Assembly: GCA_965217865.1 (NCBI GenBank)
Contig: CBDCJO010000002.1
Coordinates: forward strand, 4,032,001 to 4,096,000
Reading direction: 5' to 3'
Length of the DNA stretch: 64,000 bases
Source of the DNA: Candidatus Latescibacterota bacterium
GTDB taxonomy: Bacteria; Latescibacterota; UBA2968; SICM01
A program made the position numbers and the translations under genes. Shown here one piece after another: positions 1 to 64,000 of this stretch. The notes under the pieces are model-generated. The model had not been told where the DNA came from, did no database searches, and saw only the letters and a program-made list of their open reading frames with translations. Position 1 is the first letter of the stretch. Each line of letters opens with the position of its first letter.

Positions 1-308
1 GCAGGGTTTACGACAAACCGCATTTTCGAAAATCGAATCCCCGGATCCATTCGTCCAATCCCGGTGTTGGGCTAACCTCCAAGGATATTTCCTGAAAAAG
101 TGAAATCGGAGAGAATCCACGCCAGCAATGAGCCATAAATCGGATTCGATGTCAATATAAAAAGTTGAGGCAATGGTTCTTCCACCCGTATTATCGTCCA
201 TCGGTTTTCAAGGTGTGGGAGGATCCCCTTTGCCCGTTAAAACTTGCCTGACAATAGGAAACAAATCTTTTCCTTTTCGCTTTTCAATCAATTCCATATC
301 TTTCAGAC

Positions 309-415
309 AGCAGTAGCAGTAGCAGTAGCAGTAGCAGTAGCAGTGGCAGGAAAGGCAAAAGGCAGGGGTCAGGGGAAATGCAAAGTGAAAAGTGCAAAAT
401 GGAAATGCAAATTTA
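309..415. repeat. Intergenic tandem-repeat mosaic: (GCAGTA)n, GGGGTCA and AAATG(C/G)A-type units
   Basis: About six GCAGTA/GCAGTG units followed by 7-mer units; the same units recur in many intergenic regions of the window. Confidence 0.85.
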
Positions 416-470
416 GGAAGACCGGAGACGATGGATAATAATAGAGCGCGATGCCGGGTCGAGACATGGA

Positions 471-640
471 CTCTTCAATTCAGGATATTTTTGACGAATA
501 TCAAAAAATCGATCGGGTGTCACACCTAACCCCCAAACCCCCTTCCCGAAACGGGAAGGGGGCTAAGGCTTATTATTTAGCCAAACTTCAATCACATGAT
601 CTCCCTTCCCCGTTTCGGGTGAAGGGCCGGGGGTGGGGTT
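471..640. repeat. MITE/REP-like dispersed repeat with CCCCTTCCC..GGGAAGGGG hairpins
   Basis: 471-570 closely matches the reverse complement of 49712-49800; weaker inverted copy at ~51554-51628. Confidence 0.75.
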
Positions 641-735
641 CAAGAAGGAAATTATAAGGTGCAAGATGCAAATTGCAAAAGGCAGAATTAACGGCAGAAC
701 GTTGATGAGCAGATCGAAGGCCGAGGACAAGACCG

Positions 736-1911
736 ATGATCGTTAAACCCAGGGTTCGAGGATTCATATGCACCACCGCTCATCCTGTAGGATGCGCCCT
801 TTGTGTTCAAGAACAGATCGACTGGGTCAAATCCCAAAACACAATCGACGGCCCTCGGAACGCCCTCATCATCGGGGCTTCAACGGGATACGGACTTGCT
901 TCCCGCATTGTCGCTGGGTTTGGGTCCGGGGCTTCTACGATTGGCGTGTTCTTTGAAAAACCGGCATCGGGAAACCGCACGGCCACGCCTGGGTGGTACA
1001 ATACTGTGGCATTTGAAAGGGCCGCAAGAGAAGCGGGCGCCTATGCAAAAGGTATCAACGGCGATGCTTTTTCCGACGAGATTAAAGAAAAGACGATAGA
1101 GACCATAAAGAAAGAATTGGGAGAGGTAGATCTGGTGATCTACAGCCTGGCCGCTCCCAGGCGGATCCATCCGCGAACCGGTGAAACCTTCTCCGCTGTC
1201 CTCAAACCCATTGGAAGTCCCTTCACGGGTAAAACTGTAAATGTCGAGTCGGGTGAAGTTTCACGGGTCGGAATAGATCCAGCAAGTCCGGATGAGATCG
1301 CACATACCGTCGCCGTGATGGGAGGTGAAGACTGGGAGATGTGGATTCGCGCCCTTGGAGAGGCCGGGATTTTATCAGAAAGGATCCGAACCATCGCATA
1401 CACCTACATTGGTTCTGAGCTTACCAAACGGATATACAGAGACGGCACGATCGGAAAAGCAAAGGACCATCTGGAAGCGACCGCGCAAGCGTTGGATAAG
1501 TATCTAAAGGGGAAGGACGGAAGCGCCATTGTTTCTGCCAACAAGGCGATCGTTACTCAGTCCAGTGCGGCGATTCCCGTCGTTCCGCTCTATATTTCAA
1601 TTCTCTATAAGGTCATGAAGGATAAGGGTATCCACGAAGGATGTATCGAGCAGATGTACCGGCTGTTCAAAGATAGGTTGTATTCTGATAATCCTGTTCC
1701 TTTCGACGAAAAAGGCCGTATCCGTATCGACGAATCTGAGCTGAGAGAGGATGTGCAGTCCCTCGTTTTATCCTCGTGGGAAAAAGTGAATACCGAAAAT
1801 CTCGCATCCTTATCCGACATCGAGGGGTACCGATCAGAATTTCTAAAACTTTTCGGTTTCGGTCTTCCAGCCGTCGACTATGAGATCGAAGTCGATCCCA
1901 TAGGGAAATGA
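736..1911 (+). CDS. fabV: Enoyl-ACP / trans-2-enoyl-CoA reductase FabV
   Basis: MIVKPRVRGFICTTAHPVGC N-terminus, GASTGYGLASR, VMGGEDW, YxxGTIGKAK. Confidence 0.95.
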   Translation: MIVKPRVRGFICTTAHPVGCALCVQEQIDWVKSQNTIDGPRNALIIGASTGYGLASRIVAGFGSGASTIGVFFEKPASGNRTATPGWYNTVAFERAAREAGAYAKGINGDAFSDEIKEKTIETIKKELGEVDLVIYSLAAPRRIHPRTGETFSAVLKPIGSPFTGKTVNVESGEVSRVGIDPASPDEIAHTVAVMGGEDWEMWIRALGEAGILSERIRTIAYTYIGSELTKRIYRDGTIGKAKDHLEATAQALDKYLKGKDGSAIVSANKAIVTQSSAAIPVVPLYISILYKVMKDKGIHEGCIEQMYRLFKDRLYSDNPVPFDEKGRIRIDESELREDVQSLVLSSWEKVNTENLASLSDIEGYRSEFLKLFGFGLPAVDYEIEVDPIGK

Positions 1912-1932
1912 AAAATGGAAATTGCAAAATGG

Positions 1933-3260
1933 GGATCTTCACGCAGAAGTATGGATAGATAGAAAAGCTCCACGAATTTTCAGGGCAAAGTAGTCGAAGT
2001 CTCTGAAGCCGAAGGCGATGCGCTTGATGACTTTGATCTTGTTGTTTATGCCCTCAACGATGCTTGTGTGGATGGGGTAGTCGCAGTGTGCCAGGATGCT
2101 TTCCTTGTGATATAGCAGCTTCCTGGTGAAGCGTATCAACGGCTTGATCCCGGAGTCAAGGGCTCTTTGACACCAGGCGTCGAGCCATCTGGCTGCCCAG
2201 GCTTTGCGTTTGTAGATCCAGACTCGTTTCAGGTCCTCTTTGAGGATGTAGACGGTGTTCAAACGTTGATTGATGGCCAGGAGATCGCGGAGTCGGGCTG
2301 GCTCATCGCGGTCGGTTAGCAAGTTCTTTCTGTTTTTGAGAAGTAGGTATTTGGTTCCTCGGATGATAGCCTTGTTGTCCTTGGAGGCTTTTCGACATTC
2401 ATCGATCCGAACCCGATCGATTACTTTCTGGGCATAGATCTGGAGCAGGTGGAAGGGATCATAGACCGTGGCAGCGTCAGGACAATGCTTGCGCTTCGCC
2501 TTGGCATAGCCGCGCCAAGCGTCCATCGCGATGGCCTGGATCCGGCTGCACTTTCCAGGGCCCAGCGCCTCGAAGAATGGATCCAGTGCTTCGGCGTTGC
2601 GGCCTTTGCCAACATATAGGACTTGTCCTGTTCCTGCATCAGCTACTGTAGTACCATAATCCTGGCCGCGTTTGACGGCGAACTCGTCAATGGCCAGCAG
2701 CGAGGCCTCAGTATCGCCTACGGCAGGCAAGTCGTCCTGTAAGGCCTTCTTGTCGATCTGTTTAACCACACTCCAGTGCAACCTGAACTGCTGGGCAATC
2801 GCTTTGATCGACCGGATTTCTCTGCAGGCCAAAGCTACAGCTCCAGCCAAGCGTTTGGTGTAACCAACACGAGGTTCCACCCAATCCAGATACTCAGTCC
2901 GAACGCCGCATGTCGCACAGCGTATCCGGCACTGGGAGAACTCGATCCAGACACGACCGAAGGGTCCGAAACTCAGATCCTTGACCGAACGTAGGCGGGA
3001 ATCATAGCAAGATCGATACGTCCGACCACAGGTGCAGCGGTACTCCTTTTCCCGTCGCGAGACCTCTATCCAAAGTGTCGAGAGATCCTCGCGGAACCTC
3101 AGCTTGATCACATAAAATCCTTGCAGACCAACCAGCCTGTCGATATAATCCTGTATAGCCATCGGGATTCTCCTTTCGTCAGGTTAGGTGCGTTACCCAA
3201 CTGTAGGAGAAAACCGGTGGCTTTTCTACATTATTGATCCACTCTTAAGCGTGAAGAACC
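1933..3260 (-). mobile_element. ISL3-family insertion sequence, copy 1 (1328 bp)
   Basis: Imperfect IRs GG(T/A)TCTTCACGC..AAG..TGGAT; CAAAATGG on both flanks (1925-1932, 3261-3268). Confidence 0.92.
1939..3162 (-). CDS. ISL3-family transposase
   Basis: N-terminal Cys zinc-finger, AIDEFA, AMDAW, YDPFH, VEGINNKIKVIKRIAFGFRD. Confidence 0.95.
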   Translation of the reverse strand: MAIQDYIDRLVGLQGFYVIKLRFREDLSTLWIEVSRREKEYRCTCGRTYRSCYDSRLRSVKDLSFGPFGRVWIEFSQCRIRCATCGVRTEYLDWVEPRVGYTKRLAGAVALACREIRSIKAIAQQFRLHWSVVKQIDKKALQDDLPAVGDTEASLLAIDEFAVKRGQDYGTTVADAGTGQVLYVGKGRNAEALDPFFEALGPGKCSRIQAIAMDAWRGYAKAKRKHCPDAATVYDPFHLLQIYAQKVIDRVRIDECRKASKDNKAIIRGTKYLLLKNRKNLLTDRDEPARLRDLLAINQRLNTVYILKEDLKRVWIYKRKAWAARWLDAWCQRALDSGIKPLIRFTRKLLYHKESILAHCDYPIHTSIVEGINNKIKVIKRIAFGFRDFDYFALKIRGAFLSIHTSA

Positions 3261-3398
3261 CAAAATGGAAATTGCAAAAAGTAGGGGTAAGAGGTCCAGG
3301 AGTCAGGATCGGAAGTCAGGGGAAGTCAAAAACCAGTAGTCAGAGGACCGGGGTAAGGGGTAAGCAGTAGGGGTGGTGTTACAGAGAGGGCATTTGAC

Positions 3399-4724
3399 AT
3401 GGATAAACCGAACATTCTTTACATCCTCGCAGACGACCTGGGTTGGGCCGACGTGAGCATGCACGGTTCTCCGATCAGAACGCCGAACATCGACCGCCTT
3501 GCCCTTGAAGGAATTGAATTGACCCAACACTATGTCTGCCCGATGTGTACGCCGACCCGGGCTTCTCTGCTGACCGGCAGACACCCCAGCCGGTTCGGTC
3601 CTCACGCCACGGTTCCCTCGAACGCGCCTGTCCTTCCGGATGGGTACGCGACGCTGGCCTCTGTGCTCCGGAATTCGGGATACGACACGGGTCTATTCGG
3701 GAAATGGCATCTCGGGTCGTCCCCGCAGTTCGGGCCGAACCAATTCGGGTTCAACGCGGCTTACGGAAGCCTCGCGGGTGGGGTCGATCCCTACAACCAT
3801 CGATACAAACGGGGCGAATTCTGCGTCACGTGGCATCGCAACGGCGAACTCGTCGAAGAGAAGGGCCACGTTACGGATCTGATCGCTCGCGAAGCGATTC
3901 AGTGGATCGAGGGCCGAGATCAACCCTGGTTCTGTTACCTGCCGTTCACGGCCGTGCACGTTCCGGTAAAACCCACGGGGACGTGGCTTGACGAGTATGC
4001 CTTCGAGAAATTTGACGAGGACCTCTCCAAAGATGCGTCATTCAAAAAGTATGCGGCCTACACAAGCCATATGGACTGCGCCATCGGCCGGGTTCTCGAA
4101 TGTCTTGAAAAAATCTGCCAGCGAGAAAAGACGATCGTGGTTTTCGCTTCGGACAACGGCGCCATGAACGACTGCCCTTTGCACGAGACGGACAAGTATC
4201 CCGGATGGCAGGAAGCGTACCCTCGGCTCGGCAGCAACCTTCCTTACCGGGGGGTCAAAGCACAGCTCTATGAAGGGGGCATTCGCACGCCGATGGTGGT
4301 CAACTGGCGCGGCACGCTGTCTTCTCGAAAAATCGATCACCCCGTGCACGTGACGGACTGGATGCCGACGCTCACCGGGCTTGTGGAGGCCGCCCCGGAT
4401 GCGGATCCCCAGTGGGATGGAACCGACATCTGGCCTCTCATCTCCGGAGCGGATAGAGGGACACAGGAGCGGTGCTTTTTCTGGAATTTCATGGGGGATT
4501 CGCACCTCGGCGTGCGTTACGGGGACTGGAAGTTGATCACGGGAGACGGCCCAGACGCCCCCAAGACGGAGCTTTTCAACATTGCGGAAGATCCGTTCGA
4601 GGAGCGGGATCTGTATGCCGATCATCCGGAAATCGTAAATCAGTTGACGGAGAACCTGCGCGAACAACGGGAACTGGACAATAGTTCCAAACGGGAAGAG
4701 GTGGATTCCCCGCTCATGCCGTAG
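3399..4724 (+). CDS. Arylsulfatase (formylglycine-dependent sulfatase)
   Basis: PNILYILADDLG, CTPTRASLLTG (CxPxR), GKWHLG, SDNG, LYEGGIR. Confidence 0.93.
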   Translation: MDKPNILYILADDLGWADVSMHGSPIRTPNIDRLALEGIELTQHYVCPMCTPTRASLLTGRHPSRFGPHATVPSNAPVLPDGYATLASVLRNSGYDTGLFGKWHLGSSPQFGPNQFGFNAAYGSLAGGVDPYNHRYKRGEFCVTWHRNGELVEEKGHVTDLIAREAIQWIEGRDQPWFCYLPFTAVHVPVKPTGTWLDEYAFEKFDEDLSKDASFKKYAAYTSHMDCAIGRVLECLEKICQREKTIVVFASDNGAMNDCPLHETDKYPGWQEAYPRLGSNLPYRGVKAQLYEGGIRTPMVVNWRGTLSSRKIDHPVHVTDWMPTLTGLVEAAPDADPQWDGTDIWPLISGADRGTQERCFFWNFMGDSHLGVRYGDWKLITGDGPDAPKTELFNIAEDPFEERDLYADHPEIVNQLTENLREQRELDNSSKREEVDSPLMP

Positions 4725-4741
4725 GATCGGTTCGAATCGAG

Positions 4742-5674
4742 ATGTCCCCCTATTACACGGGTCCTGCATCGACTGGCGCTCGATCACAACCGGAAAGAAG
4801 ATTTGTGGGGGAAGGATCGTTGATAAATTTTCCGCGTTCGACGTTTACCTGGAAGAGACATCCACGAGAGCCGGATCCGTACTATAAGTGGCCAGGGGGT
4901 TTCGTGGGCAAGCAGGGACAAATCTACCAGGTCCGTTTCAACCTCGAGTCCCGATGTGAAGTCACTGAGGGGGGGACGGGAAAGTCCGCGGAATTTTTCC
5001 TGGGCGTTCCGTGTCGCGGCGAGTACACGATCGCGCGCCGCAATCTATTCCAGATTCCGAACGCTGAATGGCGTTTTGCCTTCAGCCGGAAAACCTCCCT
5101 GAGTATTGCCAAGAAGTCAAGCATTGATGAGGAACCCTCATCCGCGTTCCCGTTCAGCGATAAATTCCAGAATTTCCGAATCGACATCCGGTCTTTCACG
5201 GAAGTCGAAGAACTGACGGACCCCCAACGGATTGTGGAAGCGACGCTGAACAACGAGGTCCTCAATGCCTGTTCGACCTACCGAGATGCCAAGCGGGATT
5301 TTACAGTGACCGTCGAGTATCCGGTCAATCTGATCAACGTAAATTCGGAGGAGGCCGAATTTCAGATCTGCACCGGACCTGTTCTTCTGCCTGACCTGAC
5401 GACCTGGAATGGGGAGGAGGTTGAGCGGATATTTGTGGCGCACGTAGCCATCACTGCATTCGACTATGTGGAGTTTATCTTGAGGAAAGAAATTGAAGCC
5501 GCGCCGGAAGAACGCGTATGGATGGATAAACCGCGTGGCAGGGACCGGTTTGAATTGATCGATCCGAACCGAGCACCTCCGGATTACCCACCGGAACGGC
5601 CTAAGCCAACGGTGTACAACGAGATCTGGGAACTAAAAGCCGACAACGTAATTCTGCGCGCGATGAACGCATGA
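4742..5674 (+). CDS. Hypothetical protein, probably co-transcribed with the sulfatase
   Basis: 310-aa ORF 17 bp after the sulfatase stop; no motif recognised. Confidence 0.7.
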   Translation: MSPYYTGPASTGARSQPERRFVGEGSLINFPRSTFTWKRHPREPDPYYKWPGGFVGKQGQIYQVRFNLESRCEVTEGGTGKSAEFFLGVPCRGEYTIARRNLFQIPNAEWRFAFSRKTSLSIAKKSSIDEEPSSAFPFSDKFQNFRIDIRSFTEVEELTDPQRIVEATLNNEVLNACSTYRDAKRDFTVTVEYPVNLINVNSEEAEFQICTGPVLLPDLTTWNGEEVERIFVAHVAITAFDYVEFILRKEIEAAPEERVWMDKPRGRDRFELIDPNRAPPDYPPERPKPTVYNEIWELKADNVILRAMNA

Positions 5675-5680
5675 GGAGAA

Positions 5681-5918
5681 GCAGTAGCAGTAGTGGAAAA
5701 ACAGAGGCAGGGGTTAGAGGTCGGAGGTCAGGGGCCAGGAAAGGCAGGATCAAGGTCAGAGGTCGGGGAAAATTGAAGATTCATCTAAAGCAGTAGCAGT
5801 GGCAGGAAAACAAAAGGCAGGGGTCGGAGGTCGGGAAAATTGAAGATTGAATATTGAAGATTGAGGCGAGATCCTTAAGGACACAAGAAAGTCCTGAGTT
5901 TTTTAATATTCAATTTTG
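5681..5918. repeat. Intergenic mosaic of GCAGTA, GAGGTC(A/G) and ATTGAA(G/T) units
   Basis: Units visible directly; 5840-5918 plus 7247-7290 resembles the reverse complement of 43455-43575. Confidence 0.8.
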
Positions 5919-7246
5919 GGTTCTTCACGCTTAAGAGTGGATCAATAATGTAGAAAAGCCACCGGTTTTCTCCTACAGTTGGGTAACGCACCTAACCTGA
6001 CGAAAGGAGAATCCCGATGGCTATACAGGATTATATCGACAGGCTGGTTGGTCTGCAAGGATTTTATGTGATCAAGCTGAGGTTCCGCGAGGATCTCTCG
6101 ACACTTTGGATAGAGGTCTCGCGACGGGAAAAGGAGTACCGCTGCACCTGTGGTCGGACGTATCGATCTTGCTATGATTCCCGCCTACGTTCGGTCAAGG
6201 ATCTGAGTTTCGGACCCTTCGGTCGTGTCTGGATCGAGTTCTCCCAGTGCCGGATACGCTGTGCGACATGCGGCGTTCGGACTGAGTATCTGGATTGGGT
6301 GGAACCTCGTGTTGGTTACACCAAACGCTTGGCTGGAGCTGTAGCTTTGGCCTGCAGAGAAATCCGGTCGATCAAAGCGATTGCCCAGCAGTTCAGGTTG
6401 CACTGGAGTGTGGTTAAACAGATCGACAAGAAGGCCTTACAGGACGACTTGCCTGCCGTAGGCGATACTGAGGCCTCGCTGCTGGCCATTGACGAGTTCG
6501 CCGTCAAACGCGGCCAGGATTATGGTACTACAGTAGCTGATGCAGGAACAGGACAAGTCCTATATGTTGGCAAAGGCCGCAACGCCGAAGCACTGGATCC
6601 ATTCTTCGAGGCGCTGGGCCCTGGAAAGTGCAGCCGGATCCAGGCCATCGCGATGGACGCTTGGCGCGGCTATGCCAAGGCGAAGCGCAAGCATTGTCCT
6701 GACGCTGCCACGGTCTATGATCCCTTCCACCTGCTCCAGATCTATGCCCAGAAAGTAATCGATCGGGTTCGGATCGATGAATGTCGAAAAGCCTCCAAGG
6801 ACAACAAGGCTATCATCCGAGGAACCAAATACCTACTTCTCAAAAACAGAAAGAACTTGCTAACCGACCGCGATGAGCCAGCCCGACTCCGCGATCTCCT
6901 GGCCATCAATCAACGTTTGAACACCGTCTACATCCTCAAAGAGGACCTGAAACGAGTCTGGATCTACAAACGCAAAGCCTGGGCAGCCAGATGGCTCGAC
7001 GCCTGGTGTCAAAGAGCCCTTGACTCCGGGATCAAGCCGTTGATACGCTTCACCAGGAAGCTGCTATATCACAAGGAAAGCATCCTGGCACACTGCGACT
7101 ACCCCATCCACACAAGCATCGTTGAGGGCATAAACAACAAGATCAAAGTCATCAAGCGCATCGCCTTCGGCTTCAGAGACTTCGACTACTTTGCCCTGAA
7201 AATTCGTGGAGCTTTTCTATCTATCCATACTTCTGCGTGAAGATCC
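5919..7246 (+). mobile_element. ISL3-family insertion sequence, copy 2 (inverted relative to copy 1)
   Basis: Same length, IRs and transposase as copy 1; flanks CAATTTTG / CCATTTTC share only the ATTTT core next to the ends. Confidence 0.92.
6017..7240 (+). CDS. ISL3-family transposase
   Basis: Protein identical to 1939..3162. Confidence 0.95.
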   Translation: MAIQDYIDRLVGLQGFYVIKLRFREDLSTLWIEVSRREKEYRCTCGRTYRSCYDSRLRSVKDLSFGPFGRVWIEFSQCRIRCATCGVRTEYLDWVEPRVGYTKRLAGAVALACREIRSIKAIAQQFRLHWSVVKQIDKKALQDDLPAVGDTEASLLAIDEFAVKRGQDYGTTVADAGTGQVLYVGKGRNAEALDPFFEALGPGKCSRIQAIAMDAWRGYAKAKRKHCPDAATVYDPFHLLQIYAQKVIDRVRIDECRKASKDNKAIIRGTKYLLLKNRKNLLTDRDEPARLRDLLAINQRLNTVYILKEDLKRVWIYKRKAWAARWLDAWCQRALDSGIKPLIRFTRKLLYHKESILAHCDYPIHTSIVEGINNKIKVIKRIAFGFRDFDYFALKIRGAFLSIHTSA

Positions 7247-7363
7247 CCATTTTCCGATATTAAATATTCAATGAAGTCGGGTTCGGATGTCGGAGGCCAG
7301 GGAAGGAAATTGCCAGGTGCAAAATGGAAAATGCAAAATTAAACGCAATTAGACCTCATGGGC

Positions 7364-7392
7364 TTGACTTTCCAAGCCGGAATGAGTAAATT
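7364..7392 (+). promoter_or_regulatory. Sigma70-like promoter whose -35 lies in the left IR; probably leaderless transcript
   Basis: TTGACT-17-TAAATT; ATG at 7399 near the expected +1, no SD. Confidence 0.5.
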
Positions 7393-7398
7393 CACGCC

Positions 7399-8622
7399 AT
7401 GCCCAACTTTAAGAACCGCACGATGTGGACGGGTGACAACCTGGACATCATGCGTGGTATGAACTCCGGGAGCGTAGACCTGATCTACCTCGATCCTCCT
7501 TTCAATAGCAAGCGGAACTATGCCGCACCCGTGGGGAGCGAGGCGGCCGGGGCTGCATTCAAAGACACGTGGACGCTTTCGGACGTGGACGAAGCATGGC
7601 ACGGAGAGATCGCAGACAAGCAACCGGCCCTATATTCGATCATTGACGCATCAGGCTTGGCGCACGGGAAAGGCATGAAATCGTATTTGATCATGATAGC
7701 CGTAAGGCTGCTCGAAATGAAGCGGTTGCTCAAGACAACCGGAAGTCTGTACCTGCATTGCGACCCCACGGCCAGCCATTACCTGAAGCTGCTCATGGAT
7801 GCTGTGTTCGGAAAATCCAATTTCAGGAACGAAATTGTATGGTGCTATACAGGTGCGAGCAATACACCTCGATGGTTTCCACGCAAGCATGACACGGTTT
7901 TGTGGTACTGCCGCAAAACGACTGCGTCGTTTTACCGTGATGCCGTGCGCGTACCGTATCATCCTGAAACGCTCGCCCGGAAAGGACGCGCAGATGACAG
8001 CTGGTTCACGAACGAAAAGCGGAGCAGGGCCGACGTTGAAACCATGCTTGGGGTTGGCAAGGTGCCGGAAGACTGGTGGGTCGGTATTCCAAAGCTGACC
8101 AATCAACGCGAACGTGTCGGCTATCCTACCCAGAAACCCCTTGCCCTCTTGGAGCGAATCGTTAAAGCGTCGAGCCAGGAGGGAGATATTGTCCTGGACC
8201 CATTCGCGGGCTGCGCCACCGCCTGCGTTGCTGCCGAAAAGCTGCACCGCCAATGGGTGGGTATAGACATATCGGAGAAAGCGGTTGATCTTGTTCAGGT
8301 CCGCATCCGGCAACTCGACCTGTTCAGCGACTTCACGCCCGTCAAGCGAACCGACGTTCCAAAACGAACGGACGTAGGCAAGCTTCCCAACTACCGTACA
8401 CATAGGCATGTCCTGTTCGGCAAGCAGGAAGGAATGTGCAAAGGGTGCCGTTCAACATTTCACTTCAGAAACTTCGTGGTGGATCATGTCACGCCCAAGA
8501 GCAAAGGAGGAACCGATCATCTGGACAACCTGCAACTGCTATGCGGAGCCTGCAACAGCGTCAAGGGATCCAACACACAGGAACATCTGATCTCCAAATT
8601 GAAGGCGGATGGTATCCTGTAA
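7399..8622 (+). CDS. Amino-DNA methyltransferase (beta class) fused to C-terminal HNH endonuclease
   Basis: IYLDPPF, GYPTQKP, LDPFAGCAT; C-terminal CKGC..DHVTPKSKGG..NLQLLCGACNSVKG. Confidence 0.9.
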   Translation: MPNFKNRTMWTGDNLDIMRGMNSGSVDLIYLDPPFNSKRNYAAPVGSEAAGAAFKDTWTLSDVDEAWHGEIADKQPALYSIIDASGLAHGKGMKSYLIMIAVRLLEMKRLLKTTGSLYLHCDPTASHYLKLLMDAVFGKSNFRNEIVWCYTGASNTPRWFPRKHDTVLWYCRKTTASFYRDAVRVPYHPETLARKGRADDSWFTNEKRSRADVETMLGVGKVPEDWWVGIPKLTNQRERVGYPTQKPLALLERIVKASSQEGDIVLDPFAGCATACVAAEKLHRQWVGIDISEKAVDLVQVRIRQLDLFSDFTPVKRTDVPKRTDVGKLPNYRTHRHVLFGKQEGMCKGCRSTFHFRNFVVDHVTPKSKGGTDHLDNLQLLCGACNSVKGSNTQEHLISKLKADGIL

Positions 8623-8640
8623 ATCGAAAGGAGAATTCAA

Positions 8641-8748
8641 ATGGCAGACGAAAAAAACAACGACCAAAAACAGACACCGCCACCACCGCCACCACCGCCA
8701 CCACCGCCTCCTCCGCCCCAGCCAGAACGAGTCACTAAAGGCGGTTAG
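8641..8748 (+). CDS. 35-aa micropeptide MADEKNNDQKQT-(P)14-QPERVTKGG
   Basis: SD AAAGGAG 6 nt before ATG; below the ORF-track cutoff; mixed Pro codons. Confidence 0.6.
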   Translation: MADEKNNDQKQTPPPPPPPPPPPPPPQPERVTKGG

Positions 8749-9275
8749 CGAAGTGTGTTGTGTAAGAGAAGGCACGCGAGATTTAATAAAACAGAGAGTG
8801 CTATGCATCCATAGCACCACGTGGCAAGACATGCCTTCTGGCCAACGATGGAGCGGTTGTGTTTTATTTGTTTCTTCAGACCATTGAACCTTTCACGTTC
8901 AAACAGTTCATCAGCTTTTTGATCGGCTTCCGGTTTGCCCTCAAAATACTTTTTTAGTTCTTGATACCAGGGATCCCATTTCTCTATGCTTTCGGTCTCA
9001 TGGCAACGTGGCCAGAGAATAATCAGTGCCAGAATTCCGCCCACACTAAGGGCTATTGCAGAGAGAGTTTGGGCAGATGATACAACTACGTGTGCAGTGT
9101 CAAGGTTAAGAAAATAAGCGGTTTGTGTGGACAGAAACGTGATCAGAATCAACGAAACGCTTGCTTTGACGTCAAGTGTGTCCGACAAGCTGAAGAACAG
9201 TTTGTCTTTCTCTTCAATTCTATTAATAAGTTGAGTCATTGGCTTCATTTCTGCGACCTCCATATTAAGAAACAC
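8745..9275 (-). CDS. Three-TM membrane protein resembling Pycsar effector PycTM/DUF5706
   Basis: LDVKASVSLI, TM-WPR, QIKHNRSIVGQK-TM pattern; similarity judged by eye. Confidence 0.55.
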   Translation of the reverse strand: MFLNMEVAEMKPMTQLINRIEEKDKLFFSLSDTLDVKASVSLILITFLSTQTAYFLNLDTAHVVVSSAQTLSAIALSVGGILALIILWPRCHETESIEKWDPWYQELKKYFEGKPEADQKADELFERERFNGLKKQIKHNRSIVGQKACLATWCYGCIALSVLLNLACLLLHNTLR

Positions 9276-9276
9276 T

Positions 9277-10161
9277 CTACGCGAAGCACCCCTTCATGAA
9301 CGTGTCAAACGTCCGCTTGTTCTTCCGGTTGTTGTATTTGTAACACGCCTCAGCCACATAGAACGGCGTGTAACGCTTCGTGTAGTGATGATGGGAACCG
9401 TACCAGGCACGCTTGAGCAGAGACCACACGCCTTCAATCGTATTCGTGTGTATGTCACCGTCCGCATAATGCCTGGCATGGTGGATCACAGCGTGACTCA
9501 TGATTTGCCTTACGGTATTATAAGCACTGTATTCATCCGTGACAAGCATCGACCCTTCGGGGTCTATCGCCTGCTTGACGAAGGCCAGAACTCCCTTGCC
9601 AGATAGATCGTCCGCCACACGGGCAACCACCTTCCCGCCACGCTCCACTGCCCCTATAACCGGAGTCTTGCGGGTTCCGCGCCCCCTGGGAGCGTTGCCG
9701 CCGCCTCCTGACCGCTTGTTACGCTTCCGTGGCTTGCCTCCTACGTAGGTCTCATCTGCCTCGATGATTCCTCGCAAGAGCACTCTACCATTCCTTGTCG
9801 CCATCTCGGCACGAATCCGCTGTTGCATATACCATGCCGACCGCTGGGTAAGGTTCAGGTCCCGGGCAAGCTGACAACTGGACAGGCTCTTCTTGGCGTT
9901 CACGATCAAGGCGATTGCCATAAACCACTTCTGAAGCGGCAGGTACGTTTTCTGAAATATTGTCCCTGAAAGAACATTGAAGCTGGACCCGCAGGCATGA
10001 CAGTTCCAGCGTCCAACGCGGTTACGGTCCTTCTTGCGGGCAACGTCACCAACGACACCGCAGAGCGGACAAAACGGATCATCTCCGAATCTCACCCGCT
10101 CAAGGTGATCAATGCATGATTCCTGAGTAGGGAACCTTTCAATCGCCGTCAACAAGTTCAT
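9277..10161 (-). CDS. IS1595-family transposase
   Basis: CPLCG..CHAC zinc ribbon, EADETYVGG, TDE, HTNTIEGVWS. Confidence 0.95.
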   Translation of the reverse strand: MNLLTAIERFPTQESCIDHLERVRFGDDPFCPLCGVVGDVARKKDRNRVGRWNCHACGSSFNVLSGTIFQKTYLPLQKWFMAIALIVNAKKSLSSCQLARDLNLTQRSAWYMQQRIRAEMATRNGRVLLRGIIEADETYVGGKPRKRNKRSGGGGNAPRGRGTRKTPVIGAVERGGKVVARVADDLSGKGVLAFVKQAIDPEGSMLVTDEYSAYNTVRQIMSHAVIHHARHYADGDIHTNTIEGVWSLLKRAWYGSHHHYTKRYTPFYVAEACYKYNNRKNKRTFDTFMKGCFA

Positions 10162-10297
10162 TTTCCTTCCTCCTCTTTTTTGGTTAAGTTGGTTGTTTTC
10201 ACTACACTTAATATAACCGAAAAGAGGGTAAAAGTCAAGCCCTTAGATTCTAATTGCGAAATTAAAAGGTAGACCGGACTCAGGTCTGGGTTCGGGA

Positions 10298-11407
10298 TCA
10301 GGCGTCTGGGGTTTCGGTTTTCCGGTTCCGGACCAGCCTCTTCTTCCGTGCGTTGAACAGAGCGGTGAATCGTTTCCTGATTGGACCCCGCGTTTCCCCC
10401 GCGGGGGGATCGAGGGTCAGGGCGAAGCAAAGGTCAACCATATCCCTCATGTCACAGGCGGAAATATATTCCTCAGCAGGCCAGCGCTTTCCCAGATTGT
10501 GATAGTTACCGAGTGGAAACGCGAGAGCTCCCACGGTCATGCCGTGAAGCAGATAAAGCGTGGCCTCGCAAACCCCACCGCTCATCAACTGCCGTTGATA
10601 CCGGAAAGAACGCTTCCGCTTCCGAAGCTCCTGGGCACGGAAGTGGATGGCGTATTCCACTCGAGGATCGAAGGTGCTCACCCTGTCCCCGACACGGATG
10701 ACAGGCCCCTGCCCTACCTCGCCCCCCGGCAAGGCCTTACTGGCTTCCAGAACCAGAACGGGTGCGCGCGCGGGAATCATCCGTTCGAGGGTGACCCCCG
10801 CCGCACCGAGCAGCCCCACCTCCTCCGCGCGGGTGAACACGCCATAAAGGTTCGCCTCCGCTTTCACCCGATGCAAGCGGTCAAGTGTCGCCAGGATGGC
10901 AGCACATCCCGCCAGGTTATCGGCTGCCTTCGTTAAGATTCGGTCTCCGTCAAACTTCACCGGTGCGAGTCGCCAGTAGCCGAAAGCCCCGTTCGATTCC
11001 AGAACCGGCCGCTGAGTGCGGATCGAAAAGATCGAATCCTTTCCCGCCGATGTCATGAGCGGGGAGGTTATCTTTCCCGGGATCTCAACCCCATTTGAGA
11101 TAACAGTCACCTTCGAACCGGGGAAATGACGAGGGTCGCACGCACCCAGCCACTCTGCGGTGAGGTCTTTCCCCCCGGCTTGAAGAACCTCGAATCCGGG
11201 GTGATCCATGTGGGCGGTTAGTGCAAGCGGTTTTATCCCACGACCCTTTCGGTAGCGAAGCATCAGGTTGCCGTATCGATCGGATCTTACGGGGATTTTT
11301 CGATCGGTGGCAAAGACACGAACGTGGTCCTGAACCGCGTTTTCGTGGAAGGGGGCGGTGGGAAGGGAGAGGAGGTCCCGGACGATTTTTCGGGTCGCTC
11401 TGTCCAT
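10298..11407 (-). CDS. M20/M28/M42-type metallopeptidase/hydrolase
   Basis: AHMDHPG, ADNLAG, RAEEVGLLGA, GGVCEA, NYHN; start placed at ATG 11407. Confidence 0.8.
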   Translation of the reverse strand: MDRATRKIVRDLLSLPTAPFHENAVQDHVRVFATDRKIPVRSDRYGNLMLRYRKGRGIKPLALTAHMDHPGFEVLQAGGKDLTAEWLGACDPRHFPGSKVTVISNGVEIPGKITSPLMTSAGKDSIFSIRTQRPVLESNGAFGYWRLAPVKFDGDRILTKAADNLAGCAAILATLDRLHRVKAEANLYGVFTRAEEVGLLGAAGVTLERMIPARAPVLVLEASKALPGGEVGQGPVIRVGDRVSTFDPRVEYAIHFRAQELRKRKRSFRYQRQLMSGGVCEATLYLLHGMTVGALAFPLGNYHNLGKRWPAEEYISACDMRDMVDLCFALTLDPPAGETRGPIRKRFTALFNARKKRLVRNRKTETPDA

Positions 11408-11477
11408 AAAATCCGTGAAACGGCAAACGGCAAACGGGAAACGTGGATCGGGATTTTTCGTTCGTGAACGCCGTCCT

Positions 11478-12944
11478 TCAAGTCCACCGGCTGATGGTGA
11501 CCTTCTGGCGGGTGAAGAAGGCCACGCCCTCCCGTCCCTGGACGTGAAGGTCGCCGAAGAAGGAGGCGTTCCAGCCGGAGAAGGGGAAGAAGGCCATTGG
11601 GGCGGGGACACCGACGTTGATGCCGACCATGCCGGCGCTTATCCTGTGGCGGAATTTCCGGGCTGCGGTTCCGCTGGAAGTAAAAAGGACCGCGGCATTC
11701 CCGTAGCCGCTATCGTTGCAGGAATCGATCGCGGCGTCCAGATGGTCCGTCCGGATGACGGAAAGGACCGGGCCGAATATTTCATCGCGAGCAATTTCCA
11801 TCTGGGGGGTTACGTGATCGAAGACGGTCGGACCGACATAGAACCCCCCGGGGGGGTCATCGACGGTGACATCACGACCGTCCACGAGAAGCTTCGCTCC
11901 TTCAGAAACCCCTTTTTCGATATAGCTTCGGATCCGTTCGAGGTGTTGAGGGGTGACGACGGGGCCCATCTGGGCTTGGGGGTTGCGGTCCGTGGGGCCT
12001 GTCCGGAGGTTTTTGACGGCATCGCAGAGCCGCGGAAGCAGACGCGTCCCGGCTTCTCCAACACAGACGAGGACGCTTCCGGCCATACAGCGTTCGCCAG
12101 CACAACCGTAAGCGGAACCGAGGATTGCATCGATGGTCGGGTCAATGTCTGCGTCCGGCATTGCGACCATGTAGTTTTTTGCCCCGCCTGAAGACTGGAC
12201 GCGCTTCCCTTTCATTGTCGCGACTTCGTAAACGTGCCTGGCCACGGGGGTGGACCCCACGAAGGAGATGGCGTGAACCCGGGGGTGGGTCAGGAGAGCG
12301 TCCACTGCGGCCTGGCCGCCGTGGACCAGGTTGAGAACGCCGGGTGGGAGTCCGGCTTCGATGAGGAGTTCAACGATTCGGATGGCGCTGAGGGGTACCT
12401 TTTCAGAGGGTTTGAGAACAAAGGTATTGCCGCACGCCAGGGCGATCGGAAATGTCCACATCGGGACCATCACGGGGAAGTTGAACGGGGTGATGGCCGC
12501 GCAGACTCCGAGGGGTTGGAGAATGGTATCGCTGTCGATGTCTCGCGCGATGTTTTCGAGAGATTCACCCATCATCAAGGAGGGTATGCCGCAGGCGAAT
12601 TCAACGACTTCGATTCCCCGCCTTACGGAGCCCCTGGCCTCGTCGAGGGTCTTCCCGTTTTCCCGGGTCACCGATTGTGCGAGTTCCTCGAAGCGGTTCT
12701 CCAGGATCTCCTTGTATCGAAACAACAGTCGGACCCTTTCGACCGGCGGGGTCTCGGCCCACGTGGGGAATGCCCTGTCCGCGGCGTCGACGGCCAACCC
12801 CACCTCATCGGCCCCGCAGAAGGGCGTCGAGGCGATCTGGGTCCCGTCCGAAGGATTGTAGACGGGTTCGGAGGTCGTGGCAGCAGACGTGAACCACTCA
12901 CCCCCTATGTAGATGGGACATGTCGGTGGGGGAGGGGGAGTCAT
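11478..12944 (-). CDS. mmsA: CoA-acylating methylmalonate-semialdehyde dehydrogenase
   Basis: ITPFNFP, ISFVGST, GGAKN, GCAGERCMA, GMVGINVGVPAP, SFFGDLH. Confidence 0.92.
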   Translation of the reverse strand: MTPPPPPTCPIYIGGEWFTSAATTSEPVYNPSDGTQIASTPFCGADEVGLAVDAADRAFPTWAETPPVERVRLLFRYKEILENRFEELAQSVTRENGKTLDEARGSVRRGIEVVEFACGIPSLMMGESLENIARDIDSDTILQPLGVCAAITPFNFPVMVPMWTFPIALACGNTFVLKPSEKVPLSAIRIVELLIEAGLPPGVLNLVHGGQAAVDALLTHPRVHAISFVGSTPVARHVYEVATMKGKRVQSSGGAKNYMVAMPDADIDPTIDAILGSAYGCAGERCMAGSVLVCVGEAGTRLLPRLCDAVKNLRTGPTDRNPQAQMGPVVTPQHLERIRSYIEKGVSEGAKLLVDGRDVTVDDPPGGFYVGPTVFDHVTPQMEIARDEIFGPVLSVIRTDHLDAAIDSCNDSGYGNAAVLFTSSGTAARKFRHRISAGMVGINVGVPAPMAFFPFSGWNASFFGDLHVQGREGVAFFTRQKVTISRWT

Positions 12945-12993
12945 AAGCGGTTTTCTCCTTAGATTAAAACGCCGTTCGATTCGTCTGCCCGTT

Positions 12994-13878
12994 TTAGCTT
13001 CTCACAAACTTTTGCAGCCGCTGTCCCCGGTCTTCCCCCCCGATCTCGGCGACATAGACGCTTCCCTCGTCATCGACACAGATCCCGTGGGGGGCCTGAA
13101 GCACGCCTCCCGAGGCGCCGGAGAATCGGCTGATCCGTTTCCCGTCGGGCGACCAGACGCTGACGTGTCCGTACCCCCCCTGCTCGGCCACGTAGATGGT
13201 GTTGTCGTCCGTTACCCAGACGTCCCCGGGCATCTCCAGGTCGTTCCATTCTTCGATAAATTCACCGTCTGGATCGAAGAGCTGAATCCTGTCGTTTTCC
13301 CTATCGCACACGAGGACACGGCCGGTTTTATCGCAACCGATGTTGTGGACGACAGCGAACTGGCCGGGCCCGCTTCCCGCCTCTCCCCACGCCATCAGGT
13401 GCTCCCCTTCCTTGGAATATTTGTGTACACAGCGATTGCCATAGCCGTCGGAGACATAGAACGAACCATCCAGCCCGAAGGCGACGCCCGTGGGCATGTT
13501 GTACTCTTTGCGGTAGTGGGTTACACCCGACTGGCCCCTGTTGCCCCACTCGCGCTCCAGTTCCCCCAGCCTCGTGTATCGGCGAACGATGTGCTGGAAA
13601 GAATCGGTCAGGTAAACCTGGTCGTCCGGCCCGATGAAGATGCCGTGTGACTGGCTCACCAGGTTCGGAGAAAGGCCGAACTCCCCATAGCCCCAAGATG
13701 TGATGAAGTTACCGTCCTTGTCGAACACAATGATGGGGTGTTTTCCGCGAGTGAAGGCATAGATGCGTCCACGAGAATCGATCGCAGCGTCTGACACCAG
13801 AGAAAAGACCCATCCTTCCGGAAGCTTGGCCCAACCGTCAACGACTTCGTACTTATAATCGCCCTGTCCCAGGGCCAT
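12994..13878 (-). CDS. NHL-repeat beta-propeller (PAL-like) protein
   Basis: YVSDGYGN, PGQFAVVHNI, CDRENDRIQLFD, PHGICVD. Confidence 0.85.
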   Translation of the reverse strand: MALGQGDYKYEVVDGWAKLPEGWVFSLVSDAAIDSRGRIYAFTRGKHPIIVFDKDGNFITSWGYGEFGLSPNLVSQSHGIFIGPDDQVYLTDSFQHIVRRYTRLGELEREWGNRGQSGVTHYRKEYNMPTGVAFGLDGSFYVSDGYGNRCVHKYSKEGEHLMAWGEAGSGPGQFAVVHNIGCDKTGRVLVCDRENDRIQLFDPDGEFIEEWNDLEMPGDVWVTDDNTIYVAEQGGYGHVSVWSPDGKRISRFSGASGGVLQAPHGICVDDEGSVYVAEIGGEDRGQRLQKFVRS

Positions 13879-14145
13879 ATCATTCTCCTCTAATGAGATC
13901 TCAGTTCCGCGACTGTTCTGCCCTTTCCGTGATTGCGTGAAGGTAATGGCAAAGGGTTCCAGATGTCAACCCTATTCTACGGAGGTGGCCAGGGTAATTG
14001 GGCTTGATCTGACGCGGGTTTTTTCTCTATATTTTCTCTCGATTTTCCTGAACAGAAAGGCAGAGGCCAGAGGTTGGGGGTCAGGGGTCAGGGAAGTCAA
14101 AACCAAAATTCAGGAGCCGGGGGGCTCGCGACCTATCGGAGACGG

Positions 14146-15849
14146 TCAGGTTACCCTCAAAGCCCGACACCACAATTCCATCGTGACCATCCTGCCGATC
14201 AGGTCCCACTGATCGGCGTGGCCCTGCTCCTGATCGGATAGGAGGCGTTCGACAGCGCTCGGACGGAACAGCCCGCGCTGACGGGCATCCACACCCAGGA
14301 GGAGATCGCGCTCGAAATTGCAGAGGGCGTGACTGCGTTGATGCCAGGTTTTTGTTCGTGCGAGTGAGGGTTGGGGTGGATGACTCCGAAGACGACCCAG
14401 GAGTCTGGAGAGGAAGAGACGCCCGGAGCCTGTGGCCACCGGCAGGCCGGTTTTGGCCCAAGGAATACGCGCAAGTTTCGGAAAAAGATGGCAGAAAGCC
14501 CTGACGTAGAGACGCTGGTCAGCACGGAGAGAGGGTTTGACATCGCGGATGAAGTCCATGAGATCCCGGTCGAACAGAGGGAGCCTGATCTCCACCCGGT
14601 CGCGAAGTGTCACGAGGCCCATGAGAATGAACCGGCGCTGTCTCTGGGAAATGTCCAGAACGTCCAGCCGGTTGACCGGGGAACGGAAGGGACATAAGGC
14701 ATCGAGGCCGTTGAGGGATTCGGGGATGTAACGTTCGGTCAATTGAAAAAAATCATCGGTCAGGAGGGTCCGGCGGAGTCCCCTGGACAGAGAGGGGACC
14801 ATGTAGGGGAGGACCGATCTCCGTCCGGCAAGCTTGGTCCCCAAGGAGACAAAACTTCCGAGCATTTGCATTCCGGAAAGGGCGATCCGGGTTTGATTTC
14901 GAATTTTGTCGTAGGTCCCGACGGCGAAGGCGTGATGGAGGTTAAACGCCCCATCGGTTTTCTGGACTATGGATTCCGCGCGCCCCGGCAGTTGGTCGGG
15001 TCCGATCCGGAAGGTGTGGTGTTCCACACCAAGCAAACGCGCGACACGATCTGCGATCTTCACATCCTCTGTATCCGGTTCCCCAAAAGTAATGGCTTTG
15101 ATTCGATGTCGTGAAGATGCCGCGGCGGCGAGGACACGGGAGTCGAGCCCGCCGCTCAAGAGGACCCCGACCCCCTCCTCGGAGCAGTCCAGGATAGCGC
15201 GCCGGAGCCTGTCGCCCATCATCCTGACCGCTGTGGTTCCGGACGGCCCTCCTTCGTCTTCCCTGTAGTCCGGCTTCCAGTATGCGTCCACGGTCTTCCG
15301 ATTGCTTTGCCAGGTCAGGACAGTCGCGGGGGGGACAAGGCTGATATCTTCAATGAGGGTCCGGTGCTCCAGGAGTTGACCAAAACAGAGAAGGTCGGAT
15401 AGGGCCTGGTCATCGAGCCGGTTTTGACTTCCGGGATCCCCCATCAATGCGAAAGCCGAGGAGGAAAACATGAATCGTCCTCCCCGAATGGCCCAGCAAA
15501 GAGGCGAGAAGCCGTAACGGTCGGTGATAAGACGCAAAACGCGATTCCTGGCGTTCCATATGGCCAGGGCGGCCGGAGGTCGCAAGGATTCAAAGGGAAG
15601 CGGTCCGACGCCGTCGACCCTGCGGTCGAGGGATGAGATGCCTTCATACGCCGTGATGACGTCGGACGTGGCATCTATTCGCACCGGATGTCCCTCCAGT
15701 CCGGCAACTGCGATCGAACACTCAGCCGTTTCGACGCATTCAAGGAGGTCGTGCGGTCCTTTGAGGCGGACGCACAACCGTCGAAATAATTCAGACCGCA
15801 TCTCAGGCGATTCGTCGGGTGTCCAGACGACGCCTATTATTCCGGGCAT
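14146..15849 (-). CDS. Asparagine-synthetase-like amidotransferase, lacking the N-terminal Cys
   Basis: MPGIIG start, DRYG, LLSGGLDSR, RLPLFDRDL, ELWCR. Confidence 0.8.
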   Translation of the reverse strand: MPGIIGVVWTPDESPEMRSELFRRLCVRLKGPHDLLECVETAECSIAVAGLEGHPVRIDATSDVITAYEGISSLDRRVDGVGPLPFESLRPPAALAIWNARNRVLRLITDRYGFSPLCWAIRGGRFMFSSSAFALMGDPGSQNRLDDQALSDLLCFGQLLEHRTLIEDISLVPPATVLTWQSNRKTVDAYWKPDYREDEGGPSGTTAVRMMGDRLRRAILDCSEEGVGVLLSGGLDSRVLAAAASSRHRIKAITFGEPDTEDVKIADRVARLLGVEHHTFRIGPDQLPGRAESIVQKTDGAFNLHHAFAVGTYDKIRNQTRIALSGMQMLGSFVSLGTKLAGRRSVLPYMVPSLSRGLRRTLLTDDFFQLTERYIPESLNGLDALCPFRSPVNRLDVLDISQRQRRFILMGLVTLRDRVEIRLPLFDRDLMDFIRDVKPSLRADQRLYVRAFCHLFPKLARIPWAKTGLPVATGSGRLFLSRLLGRLRSHPPQPSLARTKTWHQRSHALCNFERDLLLGVDARQRGLFRPSAVERLLSDQEQGHADQWDLIGRMVTMELWCRALRVT

Positions 15850-15985
15850 CAGAGGCCTTTTCGGTTTCCGTTAGGCGGTTAATTTATTCGCGGTATGCCT
15901 CCCGGTTCTTTCCCCACTTCCTAAGCTTCACCTGATCGATCAATATAGCAACGACAGGCGTTCGATCGCAAGTATTCGTGAACCC

Positions 15986-16792
15986 ATGAACAACGACAGG
16001 TTGAAGAGCGAAGAAGCTTTCCACGATGCCTGGGCCCGGCAGATTCAGGTGGAGGCCATCGACCCGGAGTTGGCATTTCACCCTGATATTTCCCCCGAGA
16101 CCCATTACGCCCTCGACCGGTTAGGCGATCTGGAGGGTCGAAAGGTACTCGATCTCGGCTGTGGTGCTGGTGAGGCAAGCGTCTTTTTTGCGCGTCGGGG
16201 CGCAGAGGTCTGGGCAGCGGATCTCTCCTCGGAGATGTTGAAGGTCGCCGAGCGGCTGTCAAGACGGTACGGGGTATCTGGAAAAATTCGGTTTGTAAAG
16301 GTCAACGCGGAGGCCATGGCGTTTCCGTCGGCGACATTCGATCGTGTCTACGGATTCGGGGTCCTTCATCACCTGAATCTCGAAGCGGCCGCCTCAGAGG
16401 TTGGAAGGGTCTTGAGGTCGGATGGAAAGGCCGTGTTCGTGGAACCCTTGAAATACAACCCGATCATCAATCTCTATCGCTGGATGTCCCCGGACGTGAG
16501 AACCCCTGATGAACATCCGATTTCATTTGAGGATATCAAAAAGATCGGGAAGCCTTTTCGCCGGACACACCACAAGGAGTTTCAACTGATTTCCCTTCTG
16601 ATTCATATCTACTTCTTCGCTGTTTTAAAGATTGACCCCCGCACCGAACGATACTGGAAGCTGGCCGTCCAGAAAGGCCGAAGGTACGAGAATTGGTTTC
16701 GCGGGGTCCGCCGGTTCGATCGCGTCGCCCTAGATCGGATCGCCCCGCTTCGGTGGTTGAGCTGGGCAAGTGTCGTGGAGCTGTGGAAATGA
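15986..16792 (+). CDS. Class I SAM-dependent methyltransferase
   Basis: VLDLGCGAG, GVLHHL, RTPDEHP. Confidence 0.88.
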   Translation: MNNDRLKSEEAFHDAWARQIQVEAIDPELAFHPDISPETHYALDRLGDLEGRKVLDLGCGAGEASVFFARRGAEVWAADLSSEMLKVAERLSRRYGVSGKIRFVKVNAEAMAFPSATFDRVYGFGVLHHLNLEAAASEVGRVLRSDGKAVFVEPLKYNPIINLYRWMSPDVRTPDEHPISFEDIKKIGKPFRRTHHKEFQLISLLIHIYFFAVLKIDPRTERYWKLAVQKGRRYENWFRGVRRFDRVALDRIAPLRWLSWASVVELWK

Positions 16793-17600
16793 ATCATGGC
16801 AGGGTTCACGTTTCGTGTAACTTATGCGGGTGCAATCACACCGATCTGTTGTATCTGAAAAACGGTCTTCGGGTGGTCCAATGCAGGGTCTGCGACCTTG
16901 TCTACTTAAACCCCCGTTCTGAGAAGGATGCCGAAGTCCGGGAAAGGGAAAAGGGCCCGGCCGCTCCATGCGGCGCGAGCTTCGAACGGGAAAGGATCAT
17001 CTTCGAGCGCCGGATACTCGAAGTTCAACGGTTAAAAAGAAAACCGGGCCGCCTTCTCGACGTGGGATGCGGAACAGGAGGATTCATGGCTGTTGCCCGG
17101 GATTGCGGGTGGTCTGCCGTCGGCGTGGACCCCAATGAAGCGGCGGCAGCACACGCCCGTTGCAATCTCGGGCTGGAGGTGGTGAATGGGACACTCGAGG
17201 AACTGCCCCCGTCAAAGGGTCTTTTTGACCTGGTCACTTTTTGGGATGTCCTGGAGCACGCGCCGGATCCCATGGGTCTGATCAAAGCGCGCGGAGCCGA
17301 TTGGCTGAGGGTGGCCTGATCGGGATCACGGTCTCGAACATCTCCTCCGTGGCGGCTTGGGTCGGGGGGACGGGATGGCATGCCTTGAGGGATGAACATC
17401 TGACCTTTTTCACCCCCGAGACCCTGCGAAAGATGGTCACTTTAGCGGGTTTTGATGTGATTCGGATAGAGACGGAAGGGCTGGGGATCCCCCGGGTGGG
17501 CGGGTGGATCGGGTTTCGGTTTGCCGAGGGGGCGGTCAACGCCCTTCTCGATCTGCTTCAAGTGGGGGAGGAGGCATCTTTGTATGCGAGCAGAAAGTAG
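16789..17600 (+). pseudogene. Zn-finger class I SAM methyltransferase, frameshift at ~17290
   Basis: CNLCG..CRVC, LLDVGCGTG, WDVLEH in one frame; RLAEGGLI..EHLTFFT in the next; ATGA coupling with the upstream gene. Confidence 0.75.
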
Positions 17601-17802
17601 CCGGACCCCCCGTTCCAATCACGTAACCTTTTCGGAAGACGTTCATATGGCCAAAGACCGGGTGCCAAACCCGAATTATGCCTGTTATTTTCTTGACTTT
17701 CCCGACCGATCGTGCTATTTTGCCTGATTCAGAACAGTATGGGATCGGACAGTCCCAAAACTATTTGTTAGCGAATATTTGGACCTAAAACGGATCCCGC
17801 CG

Positions 17803-18531
17803 ATGGCAGATGGGTTGTCTATGCTCAGGGTGGCCTCCGTGTGCGATGACTGCCGTTTCTGCTGGCGTGGAAATCCCGGGGAGGACGGGGGGCGGATCGG
17901 TCTTGAGTGGGTTGTACGGGAAGTCGTCCGCCGGGTCCGATCCGAGTCCGCAAGGGACAGAAACCGTTTGGTCCCGGTGGGGGTTTCGGTTCGGCACATC
18001 CACCTCAATCAGAAGGCCCTGGATCAGCTCTATGGGACCGGGAGCAGGCTGACAAAATTCCGCGATCTCTATCAGCCCGGTGGCTATGCAGCTGAACAGA
18101 CGGTCACGCTCATCGGTTCCCGAATGCGGGCGATCGAACGGGTTCGGGTGCTAGGCCCGTTGCGGGATTATGTTCAGGTGGAGCTTGCCCGGACGGACGG
18201 GATTCTCCTCGGGATTGACCTGCCGGTCCGGGATTCGGGCAATCTGGAAGGCGCCTCGCCGATCACCCTGGTGGGTCCCGAAGGGTCCCTCACCCTTCCT
18301 GTCGCGATAAGGGCTATTCGACACGTCCATCTCGGTCCAAAGGACGTGATTCAGATGGGACTCCAGGAGGTTGAAAAGGTTCGTGTCCGCACAATGGGAC
18401 CCAAGGCCCTCCATTTCGAAAATGTTTCCGTGAAAGTTGCAAACGATTACATCCCGGAACTGCACCTGGATACCGACGACGCAAACGCAGCGGATCTGGT
18501 CTGCAGCGATCCAGTAGAAATCGAGCGGTGA
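17803..18531 (+). CDS. pduL: Phosphate acyltransferase PduL (BMC-associated)
   Basis: VGVSVRHIHL, RVLGPLR, RDSGNL, RHVHL, LHLDTDDANA. Confidence 0.9.
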   Translation: MADGLSMLRVASVCDDCRFCWRGNPGEDGGRIGLEWVVREVVRRVRSESARDRNRLVPVGVSVRHIHLNQKALDQLYGTGSRLTKFRDLYQPGGYAAEQTVTLIGSRMRAIERVRVLGPLRDYVQVELARTDGILLGIDLPVRDSGNLEGASPITLVGPEGSLTLPVAIRAIRHVHLGPKDVIQMGLQEVEKVRVRTMGPKALHFENVSVKVANDYIPELHLDTDDANAADLVCSDPVEIER

Positions 18532-18564
18532 AAAATAAACTGGTTGAACGGATTGATGGGCAAT

Positions 18565-18861
18565 ATGCGGGGACAGGCTCTGGGGATGGTTGAGACGAAG
18601 GGGCTGATCGGTTTGATAGAAGCCTCCGATGCCATGGTCAAGACCGCGCTGGTAACGCTCCAGCGTTACGAGAAGATCGGTCTGGGTTACGTCATAACGA
18701 TGGTCCGTGGAGATGTGGGAGCCGTACAAGCGGCGGTGGAAGCCGGGGCTTCTGCGGCCCAGCGGGTTGGAGAACTGGTATCCGCTCATGTCATCCCCAA
18801 CCCTCATTCAGAGGTTGAACAGGCGATCCTGGAAGCCCCTTCACCCCCTGGGGCCGGATAG
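18565..18861 (+). CDS. BMC hexamer shell protein (BMC-H)
   Basis: [31 protein letters not shown]. Confidence 0.93.
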
Positions 18862-19001
18862 CAAGGGTAAAAGGCAGCCAGCAAACGTTAAAGGAAAAAA
18901 TGATGAGTGGTGAATTGTGAATCGCAACTTCACTTTCTTCACCTTGATCATCTAAGATTTTCTCCGTTTCATGTTTCACTTTCACAAAGAGGAGCGAAGG
19001 C

Positions 19002-19283
19002 ATGGGTGAAGCACTGGGGCTGATTGAAACAAAGGGTCTGGTGGCCTTGATTGAGGCCTCCGACGCGATGGTCAAGGCCGCCAACGTGAACCTCGTCAGT
19101 TGGGAGAAGATCGGGGCGGCATACGTCACTGCCGTCGTGCGAGGCGATGTGGCCGCGGTGAAAGCTGCCACCGATGCCGGCGCTGCAGCAGCACAGAAGG
19201 TCGGGGAACTGATCTCGGTCCACGTCATCCCGAGGCCGCACAGCAGCCTTGAAGATGTCCTGCCGATCGGCAAGTCGGAATAA
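19002..19283 (+). CDS. BMC hexamer shell protein (PduA/EutM-like)
   Basis: [34 protein letters not shown]. Confidence 0.95.
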
Positions 19284-19297
19284 TCGGGATTTAGCGG

Positions 19298-19612
19298 ATG
19301 GTCATTGGTCGGGTTGTTGGCACGGTAGTGGCCACACAGAAAGACAGGGGTCTTACGGGGACAAAGCTTCAGATCATACAGGCGGTTGGCCCCGACTTGA
19401 GTACGAAAGGCGGCTTTGTGGTGGCCGTGGACTCTGTAGGGGCGGGTGAGGGTGAGGTGGTCCTCTACACAACCGGCAGTTCCGCCCGGCAGACGGAACA
19501 AACGGAGGGAAAGCCGGTTGATGCGGTGATCGTAGCCATTGTGGACTCCGTGGATATCGAGGGGAAGACGGTTTACCAAAAAAATCTTGACACAGAATCA
19601 AACGACACATAA
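19298..19612 (+). CDS. BMC pentamer (EutN/CcmL family)
   Basis: GRVVGTVVATQK, VAVDSVGAGEGE, GSSAR, VDAVIVAIVD. Confidence 0.93.
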   Translation: MVIGRVVGTVVATQKDRGLTGTKLQIIQAVGPDLSTKGGFVVAVDSVGAGEGEVVLYTTGSSARQTEQTEGKPVDAVIVAIVDSVDIEGKTVYQKNLDTESNDT

Positions 19613-19738
19613 GCCGGGTCCTGCAAAATTCCCAACGCCCCGGTGCATTCCGGTGTTTCTCTTACATCCCCCGTGAGATTCAGGATCGTTTTCCCCCCGT
19701 GTTTTCCGTGGTTTGAACAAAATTCAATGAACGCAAAG

Positions 19739-21148
19739 ATGGACATTGATGAGTCACGCATCCGGTCGATTGTGGAGGAGGTTGTCCGAAACCTGTCGGC
19801 CGATGGTGGGGGGGAACAGGCCGCCTCAGCGGGAGACGGGGTCTTTCAAGACGTAGATGCGGCCGTAGCTGCTGCGGAGAAAGCGCAGATTGAACTGTCC
19901 AGACTGTCCCTCGAACGCCGCAAGGAGATCATCGCGGCGGTCCGGAGGGTCGGACTGAGCAAGGCAGAGGAATTTTCCCGCCGGGCCCACGAGGAAACCG
20001 GGATGGGTAACGTCCCGGACAAGATCAGGAAGCATCAGATCGTCTCCACGCTGACCCCGGGGGTGGAGGATCTCACGCAGACCGCGTGGACCGGGGACCA
20101 CGGCCTTACCGTGGTCGAGATGGCCCCCTATGGTGTCGTCGCTTCCGTCACTCCGTCCACGCATCCGGTCCCGACGATCATCAACAACACGATCAGCCTT
20201 TTGGCCGCCGGGAACTCAGTCGTCTTCAACCCGCATCCTGGGGCCAAACGCGTTTCCGCCTTCGGTGTCGAGCAGATCAACACCGAGATTGTCGGGGCCG
20301 GGGGCCCCCCAAACCTGCTCACGACCGTTGAAGAACCGAGCATCGAAACCGCAAATGCCCTTTTCGAGCATCCCAGGATCGCTTTGATTCTCGTCACCGG
20401 AGGACCCGGTGTCGTCAAGGCGGCCATGCGGGCATCCAAGAAAGCCATCACTGCGGGGCCCGGTAACCCCCCCGTGGTCGTGGACGAAACCGCGGATCTG
20501 GAAAAGGCCGCACGCGATATCATCTCGGGGGCCTCTTTCGACAACAACATCCTCTGCAACGGGGAAAAGGAGACGTTTGTCGTCGAGTCGGCCGCAGAGG
20601 AATTGAAGCGGTTCATGATGCAACACGGGGCCTACGAGCTGAACAAGCCTCAAATCGACGCCCTCGTCGGACACGCCTTTACCAGGGACGAGGGGGAGTT
20701 GCGGGTGAACCGGGAGCTGGTCGGTCGGGATGCCAAGGTCCTGGCTGAACGAATCGGGTTAAACATCGATTCGGGGATCCGGCTGCTGATTGGGGAGACC
20801 GATTTAGAGCATGTCTTTGTCCAAGAGGAGCAGATGATGCCGTTTATGCCGATCGTCCGGGTCCCGGACGTGGGAGCGGCCATCGAGAGCGCGATCGAGG
20901 CAGAGCACGGTTACCGGCATACGTTTATCATCCACTCGCGAAACGTCGAGACGATGACGGTTCTCGGTCAGAGGTGCAACGCGAGCATCTATGTAAAAAA
21001 CGGACCCTCTTATGCGGGATTGGGGGTCGGTGGGGAGGGGTTTACATCGTTTTCAATCGCCGGCCCGACCGGGGAGGGGTGTACCTCCGCGAGGACGTTT
21101 ACCAGAAGCCGGCGATGTGCAATGGTGGACTATCTGAGGATCGTTTAA
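19739..21148 (+). CDS. CoA-acylating aldehyde dehydrogenase (EutE/PduP-like)
   Basis: TGGPGVV, GPGNPP, SFDNNILCNGEK, EQMMP, PTGEG; N-terminal encapsulation-peptide-like helix. Confidence 0.92.
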   Translation: MDIDESRIRSIVEEVVRNLSADGGGEQAASAGDGVFQDVDAAVAAAEKAQIELSRLSLERRKEIIAAVRRVGLSKAEEFSRRAHEETGMGNVPDKIRKHQIVSTLTPGVEDLTQTAWTGDHGLTVVEMAPYGVVASVTPSTHPVPTIINNTISLLAAGNSVVFNPHPGAKRVSAFGVEQINTEIVGAGGPPNLLTTVEEPSIETANALFEHPRIALILVTGGPGVVKAAMRASKKAITAGPGNPPVVVDETADLEKAARDIISGASFDNNILCNGEKETFVVESAAEELKRFMMQHGAYELNKPQIDALVGHAFTRDEGELRVNRELVGRDAKVLAERIGLNIDSGIRLLIGETDLEHVFVQEEQMMPFMPIVRVPDVGAAIESAIEAEHGYRHTFIIHSRNVETMTVLGQRCNASIYVKNGPSYAGLGVGGEGFTSFSIAGPTGEGCTSARTFTRSRRCAMVDYLRIV

Positions 21149-21149
21149 G

Positions 21150-21413
21150 ATGCATCTCGGGAGGGTACTGGGCACGGTGGTGGCCACCCGGAAGGATCCG
21201 CATTTGAAGGGGGTTAAATTGCTCGTCGTCGAACCCCTCGATCATCACCGTCGGGTGGCGGGCGAACCGTTCGTTGCGGCCGATGTGGTGCGATCCGGAT
21301 GGGGTGAGGTGGTCTTCTGGGTCGGGGCGCGGGAGGCTCCCAAGGCCCTTCCGTCTGGATACGGACCGATAGACGCAGCCATCGTCGGGATTGTCGATCG
21401 GGTGGACGTGTGA
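21150..21413 (+). CDS. BMC pentamer (EutN/CcmL family)
   Basis: GRVLGTVVATRK..PIDAAIVGIVD. Confidence 0.92.
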   Translation: MHLGRVLGTVVATRKDPHLKGVKLLVVEPLDHHRRVAGEPFVAADVVRSGWGEVVFWVGAREAPKALPSGYGPIDAAIVGIVDRVDV

Positions 21414-21466
21414 CTTTGAACCGGACCCTCTTTTTTTTGAGTTGGTCTACATTTCCGGATCTTATT

Positions 21467-21742
21467 ATGCTACTCGCACAGGTCCTGGGGAGCGTCGTCT
21501 CGACGGTCAAGCACCCCGCATATGGGGGAAAAAAGCTGATGGTGGTCCAGCCCTCCAAGCCCTCCGGAGAACCCGATGGGAGTTCGATGCTCGCGGTGGA
21601 TACGGTCGGAGCGGGGGCGGGGGAGACGGTGCTGATCCTGAGGGAGGGGACGTCCGCGGGGAACATTCTGAGGCTTAAGGACCCCCCGATCCGGTCTCTG
21701 ATCGTCGGGATCGTGGACACCATCGAAGGGGGAGAAGGTTGA
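21467..21742 (+). CDS. BMC pentamer (EutN/CcmL family)
   Basis: VLGSVVSTVKH, AVDTVGAGAGE, IVGIVD. Confidence 0.9.
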   Translation: MLLAQVLGSVVSTVKHPAYGGKKLMVVQPSKPSGEPDGSSMLAVDTVGAGAGETVLILREGTSAGNILRLKDPPIRSLIVGIVDTIEGGEG

Positions 21743-21745
21743 TTG

Positions 21746-22531
21746 ATGGAATCGGCCTATCTGATTAAACGCCGGATCGTCGAGGTTGGACAGCGGATCT
21801 ATCAAAACGGTTACGTGGTTTCCTCCGACGGGAACATTAGCGTCCGGGTTTCGGAGGATCGCCTCTGGGCAACGCCAGCGGGTCTCTGCAAGGGGATGCT
21901 CAACGAGGATCAGATCGCCTTATGCGACATGGACGGGGGCAAGGTGTCCGGATCGCTCAACCCCTCCTCCGAGATCGGCATGCACCTGATGCTTTATCGG
22001 GAGCGACCGGATATCGGCGCGGTTGTCCACGCGCACCCGCCGACAGCAACCGGATTTTCGGTGGCCGGGATACCCCTGACCCCCTGCGTCCTCCCCGAGG
22101 TCGTCGTCACGTTGGGGGAGATTCCCCTGGCTCCCTACGGCACGCCCGGAACCCCGGAGATTTCGGAACCCATCCGGCAATTCGTAAAGGATCACGACGC
22201 ATTTCTCCTGCAGAATCACGGGGCCACCACGATCGGTCCAGACCTGATGGACGCCTATTTCAAGATGGAAACCCTTGAACATTTTGCCAAAATCGTCTTA
22301 GTCGCCCATCAATTGGGCGGTGTCGGCGCTTTGGGCAGCGCCGATGTCCAGAAACTGATGGACATCCGGGATCGACTCGGAATCCGGGGGGATTTCCCGG
22401 TCTGTGACACGAGAGAGGTGTTGAAGAAATCGGCATCCGGGGGAGAAGAAATCAGGCCGAAGACCGGCCAAGACGATGCCTTGATCGAGAACGTTGTCAG
22501 GCGGGTGATGGAGGAGTTGAAACAGGGTTAA
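21746..22531 (+). CDS. Class II aldolase (fuculose-1-phosphate aldolase-like) with C-terminal encapsulation peptide
   Basis: DGNIS, PSSEIGMH, VVHAHPP, LLQNHG; tail LIENVVRRVMEEL. Confidence 0.9.
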   Translation: MESAYLIKRRIVEVGQRIYQNGYVVSSDGNISVRVSEDRLWATPAGLCKGMLNEDQIALCDMDGGKVSGSLNPSSEIGMHLMLYRERPDIGAVVHAHPPTATGFSVAGIPLTPCVLPEVVVTLGEIPLAPYGTPGTPEISEPIRQFVKDHDAFLLQNHGATTIGPDLMDAYFKMETLEHFAKIVLVAHQLGGVGALGSADVQKLMDIRDRLGIRGDFPVCDTREVLKKSASGGEEIRPKTGQDDALIENVVRRVMEELKQG

Positions 22532-22585
22532 GACAAGGGACCATCGTCAAGAGATGCCGGGATAGCGTCATTCGCGATCTGCTTT

Positions 22586-23806
22586 ATGAATGTCCTTGTT
22601 GCGAACGTCGGTAGCACTTCGCTCAAGTATAAGTTGTTCGACATGCCGTCCGAGCGGGTGATTGCCCGGGGACGGATTGAACGGATCGGGGAACGCTCGT
22701 CAGGTTTTGAACACCTTTTGGATGGTAGGGATAAGGTCCAGGGTCAAAAAGCGTTCCCGGATTACGGGTCAGCAGTAAGAGATGTGGTGGATGTCCTTAC
22801 CGGCGAAGGAGGACCTCTCCGGACGTTGAAGGGCCTGGCCGCCGTGGGTTTTAAGACGGTCCACCTGCGAGGCGAACCAGGATCCTACCGCATCACGGAC
22901 GATATTTTGGACCGTATGGCGGATTATAACGATCTTGCCCCTGCGCATAATCCGCCATATATCCGCGCGATTCGGATATTCCAGGAGATCGCCCCGGAGG
23001 TTCCGCTGGTCGGTGTTTTTGAGCCGGCGTTCCACGACTCTATACCGGACTATGCGTTTACATATGGCGTCCCCCACAGGTGGTACGAACGCCACGGTGT
23101 TCGAAAATACGGTTTTCACGGGGCGTCGCATCGTTATATCGCGGAGCGGATTCCGCAGCTTTTGGGCGTTCCAGGAACGGGACTCAGGATCGTTTCCTGC
23201 CATCTGGGCGGAAGCTCCTCGATCTGCGCCATTCGAAACGGCCGATCGATCGATACGAGCATGGGGTTCTCACCCCAAGACGGGTTGTTGAATGCCACCC
23301 GCAACGGTTCGGTGGATGCCTTCGCCATCCTCCACGTGATGGATCGGGAGGGGCTCTCGACAACATCCGTTCGGAAAATGCTCACTCAGGAAGGGGGTCT
23401 TTTCGGTATCTCCGGAGTAAGCGGGGATGTCCGGGACATCCAGAAGGCCGCCAAGGACGGGGATGGCAGGGCGCGACTGGCCATTGAGACGTTCTGTTAC
23501 GGGGTAAAGAAGACCATCGGCGCTTATTCGGCCTCGCTGGGCGGCCTGGATGTCGTTGTATTCACGGGGGGGATCGGAGAGCGCGGAATCGCGATTCGCA
23601 GTCGGGTCTGCGAGGGGTTGGGGTATCTGGGGATTCGAATCGATGAGGAAAAAAACAGGAGTGGACCTCCCGACCGAATGATATCCGTAGAGGGAGAGCC
23701 CGCCAAGGTGTTCATTATCCGGTCGGACGAAGAAGTTGTCGTCGCCCGGGCAACGATTGAGGTATTACGCGATGAATCCGAAGAGGATCCTTCTGGCCGA
23801 CGATGA
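22586..23806 (+). CDS. ackA: Acetate/propionate kinase
   Basis: NVGSTSLKY, APAHNP, KYGFHGASH, CHLGG, TSMG, FTGGIGE. Confidence 0.92.
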   Translation: MNVLVANVGSTSLKYKLFDMPSERVIARGRIERIGERSSGFEHLLDGRDKVQGQKAFPDYGSAVRDVVDVLTGEGGPLRTLKGLAAVGFKTVHLRGEPGSYRITDDILDRMADYNDLAPAHNPPYIRAIRIFQEIAPEVPLVGVFEPAFHDSIPDYAFTYGVPHRWYERHGVRKYGFHGASHRYIAERIPQLLGVPGTGLRIVSCHLGGSSSICAIRNGRSIDTSMGFSPQDGLLNATRNGSVDAFAILHVMDREGLSTTSVRKMLTQEGGLFGISGVSGDVRDIQKAAKDGDGRARLAIETFCYGVKKTIGAYSASLGGLDVVVFTGGIGERGIAIRSRVCEGLGYLGIRIDEEKNRSGPPDRMISVEGEPAKVFIIRSDEEVVVARATIEVLRDESEEDPSGRR

Positions 23807-24143
23807 TCCGTTCATACTGGACCTCTACCGGACCGCCCTAGAAGGTTATCATTACGAGATAGAGACGGCGATGGACGGCCGGGAAGCCCTTCGCGCAGCG
23901 ACGTCCAAGCCCTACGACCTGGTGATCATGGATATCGTCATGCCTCATATGAACGGTATCGAAAGCATTCAGGAGATCCGTAAAAAAAGTCCTGAGTTAC
24001 CGATCATCGTCATCACGAGTTTCCACGATCAGTTCACGGAGATGCTTGAAGATCTGAATGTACAATGCGTTCTGATCAAGCCGGTCATGATCACGCAGCT
24101 CGTTCAGTCCGTGCAGGAAGTCATCCGGGGCAACGAAAAGTAG
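23772..24143 (+). CDS. Single-domain response regulator
   Basis: ILLADDD, MDIVMPHMNG, IKP. Confidence 0.88.
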   Translation: MNPKRILLADDDPFILDLYRTALEGYHYEIETAMDGREALRAATSKPYDLVIMDIVMPHMNGIESIQEIRKKSPELPIIVITSFHDQFTEMLEDLNVQCVLIKPVMITQLVQSVQEVIRGNEK

Positions 24144-24230
24144 CTAGGTCTCCACGCACGAACCCATTCCCCGCTTTCGAATCAGAGTTGATGGATTCCC
24201 GGTCCCCCCTCCCGGGTGGAGGGTTGGACC

Positions 24231-25136
24231 TTACCCCCCCTTTCGCGGTACGATCTGCACATCCGCCATCTTTTCCACCGCCTTGCAAACAGCCGAAAAG
24301 TCCTCCCTTCCGACCCCCATGGTCGTCCCGGCGGCGTAGTCCTGGTAGGCCGCCGCCCCAACTGGCAAGGGGACACTCAAGGCCTTCCCGATCTCAAGGG
24401 CCAACCCCACGTCCTTTTTCATCAGGTCCAGCATGAACCCCGGTTCGAAGTGATCCTTCAGGAGGAAATCTCCAACCCGAGCCTGGAAGAGGGTGGAGTT
24501 CCCTGTGCTGACCCCGATCACCTGTTTCAGTACTTCAGGATCGGCCCCGGCCTTTACCCCCATGACGAAGGCCTCTGATATGACCGCCATGGTCGTGCCC
24601 CCGATGAGCTGGTTGGCTATCTTGACGACCTGCCCGATCCCCAAACCTCCGACGTGAAAGATATTTTTTCCCATCGCCTCGAAAACGGGCCGACAGCGGT
24701 CAAAAGTCTCTTTCTTGCCTCCGGCGATTATGGTCAGGGTCCCTGCCTTGGCCCCGGTATCACCCCCGCTGACCGGGGCGTCCATGACTTCAACACCTTT
24801 CTCGTGTGCGAGCCCTGCGACCTCCTGGATCGTCATAGGTGAGATTGTGCTCATGTCGACCACGATCCCCCCTGCCTGCATCCCCTCCAGCACCCCCTCC
24901 GGGCCAAGAATGACCGCCCGGACCTCAGGGTCTGAGGTGACGATCGTGATGACCAGCTCCACCTCCGCTGCGACTTCCCGGGGGGAATCGACAGATCGTG
25001 CCCCGAGGGCGCGCACTGCGTCGGCCGGCTCCGGCCTCCGCGCAAAAACAGTGAGGTCGAATCCCGCCTTGAGGAGATTTTTCGCCATCGGCAGACCCAT
25101 TGTTCCGAGACCGATGAAGCCGACTTTGATCGACAT
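24231..25136 (-). CDS. Beta-hydroxyacid dehydrogenase (GarR/MmsB family)
   Basis: GFIGLGTMG, DAPVSGG, KIANQ, KDVGLA. Confidence 0.9.
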   Translation of the reverse strand: MSIKVGFIGLGTMGLPMAKNLLKAGFDLTVFARRPEPADAVRALGARSVDSPREVAAEVELVITIVTSDPEVRAVILGPEGVLEGMQAGGIVVDMSTISPMTIQEVAGLAHEKGVEVMDAPVSGGDTGAKAGTLTIIAGGKKETFDRCRPVFEAMGKNIFHVGGLGIGQVVKIANQLIGGTTMAVISEAFVMGVKAGADPEVLKQVIGVSTGNSTLFQARVGDFLLKDHFEPGFMLDLMKKDVGLALEIGKALSVPLPVGAAAYQDYAAGTTMGVGREDFSAVCKAVEKMADVQIVPRKGG

Positions 25137-25324
25137 TTTATCCTCCTTTTATCGAATTCTTCCCAAGCCTTCAATCCTCAACCCCCGAACGGGGACTCCC
25201 TCGGTATCTTCCTTATAAAAAGGCGATTGAGGGACCTAAATTAGGCGGCGAGACCCTATTTGTCAACCCTTTCCTGGAAGATATGGAGGCGTTGTCGCCC
25301 CCCTGACCCTTGATGAAACTCTCC

Positions 25325-25353
25325 TTGACAAAGGCTACCTTTGGGGGTATACT
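25325..25353 (+). promoter_or_regulatory. Sigma70 promoter for ptsH-ptsI
   Basis: TTGACA-17-TATACT; a divergent TTGACA-17-TAATTT lies at 25238-25266. Confidence 0.7.
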
Positions 25354-25454
25354 CATGGATTCATTCCTGCAAGTTTCAGATTTCAAGCAAGTTGTGCTTC
25401 ATTTTGACCTGGGATTTGGCGAGCTTCGGATGGCTTGTCCGGGGTGTTTTACCT

Positions 25455-25733
25455 ATGGTCAATCGAACGGCCATCATCAAAAACCCCCTGGGTATCCACG
25501 CCCGACCTGCCGCGTTGATTGTCCAGGCCGCGGCGAAGTTTCGTTCCGAAATCACCCTTTTGAAGGATGGCTTGGAGGTCAATGGCAAGAGCATCATGGG
25601 GGTCATGATGCTGGCCGCCGAGCCTGAATCAGAGGTTGTGGTGAAGGCGGATGGCGAGGATGAAGTCCAGGCGGTGGAAGAGTTGGTTCGGGTGATTGAG
25701 AGTCACTTTGATTCAGCGGAAACCTCCAGCTGA
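25455..25733 (+). CDS. ptsH: Phosphocarrier protein HPr
   Basis: GIHARPAA, NGKSIMGVMML. Confidence 0.95.
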   Translation: MVNRTAIIKNPLGIHARPAALIVQAAAKFRSEITLLKDGLEVNGKSIMGVMMLAAEPESEVVVKADGEDEVQAVEELVRVIESHFDSAETSS

Positions 25734-25770
25734 ATCCCTTGAATCCCCTCCGGATTTCGTAAGGTGTCCC

Positions 25771-27546
25771 ATGCTCAAAGGTATCCCCGCATCCCCCGGA
25801 ATAGGCATCGGAAAGGCATTCACCCACGAGCGGGGGGACGTCTGGTTCGATTGGAGAGATCTGGCCGAGGGAGAAATCGAGTCTGAGGTCGGGCGGTTCG
25901 AAAAAGCCCTTCAGGACGTGGCCGGGGACATCGAAAAGACCCGCGAAGGTCTGAAGACACAGCTGGGCCCCGATGAGCTGCGGATTTTCGATGCGCTCCA
26001 GATGATCACCCGGGACCCGATGCTTGTCGAAGCGACCCTTTCCCGCATCCGAAAAAACCGAACCAATGCCGAGTACGCGTTTTACCAGACCCTTCGGGAC
26101 ATCAAACACCGATTTGACGCGATCGAAGACGAGAATTTTAAAGCCAGGGGAGCGGATATCCTGGACATTGAGAACCGTGTGCTTTCCAGGCTGCGCGGGG
26201 AGGAATGGGGTGCTCTTGGGAACCTTAGCGCGGAGGCCGTGGTTGTCGCCCACACATTGACGCCGTCCGACACCGCGCATATGAAACGCGATCGTGTTCT
26301 CGGTTTCGTCACTGAAATGGGGGGAAGCACCTCCCACGCCGCGATCATCGCCCGGAGTTTAGAGATCCCCGCCGTGGTGGGGGTCGAGACGGCCACGGCG
26401 ACGATCGAACCGGGCGACCTGGTGATCGTGGACGGGATCCGTGGGCTGGTCGAAATCAACCCGGATGCCGAGACACTCGAGAAGTATCGGGCCCTCCGCA
26501 TCGAGTATAAAGAGCGTACCCGGACGACTCTGAAAGAACTTCCGTCGGAAACCGTAGACGGCGTCCGTGTGGAGCTTGCAGCGAACGTCGAACTGCAGGA
26601 AGAAGTGGAGATGGTCCTGCGGTACGGCGCCGAAGGCATCGGCCTGTATCGCACGGAATTCATGTATCTGACCAGGCCTTCCCTCCCGACGGAGAAAGAG
26701 CAGTTGCAGGCCTACCGGTGGATCACCGAGCGGATTTCCCCTCGGCCCGTGGTGATTCGGACATTGGACCTGGGAGGGGATAAAATCTCCAAGGATTTAA
26801 GCGTCCAGGAGGAGATGAATCCCTTCTTGGGATGGCGGGCGATCCGGGTTTGTCTTGAACATCGGGATATTTTCCGCACGCAGTTGAAAGCCATTTTGCG
26901 AGCGAGCGCTTTTGGGAACGTCCGCCTCATGTTTCCGATGATCTCCGGAGTCGAAGAGATCGTGAAGGCCAAAGAGATTCTGGAGGAAGCCCGGTGTGAA
27001 TTGAGGGCCCAGGGGATTTCATTCGACGAAAACTGTCCGGTCGGGGTCATGATCGAAGTGCCTTCCGCTGCCCTCGTTGCCGATCGGATCGCCGAAGAGG
27101 TGGCGTTTTTCAGCATCGGCACGAACGATCTTGTCCAATACACCGTTGCGGTGGACCGGGGCAATGATCATGTTGCGTACCTTTTCGACCCCCTTAATCT
27201 GGGGGTCCTTCGTCTGATCAAGGGAATTATCGAGGCCGGCCGCCAGAAGGAAATTCCCGTGAGTCTGTGCGGCGAGATGTGCGGGGAACCCCTATCCGCC
27301 CTGCTTTTGATCGGGCTTGGCCTCAAAAGCTTCAGCATGACGCCCAGTGCCATACCCGATGTGAAGCGTGCCATCCGTTCCGTAAGCGTTGCAAAAGCCC
27401 GTTCGGTTGCGGAAGAAGCCATGTCGTTCGACACCCCGAGTCAGGTCAGGGGATTTCTCCACGAAGCCTTCAAGGGTCTTCTGGATGACGAGGAGGAGGT
27501 TTTAACTCCAGCCGGAGGCGGAGGGGTGCCAACCGATGTCGGGTAA
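25771..27546 (+). CDS. ptsI: PEP-protein phosphotransferase, enzyme I
   Basis: GGSTSHAAI, GIGLYRTEF, NPFLGWR, SIGTNDL, CGEM. Confidence 0.95.
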   Translation: MLKGIPASPGIGIGKAFTHERGDVWFDWRDLAEGEIESEVGRFEKALQDVAGDIEKTREGLKTQLGPDELRIFDALQMITRDPMLVEATLSRIRKNRTNAEYAFYQTLRDIKHRFDAIEDENFKARGADILDIENRVLSRLRGEEWGALGNLSAEAVVVAHTLTPSDTAHMKRDRVLGFVTEMGGSTSHAAIIARSLEIPAVVGVETATATIEPGDLVIVDGIRGLVEINPDAETLEKYRALRIEYKERTRTTLKELPSETVDGVRVELAANVELQEEVEMVLRYGAEGIGLYRTEFMYLTRPSLPTEKEQLQAYRWITERISPRPVVIRTLDLGGDKISKDLSVQEEMNPFLGWRAIRVCLEHRDIFRTQLKAILRASAFGNVRLMFPMISGVEEIVKAKEILEEARCELRAQGISFDENCPVGVMIEVPSAALVADRIAEEVAFFSIGTNDLVQYTVAVDRGNDHVAYLFDPLNLGVLRLIKGIIEAGRQKEIPVSLCGEMCGEPLSALLLIGLGLKSFSMTPSAIPDVKRAIRSVSVAKARSVAEEAMSFDTPSQVRGFLHEAFKGLLDDEEEVLTPAGGGGVPTDVG

Positions 27547-28549
27547 GGATTCCCCCATCCCGCGCGACACCTGGGCGGTGATTCCAGCTGCCGGGGTGGG
27601 AACGCGACTTCGACCTCACACCTACACCACCCCCAAAGCGCTCCTGCACGTGGCGGGAAAGCCCATCATCGGTCACATCCTGGATCGGGTTTCGGAGGCG
27701 GGAATAGAACGCGTCGTTTTGATCGTCGGGACCACCGGAGATCCGATCGTGGAATATGTCGAACGCGCCCATCGGTTCAAAGAGGTGATCCCCCAGGTTC
27801 AAGTGGAGCGCAAAGGACTGGGGCACGCCATCCGGCTGGCCCGGGAACCTGTCGCGGGATCACCGGCCCTGACAATATATGGCGACACGATTATCGAGGG
27901 GGATCTCTCCTCGGTTTTCGGGTGGGATGCCGACGGGGTGATCGGTGTCAAACCCGTCGAAAACCCCTCCCGGTTCGGAGTTGTCTGCGTAGAGGGGGAT
28001 CGAATCGTAAAGCTAGTAGAGAAACCGACGACCTACGTGTCGGACCTGGCGATTACCGGGGTCAACTTCTTCCGGAATACCGGTCTGTTGTTCGAATGTC
28101 TGGATGAGCTGGTCGATAAGGACATCACCACCCGGGGGGAATATCAGGCGACGGACGCATTTTCTCTGATGATCCGGCGGGGCGGACGGTTGAAGTCCTT
28201 TCCCGTAGAGGCCTGGTTTGACTGCGGCGAGCCCGAAACCCTTCTCGATACCAACCGGCACCTCCTCTCCAGGCTGACCTCACCCGACCTGGGCGGGAAG
28301 GCCACCGTCGTTTCACCGTCCTTCATCTCTCACGACGCTCGCGTTGAAAATTCAGTGATCGGCCCCTTTGCCTCGATCGCTGAGGGTGCAACGGTCGAGA
28401 ACGCGATTGTGAAGGATTCGATCGTCGGCGTCAAGGCGACGGTTCGGGATTGCCTTTTGGACAGGTCCCTCGTCGGCAACGGTGCCGTGGTGCTGGGAAG
28501 GGCTCAACGTCTCAACGTGGGGGATTCGTCCCAGATCAGTTTGAATTAG
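27536..28549 (+). CDS. Sugar-phosphate nucleotidyltransferase
   Basis: AAGVGTRLRP..PK, LVEKP, RGEYQ, WFDCG, C-terminal beta-helix-like region. Confidence 0.88.
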   Translation: MSGKDSPIPRDTWAVIPAAGVGTRLRPHTYTTPKALLHVAGKPIIGHILDRVSEAGIERVVLIVGTTGDPIVEYVERAHRFKEVIPQVQVERKGLGHAIRLAREPVAGSPALTIYGDTIIEGDLSSVFGWDADGVIGVKPVENPSRFGVVCVEGDRIVKLVEKPTTYVSDLAITGVNFFRNTGLLFECLDELVDKDITTRGEYQATDAFSLMIRRGGRLKSFPVEAWFDCGEPETLLDTNRHLLSRLTSPDLGGKATVVSPSFISHDARVENSVIGPFASIAEGATVENAIVKDSIVGVKATVRDCLLDRSLVGNGAVVLGRAQRLNVGDSSQISLN

Positions 28550-28588
28550 ATCGGATTGACAACGCTTACGTGATGTGCGATTGAACAA

Positions 28589-28672
28589 TGAAGTTGCTTG
28601 AAGCACGGATGCCGCTTGGAGCCTTCACATTCCGACCACCGGCTCTATACCTCCTCCATTCCGTAAGGAGCC
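28589..28672 (+). ncRNA. Candidate cis-regulatory RNA (SAM-Chlorobi-like) in the metK leader
   Basis: TGAAG/CTTCA and GCTTGAAGC/GCTTGGAGC stems; loop ACGGATG partly complementary to two downstream CATTCCG; CTCCT can pair with the AGGAG SD. Confidence 0.55.
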
Positions 28673-28675
28673 ATT

Positions 28676-29845
28676 ATGGCCAGGACACGACTTTTCACCT
28701 CCGAGTCCGTTTCCGAGGGACACCCCGATAAGATCGCCGATCAGATATCCGATGCCGTTCTGGATGCCCTGATCGTCCAGGATCCCAAGTCCAGGGTTGC
28801 TTGTGAGACTCTTGTGACGACCGGACTGGTCGTTGTAGCAGGCGAGATCACCAGCAAAGGGGCCGTAAACATTCCGGAGATTGTCCGGGAGACCATTCAA
28901 GAGATCGGCTACACGGACTCCGAGTACGGATTTGACTACAGATCGTGCGCCGTCATTCAGGCCATCGACCGCCAGTCCCCGGACATCTCCCAAGGGGTAA
29001 GCGAAGGGACGGGGCTTCACGCCGAACAGGGAGCGGGCGACCAGGGCATGATGTTCGGCTATGCCTGCCGCGAAACCCCCGAACTAATGCCTCTTCCGAT
29101 TATGCTCGCTCACAAGATCGTCATGAGGTTGACAGCGGTCCGAAAAAATCGCCTCCTGGCCTACCTGCGGCCGGATGGGAAGTCTCAGGTGACGGTCGAG
29201 TATGACGAGAGGGGGATCCCGATCCGGGTTCACACCGTGGTGGTGTCCACCCAGCACGACCCCAAGGTGTCTCACAAACGAATTTCTTCAGATGTCATAA
29301 AGGAAGTGGTTAAACACGTCATTCCAGCGGAGTATCTGGATCGGAAGACGATCTATCACATCAATCCGACAGGCCGGTTCGTCGTAGGCGGACCCCACGG
29401 AGACACCGGGTTGACAGGCAGAAAGATCATCGTGGACACCTATGGAGGGATGGGCCGGCATGGAGGTGGGGCATTTTCGGGAAAGGATCCAAGCAAGGTG
29501 GACCGAAGCGCCAATTATGAAGCAAGGCACATTGCCAAGAACATCGTGGCGGCCAGGCTTGCACAGCGTTGTGAAGTGCAGCTCGCGTATGCCATCGGGG
29601 TGCCCGAACCCGTTTCGATCCACGTCGATACGTTCGGGACAGGCGAGATCGATCACGATCGGATCGCCGAACTGATCCGGATGAACTTTTCGCTGACCCC
29701 CAAGGGAATCGTCAATTACCTTAAACTCGAGCGTCCTGTTTACAAAAAGACCGCAGCCTATGGACACTTCGGCCGAAGCATATTTTCGTGGGAAAAGACA
29801 GAAAAGGCCGCGGCCTTAAAAAGGGGTAAACCGGCACGGCCATAG
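28676..29845 (+). CDS. metK: S-adenosylmethionine synthetase
   Basis: [28 protein letters not shown]. Confidence 0.98.
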
Positions 29846-29913
29846 GCTTGATAGGTCGGGCGGACATAAGCCCGCCTAATATTACCGGATTGTTCACTCT
29901 CAGAAAGGATGCT

Positions 29914-31164
29914 ATGCCATATCAGGTTAAAGACATCAATTTGCACGATCAAGGCCTTAGGAACATCGAGTGGGCGGAAAAGCAGATGGGGGCTCTTGTG
30001 GCGGTGCGGAAACGGTTCGAGGAAGAAAAACCGTTGAAAGGATATCGCGTCGGGATGGCCTTACACGTGACTAAAGAGACAGCCGTGCTCGTGAAGACCC
30101 TCCGGGCAGGTGGGGCGGACGTGGCCATCACTTCGTGCAACCCGTTGTCCACCCAAGACGATGTGGCCGCAGCACTGGCTTACGAGGATATCGCGGTGTA
30201 TGGGCATAAAGGGGAATCCCGGGAGGATTACTTCAAGTTTCTGAATGAAATCATCGCGTTCCGGCCGCACGTAACGATCGACGATGGATGTGACCTGGTT
30301 TCGGAGATCCACACCAAGCATCACGATCTGCTAGAAGATATTGCATTCGGATGTGAAGAGACGACCACCGGGGTCATCAGACTCCGCGCGATGGAGAAGG
30401 ACAACGCCCTCAAGTACCCGATGATCGCCGTGAATGACTGCAACACCAAGCACCTGATGGATAACTTCTACGGAACGGGTCAATCCGCTCTGGACGGCGT
30501 CATTCGCGCCTCGAACCTGCTGATAAGCGGAAAAACCCTCGTTGTTTCGGGGTATGGGAACTGTGGAAAGGGCGTGGCTTCCCGCGGCCGGGGGCTGGGT
30601 GCTGAAGTCGTCGTGACCGAGGTGGACCCGTTCCGCGCGCTCCAGGCGAGGATGGACGGGTTCCGCGTGATGCCGATGGACCAGGTCGTCGGGATAGGCG
30701 ATCTGTTTGTGACTGTGACAGGCGGGAAACACGCGGTTTCAGCCCAGCACGTGGAAAGAATGAAAGACGGCGCCGTTCTGGCGAATGCGGGACACTTCGA
30801 CATTGAGATAGACGTGGCGGGGATCGAGAAGCTCGCAACACGAAAGCGGGAGGTGAGGCCGCTTTTTGAGGAGTACACGATCGGGAATCGGGCAGTCTAT
30901 CTTTGCGGGGAGGGGCGGCTGGTTAATCTCGCCTGCGCGGAAGGGCATCCTTCGACGGTGATGGCGTTATCCTTCTGCGACCAGGCCATGGGCGTGGAAT
31001 ACGGAGTGAAACACTACCGCGACATGGAACCCAAGGTTTATCGACTGCCGGACGAGATCGATCAGGAAGTTGCCCGTTTGCAGCTGAAGGCGATGGACGT
31101 TAATATCGATGAACTGACCGAAGAGCAGGAAGCGTATCTGGGTTCGTGGAAAGAGGGGACATAG
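29914..31164 (+). CDS. ahcY: Adenosylhomocysteinase
   Basis: SCNPLSTQD, EETTTG, GYGNCGKG, GRLVNL, GHP. Confidence 0.97.
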   Translation: MPYQVKDINLHDQGLRNIEWAEKQMGALVAVRKRFEEEKPLKGYRVGMALHVTKETAVLVKTLRAGGADVAITSCNPLSTQDDVAAALAYEDIAVYGHKGESREDYFKFLNEIIAFRPHVTIDDGCDLVSEIHTKHHDLLEDIAFGCEETTTGVIRLRAMEKDNALKYPMIAVNDCNTKHLMDNFYGTGQSALDGVIRASNLLISGKTLVVSGYGNCGKGVASRGRGLGAEVVVTEVDPFRALQARMDGFRVMPMDQVVGIGDLFVTVTGGKHAVSAQHVERMKDGAVLANAGHFDIEIDVAGIEKLATRKREVRPLFEEYTIGNRAVYLCGEGRLVNLACAEGHPSTVMALSFCDQAMGVEYGVKHYRDMEPKVYRLPDEIDQEVARLQLKAMDVNIDELTEEQEAYLGSWKEGT

Positions 31165-31179
31165 AGGCCGGACTCCCCA

Positions 31180-31566
31180 TCACCTGTTTTTACCTGCCGG
31201 CGGTATCCGCGGCAGTCGTGCGGCGGAAATCCCCCATACCAGACAATTGGCCCCCAAAAAGGCAATCGCATAGACCGTCGGGATTCCGGGTGTCGTTGCT
31301 GTGAAGTAGGTGCCCAGGGAAACCAAAGCCAGTATGAATATGCCGGCCAACACTCGCCCGGATTTCCTGAAGATGGCCTCCCTTCTTTCTTGCCGAACCC
31401 GTTTCGCGTGGAGTTTAATGTGGCGGGTTAACTGTTTATTGGCCGGCGGTCCGACAAATACAAGCTTATTTTTACATCCCGGGCATTTCATACGGAGTGT
31501 GCGATCGACCAGTTTTTCTTTCGCAACCCGATAGGTCGCTCCGCATTTATCACACTGAATGATCAT
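31180..31566 (-). CDS. Zinc-ribbon (MJ0042-like finger) membrane protein
   Basis: CDKC..CPGC N-terminus, two hydrophobic segments. Confidence 0.75.
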   Translation of the reverse strand: MIIQCDKCGATYRVAKEKLVDRTLRMKCPGCKNKLVFVGPPANKQLTRHIKLHAKRVRQERREAIFRKSGRVLAGIFILALVSLGTYFTATTPGIPTVYAIAFLGANCLVWGISAARLPRIPPAGKNR

Positions 31567-31670
31567 AAGTCAGCCTGCCCGTGGAACGGCTCAAAGGTTC
31601 CTCAACGGCGTTGACTTTCTTAGGAAGCTCAGGAAAAGGATCGGCGAGGGAGACGGGGGAACGGAGTTTT

Positions 31671-31886
31671 TTAGATAGCGTGGTTGATGATCAAGCCGTA
31701 GAGCCCGTTTGCGGGACCATAACCGTCCCTTACCAACTGGCGTAGGTGATTGAGCACCTCATCCCGATCATCGTTGTTCGACAGGTCGTATCCGACGGAT
31801 CGCAGATGGCCGTCGACCCGGTTCGTCCGGGAGGTCGATTCAAAGATACGAATTCGAAAATCCTGGGTAGAGACGATTTTCGTCAT
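31671..31886 (-). CDS. Small hypothetical protein
   Basis: 71-aa ORF with GGGGG SD-like sequence; upstream TTGACA-17-TATATT at 32033-32061 (minus strand). Confidence 0.55.
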   Translation of the reverse strand: MTKIVSTQDFRIRIFESTSRTNRVDGHLRSVGYDLSNNDDRDEVLNHLRQLVRDGYGPANGLYGLIINHAI

Positions 31887-32133
31887 CGAAAACCCCCGGC
31901 GGGACCCGGTTTAAATCAGGCGTAACTGTTTGGAATAAAAGGGATTGCGATGAAAATGAAGAGGACTCCCGGACATCCCACCCCTAGCATGTGCCGAGAG
32001 CCCCTTTTGGGCCATCCCATAGCCCTATTCTAAATATAGCCCTGGCTAATCTGTTTGTCAACGAGATTTTAAGGCTCTCAACCGATTTCCGATAGGCCTC
32101 GCGACCGAGTGGGGGCATGAACGAGGGTGAAAA

Positions 32134-32954
32134 ATGGAAGATCAGAATCAGGATACGGACTTGAAAGGTATGACGATCCTCGTCGTGGATGACGAACCCG
32201 ATGTTTGCGGGGGAATCGCGGAGTTTCTCGTGGACCACGGGTTCGACGCGGCCGTGGCGGTGGGGGGGGCGGAAGCGATTTCAATCTTGGAGGGTGCCAC
32301 GTATGATCTGGTTGTCTCGGACATCCGGATGCCCGCGCTGGACGGGATGGCGCTTTTGCGGAAGGTCAAGCACTCCTGGCCTGCCGCCCAAGTCATTTTG
32401 ATGACGGCATACGCTTCAAAAGAGACCGCTATCGAAGCCGTTCGGCTCGGAGCTTACGATTATATCGAAAAGCCGTTCGACGTCGCAGACCTGTTGAACG
32501 CGATCACGAACTGTCTCACGAGCATCGCGTTGAAGCGTCAGAATGAGCTTCTGCTTGAGCAACTTCGAGAACACCAGCGCTTCCTGGAGAAGCGGGTGGA
32601 GGAGAAGACAAACCAGGTTCTGGAGCACGAATTGCGGTTGGCCCGGGTAGAAACCCTACGGCAGCTCCTCACTACCCTGGCACATTATATCAACAACGCA
32701 AACGGGGCCATCTGGAGCTATGCGGATTTCTGCAAGGAGACCGGCAAGGAATTCAAACCCGATGGACAACGCCTCGTCGATATCTGCTTGAAGGAAGGGG
32801 GAAAGGTGACCGCCGTCATCCAGAGCCTGGAGGAGGTCGCAGAGCAGATGGACTTCAAGATGGTTCCCTATATCTCCGGGTCCGAACGCACGATGTTCGA
32901 TATCCAGGAAAGAATCGAAAAGAAAATCGCGGAGTTGGAGTCGCATAAAAACTA

Positions 32955-32955
<1 letters not shown>
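32134..32955 (+). CDS. Response regulator with coiled coil and HisKA-like C-terminus
   Basis: LVVDDE, SDIRMP, EKPF, LAHYINN; no HATPase boxes. Confidence 0.85.
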
Positions 32956-34594
<1,639 letters not shown>

Positions 34595-34692
34595 TGGATG
34601 CAGCCCAAATCGATTATGCCTCAAGAATTAAGGCATTCTGCCGATTCATGTTGTAAGGCTGCCGATCGCGGCCTTTTCGCATTCCCGCCCAA

Positions 34693-34724
34693 GCCCCGGA
34701 AGCTTTCTTCCGGGGCCTTTTTTT
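34693..34724 (+). terminator. Intrinsic terminator after proS
   Basis: GCCCCGGAAG-cttt-CTTCCGGGGC plus T-tract. Confidence 0.75.
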
Positions 34725-34872
34725 ATTTTTTATTCTACAAAGGCCTTCCCGGAAGTGCCCACGCGGGCAGTTGGGAAAGGGCTTGACAACCGTGGGGCTA
34801 TGTCATACATTTGGGGGCGTAACTTATTATAACCCTTAGGTATAACCCTTAGGTTTTTCGGCTCAGGTGAAT

Positions 34873-34946
34873 GCGCCCATAGCTCAATTGGATAGAGCAC
34901 CTGACTACGGATCAGAAGGTTGGGGGTTCGACTCCCTCTGGGCGCG
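34873..34946 (+). tRNA. tRNA-Arg (anticodon ACG)
   Basis: GCGCCCA/TGGGCGC acceptor stem, loop CTACGGA, GTTCGAC T-loop; CCA not encoded; TTGACA-17-TACATT upstream. Confidence 0.96.
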
Positions 34947-34960
34947 CTTTATAATGAGAT

Positions 34961-34993
34961 GGGTTACGAAAATCACTCGTAACCCTATTTTTT
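34961..34993 (+). terminator. Intrinsic terminator after tRNA-Arg
   Basis: GGGTTACGA..TCGTAACCC plus T-tract. Confidence 0.7.
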
Positions 34994-35026
34994 TGGTCCA
35001 GCGTTTACTTCATTTGGACTTCCGAT

Positions 35027-35350
35027 ATGAAGAACACGACCGATCTCAACAGCTACACCCACCTGCGGAATGAGGTACTGCATCTGCTTCAGGAAGGCAT
35101 GGACCGGGCAAAACGGGCGTTGAGCAGGAGACCCTGCGAACCTACCGGAGGATCGGGCAGCTTCTTCACGATCACATCCTGCCGCACCGGGACCGTGCCG
35201 GCTACGGGGAAGGCGTCGTGGTCCAGCTTGCCCGGGATGTCGGTATTAGCAAGAGTCTGCTGTATCAGATCCTGGCTTTCTATCGGTCTGACTCAATTTT
35301 CCACACGTGTGGAAAATTGGGTTGGAGTCACTACCGAATTCTACTGAGCT
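35027..35350 (+). pseudogene. Truncated, frameshifted DUF1016/YhcG N-terminal domain
   Basis: ..YRRIG..RAGYG..LGWSHYRILL after a frameshift at ~35119; ends where the TPR duplicate begins. Confidence 0.7.
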
Positions 35351-35534
35351 CGTCGTCCCTTCCGAAAAGGCCGAGTCCTTTCAAGGTTTCCAGGACTTGC
35401 TCAACCTGATGAAGCCTCTCCTCTCCCGAGATTGGTTCAGCCAGCGCCTCTCTGAGCAGCGCTTCATCCTGGAACTCCTGATTGCCGTTCAATTCCCGGA
35501 TCAGATCGTCGATGTCCAAGCTGTTCTCAGCCAA
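35351..35534 (-). pseudogene. 5' fragment of a third TPR paralogue
   Basis: ~220-bp near-identical direct repeat of 36594-36814, including the leader. Confidence 0.8.
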
Positions 35535-35584
35535 CCTGCTTCCTATTTCGAAGGTTCAAACCTGTGGGAAAGTATTTCTTTAAT

Positions 35585-36777
35585 CATCAAGTTCTATCCA
35601 GATTAACCACGAGACTCTCGACGTGGTCGATCCGCCATAGCGCCAAGTTTTCGAAAACCCGACAAGGCAGTCTCGAAAGAGGATCGGGCTTGGTCAACGT
35701 CTCCTTTGGCCGCATGCATCTTCCCCATGTCCCGATAGGCCTCAGCCTCAGTCTGAGGATCGTTGTATTCTTTATTCAGACGAAGGGCGTCCTGAAACAT
35801 CTGCTCTGCCTTGGACCAATCCTTCCGAAGTGTGAAAACCCTCCCCATAAGTCGATAAGCATCCCCTTCCATCTGTCGGTCTCCTAGTTTCTTGCAGAGC
35901 TTTAAACCCCGTTCACAGAGGGAGGCTGCGGTCGAGCTGTCCTCCCATTCCAGCATCATCTCCGCGCGCGCCCAGTAGATTTTTGCCATCACCTCTAAGA
36001 AACCGAATTCCTGTGCGATCCCAAACCCGCGATCGAAACAATCCATTGCCGCGTCCCAGTTTCGACTGTCGACATAGGTCATGCCCAGGTTTTGATAAGT
36101 GCCTGCCACCATTAGGTCGTTGCCCTCATTCTGATACATACTGAGACAATCCTGATACCGTTCGACTGCTTCCGCGAAGTTCCCCTGGATGGTGGCCAAA
36201 ACAGCCAGGTTATGGGTGACACCGGAGACAATCCCCGAAATTTCAGCCTGTTGGCAATGGCCAATGACTCCTCGTAAGCTCTAGTCGCCGCCTCATAGTC
36301 ACCCCTCTGGTGAGAGATGTTCCCTCGACTCAATATCACTCGCGCCTGCCAATCCGCATCACCCAATTTCTGCCATGCTCTCAAACTTCGGTCAAGGTAA
36401 TCCAGTGCCTTATCCCAACGATTCCAATGCTTGCATACTAATCCCAAACCGAATAAAAGTTCTGCAATCTTAGGTTTGTCATCAAGTCGCCCGGCAAGAT
36501 CTAATGCCGCTTGGTAAATCTTATGGGCTTTTTCCAAATGTGAGACTCGAAAGTATGTTCGACCAAGGGTCAACAGAAGGTGCAAATCTCGTTTGTCGTC
36601 CCTTCCGAAAAGGCCGAGTCCTTTCAAGGTCTCCAGGACCTGCTCAACCTGGTGAAGCCTCTCCTCACCCGGGATCGGTTCAGCCAGCGCTTCTCTGAGC
36701 AGCGCTTCATCCTGAAACTCCTGAATTCCATTCAGCTCTCGGATCAGATCATCGATATCCAAGCTGTTCTCAGCCAA
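35585..36777 (-). pseudogene. TPR protein with frameshifts at ~36243 and ~35627
   Basis: ORFs 36112-36777 and 35603-36199 join colinearly with the 36888 paralogue; shifted tail HVESLVVNLDRT matches EVEGLLVDLDKT. Confidence 0.8.
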
Positions 36778-36887
36778 CCTGCTTCCTTTTTCGAAGGTTC
36801 AAACCTGTGGGAAAGCCTGATCCCAAAAAAATAGGAGAATGTCAATAGACATCTCCCGCTTCAGATATCTTTGTATTCCTTGAAACA

Positions 36888-38084
36888 TCAGGTTTTGTCG
36901 AGATCCACGAGGAGACCTTCGACTTCAGCAACATCCCCCTTCGCCCTCAATTTCCGAAAACCGGACAAAGCAGTCTCGAAAGATGACCGGGCATCCATAA
37001 TATTCACTCTCGTCGCATGCATCTTTCCAATATCCCGGTGAATCTTTGCGCGGATAACGGGATTGGAATACTTTTCGTTAAGACGGAGAGCCTCCAGGAA
37101 CAGGCTCTTGGCAGTGGTCCACTGCTTTCGCAGGGTGAAAACCCCGCCTAGAAGCCGATACGTATCTACCTCACCCAGACGATCCCCCGTCTTCCGGTAG
37201 ATCTCCAAAGCCCGTACACAAAGAGAGGCCGCCAACGAGCTGTCCTCCCAACCCAGCATCAACTCAGCCCTGCTCCGATAGATGTTCGCCATCATACCCA
37301 GCTGCCCCTTCTCCTGCGCGATCCTGAAGGCACGCTCATAGAAATCCAGGGCCGCATCCCAGTCCCGCTTGCCTGCGTAAGTAATCCCCAAATCCAGGTA
37401 GGTTTGTCCCAGGCACCTTTCATCTTCATTTTCCTGGTACGTCGCCAAACAGGCCTGGTAGCTGATCAGCGCTCCATCGAAATCCCCCAGGATCGTTGCC
37501 AGGCCTCCCATGTGCTTGCTGGCATCGGCGACGGTCTGCCGGTCTCCCGCTCTTTCCCCTAAGTCCAACCCCCTCTCATAGGCTTCTGTTGCAGCCTGGT
37601 AGTCCCCCCTTTGCTGGAAAATAACCCCCTGAATCAACACAGCACCCGCCTCGCCACGCTCGTCTCCCAATTCCCGGTAGATCTTCAGGCTCCTTCCGAC
37701 ATATTCCTGGGCCTCTTCCCAACGGCCCCAACGAGAGAGAAGTGAACCCATCCGCCAATACAACTCGGCCCGGCAGCCATCATCTTTAAGCCGCTCGGCG
37801 AGGTCCAGCGCCTTCTCGTAGGACTCATATGCCTTCTCCAGGTGGGAGAGCCTATCGTAAGTGCGACCCAGTACCAGCAGCAGATTGAGGTTCAGTGGGT
37901 CGTCCTTTTCCAATAGGCCGATCTTTTTGAAGGTCTCCAGGACATTCTCAACCCGCCGGAGGCGCTCTTCTGCGGATACGGGTTCCGTTAACGCGGTTTC
38001 GAGAAGGTCCTCGTCCCGCACAATATCCTGAAGACTGGTCAGGTCCTGGACCAGGGCGTCCACATCCGGGCTTTCCGTCGGCAA
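36888..38084 (-). CDS. Tetratricopeptide-repeat protein (MalT-like TPR)
   Basis: ~40-aa helical repeats with LG..Y..A..Y..AL pattern; TTG start with AAGGAG. Confidence 0.88.
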   Translation of the reverse strand: MPTESPDVDALVQDLTSLQDIVRDEDLLETALTEPVSAEERLRRVENVLETFKKIGLLEKDDPLNLNLLLVLGRTYDRLSHLEKAYESYEKALDLAERLKDDGCRAELYWRMGSLLSRWGRWEEAQEYVGRSLKIYRELGDERGEAGAVLIQGVIFQQRGDYQAATEAYERGLDLGERAGDRQTVADASKHMGGLATILGDFDGALISYQACLATYQENEDERCLGQTYLDLGITYAGKRDWDAALDFYERAFRIAQEKGQLGMMANIYRSRAELMLGWEDSSLAASLCVRALEIYRKTGDRLGEVDTYRLLGGVFTLRKQWTTAKSLFLEALRLNEKYSNPVIRAKIHRDIGKMHATRVNIMDARSSFETALSGFRKLRAKGDVAEVEGLLVDLDKT

Positions 38085-38308
38085 TATCTACTCCTTAAGG
38101 TTGATTATCTCCTATTTCTTGAAACCGGGTAAAAGGAGTGTGCCGGTTAATATATATAAACCGGAATTTAGATCAAGAATTATCGCACTCGGTTGCCGTA
38201 AGGATCTTTGACCATCTTTACCGGCCAATCACGATTTGTTCTCGCTTGACCTCCGGCTTCCAGCAGGCTAAATTGGATTCCTGAATTAATTTATCCTCAA
38301 GTAAAATC

Positions 38309-39730
38309 ATGAGTGCTACGGATCATCGGCTTCATGGTGTGCCCATGTCTGTCAGCGTGATAGTCATCGATGGCAATTCCCAACTGTGCCGCCGGCTCGA
38401 AACCTTTTTAGACGGCCACGGACACCGGGTGCGGACGGCAACCTCCGGAGAAGAAGGCCTCGCGCTGTGTAGCCGGGAGATGCCTGCCCTCGTGCTCCTC
38501 GACCTGCACCTCCCTGGAATCGACGGGATGGAGACACTGCGTCGGATCAAAGAGATGGACCGCAACTGTCGCGTAGTCATGATTACGCATTATGACACCG
38601 CTCGATCCGCCGTGAAGGCTATGAAACTCGGTGCCGAAGACTACATCACCAAACCCGTCCCCCTCGAAGAGCTCCGCGCGCTCGTGGAAAAACTGGACGG
38701 GACACGGTCGAAAGATGAGTTTCTGAGAGGAAAGGGGCTCGACGAGATCGTAGGAGATAGTGCTGCGATTCACCATCTCTTCGAAATGGTCCGCCGAATC
38801 TCCAGGACCTCCGCAACCGTCCTGATCACCGGGGAGAGCGGAACGGGTAAGGAACTGGTCGCCCGGGCGATTCATCTGAACAGCGAGCGGGCAAAACGGC
38901 CGTTCCTGTCTATCAACTGTGCCTCCATCCCGGCCAACCTCCTGGAATCAGAAATGTTCGGCTATGAGAAAGGGGCGTTTACCGATGCGAAAACACAAAA
39001 AAAGGGGCTGATCGAGGTTGCGGGGTGGGGGACCCTTTTTCTGGATGAGATCGGACTGATGTCCCTTGATCTGCAGAGCAAAATACTCACGGTCCTGGAG
39101 ACCCTTCGATTCCGTCGGTTGGGGGGAATTGAGGAACGTTCAGCACACGTCCGATTTATCGCGGCAACCAATAAAGATCTTGAAAAGGCAATAAAGACCG
39201 GAGAATTCAGGGAGGACCTCTACTATCGCTTGAATGTCATCCCCATTCAACTCCCTCCCCTTCGCGAGCGACGGGATGACATCCTCCTTCTTGCCGGACA
39301 TTTTCTCGACCAGTACAGCCGTCTCCACAATATGAACAATCGGGAATTGTCCCCGGAGGCCAAAGCACTCCTGATGACATATCCCTGGTCAGGAAACGTG
39401 CGTGAGCTGAAGAATGTCCTTGAACGGGCGGTGCTTCTGTCAGACGGACCGACCATCGATGCCGCCGACCTGTTCATCTATCGCTCTCCCCATCTTGCGG
39501 AACCCATCAAGCAGGCCTCGATAGAGGTTCCTGAGACAGGCCTGATCAACATCTCCTTCCCACCATGGGGTCTCCCACTCGAGGACCTGGAACGGCAGGT
39601 GATAGAGGAGGCATTGACCCATGCGTGTGGTAATGTCTCAGGCGCGGCCAGACTCTTACACCTGAGCAGGGACACCCTTCGCTACCGAATGCATAAGCAC
39701 GGAATCAGAATCTCAATCAGTAAAAAATAA
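38309..39730 (+). CDS. Sigma54-dependent response regulator (NtrC/AtoC family)
   Basis: REC domain, GESGTGKE, GAFTDA, LDEIG, WSGNVREL, Fis-type HTH. Confidence 0.93.
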   Translation: MSATDHRLHGVPMSVSVIVIDGNSQLCRRLETFLDGHGHRVRTATSGEEGLALCSREMPALVLLDLHLPGIDGMETLRRIKEMDRNCRVVMITHYDTARSAVKAMKLGAEDYITKPVPLEELRALVEKLDGTRSKDEFLRGKGLDEIVGDSAAIHHLFEMVRRISRTSATVLITGESGTGKELVARAIHLNSERAKRPFLSINCASIPANLLESEMFGYEKGAFTDAKTQKKGLIEVAGWGTLFLDEIGLMSLDLQSKILTVLETLRFRRLGGIEERSAHVRFIAATNKDLEKAIKTGEFREDLYYRLNVIPIQLPPLRERRDDILLLAGHFLDQYSRLHNMNNRELSPEAKALLMTYPWSGNVRELKNVLERAVLLSDGPTIDAADLFIYRSPHLAEPIKQASIEVPETGLINISFPPWGLPLEDLERQVIEEALTHACGNVSGAARLLHLSRDTLRYRMHKHGIRISISKK

Positions 39731-39898
39731 TTGGGCGATATCCCCCAATTAGCGATTTCCCCCACCCATATATATCCGTTGCATGTGGATATATATCGAT
39801 CTTTTTCGATTATAATTTTAATTTATTAGACTGAAAGACAATTGGTTACATTCTTTTCGGATTTATGAGATAGCAAGATCGCCCGTCTCAAATTCAGA

Positions 39899-39914
39899 CG
39901 GCACATCCCTTGCA
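39899..39914 (+). promoter_or_regulatory. Sigma54 -24/-12 promoter
   Basis: CGGCAC-ATCCC-TTGCA (GG-N10-GC); AT-rich spacer and paired GCGAT(A/T)TCCCCCA motifs at ~39735-39763. Confidence 0.7.
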
Positions 39915-40039
39915 TCAATTTGGGGTTGGCAGGCCAAACCCTCCCCCCATTGCCTTTGCGTCTTCCTGAAAACTCAGAGCACCCATTCCCTTACGGCACA
40001 ATCTAAATAGTAGCAATATAGCAGCTTTGGAGATATGCT

Positions 40040-41041
40040 ATGCGAAGGAAGATATTGGAGGGTGACGGGATCGTTGGTCGAAGTGAGCTGATAACGACCA
40101 CTCAGCAGATGATGAATAAAATCGCTCCTTCCGATGCCACCGTCCTGATCACAGGAGAGAGCGGAACAGGCAAAGAGCTGGTCGCTCGTGCCATCCACGC
40201 CCGCAGCTCCCGAAGTGATCGCGAGTTTATACCCGTGGATTGCGGAGCTTTATGCGCCCAGATCATGGAGAGTGAACTGTTCGGACACGTCCGTGGGGCG
40301 TTCACCGGAGCCTTAGCAGAAAAACCCGGCCTGGTGGAGTCTGCCAGGGGGGGTACCCTGTTCCTGGACGAGATCGGAAATCTGGATGCGTCCCCCCAGC
40401 AGAAGATCCTCCGTTTTCTGGAATGCGGCGAGTACCGACCGCTTGGAGGGGTGACGCTTCGTCGGTCTGACGTCCGCGTCATCTCGGCCACTAATAGGGA
40501 CCTTCGTCAAGACGTTCGGGATGGGCGCTTCAGGGAGGATCTTTTCTATCGCCTGAATCACTTTCACATCTCCCTCCCGCCCCTGCGTGAACGAAAGGGG
40601 GACATCCTGCTTTTGATCGATCACTTCCTTGACAAAGTGGCAAAAAAAATTGGCCTTCCCCATCCGGAGATCGGGCCGACCACTATGGAGGCACTGATGA
40701 GTTATACTTGGCCCGGCAACATCCGGGAGCTCGCCCATACAATCGAACATATGGCCCTCATGGCCGAAGGGCCTTGCCTGGGTTATCAGGACCTGCCGGA
40801 AGACGTCCGAAACGAAGTTCCTCGCGACGGCGACCGAGACCAGGTCACTCGCCACTATCGGGAAGCCCGGAAGCAGACCCTCGACGCCTTTAACGCAGCG
40901 TATGTCTCCGGCGCCCTCCGGAGAAATTTGGGAAACGTGACTTTCGCGGCCAGGGAAAGCGGTCTCCGCAGGCAGTCGTTCCAGGGCCTGATGAAACGTT
41001 ACAGCATCCTGTCGAAGGACTTCCGGCCAAGCCTATTCTGA
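40040..41041 (+). CDS. Sigma54 activator without an N-terminal regulatory domain
   Basis: AAA+ domain starts at ~aa 10; GESGTGKE, GAFTGA, WPGNIREL, C-terminal HTH. Confidence 0.9.
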   Translation: MRRKILEGDGIVGRSELITTTQQMMNKIAPSDATVLITGESGTGKELVARAIHARSSRSDREFIPVDCGALCAQIMESELFGHVRGAFTGALAEKPGLVESARGGTLFLDEIGNLDASPQQKILRFLECGEYRPLGGVTLRRSDVRVISATNRDLRQDVRDGRFREDLFYRLNHFHISLPPLRERKGDILLLIDHFLDKVAKKIGLPHPEIGPTTMEALMSYTWPGNIRELAHTIEHMALMAEGPCLGYQDLPEDVRNEVPRDGDRDQVTRHYREARKQTLDAFNAAYVSGALRRNLGNVTFAARESGLRRQSFQGLMKRYSILSKDFRPSLF

Positions 41042-41060
41042 AACTTTCTATGGATCTCTA

Positions 41061-41745
41061 TTACCATCCCCCAGTACTGTAGGTTTCGGCCATTTCCTCA
41101 AGTAACCACTTTTCTCCATAATATTTATCATCCAACGTGTAACCAGAAAACCCCGGAACGCCTATCGTGACCGTCGTAATGGCGATCTTTTTCCCGTCGA
41201 CCTCCCGAAACGCGACCGATACCTCCTCGATCACACCTCCCGAGATATGGTAGGCCTTCAACGCATCGTAATCCAGGTGATTTCCGATCAGAACCAGCGT
41301 CAACCTGGCCGGCGGGCGGAATCCGAGTCCCTTCGGCCAGAATTCGACCCCCACATCCTCCAAGGGTGTATCCCGACGACACCCTCATGAGGATTTCCAC
41401 ACTCCCGGCACTTTCGGCGATCGACCCTTCCTCCACCTCGAACCGAGCCGACCTGACCTGGAGTTGGTTTAGACGGGCATACTGTCTGAAGTAGACCGAT
41501 AGTTTTCTTCTGGATTCCTCGGACGAATACCAGCTCGAGGCCTTCCGGGTCTGGATCCCGCCGGTGGCGGTTTTAGCCGCCCGCGGAAGACTCTTTGAGG
41601 AATCGATCGTTCTTTGCGAGAAGGTGATCCCTAGCGGTCCGTTGTTCGAAATCCCTTGTCCCTCCACCCGAACCTCAGACCTCGTCCCCGGACCCAGGGG
41701 GACTTGAGAAATGTCCCCGCAACCGACCGCCAGGGCGATTCCCAC
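41061..41745 (-). pseudogene. Putative lipoprotein, frameshift at ~41362
   Basis: Hydrophobic stretch plus LAVGC lipobox; SGYTL continues as EDVGVEFWPKGL in the other frame; start uncertain. Confidence 0.6.
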
Positions 41746-41988
41746 CGCTACAAGCCCCCCAAGGATGGGGGCAGTCCCCTGGTTTACGCGCCTTCGATCT
41801 TCAATTCCCCTGACCTCCGGTTTTGACTTTTCCCGACCCTAATCCCCGACCTCTGACCCCTGGTGAATTTAGGTCTTCTTCTGACTTCTGTATTCTCCGA
41901 CTTCTCTGACCCCTGACTTCTGACCTCTGATCCATGCCTTTGCTTTCCTGCTACTGCTACTGCCTCTTCCCTTCTCACGTCTGACGTC

Positions 41989-42696
41989 TCACGTTTCCCG
42001 ATCCGTCGGCACCGCTTCTAGAATAAGCTTCCTCAAATCGTCCAATCGATAGGGTTTGCGAAGGAAGCCGAACGGCTTCAATGTCTCCAGGTCCTCCTCA
42101 TTGTAGGTCGCCGATACAACCACGATCGGCAATCCCGGGTACCCGGCCTTTACTTGTGGCAGAAACTCCCGTCCGCTCAGGACCGGCATCGAACAGTCGC
42201 TGATCACCAGGTCAGCCCCTTCCCGCTTGAGGATCTCGAGGGCCTGAGCCCCGTCCCCCGCCTCGATCCCCTGGAGACCCAGCCGCTCGACCACGGTCAC
42301 CATCGTCTTGCGCAGCTCGATCGCGTCTTCAACGATAAGGACCTTCCGTTTCTTCTCAACCAGCTCGGCCGCCACCTGCAGGACCGCATCGATCTTGAAC
42401 GGCTTGGCGATAAAGGCGTTGAAACCCGCCGCGAGGGCAGCCTGGGGATCGAAGTCCCCCGAAATGGCCACGACGGGTAAGAGAGGATGGCCTTCCCGAA
42501 CCCTCTCCAGGAGTTCAAGGCCGCTTATGCCCGGCATGTCGATATCCGTGATAACCAGATCCACGGACTCCCTTGAAAACAGATCCCACCCCTCTTCCCC
42601 GCTGGAAGCCTTGAAAACAGTATACTCGGTTTCGAGCAGATGCTCAAGGAGATCCAGCACCGTCAGGGTGTCATCTACGATAAGAATAACCGGCAT
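41989..42696 (-). CDS. Tandem dual-receiver response regulator
   Basis: Two REC domains (IVDD/TDIDMP/KPF; IVED/SDCSMP/KPY). Confidence 0.9.
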   Translation of the reverse strand: MPVILIVDDTLTVLDLLEHLLETEYTVFKASSGEEGWDLFSRESVDLVITDIDMPGISGLELLERVREGHPLLPVVAISGDFDPQAALAAGFNAFIAKPFKIDAVLQVAAELVEKKRKVLIVEDAIELRKTMVTVVERLGLQGIEAGDGAQALEILKREGADLVISDCSMPVLSGREFLPQVKAGYPGLPIVVVSATYNEEDLETLKPFGFLRKPYRLDDLRKLILEAVPTDRET

Positions 42697-42734
42697 CGTT
42701 CACCTCCCTGCCCACTTGGTCATAGCGGGCAAGT

Positions 42735-43127
42735 TCAGACCATGAGTTTAATGATCGTCCCCCCGATCTTAACCAGGTCTTCGTTCTTCAATATTACGGA
42801 TCCCCCGATTCGCTCTCCATTCACGAAGGTTCCGTTGGTGCTGCCCAGGTCTCTAACCCTGAATTCCCCGCCCTCATATCCAATCCTTATATGTCTACCC
42901 GAAACCTGGTCGTCGTCCAACACTATGTCGCTTGATGCGTCCCTCCCGAGAAATCGTTCCTGTTGTGAGATAAGGTACTCTTTGGAGCTCTCCCCTTCAA
43001 GAAAAATCAGTTTCGCCAGGGGTCCCCTATTCCCCAGAATCCCGGAACCACAAAATCTACAGAAGGGACTCGTGCCTGTTTTGATTTCACCCCCGCAATA
43101 TACGCATTGTGTCACGACTGGCACCAC
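42735..43127 (-). CDS. Zinc-ribbon plus FHA domain protein
   Basis: CVYC..CRFC; LGRD, VSGRH, DLGSTNGTFVNG. Confidence 0.88.
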   Translation of the reverse strand: MVPVVTQCVYCGGEIKTGTSPFCRFCGSGILGNRGPLAKLIFLEGESSKEYLISQQERFLGRDASSDIVLDDDQVSGRHIRIGYEGGEFRVRDLGSTNGTFVNGERIGGSVILKNEDLVKIGGTIIKLMV

Positions 43128-43405
43128 GGCCTCTGGTATCTTGTTCTGGTATCCCGAATCAAATTTTCGAGCTCGCCATCCCCAGGCCGCTCCTGGAGGA
43201 CCTTCTCCCACGCCGCCACAGCCTGTGGAAAATCACCTTTTTTGAAGTAGACCATCCCCAGCTTGTACTGGACATCGGAAATATTAAGGGTTTTCTGAGT
43301 GCCGATTGCGCCGCCCCCATCGGAGGGTGACATTCGCTCTCCGCATTCAGAACAGTATCGATCTTCGATCTCAAAGATCGCGCCGCATTCAGGACAGTTC
43401 TTCAT
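43112..43405 (-). CDS. Zinc-ribbon plus single-TPR protein
   Basis: CPECG..CSECG; YKLGMVYFKKGDFPQAVAAWEKVL. Confidence 0.82.
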   Translation of the reverse strand: MKNCPECGAIFEIEDRYCSECGERMSPSDGGGAIGTQKTLNISDVQYKLGMVYFKKGDFPQAVAAWEKVLQERPGDGELENLIRDTRTRYQRPWCQS

Positions 43406-43648
43406 TCAACTCCTCGGCTGCCTGCTTCCGTCTGACGTTTCACGGTTTCCCCTTACCTGTGACCCCTGACCGTCATTGAATATTGAATATCGGAGAATTG
43501 AATATTTGAACAACCAGGTACTTTCTCGTGGCTTATTGATCTCGCTTCAATATTCTTCAATATTCAATCTTCAATTTCCTCCAGCCCCTGCCTTTCCTGC
43601 TACTGCCTTTTCCCGCTCTCACGTTTCCCGATCCCTGACCTTCGACCA

Positions 43649-44740
43649 CTAGCTACCGGTTTTGACTTCCCTGACCTCTGAGCTCTGGCCTCCGACCCCT
43701 GCCTTTACAGTTTCCATGGGGACAAACACCTTAAAGCTTGTCCCCTCCCCTTCCCTTGAGGAAACCAGAATGTTCCCGCCCCACTCCCGGACGATCGTCC
43801 GGGCGATGGACAGACCCAAGCCGGTTCCTTTCTCCTCTCCCTTGGTCGTAAAGAAAGCCTGAAAAACCTGCTCCAGGTGAGCGCCGGGAATGCCCGGACC
43901 ATCATCCCGCACCTCGACGAAAACAAATTCCCCCCCCTGGATCCCTTCCTCCATCTCCACGGCCAGCTCATGATCCCGCCCGGCCTCTGTTTCCAAATCG
44001 ATGGCCCCTCGTACGGAACTCCTCCCGGTGACCAGCCAGATCCTTCCACATCTCTCTACGGCGTCCACCGCGTTGAGGATAAGGTTCATAAGGACCTGCT
44101 CGACATGGCTCGGGTCGACCACCACTTGCGGGATATCAGTCTCGAGATCCAGATGGACCTCCATGCTCCGCACAATCGACCTCACGAACACCTTCAGATC
44201 CGATAGAAGGGCGTTGAGGTCCACCGGACTGGCATGCCAGCGATGATGCCTTGCAAACCGGAGGACATTCTCGGACAATTGATTCAGGTATTCGCTCGAC
44301 TGCCGCAGGAGGTCCAGATTTTGTTTCTGGGGCTTTTCCCCCTGGAGCATCATCAGCTCCAGGTTGGTGAGGATCACTGTGAGGGGGTTCTTGATCTCAT
44401 GAACAATCGAGGCCGCCATCTGTCCCATGCCGGCCAGTCGTTCGGATCGGATCAACATCTGCTGGGTATTCAGTTGGTCGGCTTGAGCCTCCTTGAGTTC
44501 CTCCAGGCGATTCTTCAGAGCCCTGTTTTTCTCCCTCAGCTCCTGGTAAGCGATCTCGCGTTCACGCCCCGAGGCTAGGAGATGTTCCTCAACCTGAAGA
44601 TAGATCGCCTCCAGTTCGTCCAGAAGCATGCCCCTTTCTTGCTTCATAGCCTCGACCTGGGCGATCAGGTCCGCGCTCTCAACAACATCCATATATAATA
44701 CGGTCCGGGGAGAATTTTCCGGATGCCCTTCCAATCCCAA
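43649..44740 (-). CDS. Cytoplasmic histidine kinase (coiled-coil N-terminus, no TM or sensor domain)
   Basis: VHEIKNPL, QVLMNL..NA, DDGPGI, FFTTK..GTGLGL. Confidence 0.9.
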   Translation of the reverse strand: MGLEGHPENSPRTVLYMDVVESADLIAQVEAMKQERGMLLDELEAIYLQVEEHLLASGREREIAYQELREKNRALKNRLEELKEAQADQLNTQQMLIRSERLAGMGQMAASIVHEIKNPLTVILTNLELMMLQGEKPQKQNLDLLRQSSEYLNQLSENVLRFARHHRWHASPVDLNALLSDLKVFVRSIVRSMEVHLDLETDIPQVVVDPSHVEQVLMNLILNAVDAVERCGRIWLVTGRSSVRGAIDLETEAGRDHELAVEMEEGIQGGEFVFVEVRDDGPGIPGAHLEQVFQAFFTTKGEEKGTGLGLSIARTIVREWGGNILVSSREGEGTSFKVFVPMETVKAGVGGQSSEVREVKTGS

Positions 44741-44901
44741 CTGTCCAAATTATTGATAATTAAGGTGAATTCATCAGGCGGGGATGTGACCCAACTCACA
44801 ACCTTCAAAAACCTTTGTTGAATATACTGAACATGGGTTCATCGATCAACCATAAACTTCATACTTTAAACTTCATCATGGAGGGCGTCAAACGCAAAAC
44901 C

Positions 44902-47900
44902 TTACGCCTCGGCCAGGTACTGCATGGCCTCGACGTCCCTCTTTAATCCCTTCGCAATCTTCAGCTCCTCCTTGGCCTTGATTTTGTCAAACCAGGCGAT
45001 CGATCGGTCCACCTCCTCACTGGCCTGTATCAGATCCCCCATGTCCTTGAGCATCCTGGCATATTCCAGATGCGCCTTACCGGAATACAGGGCGTGGTTC
45101 AGTTTTTCGTTCGTGGAAATGCTTTTTTCAAAGCAAGTCCGTGCGTCTTCCCATTTCCGCTCAGCGGCCGCCGCCTGCCCGAGGGTCTTGTACACATCCG
45201 CAATCTCAATCGGCTTGTTCAGTCTCTTAAAGATCTCCAGGGCCGTCAGACATGCCCTTTTGCATCCCTTCAAATCGGATGCCTCAAGCATCACCTCTGC
45301 GAGGTTGACGTAGCACTTCGCCTCCATGGAGATGTTTCTCGTTTTCCTGCAAATCGTGAGGGCCCTCCGATAGGCGTCCCGGGCACCTTTCCACTCTTTT
45401 TTTCCGGAGAGGGACCAACCTTGATTCAGGTAGACCAGGGCAAGTCCGGGCCGGTCCCCCAGCTCTTTATAGATCTTTCGGCTTTTTTCGTAAAGATCCA
45501 TCGCCCGGACCCCCTGACCGCGAATGCTGGCCATAATTCCCGAATTCAAGTAGATCTTGGCGATCTGGTCTCCGTATCCTTCTTTTTTGGCGATGCGGAG
45601 GCCGCGGGTGTAGTAGGACTGAGCGCTTTTCCAATCGCCTTGTTCAAACGGGATGTGGGCCGCCCTCACGAGTACCTCGCACAGGGCTTTCCCGTCTCCC
45701 ACTTTCTTAAAGTTTTCAGCGCTCCTGCGGAATCCCTCGGTCGCCAGGTCAAATCTTCCCATGCGAAATTGGATAATGCTCATCCACTGTTGGACCTCCC
45801 CCAAAATCCGGGGATGGTCTCCCGCTTCCGCAAGCCTTTCGGCTCGACTCAGCCGTTCCATGGCCGCGGGGATATCCCCCAGACGGTCGTCTAAAGATCC
45901 GATTTTGTAGATCAGGAACGGTTCATCTTCGCCGGAATCATCGACCTCACCGGCCTTGGGCAGGATCTCCAGGGCTTTCCGGTAACAGTCCCGGGCTTCA
46001 CGGAAAGCGAACAGCCCTTCCGCCCGGTCACCCGCGCGGATCAGATAGGGAAGGGCCTTGTCAGCAGCCCCGCCGTAGAAGAAGTGCCGGGCGAGATCCA
46101 CAACCGGTTCCTTACCCTCGGGGAGGGCCTTTTCCTTCAAGTAATTTCCGTAGGCCGCGTGATACTCCCGTCGCAGTTCAGGATTGATCTCGTCGTAGAG
46201 GATCTCGCGGATCTTCGCGTGGGTGAAAACATAGGCCTCCCCCTCGGAGCGAATAAGCTGGTGCTGCCGTTCGAGCCGGTTGAGGGCCTGAAGCACCCTG
46301 ACTCTTTTTTGCTCCGCCACGCTGGAGAGTATACCTGAGGCGAATCGCTCACCCCCAACCGACGCAATCTGAAGAAGCTCTCGGTGGTCCTCCTTGAGAC
46401 GGTCGATCCGCCTTACGATCACGTCATACACCCGATCCGGAATATCCGCCCGCGTAATCGTCCGTTTCTCGCGCCAGGCCCCTCTCCGGTCGAAGATGAC
46501 CCCTTCATCCCTGAGCAATTTGAGGACCTCGATTACAAAAAAGGGGTTTCCTCCCGTCTCGTGGAAAAGGGATTCGCGAAAGTCAGGCGAGAACATCGAA
46601 CGCCGAAAAATAAATCGGACCATCAGGTTGACAGCCTCCATACCCAGGCCTTGCAGATCTACCTTTTGGAGGACACCCTCCCGGCTCATCTGGTGCGTGG
46701 CATTCACCAGGGGGTGAGGCGTCCCCTCCTGTTCCGGTAAAAGATCCTCCGTCCGGAAGGTCCCCACGATCAGCAGGGGCTGCTCCTGGACATTCCGCGA
46801 TAAATAATAGAAGAGATCGATACTCCCGCTATCCCCCCATTGGAGGTCCTCGAGAAGGATGATAACGGGCTTCTCCCTGGCCAGAAACAAAAGCAGCTTC
46901 AATATCGCCTCAAAGAGCTCTTCCTTGGACGCCGCCATCTTTTCCGCCGGGTTTACGACGTCCGATATCCGTCTTGTGCGGATCACAGTCATCAGACGTG
47001 AAGTCAACCGCTCGAGCTCAGGGGTTTCATCCCGGATGAACGCCGTCAGACCATCGCCGTCCAGATCTACCCGGCCCTCCAGACAATGTCCCAGGGCCTC
47101 GATGAACGGCAGGTATGGCTCCCGGCCCTCGCTGTAAATACAGGAACCTTGAAGCACAGTACAGCCCCCCCGACCGGCGAATTTTATCGCCTCGGTGGCC
47201 AACCGCGATTTCCCGATCCCCGCCTCGCCAGAAATCAGGATCGCGCCCCCTCGGCCGTCAAGCGTGTTCTTCACCCGGACTTTTAGGAGATCCAATTCCT
47301 TCTCTCTTCCCACAAGTCGGCATTCGAATCGCAGAGGTTTCTTCCTTAAAGGTGGCTCAGTGGGGTGATCCCCTTCCGAAACCCGCTCTTCTTCTACCTG
47401 CCTTCCTTCAAGAAGGGCTTGAATCTCCTCTCGCATCACCCTTGCGGAGGGGTACCGACGCTTGGGTTCTTTGGCCATCGCTTTTAGAATCATCTTCTCT
47501 ACAGCCAGCGGGAGGTCCCGCCGCAGCCGGCTGGGCGGCGTCGGATCTTCCTCCATCTGTTTGTAGATTACTGTAACAGCGTTCAGGCCCTCAAACGGAA
47601 GCTGTCCTGTCAACAGTTCGAAGATCAAGATACCCAGGGCGTAGAGGTCCGTCCGGCCGTCGAGACGTTCTCCCATAATCTGTTCGGGAGCCATATATTC
47701 CGGTGTCCCGATGGCCTCTCCGGTCAGGGTAAGCGTTTGGGTCCCTGTAGATCGGACGATGCCGAAGTCGAGGACCTTGACGTGCCCCCCGGGGGTAATC
47801 CATATATTGTCCGGTTTTATGTCGCGGTGGAGCAGCCCGCTTGCGCTGGCGGCCTCCAGAACCCCCAGGATCTGGATCACGATCTTCATCCCCTCTCTCC

Positions 47901-48216
47901 ATCCGGGCGGCTTTCCGCCCCGGATCATCTGACGAAGAGAGCTCCCCTTCAGCAGTTCCATCACGAAATAGCAGGATCCCCCGTGCTCCCCCACGTCGTG
48001 AATAACCACGACATTCGGATGGTTCAGCCCCGCAGCTGCCCTGGCCTCACGAAAAAAGCGTTCGATCTCTTCGGGAGCCCGGTCTGTTTCTGAAGAGAGG
48101 AACTTGATGGCCACATCCCGGTCCAACGCCTTATCGTGTGCGCGATAGACGGTACCCATGGCCCCCCTGCCGATGAGCTCCTTTATCTCATAGTGTTTAA
48201 TCGTCTGTCCGATCAT
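44902..48216 (-). CDS. Ser/Thr kinase - P-loop NTPase (STAND-like) - TPR protein
   Basis: GRGAMG, HRDIKPDN, DFG, YMAPE; LVGRE, GEAGIGKS, LLEDLQW, GGNPFF; C-terminal TPR array. Confidence 0.92.
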   Translation of the reverse strand: MIGQTIKHYEIKELIGRGAMGTVYRAHDKALDRDVAIKFLSSETDRAPEEIERFFREARAAAGLNHPNVVVIHDVGEHGGSCYFVMELLKGSSLRQMIRGGKPPGWREGMKIVIQILGVLEAASASGLLHRDIKPDNIWITPGGHVKVLDFGIVRSTGTQTLTLTGEAIGTPEYMAPEQIMGERLDGRTDLYALGILIFELLTGQLPFEGLNAVTVIYKQMEEDPTPPSRLRRDLPLAVEKMILKAMAKEPKRRYPSARVMREEIQALLEGRQVEEERVSEGDHPTEPPLRKKPLRFECRLVGREKELDLLKVRVKNTLDGRGGAILISGEAGIGKSRLATEAIKFAGRGGCTVLQGSCIYSEGREPYLPFIEALGHCLEGRVDLDGDGLTAFIRDETPELERLTSRLMTVIRTRRISDVVNPAEKMAASKEELFEAILKLLLFLAREKPVIILLEDLQWGDSGSIDLFYYLSRNVQEQPLLIVGTFRTEDLLPEQEGTPHPLVNATHQMSREGVLQKVDLQGLGMEAVNLMVRFIFRRSMFSPDFRESLFHETGGNPFFVIEVLKLLRDEGVIFDRRGAWREKRTITRADIPDRVYDVIVRRIDRLKEDHRELLQIASVGGERFASGILSSVAEQKRVRVLQALNRLERQHQLIRSEGEAYVFTHAKIREILYDEINPELRREYHAAYGNYLKEKALPEGKEPVVDLARHFFYGGAADKALPYLIRAGDRAEGLFAFREARDCYRKALEILPKAGEVDDSGEDEPFLIYKIGSLDDRLGDIPAAMERLSRAERLAEAGDHPRILGEVQQWMSIIQFRMGRFDLATEGFRRSAENFKKVGDGKALCEVLVRAAHIPFEQGDWKSAQSYYTRGLRIAKKEGYGDQIAKIYLNSGIMASIRGQGVRAMDLYEKSRKIYKELGDRPGLALVYLNQGWSLSGKKEWKGARDAYRRALTICRKTRNISMEAKCYVNLAEVMLEASDLKGCKRACLTALEIFKRLNKPIEIADVYKTLGQAAAAERKWEDARTCFEKSISTNEKLNHALYSGKAHLEYARMLKDMGDLIQASEEVDRSIAWFDKIKAKEELKIAKGLKRDVEAMQYLAEA

Positions 48217-48530
48217 ATCGCTGCCCGTACCGTCTTCTCATGTCCCGCTACCGCCAATGCCGCTGCTACTGGCTTTGCCGTCTCACGTCCTGACGTCTGA
48301 CGTTTCACAGTTTTTCTCTCCCCGACCCCTGACCTCTGGCCTCCGGCCCCTGCCTCCTGCCACTGCTACTGCTTTTCCTCGTCTCACGTCTCACGCCTGA
48401 GTTGAATTAGGCCTTCTTCCGTATTCTGTCTTCTGTATTCTGTATTCCGGTGGGGATCGGCGGAAGGGCTTTCACGTTTCGCGGATTTTCTTTTCCCTGA
48501 CCCCTGACCTCTGGCCTCCGGCCCCTGCCT

Positions 48531-49475
48531 TTAATACCCCTTTCGTTTATCTATAACACAGAGCAACTCTTCTCCGCGTAATAGCCGTCTCAGATTTTCA
48601 CAGAACAACTCGATGGTCCGCTCCTGGCGATTTGGCGATCCGCCGGCGACGTGCGGGGTGATCAACACGTTCTCCATAGCCCAGAGCCGATGGCCGTGGG
48701 GCAGCGGTTCCTGGGGGGTCACATCCAGTCCTGCCCCGCCGATCTCCCCCTGTTCCAGAGCATCCACCAGGGCTTCCTCATCCACAATTTTTCCCCGGGT
48801 CACATTGATAAGCAGCGCGTGATTCCGCATCTTTCGAAAAGCGTCCCGATCGAACAACCCCTCGGTCTCAGGAGTCAACGGCGCACAGATCGAGATAACG
48901 TCCGAATCAGCCAGGAGATCGTGGAAACCGTCCATCCTTCGGCAGGATTCGACAGAGTCAGGTACCTCAACCGGTTCCGGATCCACCGCGATAATCCTCA
49001 TCCCGAAACCCCTCGCACGCGTGGCAAGCTCCCGACCCGTGCCGCCCAACCCCACGATCCCCATCGTCCTGTCGATCAGTTCCCAGGCCGCATTCCTGAT
49101 CCCCTTTTGCTCGTTCCAGTCCGGCGACCGGACCGCCCGCGCGATCCCGCGCGTCAAGCCCAGCAGCAGCGCCATCGCATGTTCGGCGAGGTGTACCCCC
49201 ACGAGGCCCTTGGCGCTCGTCAGGATGATCCCGCTCTCCACGAACTCGGGATAGAGCAGACCGTCAACCCCCGCACCCCAGGACTGCGTCCAGCGCAGCC
49301 TCTCCGCTCTCCGAAACATCTCCCGGCTCACACTTCCAAAAACCACCTCTGCTTCCGGCATCGCGGATAGGGCTTCCTCCTCCGAGCCCGCCTGGACCAC
49401 CTCCACCTCTTCCGAAACCGCCCGGATCATCGCGACGTGGCGGTCTTCCAACTTCATATTGACGAGAATTTTCAT
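48531..49475 (-). CDS. D-2-hydroxyacid dehydrogenase
   Basis: GIVGLGGTG, INVTRG, LDV..EPL, ITPHVAG. Confidence 0.92.
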   Translation of the reverse strand: MKILVNMKLEDRHVAMIRAVSEEVEVVQAGSEEEALSAMPEAEVVFGSVSREMFRRAERLRWTQSWGAGVDGLLYPEFVESGIILTSAKGLVGVHLAEHAMALLLGLTRGIARAVRSPDWNEQKGIRNAAWELIDRTMGIVGLGGTGRELATRARGFGMRIIAVDPEPVEVPDSVESCRRMDGFHDLLADSDVISICAPLTPETEGLFDRDAFRKMRNHALLINVTRGKIVDEEALVDALEQGEIGGAGLDVTPQEPLPHGHRLWAMENVLITPHVAGGSPNRQERTIELFCENLRRLLRGEELLCVIDKRKGY

Positions 49476-49532
49476 GTCTGACCCTTAATCGAATTCCGAC
49501 TATCCGTCACCAACATTCTCAAAGATGCCCTC

Positions 49533-49661
49533 GTAAGGGCACGGCATGCCGTGCCCTTACACCAATTTTGTCGAACCACCCATTTCCGTAGGGGCGAGGC
49601 GGTGCCTCGCCCGGTGATTCGTCCAGATCCTATCGACGGGCGACCCTCGGGTCGCCCCTAC
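49533..49661. repeat. REP/REPIN-like palindrome cluster
   Basis: Perfect 28-bp palindrome GTAAGGGCACGGCATGCCGTGCCCTTAC; inverted GTAGGGGCG..CGCCCCTAC hairpin pair at 49588-49661. Confidence 0.8.
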
Positions 49662-49966
49662 GCCAATCATAATGTGTTTGCATTTTACATTTTGTATTTT
49701 TCATTTTACATTTCCCCTTCCCTTTAGGGAAGGGGCTAGGGGTTAGGTCTGACCCCCGATCGATTTTTTTTATTCGTCAAAACTATCCTGAATTGAAGAG
49801 ACCTTTCGATCTTCATTCGTCAACCTTCGATCTTCTATTTCTCCGACCCCTGCCTTTGCCTTTCCTGTCACTGCCTCTGCTACTGCTTTTGCTCTTCCTG
49901 CCACTGCCACTGCTACTGCTACTTGCCTTTCCCTGACCTCCGACCTCTGGCCCCTGACCTCTGCTT

Positions 49967-51193
49967 CTAATAAACCACCCTCTCAAAATACGTCCCGGTA
50001 TATCCGAAAATCCTTTTGAACCGTTCGATATCCTCAGGACTCCCGATCGCTTTTGCGAGGTTGTCGCTCAACTTCACCGTCTTCTGCCCGTTCGATTCCA
50101 CCAGCTTTATGACGAGGGAAAGCGGTGCGAAGCCCAGATCGTTCGTGAGGTTCGTCCCCCAGCCGAAACCCATCTTGATGCGATCTTCGAAATAAGCCGC
50201 AATCCTCATTATCTTATCCGCATCCAGCCCGTCGCTGAAAACCACGAGCTTTTCCCTTGGATCGATCCCGTGCCGCCGGTAGAATGAAATCGCCTCCTCC
50301 CCGAATTTGATCGGGTCCCCTGAATCCTGCCGAAGGCCTTTCCACAACACCGCCTGATCCGCGGTCACGTCCTGGAAAAAGAATTTCGAACCGTAGGTGT
50401 CGGTTAAGGCCACGGACAATCCCCAGCCGTAGTAATCCCACCAGTCTTCTAAAATGCGATTGTGGGAGGCGCGGATCTCCTCTTCGCTGCGGCCAGTCAC
50501 CCCGGAAAGGGCCATAAACATCTCGTGGGCCATCGTCCCGATCGGCGCGAACCCTTCCCCGAGCGCAATCTCGACATTCGAGGTGCCTTGAAATTGTTCC
50601 GACAGCCCGTCCGCAAGGCGTCGGACGACCTCCCAATGCCACATGGTGCTAAAACGCCTCCTGGTTCCGAAATCGGATATCGGAATCTCGGAGTCTTTTA
50701 GAACCCGAATCTTTTCCTCAAGCCGGGCCCTCCCTTCGGCGTACATCACTTCCCTTTCCGAGGGCGCCAATTTCTCAACGAGCCCCCGGTAATATAATTC
50801 ATTTATGATCGACAGCGCCATCGCTTCCCAGTAGATCGCTTCACACCACCGACCCGTAAATTCCAATCGATAGGTGTGGCCGATCCGTTCGAGGTCATAT
50901 TCCGGAAGCCGGAGATTTTCCAGGAAAGCGATATAGTCCGGATGAAAGATCGTGGAATCAGAGATTCGGACGCCCTTGAGAGCCCGCAATTCTTCCGCCG
51001 AGAACCTGAGTCCCCTTACACGATCTAACTCCTCTCGAAGCTCGTCCTCATCGATGGCCTCGTCAAGCCGTACATTTTCAGTCCTGTTCTTGAACGCGTA
51101 TTTGACCGTGACCCGGGGATATCGGAAATAAACGATCTGACCCATCGTGAATTTATAAAAATCGTTATCCAGTAATGATTCAATGATAGCCAC
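49967..51193 (-). CDS. pncB: Nicotinate phosphoribosyltransferase
   Basis: SLLDNDFYKFTM, DFGTRRR, GTMAHE, RQDSGDP, FSDGL, VKLSD. Confidence 0.95.
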   Translation of the reverse strand: MAIIESLLDNDFYKFTMGQIVYFRYPRVTVKYAFKNRTENVRLDEAIDEDELREELDRVRGLRFSAEELRALKGVRISDSTIFHPDYIAFLENLRLPEYDLERIGHTYRLEFTGRWCEAIYWEAMALSIINELYYRGLVEKLAPSEREVMYAEGRARLEEKIRVLKDSEIPISDFGTRRRFSTMWHWEVVRRLADGLSEQFQGTSNVEIALGEGFAPIGTMAHEMFMALSGVTGRSEEEIRASHNRILEDWWDYYGWGLSVALTDTYGSKFFFQDVTADQAVLWKGLRQDSGDPIKFGEEAISFYRRHGIDPREKLVVFSDGLDADKIMRIAAYFEDRIKMGFGWGTNLTNDLGFAPLSLVIKLVESNGQKTVKLSDNLAKAIGSPEDIERFKRIFGYTGTYFERVVY

Positions 51194-51305
51194 GTCAACG
51201 ACCCTCAGCGCACGTGTCTTGAAGGAATAATGACCCTAAGCCCCTCTCCTACTGCATCTGCAATTTCCTCCAACGCTCTATGATATTTTGGAACGCCGTC
51301 GTGCT

Positions 51306-51467
51306 CCCTCACCCCACCTCGGCAGCTCGGCACCCCTCTCCCGAGTGCCGGGAGAGGGGAAGTTCGAAATGATCTAATTGTTTAATGATTGTCATCGTCC
51401 CCTTCTCCTGCGGAGCCTGTCCTGAGCTCGTCGAAGGACGGGAGAAGGGGATACAGGGGATGAGGGC
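51306..51467. repeat. Nested REP/MITE-like inverted repeat
   Basis: CCCTCACCCC..CCCCTCTCCC..GGGAGAGGGG mirrored by CCCCTTCTCC..GGAGAAGGGG..GGGGATGAGGG, enclosing GTCCTGAGCTCGTCGAAGG. Confidence 0.7.
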
Positions 51468-51690
51468 GTTGAACCGACCCATCTGTGTTTTCACTCTGAA
51501 ATAGATGGAAGGTGAATCACGGTTATTCTCCCTCACCACCCTCATATAGGCCTTTCCCGCTTCCCGCTTCGGGAAGGGGGCGCAGGGGCTTAGGTCTGAC
51601 ACTTTGCCGAATTTCATATGTTCGTCACTGGTTCTCCGTCCTTTGCATTTTCCATTTTTCACTTTACATTTCCCTCCCCCCGACCCCTGA

Positions 51691-52833
51691 CTACCGGTTT
51701 TGACTTCCCCCCGACCCCTGGCCTCCGACCTCCGACACCCGATCTCCAATTCCCGGCCAGAATTCGATCGGATCAGTGGACTTTACGATGTGCATCCCCG
51801 CTTTCTCGAACTTACGATGCGCTTCCTCGGTTTGCGGCGTAAAATCCAACCCGATCTCTCCCTTTTCATCCCGGACAACCACGGATGACATACAGTCTTT
51901 CAGGATGTAGATCTTTTTTGCGAGCCCCGGATCTCTCTTCGATATCTGTTGAAGCAGGTCTTCGATCGAGCTCTTCACGCAGTGACTCGCCGCTTGCCCT
52001 GCGACGACCACTGCGTCCGCGGCCAAAAGCTCCTCCCAGAACCTGGTGTTTTCCTCTGCCAGGGGATGGCCGTCCCATCCCATCAGTACCTCTGGACGGA
52101 GGATTGAATAATTCTCCGTCAGCGGATGCCCCCCCTTTACCTCGGTCCTGGATTGAGCGCAGCGGAGGAACGCGTGAAAGATCCGGGCTTCGTGGATCAC
52201 CCCCGCCAGGCCATACCCACCGCTTCCCAAAAGGCAATGAGGCGGCCAGAGATAGAGGGTATATTTGTTTTCCCTCGCAAGTTCATCGCAATAGAATTTT
52301 GTCTGTTCGCAAAGCCAGGCATAGTCGCCTTTGCATAACCACCCGGCCATCGCGGGATTCGGCCTGACCTTTTTATGAAGGATGTTTCCGGACGGATCGA
52401 TATTCGCCAGGTCTCCATCCTCGATTCGAATCATCGTATGGGGTGCGAGTGCGCAATCGTTTTCATCGACGAAGAACCAGGGGAAAAAGATCTGATAGGC
52501 GAAGTGGGTGTCCAGAGTCGCGGTAATATCCGATATCGTCCCTGCGTTTCGATAGATAAACTCGGAGATTCGTTTGCTGTCATCCATCGCCCCCGAACCG
52601 CTCCGGCCCCCCACATAAAGCGCCCCTTGAGGGAAACAGAAATCCTTCTGAACATCGATCAGAAGAAGATGCAGCCTGAATGAATCAGACCCGGACGCCG
52701 CGACCTCATACCTCCGACGCCATTCCTCCGCACTACGGAACAGATCGAGATGATCAGGTCCATATTCCCATCGTTCGGCATTCTCGGGATCATAATACGG
52801 AGGGAGAGGGAGTTCCCTTTCCGGCATGCCCAT
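51691..52833 (-). CDS. pncA: Nicotinamidase (isochorismatase-like cysteine hydrolase)
   Basis: LLIDVQKDF, TLDTH, WPPHC, GQAASHCV; upstream of pncB. Confidence 0.8.
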   Translation of the reverse strand: MGMPERELPLPPYYDPENAERWEYGPDHLDLFRSAEEWRRRYEVAASGSDSFRLHLLLIDVQKDFCFPQGALYVGGRSGSGAMDDSKRISEFIYRNAGTISDITATLDTHFAYQIFFPWFFVDENDCALAPHTMIRIEDGDLANIDPSGNILHKKVRPNPAMAGWLCKGDYAWLCEQTKFYCDELARENKYTLYLWPPHCLLGSGGYGLAGVIHEARIFHAFLRCAQSRTEVKGGHPLTENYSILRPEVLMGWDGHPLAEENTRFWEELLAADAVVVAGQAASHCVKSSIEDLLQQISKRDPGLAKKIYILKDCMSSVVVRDEKGEIGLDFTPQTEEAHRKFEKAGMHIVKSTDPIEFWPGIGDRVSEVGGQGSGGSQNR

Positions 52834-52888
52834 CGAAATCTCCTTTGCTGAATCGGGGACGACACGTTCTATCGCAATTATTCAGATC

Positions 52889-52917
52889 TTGACAAAATCG
52901 TAACCTTATAATATATT
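52889..52917 (+). promoter_or_regulatory. Sigma70 promoter for the RHH-nadA operon
   Basis: TTGACA-17-TATATT in an AT-rich divergent intergenic region. Confidence 0.6.
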
Positions 52918-53011
52918 GTATGTGTTCTGTTAAATTTTTATAGGTCCTCTATGCTTAATTTATTTAATATTTATATAACCATCTCATTCCGGGATAGGAG
53001 GAAATATTTGG

Positions 53012-53224
53012 ATGCCTGCTGAAAAAACCCGAGTCGAAAAATCCAAAGTAAGGACCTACTCAGCGACGGACACAGATTACGAAATGCTTAAGATTATCGC
53101 AAGATACCACGGAAACAGCAAGAGCGCGATGATAATGGGCCTTGTAAAAAAAGAGTTCTGGCGAGTCTTTCCAAGTGGAACGGACGCGATTCGACCTGAG
53201 GAGGGTGCGAGGATAACATCATGA
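53012..53224 (+). CDS. Small ribbon-helix-helix-like protein
   Basis: KVRTYS strand plus helices DTDYEMLKIIARYHG and SKSAMIMGLVKKEF; AGGAGG SD; ATGA overlap with nadA. Confidence 0.65.
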   Translation: MPAEKTRVEKSKVRTYSATDTDYEMLKIIARYHGNSKSAMIMGLVKKEFWRVFPSGTDAIRPEEGARITS

Positions 53225-54216
53225 GCCAAATCTTAACGGAAAATCCTGCTTCGATACCCTACTCCCCATTCGGGCTCTCCCTCTCTCAGGAGGGATTGAT
53301 CGAGGAGATCAACCGCCTTCGGACTGAAAAAAAGGCAATGATCCTTGCCCACAACTATCAGGTCCCGGAGGTACAGGACATCGCTGATTTCACCGGCGAC
53401 TCCCTTGGACTCTCAATCGAAGCCACCAGGACGGATGCAGAGATCATCGTGTTTTGCGGCGTCCACTTTATGGCCGAGTCCACGAAAGTCCTCAACGTCG
53501 AAAAGAGGGTATTTCTCCCCCATCTTGGGGCGGGGTGCGCCCTGGCGGATTCCATCACACCGGAAAGCCTGGACGATTGGAAGGAACGTTACCCCGGATA
53601 TACGGTCGTGACATACATCAACTCGTCCGCAGAGGTAAAGGCCGAATCCGACATCTGTTGTACATCGGCAAACGCCGTGGCCGTGGTCAGAAGCCTGGAA
53701 AACGACAAAGTTCTGTTCACGCCGGACCGGAATTTAGGGCGGTGGGTCAAGGATCAAGTTCCGGAGAAGGATATCGCGATCTACGATGGGGTCTGCCCCA
53801 CACACGACGTCCTCAGGGGGGCGAACGTTCTGAAGACCAGGGAGGCCTTCCCGGAGGCGGTGATCATCGCCCACCCCGAATGCCGGGAAGACATCGTGGA
53901 TCTTGCGGATGAGGTCTGCTCCACCACCGGCATGATGTCTGCGATAGAGCGGCATCCTGAAGCGAAATCATTCATCATTGCCACGGAGAACGGGATCATC
54001 CATCAGATGAAGAAGCGCTTTCCGGACAAGGAGTTCATTCTTGCCGACGGCTGCATCGGATGTCGCCTCCACTGCCCTTACATGAAGGTGACCGGCCTGG
54101 AGGACGTCTATCTCTCGCTCGAGGATGAGCGCTTCGAGATCCGGGTCGATCCCGAAGTACTCCGGGGAGCCAAGGAATCGCTCGACAGGATGATGGCCGT
54201 TCCACGGGATAACTGA
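53221..54216 (+). CDS. nadA: Quinolinate synthase
   Basis: ILAHNYQ, GDSL, FCGVHFMAE, YINSSA, CCTS, AHPEC, CPYM. Confidence 0.96.
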   Translation: MSQILTENPASIPYSPFGLSLSQEGLIEEINRLRTEKKAMILAHNYQVPEVQDIADFTGDSLGLSIEATRTDAEIIVFCGVHFMAESTKVLNVEKRVFLPHLGAGCALADSITPESLDDWKERYPGYTVVTYINSSAEVKAESDICCTSANAVAVVRSLENDKVLFTPDRNLGRWVKDQVPEKDIAIYDGVCPTHDVLRGANVLKTREAFPEAVIIAHPECREDIVDLADEVCSTTGMMSAIERHPEAKSFIIATENGIIHQMKKRFPDKEFILADGCIGCRLHCPYMKVTGLEDVYLSLEDERFEIRVDPEVLRGAKESLDRMMAVPRDN

Positions 54217-54244
54217 AACAGACTCTGGTAGGACACATCAAAAC

Positions 54245-54291
54245 GGGCAGAGACGGTCTGGATATTCAATGACCGGCGTCTCTGCCCTTTT
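54245..54291 (+). terminator. Intrinsic terminator after nadA
   Basis: GGGCAGAGACG..CGTCTCTGCCC plus TTTTT. Confidence 0.65.
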
Positions 54292-54400
54292 TGTTTCACT
54301 GCCCCGATTGCGATTCCGGGAGTCCATCCACTAGGTCCAGGCATATCTCAAATCGCAAGGTGATTTGTCGGGATGCGACGCGTATCTGAAACCGATCCGG

Positions 54401-54520
54401 AAGATGTCATCCCGAGCGCAATACTACCCAAGTTCAGACCTTTGCCCGGACCTTGTGCGCGAAGGATCTCTGCCTCGCTTTTCCTGCCACTGCCACTGCT
54501 ACTGCTTTCCCTGACCTCTG
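54401..54520 (+). repeat. ~120-bp dispersed direct repeat, copy 1
   Basis: Closely matches 58276-58392 (TGTCATCCYGAGCGCA..CGAAGGATCTC). Confidence 0.8.
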
Positions 54521-54543
54521 ACCCCTCCCTGATCCCTGGCTTT

Positions 54544-55041
54544 TCACCCCGCTTTCCTCAGCAGAATCTGGAAGATCATAACGTGCGTTACGATCAAGGC
54601 TGGAACAACCAGGAGAGGGATAAAAACCACTCCACCCAGTTGGCCTGCATCTACATGCCGGACACCCTGTGACACTGCATACAGTGCGTCCAGACTTCCT
54701 TCCAGATTGAAGATCCAGACTGCTGGAACTGCGATCGACCATCTAAACTTAAGTGCTACAGCCGCGAGCAGCGCCAGGACAGACGCCAGAAGGTCGCCAT
54801 AGGCTGCCGGTACGGCAAAATCGTGCGTAACGTCGGGTGAAACGACACCAGGTATAAGAAAAGCCAGTCCAATGTATCGAAATGCGTGGGGAAGCACGAG
54901 TGGGATCAGCGCATCATGTCGGGAAAGGTTCGCCAAGGCCGGCATGACATACCATCGAGCGATCAGACCGTAGGTCAGCATCCCAATCGCTATGCTTACC
55001 ACGATCTTCATCATATCCTGTCCCAGGACTTCTGAAGCCAT
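54544..55041 (-). CDS. Hypothetical multi-pass membrane protein
   Basis: Several hydrophobic helices; HAFRYIG and AAYGDL motifs. Confidence 0.75.
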   Translation of the reverse strand: MASEVLGQDMMKIVVSIAIGMLTYGLIARWYVMPALANLSRHDALIPLVLPHAFRYIGLAFLIPGVVSPDVTHDFAVPAAYGDLLASVLALLAAVALKFRWSIAVPAVWIFNLEGSLDALYAVSQGVRHVDAGQLGGVVFIPLLVVPALIVTHVMIFQILLRKAG

Positions 55042-55914
55042 AAATGCCCCCCTCTAATCTCTTTGGTCTACGTAGGATGTAAGAATCTGGCAAACTGTAT
55101 GCACTTGTATTTCAGCAAGAAATATAAGATACATCCTGTGGCGTCGCAATCTTCATTTCCACTGCCACTACCGGTTTTGACTTCCCTGACCCTCGGACCT
55201 CCGACCTCTGGCCCCTGCTTTTCCTGCCACTGCAACTGCCTTTTACTCTCTCACACCTGTCTGAGTTGGCTGCGAAGCCGCCGTATCGAAGGTCTAGCTT
55301 CTGAGCTGACTTTGGCCTTCTTCTGTATTCTGTATTCTGTATTCCGGTGGGTAAAGGGAGGAAGGGCCTTCTGCCCTCGGACCTCCGATCCCCGACTTCC
55401 GTCTCGCGGCTCCCTGACCTCCCGCCAACTGAAATTGAATTTAGGTGTTCTTCTGACTCCTGTCTTCTGTCTTCTATATTCTATATTCTGTATTCCGGTG
55501 GGGGTGGGCGGAAGGGTCTCCATTTTCCCCTTGACGTTCCCTCGAATTCATCCGTACACTGTCCCGGCGCAATCCCGCGGGATAGTTAGAGAGCGATGAC
55601 GATTCGAAAAGCGATAGATTCGGACTCCGACGCCATATGCGGTTTCTTTGCATTTTTCATTTTTCATTTTCCATTTCCATGGGGCTTCTCGATCGTGGGG
55701 ACCCTGCCGAAGGCGTTCAATCATCCTGAACTTGGGCTTGTTGATCTCTTCGTCATGCACAGGTTGATCTGATCGGAACCTGCCATCATCTGAACTGGCT
55801 TTTTCTCTTCCGCAGATTGTTAAGGACGCCTGGGCACGACGAGCGCTTTCCCGTCTCACGTTTCACGTCTTACGTCCTGGCCCTGACTTTCCATTTTCCA
55901 TTCCCATTTCCCTC

Positions 55915-56481
55915 ATGAACACACGTAAAGTTACTTGGATCACTGCTGGCATCCTGTTTGCGGCCGCGAGCATTTGGATTCACTACGAAGTGAAAGTCAA
56001 GATGCTCCACCGGGGTGGTGGTTCCGTTCGCCAGCTTGGAACCATTAAAGTCGACGAGATGGCACCGGATTTCTCGGCTCGCGATTTGAAAGGCCGTGAT
56101 GTTGTGCTGTCGGCATTTCGCGACCGAAAGGTTGTGCTGTTGGATTTTTGGGCGACCTGGTGTGGCCAGTGTCGGAGGGCGATGCCTTCACTCCAAACGC
56201 TTCACGATGAATCCAAAGACCGGGGGGTAGAACTCCTCAGCGTGAACCTGGGTGAAGAACATGCGAAAGTGCAGCATTTCATCCAAAGAAATGACTACAC
56301 GTTCCGGGTAGTTCTCGATGAAGATAGCACCATCGGTGGTAAATTCGGCATACGTTCAATCCCCTCCATGGTGGTAGTGGACAAAGGCGGCCTGGTGCAG
56401 TGGATCCACGTTGGATACCAGAAAGAATTGAAAGAGTTACGGAGCCTGTTGGATAGGCTGACGAAAGAAGGGGGAACATGA
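55915..56481 (+). CDS. TlpA/ResA-like thiol-disulfide oxidoreductase
   Basis: N-terminal TM, APDF, DFWATWCGQC, IP. Confidence 0.88.
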   Translation: MNTRKVTWITAGILFAAASIWIHYEVKVKMLHRGGGSVRQLGTIKVDEMAPDFSARDLKGRDVVLSAFRDRKVVLLDFWATWCGQCRRAMPSLQTLHDESKDRGVELLSVNLGEEHAKVQHFIQRNDYTFRVVLDEDSTIGGKFGIRSIPSMVVVDKGGLVQWIHVGYQKELKELRSLLDRLTKEGGT

Positions 56482-57389
56482 TCGTTATTCGCACAGACAA
56501 TTTGTGCAAAACCTATAAGGGGAAAACCACAGCGTTAGATGGACTGAACCTCGAAGTGCAGTCAGGCGAAGTGTTTGGTTTTCTTGGTCCAAACGGCGCC
56601 GGCAAAACGACCACCATCCATCTTCTGTTGAACTTTATAAGGCCTAGCAAGGGTACGGCGTTTTTGTTTGAACAACCCGTCACCTGCACAGAGACTCATC
56701 ACAGGCTCGGATACCTGCCCGAATCAGTGAACCTGCACGACTATTATCGTGGGGGGCGGCTCCTGGAGTTTTACGCCGGTTTGCTGGGTATGCCATCTGC
56801 AGCCCGTTCGCCGCGGGTGGAGGAATTATTAAAGCTAATGGACTTGCAGGAGGCCAGAGACAAGCCCATCTCTAAATATTCAAAGGGTATGCTTCAACGC
56901 ATTGGCCTTGCCCAGGCGATGCTCAACGACCCTGAATTGCTCATCCTCGATGAACCCACCTCCAGCCTCGACCCGCTCGGGCGCAGGGAATTTCGCGATA
57001 TTCTACTGGAACTCAGGCGTCGGGGTAAAACCGTCTTCATCAGTTCGCATATTTTGTCCGAAGTGGAGTCGGTGTGTGACCGCGTGGCCATTCTGCAAAA
57101 CGGACAACTGCGCCGGGTGGGAACGTTACAGGAATTGTCCAGCGCCACAGGTGCCAGAATTATTGTAAAGAGCCTGCCCGCCGAATTGGTGGAGACGTTA
57201 GCCGCCACAACAGTTCGTGTGACCTTCGAGCAGGGGCAAGTAACGATCCATTGTCAGGATGAGACGCTGCGCCGGGATGCCGAGCAGCTGCTGGCTCAAC
57301 ATCACGTGGACATTGAGCGAATTGAACCCGAAACGCAATCACTGGAAGATATTTTCATGTCTGCCATGGACCAAGAGGATAATCCATGA
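56478..57389 (+). CDS. ABC transporter ATP-binding protein
   Basis: GPNGAGKTT, YSKGM, ILDEP, SSH. Confidence 0.93.
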   Translation: MIVIRTDNLCKTYKGKTTALDGLNLEVQSGEVFGFLGPNGAGKTTTIHLLLNFIRPSKGTAFLFEQPVTCTETHHRLGYLPESVNLHDYYRGGRLLEFYAGLLGMPSAARSPRVEELLKLMDLQEARDKPISKYSKGMLQRIGLAQAMLNDPELLILDEPTSSLDPLGRREFRDILLELRRRGKTVFISSHILSEVESVCDRVAILQNGQLRRVGTLQELSSATGARIIVKSLPAELVETLAATTVRVTFEQGQVTIHCQDETLRRDAEQLLAQHHVDIERIEPETQSLEDIFMSAMDQEDNP

Positions 57390-58174
57390 AAACGGTTCTA
57401 CTCATTGCCATTGATACGATCCGCGAACTGCTGCACCACCGCTTGCTTCTGGCGATGGTGCTGGTATCCCTTGGATTGATCTTTATTTCTTCTGTCCTAT
57501 TCAGTGCAACCAGGAAACAAATTGCCCACCAGGGCTATGACAATTTGAGTGAAGCCAAACAGCGAGAAATGCGCAAAGCCCTAGAAATGGCTGGTTCTGT
57601 CTATCAGGCCGGTTTTTACCAAGTCGCCTCACTCGGCGGTTCCCTTATCGCGCTGTTCATCTTCTGTACAGCTGTTTCTTCGGAAATCCGTAAAGGAACA
57701 ATCCGCGTTACCCTGTCCAAGCCTGTGTCCCGTACGCAATTCCTTCTGGGCAAATATTTTGGCGGTGTCATAGTCATGGTCGGCTATTCAGCAGTTGCCA
57801 GGGTCGCTATGGACCTTTTCGCGCAATATCACCAGATGGAATTAAGCCCCGCGATTAAATTCCATTCCTGGATGATGTTGTGTGAACACCTGATGGTGGG
57901 CTCCGTGGGCATGCTGCTGTCGCTGTTTGTTCATCCGCTTATTGCTGCCATCCTGGCATATTTTGCCAGCGCGAGTTTGCTTTCGCCCCCTAATCCCCTC
58001 TATTTTATCCTGCCCAGCTATGACCGCTACAATCTCTTTCTTAGTATCTTGAAAAGGAGTTCAAGTCTGATGGATGTGAAGGACGTCGTTTTGCTCTCTC
58101 TCTACACTATCGATTTCATTGCGATCGTCCTTCTGTTTGCGCTTTGGCGTTTCCGCTCGAAAGAGCTTGTATAG
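57386..58174 (+). CDS. ABC-2-type permease
   Basis: EIRKGTI..LSKPVSR..FLLGK, multiple TMs. Confidence 0.88.
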   Translation: MKTVLLIAIDTIRELLHHRLLLAMVLVSLGLIFISSVLFSATRKQIAHQGYDNLSEAKQREMRKALEMAGSVYQAGFYQVASLGGSLIALFIFCTAVSSEIRKGTIRVTLSKPVSRTQFLLGKYFGGVIVMVGYSAVARVAMDLFAQYHQMELSPAIKFHSWMMLCEHLMVGSVGMLLSLFVHPLIAAILAYFASASLLSPPNPLYFILPSYDRYNLFLSILKRSSSLMDVKDVVLLSLYTIDFIAIVLLFALWRFRSKELV

Positions 58175-58275
58175 CCAACGATTCTGCTTAGATTCCGAGA
58201 GGGCCCTGCGGCCTCAAAAGATCGTGAAGCGTAAAACAGTCTTCTTCATTTCCTATGAGATGGGAATCCTGAGTA

Positions 58276-58392
58276 AAGATGTCATCCTGAGCGCAATACT
58301 ACCCAAGTTCAGACCTGCCCCGGTCCTTGTGCGCGAAGGATCTCTGTTTCGCTTTTCCTGCCACTGCCATTGCTACTGCTTTTCCCTGACCC
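58276..58392 (+). repeat. ~120-bp dispersed direct repeat, copy 2
   Basis: Matches 54401-54520. Confidence 0.8.
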
Positions 58393-58435
58393 CTGACCTC
58401 CGGCCTCTGACCCCTGACTTTTTCATTTCCATGCC

Positions 58436-58612
58436 ATGTCCGATCTATTAAAATCTTTGACAAAGGTTCATGACGCCAGGACCCTCCGCGCATCCTCCTG
58501 GGAGACAAACGGGAGGAACGCCGACCGCTGGACCATTGACGGGGGAGAGACCCGGATCCTTGCGGACCTTCAGGGGCCAGGATGCATCACGCACATCTGG
58601 ATGACCCAGGGG
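58436..58612 (+). pseudogene. 5' fragment of a DUF2961 (GH172-like) gene
   Basis: RASSWETNGRNAD..GPGCITHIWMT, then an abrupt switch to ankyrin-gene sequence. Confidence 0.7.
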
Positions 58613-59018
58613 GAAAGCCCAGACCGTCGTCGCCCGCGAGTATGGGTTCCCGAGCTGGCCGAAGCTCAAGGCGTTCGTGGAAGCGGACAAACACCGGGGC
58701 GTCATGCCCGACGAGCTGGATGATGTGCAGTCTGCGTTTATTCATGCCGTACGCTCCGAAGATGTTGAAACCGTACGCGAGTTGCTTGGTCAACAACCCC
58801 AATTGGCCACCCTCCGCATCTGCAACGAGGCGGTCGATGAGGATGACCCCCGGTCAACCACGCCACTGCACATGTCCTCGTTTATACCCGGCAACGTATC
58901 TTTTGTCTGAGATCGCCCGAAAAAACGGGGGCAAGGTCGAAGCAAGATCCTGGTTGCCTGTAGGGTTGAGAAGGGATACATATTTTGGGATATCCCTGAC
59001 CTCACAGGAGGAGTAAAG

Positions 59019-59354
59019 ATGGAGCAACTGTCCTCAAACAGTGACCCGGTCAAGAAGCGCAGGAGCTTGTCCCCGGAACAGAAGTATGAGATTTTCCTTG
59101 AAGCCAGCCGGGGAGATGTTCCCATTGCACAGGTGCTGCGGAAATGGGGCATTCATTCCTCGGATCTAAAGCGTATTCGTGAGTCGGTCAAGTCCGGGGC
59201 CCTCAAGGAGTTCAAGGGTCGCCGGAGCCGCAAGCCGATGGTATCGGCTGAGGAGGTGGAGCAGCTGCGCAAAGAGCGGGCACGCCTGGAGCAAACGATC
59301 ATTGAGCAATCTGTGGAACTTTCCCTGCTAAAAAAAAGTGTGAATGGGATCTGA
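59019..59354 (+). CDS. IS3 OrfA (HTH plus leucine zipper)
   Basis: SPEQKYEIF..VLRKWGI..EVEQLRKE..LLKK. Confidence 0.85.
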   Translation: MEQLSSNSDPVKKRRSLSPEQKYEIFLEASRGDVPIAQVLRKWGIHSSDLKRIRESVKSGALKEFKGRRSRKPMVSAEEVEQLRKERARLEQTIIEQSVELSLLKKSVNGI

Positions 59355-59377
59355 CAGGCCCGATCAAGGGCCACCGG

Positions 59378-60409
59378 GTGCAAGCTGAGGTCAAACGCGA
59401 GATCCTCTTAATGGTCCATCGGGCCAAGGAGAAAGGGGTGAAACTCACCCGTTCTTGCGAGATCCTACAGCTTCCCCTCCAGCGGTATTGTGCCTGGAGC
59501 CGGCGAGATCGAGAAGAGAAGCTGGATGGGGTGTCGGACCCGCTTTTGGATGGGAAGCCCGGGCCCGCCCCTGATAAGGCCCCACACGGATTGCTGAGGG
59601 AGGAGAAAGAGCAAATCCCGGCCCTCTTAAGGGATGAGACCTATGCCGATCTGCCTCCCCATCAGCTGGCGGTGGTAGCCTCAGAGAAGGGGGTAGTGCA
59701 GGCCTCGGCCTCCAGCTTCTACCGACAGGCCAGGAAAGAACGTCTGGCACGCAGGAAACAGGTGAGGACGCCGGTCAAGCAGAGCAAGCCCCAGGTCAAA
59801 CCTGAAGGTCCTAATCAGGTCTGGAGCTGGGACCTGACCTACATCCCATTTTTCGGTTTGTTCCTGTATTTTACCGCCATTCTCGACGTGTATTCCAGGA
59901 AGATCGTAGGATGGAAGCTCTCCTTCAACGCGACCGTGGAGCAGGTCAAACAGGCCTGGGATCAAGCCCTTGCCAACGAAGGACTGCTGGACCTGGACAC
60001 TGGGCCCATAAGCTTGACAGCCCTCTCAGATCACGGATCTCAGATGAAGGCCAAATCGATGGCCCAATTCTTCAAGGACCTGGGCATCTCGCAGCTGTTT
60101 GCCCGATATCAAACACCCACGGACAACGCCTGGATCGAAGCCTTTTTCCGGACATTCAAATACGACTGGCTGCGCTTCCAGGACATCTTCACATTCCATC
60201 AACTGGAAGGCCTGATTGATTCCTTCATTCACAGCTACAACGCCGAACGCTATCACGGGGCAATACAGTATGTCACGCCTCTTCAGAGGCATAAAGGCCA
60301 GCATCAAAAGATTCTTCACCACCGACAAGGTCGAAAGGAGGAGGCTCGGCAGCGCCGCATAGAAATCAATCGGCAAAGAACATCCCAGACCATCCACAAG
60401 GCTGCCTGA
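59378..60409 (+). CDS. IS3 OrfB DDE transposase (reached by -1 frameshift)
   Basis: PNQVWSWDLTY, SDHGSQ, DNAWIEAFF; A8G slippery run at ~59330. Confidence 0.9.
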   Translation: MQAEVKREILLMVHRAKEKGVKLTRSCEILQLPLQRYCAWSRRDREEKLDGVSDPLLDGKPGPAPDKAPHGLLREEKEQIPALLRDETYADLPPHQLAVVASEKGVVQASASSFYRQARKERLARRKQVRTPVKQSKPQVKPEGPNQVWSWDLTYIPFFGLFLYFTAILDVYSRKIVGWKLSFNATVEQVKQAWDQALANEGLLDLDTGPISLTALSDHGSQMKAKSMAQFFKDLGISQLFARYQTPTDNAWIEAFFRTFKYDWLRFQDIFTFHQLEGLIDSFIHSYNAERYHGAIQYVTPLQRHKGQHQKILHHRQGRKEEARQRRIEINRQRTSQTIHKAA

Positions 60410-61538
60410 ATCTTGCTTGGACCTTTATCTACTTTTCTCTTGTTATCTCAGAATAGATACAAACGAAGAATTGGTTGCGCTACTGCTTGAGGCCGGCGCA
60501 GAGGTGGATGCGCTAGGCTATCAGGGATTCTGGCGCACGCCGCTGTCGCTCGCTGCGTGGGAGGGCACAGTTGGCTGCGTGCGCCTCTTGCTCGAAGCCG
60601 GTGCCGACCCCAATCCGATCACATCCATCGGCATCTCGCCTCTACACAACTCCGTGTGTCACCGTTCACACGAGAAGACCAAGCTACTGCTGGAGTACGG
60701 CGCCCAGCCGACTCTGTACGTCGCCGTCGCGCTAGGGATGGCCGATCGCGTGCACGGTCTGCTTGAGCAGGAACCAGGACTCGTCAACGTACCCGGTGAG
60801 AGCAACCTTCTGCCCATGACCGTGGCGGCAGAGTTCGGACAGAGAGACGTAGCCGAAGTGTTGATCCAGCACGGCGCCGAGGTCACACTGACTCAAGCCT
60901 GTGGCCTGGGCATACTGGATCGTGTCAAGACATTGGTCGAGAAGAATCGGGACGCGGTTAACCAGGTTGAAGAGGCGGATGCACCGCTGATCGCGGCGTC
61001 GCGTAACGGACATGCCGATATTGTGCGTTATCTGCTCGAGCAAGGGGTGGACGTCAATCTGGCTGCGAAGGAACAGGTTCACGACATCCAAGCCATCAAT
61101 CAGGCGAGCATGGCCGGTACTGCCTCGGCGGACGTGATCAATCTGCTTGCTGAAGCCGGTGCCGACGTCTGCCACGTGTATCGTGGAAATACACCGTTGA
61201 TGAGGGCCTTGGGACGCAATGAGACAGCAGTTCAGGCGTTGGTGAAACATGGCGGATTGGGACGGTTTTATGTCGTCGGCCAGTGGAGCGGTCACCTCGA
61301 CCGGATTGAACCCTTGCTTGAACTCGGCGCCGATGTGAACGAGACCGACGAAAAGGGCAGGACGGCGCTGGATCACGCCATCAACAATCGTGACGTGACG
61401 GAAGACCCCGGTCACATAAAACGCTTCACACAGATGATCGAGCTATTGCAAAAGCACGGCGGCAGGCGTGGTGACAGCAGCCCATAGCTGAAATTTTCAA
61501 TCTTCAATCTTCAATCTTCAGTTTCCATGGAGGTCGTT

Positions 61539-63071
61539 GTGAGCGATCAACTCCCGCCTAATCCCTCTCTGCATCACCTCAAGTACCAGGCCCGCAACCT
61601 TCAGCACGCCCACACCGCCGGGGATGAGGACGCACTGACCCGGGTCCAAAGGCGTCTGCCCGGCTACGCCGGCCGGCTGTCTCTGGCCAAAGCGCAGACC
61701 GTCGTCGCGCGCGAGTATGGGTTCCCGAGCTGGCCGAAATTGAAGGCTTTCGTGGAAGCGGACAAGCCCCGCGGCCTCATGCCCGACGCACTCAACGATG
61801 AGCAGTCGGCGTTTATTCATGCCGTACTCGCCGATGATGTCGAAGCCGTGCGCAGGCTGCTTGGTCAACAACCCGAATTGGCCAACCTCCGCATCGCCGG
61901 CGACAGCATCCGACTCAAAGGCGTCGTCGATGAGAATGATCCCCGTTCAAGCACGCCACTGCACAACGCCGGGGTCCGCGGGCGCGAAAATTTGATTTCT
62001 TTACTGCTTGAGGCCGGGGCCCAGGTCGATGCGCTGGGCTACGACCACAACCATGGCGTGTGTACACCGCTGCAGCTCGCGGCGTGGGAGGGCACGCTTG
62101 GCTCCGTTCGCCTCTTGCTGGAAGCCGGCGCCGACCCCAATGCAATCACATCCGGGGGCGGCACGCCTCTGAGCACGGCCATGTGGCACAATGCGATGGA
62201 TAAGATCAAGCTGCTGCTGGATCACGGCGCCGACCCGGACCTGCACGTGGCCGTGGGGCTCGGTATGGTCGATCGCGTGCGCGCCCGCCTCGAAGAAGAA
62301 CCGGGGCTGGTCAACTTACCCGGTGGCTATAACGACCTGACTCCCCTGAGTGTAGCAGCGGAGTTCGGGCAGAGAGACGTAGCCGAAGTGCTGATCCACC
62401 ATGGCGCCGAGGTCACACTGATTCAAGCCTGTGGTCTGGGAATGCTGGACCGCGTCAAGACAGAGGTCAAGAAAAATCCGGCCTCGGTCAACCAGGTGAC
62501 GCAGTATCCCCCCTGGCACTCTGAGGCACCGCTGTTCGCGGCGTCGAGCAACGGACATGCCGATGTCGTGCGTTATCTGCTCGCGAACGGAGCTGACGTA
62601 AACCTGACCCTGGGGGAAGGTCATACCGAGTACCAGCCAATCGACTCGGCTACGACGGCAGACGTGATTGATCTTTTCGCTAATGCTGGTGCCGACGTCT
62701 GCCACGTGAATCGCGGATTTACACCGCTGATGCGAGTATTGGCGGACTACGAGAAGAGCCAGGGTTCGGCAGGCTCATCCAAATTGGCACGGCGCGATGA
62801 AGCGGGAACTAAGGCGTATGTGAAACATGGCGGGTTGGGACGGTTTTATGTGGTGGGGCAGTGGGAAGGCCACATCGTTCGGATTGAACCCCTGCTCGAA
62901 CTCGGCGCCGATGTAAACGAGACCGACGGAAACGGCAAGACCGCGCTGGATCATGCCATTAAGAATCGTGACAGGTCGGGACAACAGCTGACATTGCATA
63001 GGCCGACTTTGCGCGGTCCCCGCTTGGCCTACCCCCAATCACACATTCACAGAGATTTTGTTTCCAATTAA
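61539..63071 (+). CDS. Ankyrin-repeat protein with LPxxPSL/AREYGF N-terminal domain; native C-terminus apparently replaced after ~62972
   Basis: TPLH, TPLQLAA, LLEAGADPN, GKTALDHA; GGAGG SD before GTG. Confidence 0.88.
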   Translation: MSDQLPPNPSLHHLKYQARNLQHAHTAGDEDALTRVQRRLPGYAGRLSLAKAQTVVAREYGFPSWPKLKAFVEADKPRGLMPDALNDEQSAFIHAVLADDVEAVRRLLGQQPELANLRIAGDSIRLKGVVDENDPRSSTPLHNAGVRGRENLISLLLEAGAQVDALGYDHNHGVCTPLQLAAWEGTLGSVRLLLEAGADPNAITSGGGTPLSTAMWHNAMDKIKLLLDHGADPDLHVAVGLGMVDRVRARLEEEPGLVNLPGGYNDLTPLSVAAEFGQRDVAEVLIHHGAEVTLIQACGLGMLDRVKTEVKKNPASVNQVTQYPPWHSEAPLFAASSNGHADVVRYLLANGADVNLTLGEGHTEYQPIDSATTADVIDLFANAGADVCHVNRGFTPLMRVLADYEKSQGSAGSSKLARRDEAGTKAYVKHGGLGRFYVVGQWEGHIVRIEPLLELGADVNETDGNGKTALDHAIKNRDRSGQQLTLHRPTLRGPRLAYPQSHIHRDFVSN

Positions 63072-63126
63072 ATCTCGTAAATACAGTATATTATGCATGA
63101 TCTTACAATACTTCTTGGTTTTTTTA

Positions 63127-63200
63127 TTGACAAAATCCAGTCACCATGTTTACAATATAGGGACCAAATATTGACAATGTTGTATGGTTATGTTGACAAA
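63127..63200 (+). promoter_or_regulatory. Promoter with four TT(G/T)ACAA(A/T) boxes at 22-bp spacing
   Basis: Boxes at 63127, 63149, 63171, 63193; the first two form TTGACA-18-TACAAT. Confidence 0.6.
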
Positions 63201-63226
63201 CTATGCTGGATGTAGGGAACTTTACA

Positions 63227-64000
63227 ATGTCCAAGCCCACAAAACGTGGTCGTGATATTCGAAATTTCATTATTCAAACAACACCTGACCATCCACGAGA
63301 CGTCGTAAAGGTCGTTGCCAATCGATTCAAAATATCTAGACAAGCAGTAAATAGGTATTTCAAAGAGCTCTTGGATGAGGGAAAAATCAATGCTCAAGGG
63401 AATACCAGGCAGCGAGAGTACTTCCTCAGAACACAACACGATATTCAATTCTCGATACCCTTAAAGGGACTTGAGGAAGACCAGCTGTGGCGTACCGAAG
63501 TCGCGCAGGTCTTGGAAAGTTTTCCAAGAAACGTGATTGATATCTGGCATTACGTCTTCACAGAGATGGTTAATAACGCAATCGATCATTCGGAAGGCCA
63601 CGAATTAACTGTGGCATTGAAGGTGAACCCGGTAACAACTGAGATTTATGTGCACGACAATGGTATCGGAATATTTCGCAAGATTAAAGAAGAATGCAAT
63701 CTTGAAGATGAGCGACATGCCGTCCTGGAGTTGGCAAAAGGAAAGCTTACAACTGATCCGGATAACCACACGGGAGAGGGCATCTTTTTTACATCGCGGA
63801 TGCTGGACGATTTTGCAATCCTGTCCGGTGACGTTTATTTTTCACACGAATTTGGGCAAGAGGAAGACTGGATCTTAGAAAGAGAACCACCGAGAATTGG
63901 CACGTCGGTGTTCATGTACTTAACGAACAATAGTAAACGAACCGATCAGGAAATATTTGATCAGTTTGCTTCTGAGGAGGAGGACTACGGTTTTTCCAAG
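63227..64000 (+). CDS. HTH plus HATPase protein (DUF4325/STAS-like family), runs off the window
   Basis: Own translation: ISRQAVNRY, FTEMVNNAIDHS, DNGIGIF, GKLTTDPDNHTGEGIFF. Confidence 0.8.
   Translation, partial: MSKPTKRGRDIRNFIIQTTPDHPRDVVKVVANRFKISRQAVNRYFKELLDEGKINAQGNTRQREYFLRTQHDIQFSIPLKGLEEDQLWRTEVAQVLESFPRNVIDIWHYVFTEMVNNAIDHSEGHELTVALKVNPVTTEIYVHDNGIGIFRKIKEECNLEDERHAVLELAKGKLTTDPDNHTGEGIFFTSRMLDDFAILSGDVYFSHEFGQEEDWILEREPPRIGTSVFMYLTNNSKRTDQEIFDQFASEEEDYGFSK

Follow-up and report, generated by a model that had tools for sequence, protein, structure and literature searches.

The window, a stretch of 64,000 nucleotides from Candidatus Latescibacterota bacterium, carries an intact IS1595 element of 2,915 bp (7344–10258). 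It is bounded by two 28-nt terminal inverted repeats that are 82% complementary, one distal to the transposase (7344–7371, + strand) and one proximal to it (10231–10258, − strand), and an 8-bp target-site duplication, AAATTAAA, flanks them on the left (7336–7343) and on the right (10259–10266). These are the exact boundaries that had been drawn in a sequence-only reading of the same DNA, and they hold. Four genes are laid out in two convergent units: on the + strand a fused DNA methyltransferase and nuclease (hereafter MTase-HNH) followed by a gene for a proline-rich peptide, and on the − strand the transposase followed by a membrane protein gene. The membrane gene has a GC content of 43.5%, versus 55% for MTase-HNH and the transposase. 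A sigma-70-like site points inward from each repeat, at 7364–7392 on the + strand and at 10210–10238 on the − strand, both with the −35 box within the repeat (six matches to the consensus were seen versus 1.8 expected). Judged by their match to the consensus only, the + strand site would drive MTase-HNH and the peptide, and the − strand site the transposase and the membrane gene.

The transposase (9277–10161, − strand, 294 aa) is an IS1595-family DDE enzyme with a zinc ribbon and the residues D136, D209 and E243. It matched PF12762 (E 1e-36), PF12760 and NF033547 (181.6 bits for a cut-off of 75), as its proposed identity would predict. The genome (6.43 Mb in 2 contigs) contains a second copy of the element at G000:C2:5530183-5533097, identical over 2,915 bp and flanked by its own 8-bp duplication, TTTCTTTT, which differs from AAATTAAA. 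All four genes therefore transpose together, as a single unit; joint movement of cargo and transposase had been claimed beforehand. A contig joint, 7338>10255, spans the whole element and was found in three of six runs (X1, X2 and X4). A reconstruction of the empty site from the flanking sequence accounts for its right edge with one mismatch, the letters in between being marked as unknown, and the joint fits an empty site.

Copies of the transposase with other cargo, a prospect raised in the sequence-only reading, were found on searching the genome: its 12 transposase copies, at 89–100% identity, carry at least five different cargo sets. One sibling, at C2:651746-654387 and in a second copy, has an MTase-HNH with a different recognition segment; others are one with a type I HsdR-N protein, a reduced element of 1.8 kb (three copies) and a nested element of 10 kb. 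The sibling at C2:3670489-3674882 repeats the gene order of the window element (MTase-HNH, then peptide, membrane gene and transposase), but its membrane gene is a different one and is interrupted by another IS; the start of its peptide resembles that of the window peptide. Some siblings have MTase-HNH and no membrane/peptide pair. A second joint, 8633>9284 (three to four runs), was at first taken for the element without the pair. This was rejected: because its loose end at 9284 is sibling element sequence, the joint is read as another cassette in the same slot. IS1595 is here a vehicle in which the slot that separates methylase from transposase is exchangeable. Transporter IS (tIS) of the IS1595 family are a known kind, as defined in the TnCentral account (bioRxiv 10.1101/2021.05.26.445724). 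The element resembles them in having one DDE transposase, terminal inverted repeats, a short flanking duplication and passenger genes, and differs in its cargo of a methylase-HNH fusion and a membrane protein/peptide pair.

MTase-HNH (7399–8622, + strand, 407 aa) joins a beta-class N6/N4 DNA methyltransferase (PF01555, E 8e-42) to a C-terminal Cys4-HNH nuclease (PF01844, E 9e-13), so that the fusion proposed from the letters was recovered by both profiles. Its DPPF, DPFxG and HNH motifs are intact, DPPF precedes DPFxG, and relatives with solved structures, M.RsrI and M.MboII among them, belong to the beta class of methylases; the predicted structure was poor (pLDDT 65). A family set was built from the best 120 homologues, and 111 of the 121 proteins, query included, could be parsed. 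DPP[FY] was kept in 110 of these 111, DPFxG in all 111 and the Cys4-HNH pattern in 109. Median pairwise identity was 0.76 in the N-terminal part, 0.69 in the C-terminal part and 0.66 in the HNH domain (111 homologues), versus 0.32 in the target-recognition segment (aa 149–240; 7843–8118, + strand). Identity in this hypervariable segment was uncoupled from that of the backbone (Spearman −0.14 to −0.17), whereas the backbone parts correlated among themselves at 0.50–0.65, and 160 of the 228 pairs with at least 85% backbone identity had less than 40% identity in the recognition segment. To judge from these alignments, the family is a large one in which the active sites are fixed and the recognition domain is shuffled.

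MTase-HNH is thus a likely one-protein restriction-modification enzyme. Its single recognition domain would direct methylation and cutting alike, so that a swap of this domain would change both at once. One exchangeable specificity module that directs both activities is described for Type IIC/IIG enzymes of the MmeI family (PMC4081073), which, in that account, mostly have an N-terminal PD-(D/E)XK domain and a gamma-class methylase. Like Type IIC enzymes, MTase-HNH combines a methylase and a nuclease domain in a single chain, both with their motifs intact; site-specific methylation and cutting are predicted. Unlike the gamma-class Type IIG enzymes with their N-terminal PD-(D/E)XK domain, it is beta-class with a C-terminal HNH. 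An IscB or OMEGA role, which would call for a RuvC plus HNH nuclease and a guide RNA, was rejected on a score of 41.6 bits with NF040563 (cut-off 175), confined to the HNH part, and on the lack of an Rfam match. No description of a beta-methylase-HNH fusion architecture was found in the openly licensed papers searched. The best 80 genome loci for MTase-HNH came from Poribacteria, Chloroflexota, Acidobacteriota, Proteobacteria and others. With a single transposase query, an IS1595 transposase was detected near 17 of them and none near the other 63. Ends were tested at 16 of the 17 (L053 was left out), and at nine of these, one of which lacks the HNH, repeats and an 8-bp duplication enclose both genes. 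The window's membrane family was absent from all 80 loci in other genomes.

The peptide gene (8641–8748, + strand) starts 18 nt past MTase-HNH behind an AAAGGAG ribosome site, and encodes 35 aa ending in V-T-K-G-G. At 8745–8748 its stop codon shares letters with the stop of the membrane gene, which runs towards it on the − strand (8745–9248) from an ATG behind a GGAGG site and encodes a protein of 167 aa with three helices. The membrane family counts 135 relatives among representatives at 50% identity. Its loci were searched for a partner, defined as an opposite-strand ORF of 25–75 aa, at least 15% of them proline, whose end lies between −75 and +40 nt from the membrane stop. The starting set was 22 loci. 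L109 and L117 were dropped because the contig ends within the gene, L113 because it is identical with L112, and L126 and L127 because their membrane gene stops short at 93 aa and they showed no peptide; the window, L134 and L136 were added. All 20 intact loci so obtained had such an ORF, versus 85 of 1,326 background ORFs (Met-started frames of more than 120 aa, which are not all genes) and none of 8 canonical PycTM genes (those above cut-off, two of which adjoin cyclase-like genes). A Lys-Gly followed by zero to two residues ended 17 of the 20 peptides, versus 1 of the 1,326 background ORFs. Clustering reduces the 20 loci to 15 groups at 70% identity and to only 8 at 50%, and a single motif scan supplied most of them. 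A first pass restricted to ATG starts had found the peptide at 19 of 21 loci, missing L107 (GTG start) and one distant match.

Genes and peptides are convergent, with a 3′ overlap of 0–21 nt. It was considered that the peptide might be a shadow of the membrane-gene end or of G-rich DNA. This was rejected on codon usage and on the motif outside the overlap: proline codons make up 33% of the peptide frame versus 6% of each other frame, all four proline codons are used, and the C-terminal motif is kept even where no membrane codons are overlapped (window, L125). No Rfam match was obtained at E 0.1, nor any usable Atlas match with the peptide. A predicted complex of two membrane chains with the peptide, with no folded controls, scored 0.29 and 0.26 versus a mark of 0.32 and is given no weight either way. 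Taken together, conservation and codon usage show the peptide, at the level of sequence, to be a conserved coding partner of the membrane family. The sequence-only reading had overlooked that the peptide and the membrane gene are a conserved pair in themselves. The pair is apparently undescribed, no description having been found in the openly licensed papers searched.

The membrane protein is modelled with high confidence (pLDDT 94.5) as all-helical, and has three hydrophobic stretches. By the positive-inside rule, a conserved polar set (D15, D23, D26, K28, R81, N131, K138) would face the cytoplasm. The protein had been called PycTM-like from the letters. This likeness stands with the PADLOC PycTM profile (E 3e-5; 44 of 62 family members match) and with hhalign, which aligned the family to a PycTM beside a cyclase-like gene over 146 columns with probability 83, bringing D-x-K and N...K positions into register. 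The window protein misses Pfam PF18967, and of the 31 family members tested only 1 passes its cut-off. Among Atlas clusters, the three best were PycTM-named at 0.94–0.95, with PF18967 on 19–37% of their members. We consider that these profile comparisons indicate a PycTM homology that is real but distant. The defence effectors PycTM and CBASS 2TM were its only family resemblance; no catalytic or transporter family matched, Foldseek with the model gave no match at E 0.001 in PDB or viral structures, and the family had no match in annotated phages, plasmids or a second viral scan.

PycTM-like genes without a cyclase are usually classed as orphans. No cyclase lies in the window, in agreement with what had been read there: on C2 the genome's three PF00211 matches are at 2.41, 2.83 and 4.28 Mb, and searches with two cyclase-like proteins linked to PycTM gave no match near the element. 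Neither was a cyclase found near the family loci, among 34 neighbouring ORFs or by tblastn across the loci. Peptide and cyclase are mutually exclusive among the loci seen. In Pycsar as set out in PMC11224242, a cyclic pyrimidine activates PycTM and the membrane is disrupted. Relative to the Pycsar pair PycC and PycTM described there and in PMC13069673, the window membrane protein has the same size and is a distant PycTM homologue, but its locus has a convergent proline-rich peptide gene in place of an adjacent PycC cyclase. The window system is not Pycsar.

The pair also travels without the methylase. L136 comes from a different family within the same class; there, an IS1595 other than that of the window, its transposase 31% identical and its duplication its own, carries a membrane gene 80% identical to that of the window and a similar peptide, without methylase. 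L110 is a transposase-free, repeat-bounded cassette of 859 bp with the pair only, whose flanks match at 7 of 8 positions. In L128 the pair sits in a phage, between HNH and the small terminase, in L114 inside another repeat-bounded element, and in L125 beside a DDE_Tnp_1 gene. Parts of IS1595 transposases adjoin it at L108, L109, L111, L117 and L135; roughly half of the 20 loci have no IS1595 part. In the neighbourhoods examined, the pair was accompanied by no protease, ligase or sensor gene. The pair is rare: it was seen in 4 of 168 genomes of its own phylum (two of them distant matches) and, in a second phylum, in 2 of 401. The methylase and the membrane/peptide pair are therefore two separately mobile modules that occur apart. 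At L135, which lies outside the 20 counted loci, the membrane gene is frameshifted and the peptide intact; this broken copy and that of the sibling could be explained by a toxin that is dispensable, but also by a passenger that is neutral.

Related layouts were seen in two further groups. In the sibling's membrane family, 4 of 9 loci had a short ORF convergent with the membrane gene and at least 15% proline in it; with a threshold of at least 10% and a wider search range, 7 of 9 did. Since this family is not detectably homologous to that of the window (hhalign probability 3.4) and has no PycTM match, a single superfamily is not claimed; only the layout is common. In distant relatives found at E ~1e-7 and in their homologues (L131, L132 and L173–L175), a low-complexity or proline-rich peptide is encoded on the same strand, overlapping the membrane gene or forming an in-frame tail. 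These peptides show an apparent ribosome site of their own; all of this was judged by eye, with no control. At L131 and L175 the peptide is an in-frame tail after the last membrane helix, which would put the fused peptide outside the cell. The same-strand peptides argue that the peptide product, not an antisense RNA, is what is kept.

Type I toxin-antitoxin pairs have a convergent 3′ overlap and a membrane-acting product. Here, unlike in such pairs, the membrane protein has 167 aa and three helices, and where type I antitoxins are non-coding antisense RNAs, the opposite strand codes for a conserved peptide under codon-level selection, with no Rfam match. As in type II systems, two genes form a conserved pair in which one partner is a small unstructured protein, neutralisation by it being predicted. 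A further parallel, by analogy only, is Panoptes, in which the loss of a nucleotide frees a repressed membrane effector according to PMC13577387. The proposed logic would be the same, a constitutive partner silencing a membrane effector and its loss leading to arrest, whereas in the Panoptes account the repressor is a polymerase-made cyclic nucleotide and the effector CARF-TM or 2TM-beta; for the pair in the window, the repressor would be a peptide.

The explanation that we prefer, to which we give a little less than an even chance, is that of an IS1595 transporter with two mobile modules, a likely one-protein restriction-modification MTase-HNH and a peptide-restrained toxin related to PycTM that works without a nucleotide signal. 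Defence or addiction is our best guess for the function of the cargo. Two convergent transcripts would start from the repeats, one for methylase and peptide and the other for transposase and membrane gene. The unstructured peptide would be short-lived, and its basic Lys-Gly end would dock on the conserved acidic cytoplasmic face of the membrane protein (D15, D23, D26, K28, R81, N131, K138), holding the pore shut. If the peptide were lost, whether because a phage shut off host expression or because the element itself disappeared, the pore would open and the cell would be arrested. Most likely, then, the peptide would restrain a membrane toxin, either as a toxin-antitoxin or as a guard-type defence.

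The direction of control is one that we infer, a repressor having been chosen over an activator. If the peptide were instead an activating ligand or sensor which, cleaved, modified or accumulating in infection, opens the PycTM-like pore in place of cCMP or cUMP, one would understand why it and the cyclase exclude each other, why the D-x-K and N...K positions align with those of a cyclase-linked PycTM, and how the pair relates to the canonical PycTM, which the account in PMC11224242 describes as ligand-activated. Activation of this kind would fit poorly with the absence of an accompanying protease, ligase or sensor gene and with the L110 cassette, which consists of two genes only, and we regard it as unlikely. 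Rather unlikely, with slightly more in its favour, is a role outside defence and addiction, in which the membrane protein would be there to export, anchor or modify the peptide, or the two genes would be of some other use to the mobile element. The strictly one-to-one pairing, the position of the membrane gene directly behind the IS1595 transposase (window, L136, L108, L109, L111, L117, L168) and the in-frame C-terminal tail of the distant family speak for it, but PycTM and CBASS 2TM, not catalytic or transporter families, are what the protein resembles, and about half of the 20 loci lack IS1595 parts.

The convergent 3′ overlap and the three class III cyclase domains of the genome would also suit an orphan effector of the Pycsar type responding to a nucleotide that is produced elsewhere, the opposite ORF being an antisense tuner only, as in type I toxin-antitoxin pairs. 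The codon-level selection on the peptide, the conservation of its C-terminal motif outside the overlap, the same-strand peptides with apparent ribosome sites of their own in the distant family and the lack of an Rfam match at E 0.1 all weigh against such a tuner, making it quite improbable. Finally, the sequence-only reading had grouped nuclease/methylase and membrane effector in one module. That all three cargo genes form an integrated anti-phage module is suggested by the sibling in the same genome, which repeats their order with a different membrane gene. This grouping did not survive the wider comparison, in which none of the 80 MTase-HNH loci elsewhere has this membrane family, the pair is found without the methylase, and other siblings have MTase-HNH without the pair; such a module now seems very improbable.

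At least this one cyclase-free PycTM-like family has a fixed partner overlooked by gene callers, an opposite-strand peptide of 28–59 residues. A wider proposal, which we put forward tentatively and with somewhat less assurance than the explanation of the element itself, is that two-gene immunity cassettes of this type are widespread and unannotated, with a proline-rich peptide that would gate a PycTM-type pore by placing its Lys-Gly end in the cyclic-nucleotide site, and with IS and phages spreading the pair. The two-gene system takes up less than 900 bp and can be cloned and tested directly. If the proposal is true, a nucleotide-gated defence fold would have been re-used with a peptide switch.

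The pair formed by the membrane gene and the convergent Pro-rich peptide gene also occurs in a cassette without transposase (L110:217-1075, 859 bp), which is bounded by IS1595-type repeats and contains these two genes only. A similar arrangement was found in a second three-helix membrane family (loci L161-L170, four copies of which are in genome G100), for which searches of Pfam and PADLOC gave no match in either, and where short Pro-containing ORFs are convergent to the membrane genes. In more distant membrane relatives (L131, L132, L173, L174 and L175), the peptide is on the same strand and not convergent, is encoded as an overlapping ORF or an in-frame tail, and ends with a hydrophobic-hydrophobic-Lys/Arg-Glu-like motif.

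Short basic ORFs of 52-74 aa recur near one end of other IS1595 elements (L026, L033, L035, L042, L071, L075), and are unlike the Pro-rich peptide of the window. Among MTase-HNH loci, L059, L073 and L043 each carry more than one HNH-bearing methylase-type ORF (two or three per locus), and those of L059 and L073 are arranged in tandem.

Beside the window element are two ISL3 transposase ORFs whose 407-aa products are identical and which are inverted relative to each other (window 1939-3162, minus strand, and 6017-7240, plus strand); the second ends approximately 100 bp from the IS1595 element. They enclose a 310-aa ORF and a gene that we take, from its motif, to be sulfatase-like; the whole arrangement is possibly a composite transposon. 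Within the IS1595 transposase itself, a joint seen in runs X5 and X6, with a short side of only 24 letters, skipped 558 nt (window 9354-9913), and may come from a deleted relative or from another organism.

Elsewhere on contig C2 of the same genome (G000), a 10 kb nested IS1595 structure (L006, 4583550-4593523) contains several methylase genes, and the 541-aa product of one of them has a C-terminal part that appears Mrr-like by eye. The sibling element, present at C2:3354500-3359123, 3579000-3584753 and 3670489-3674882, originally existed in two copies, one of which is now in halves 225 kb apart. The break in this copy falls at the IS that interrupts its membrane gene. Together with flanks that were seemingly exchanged between the copies, this points to recombination between nested IS copies.
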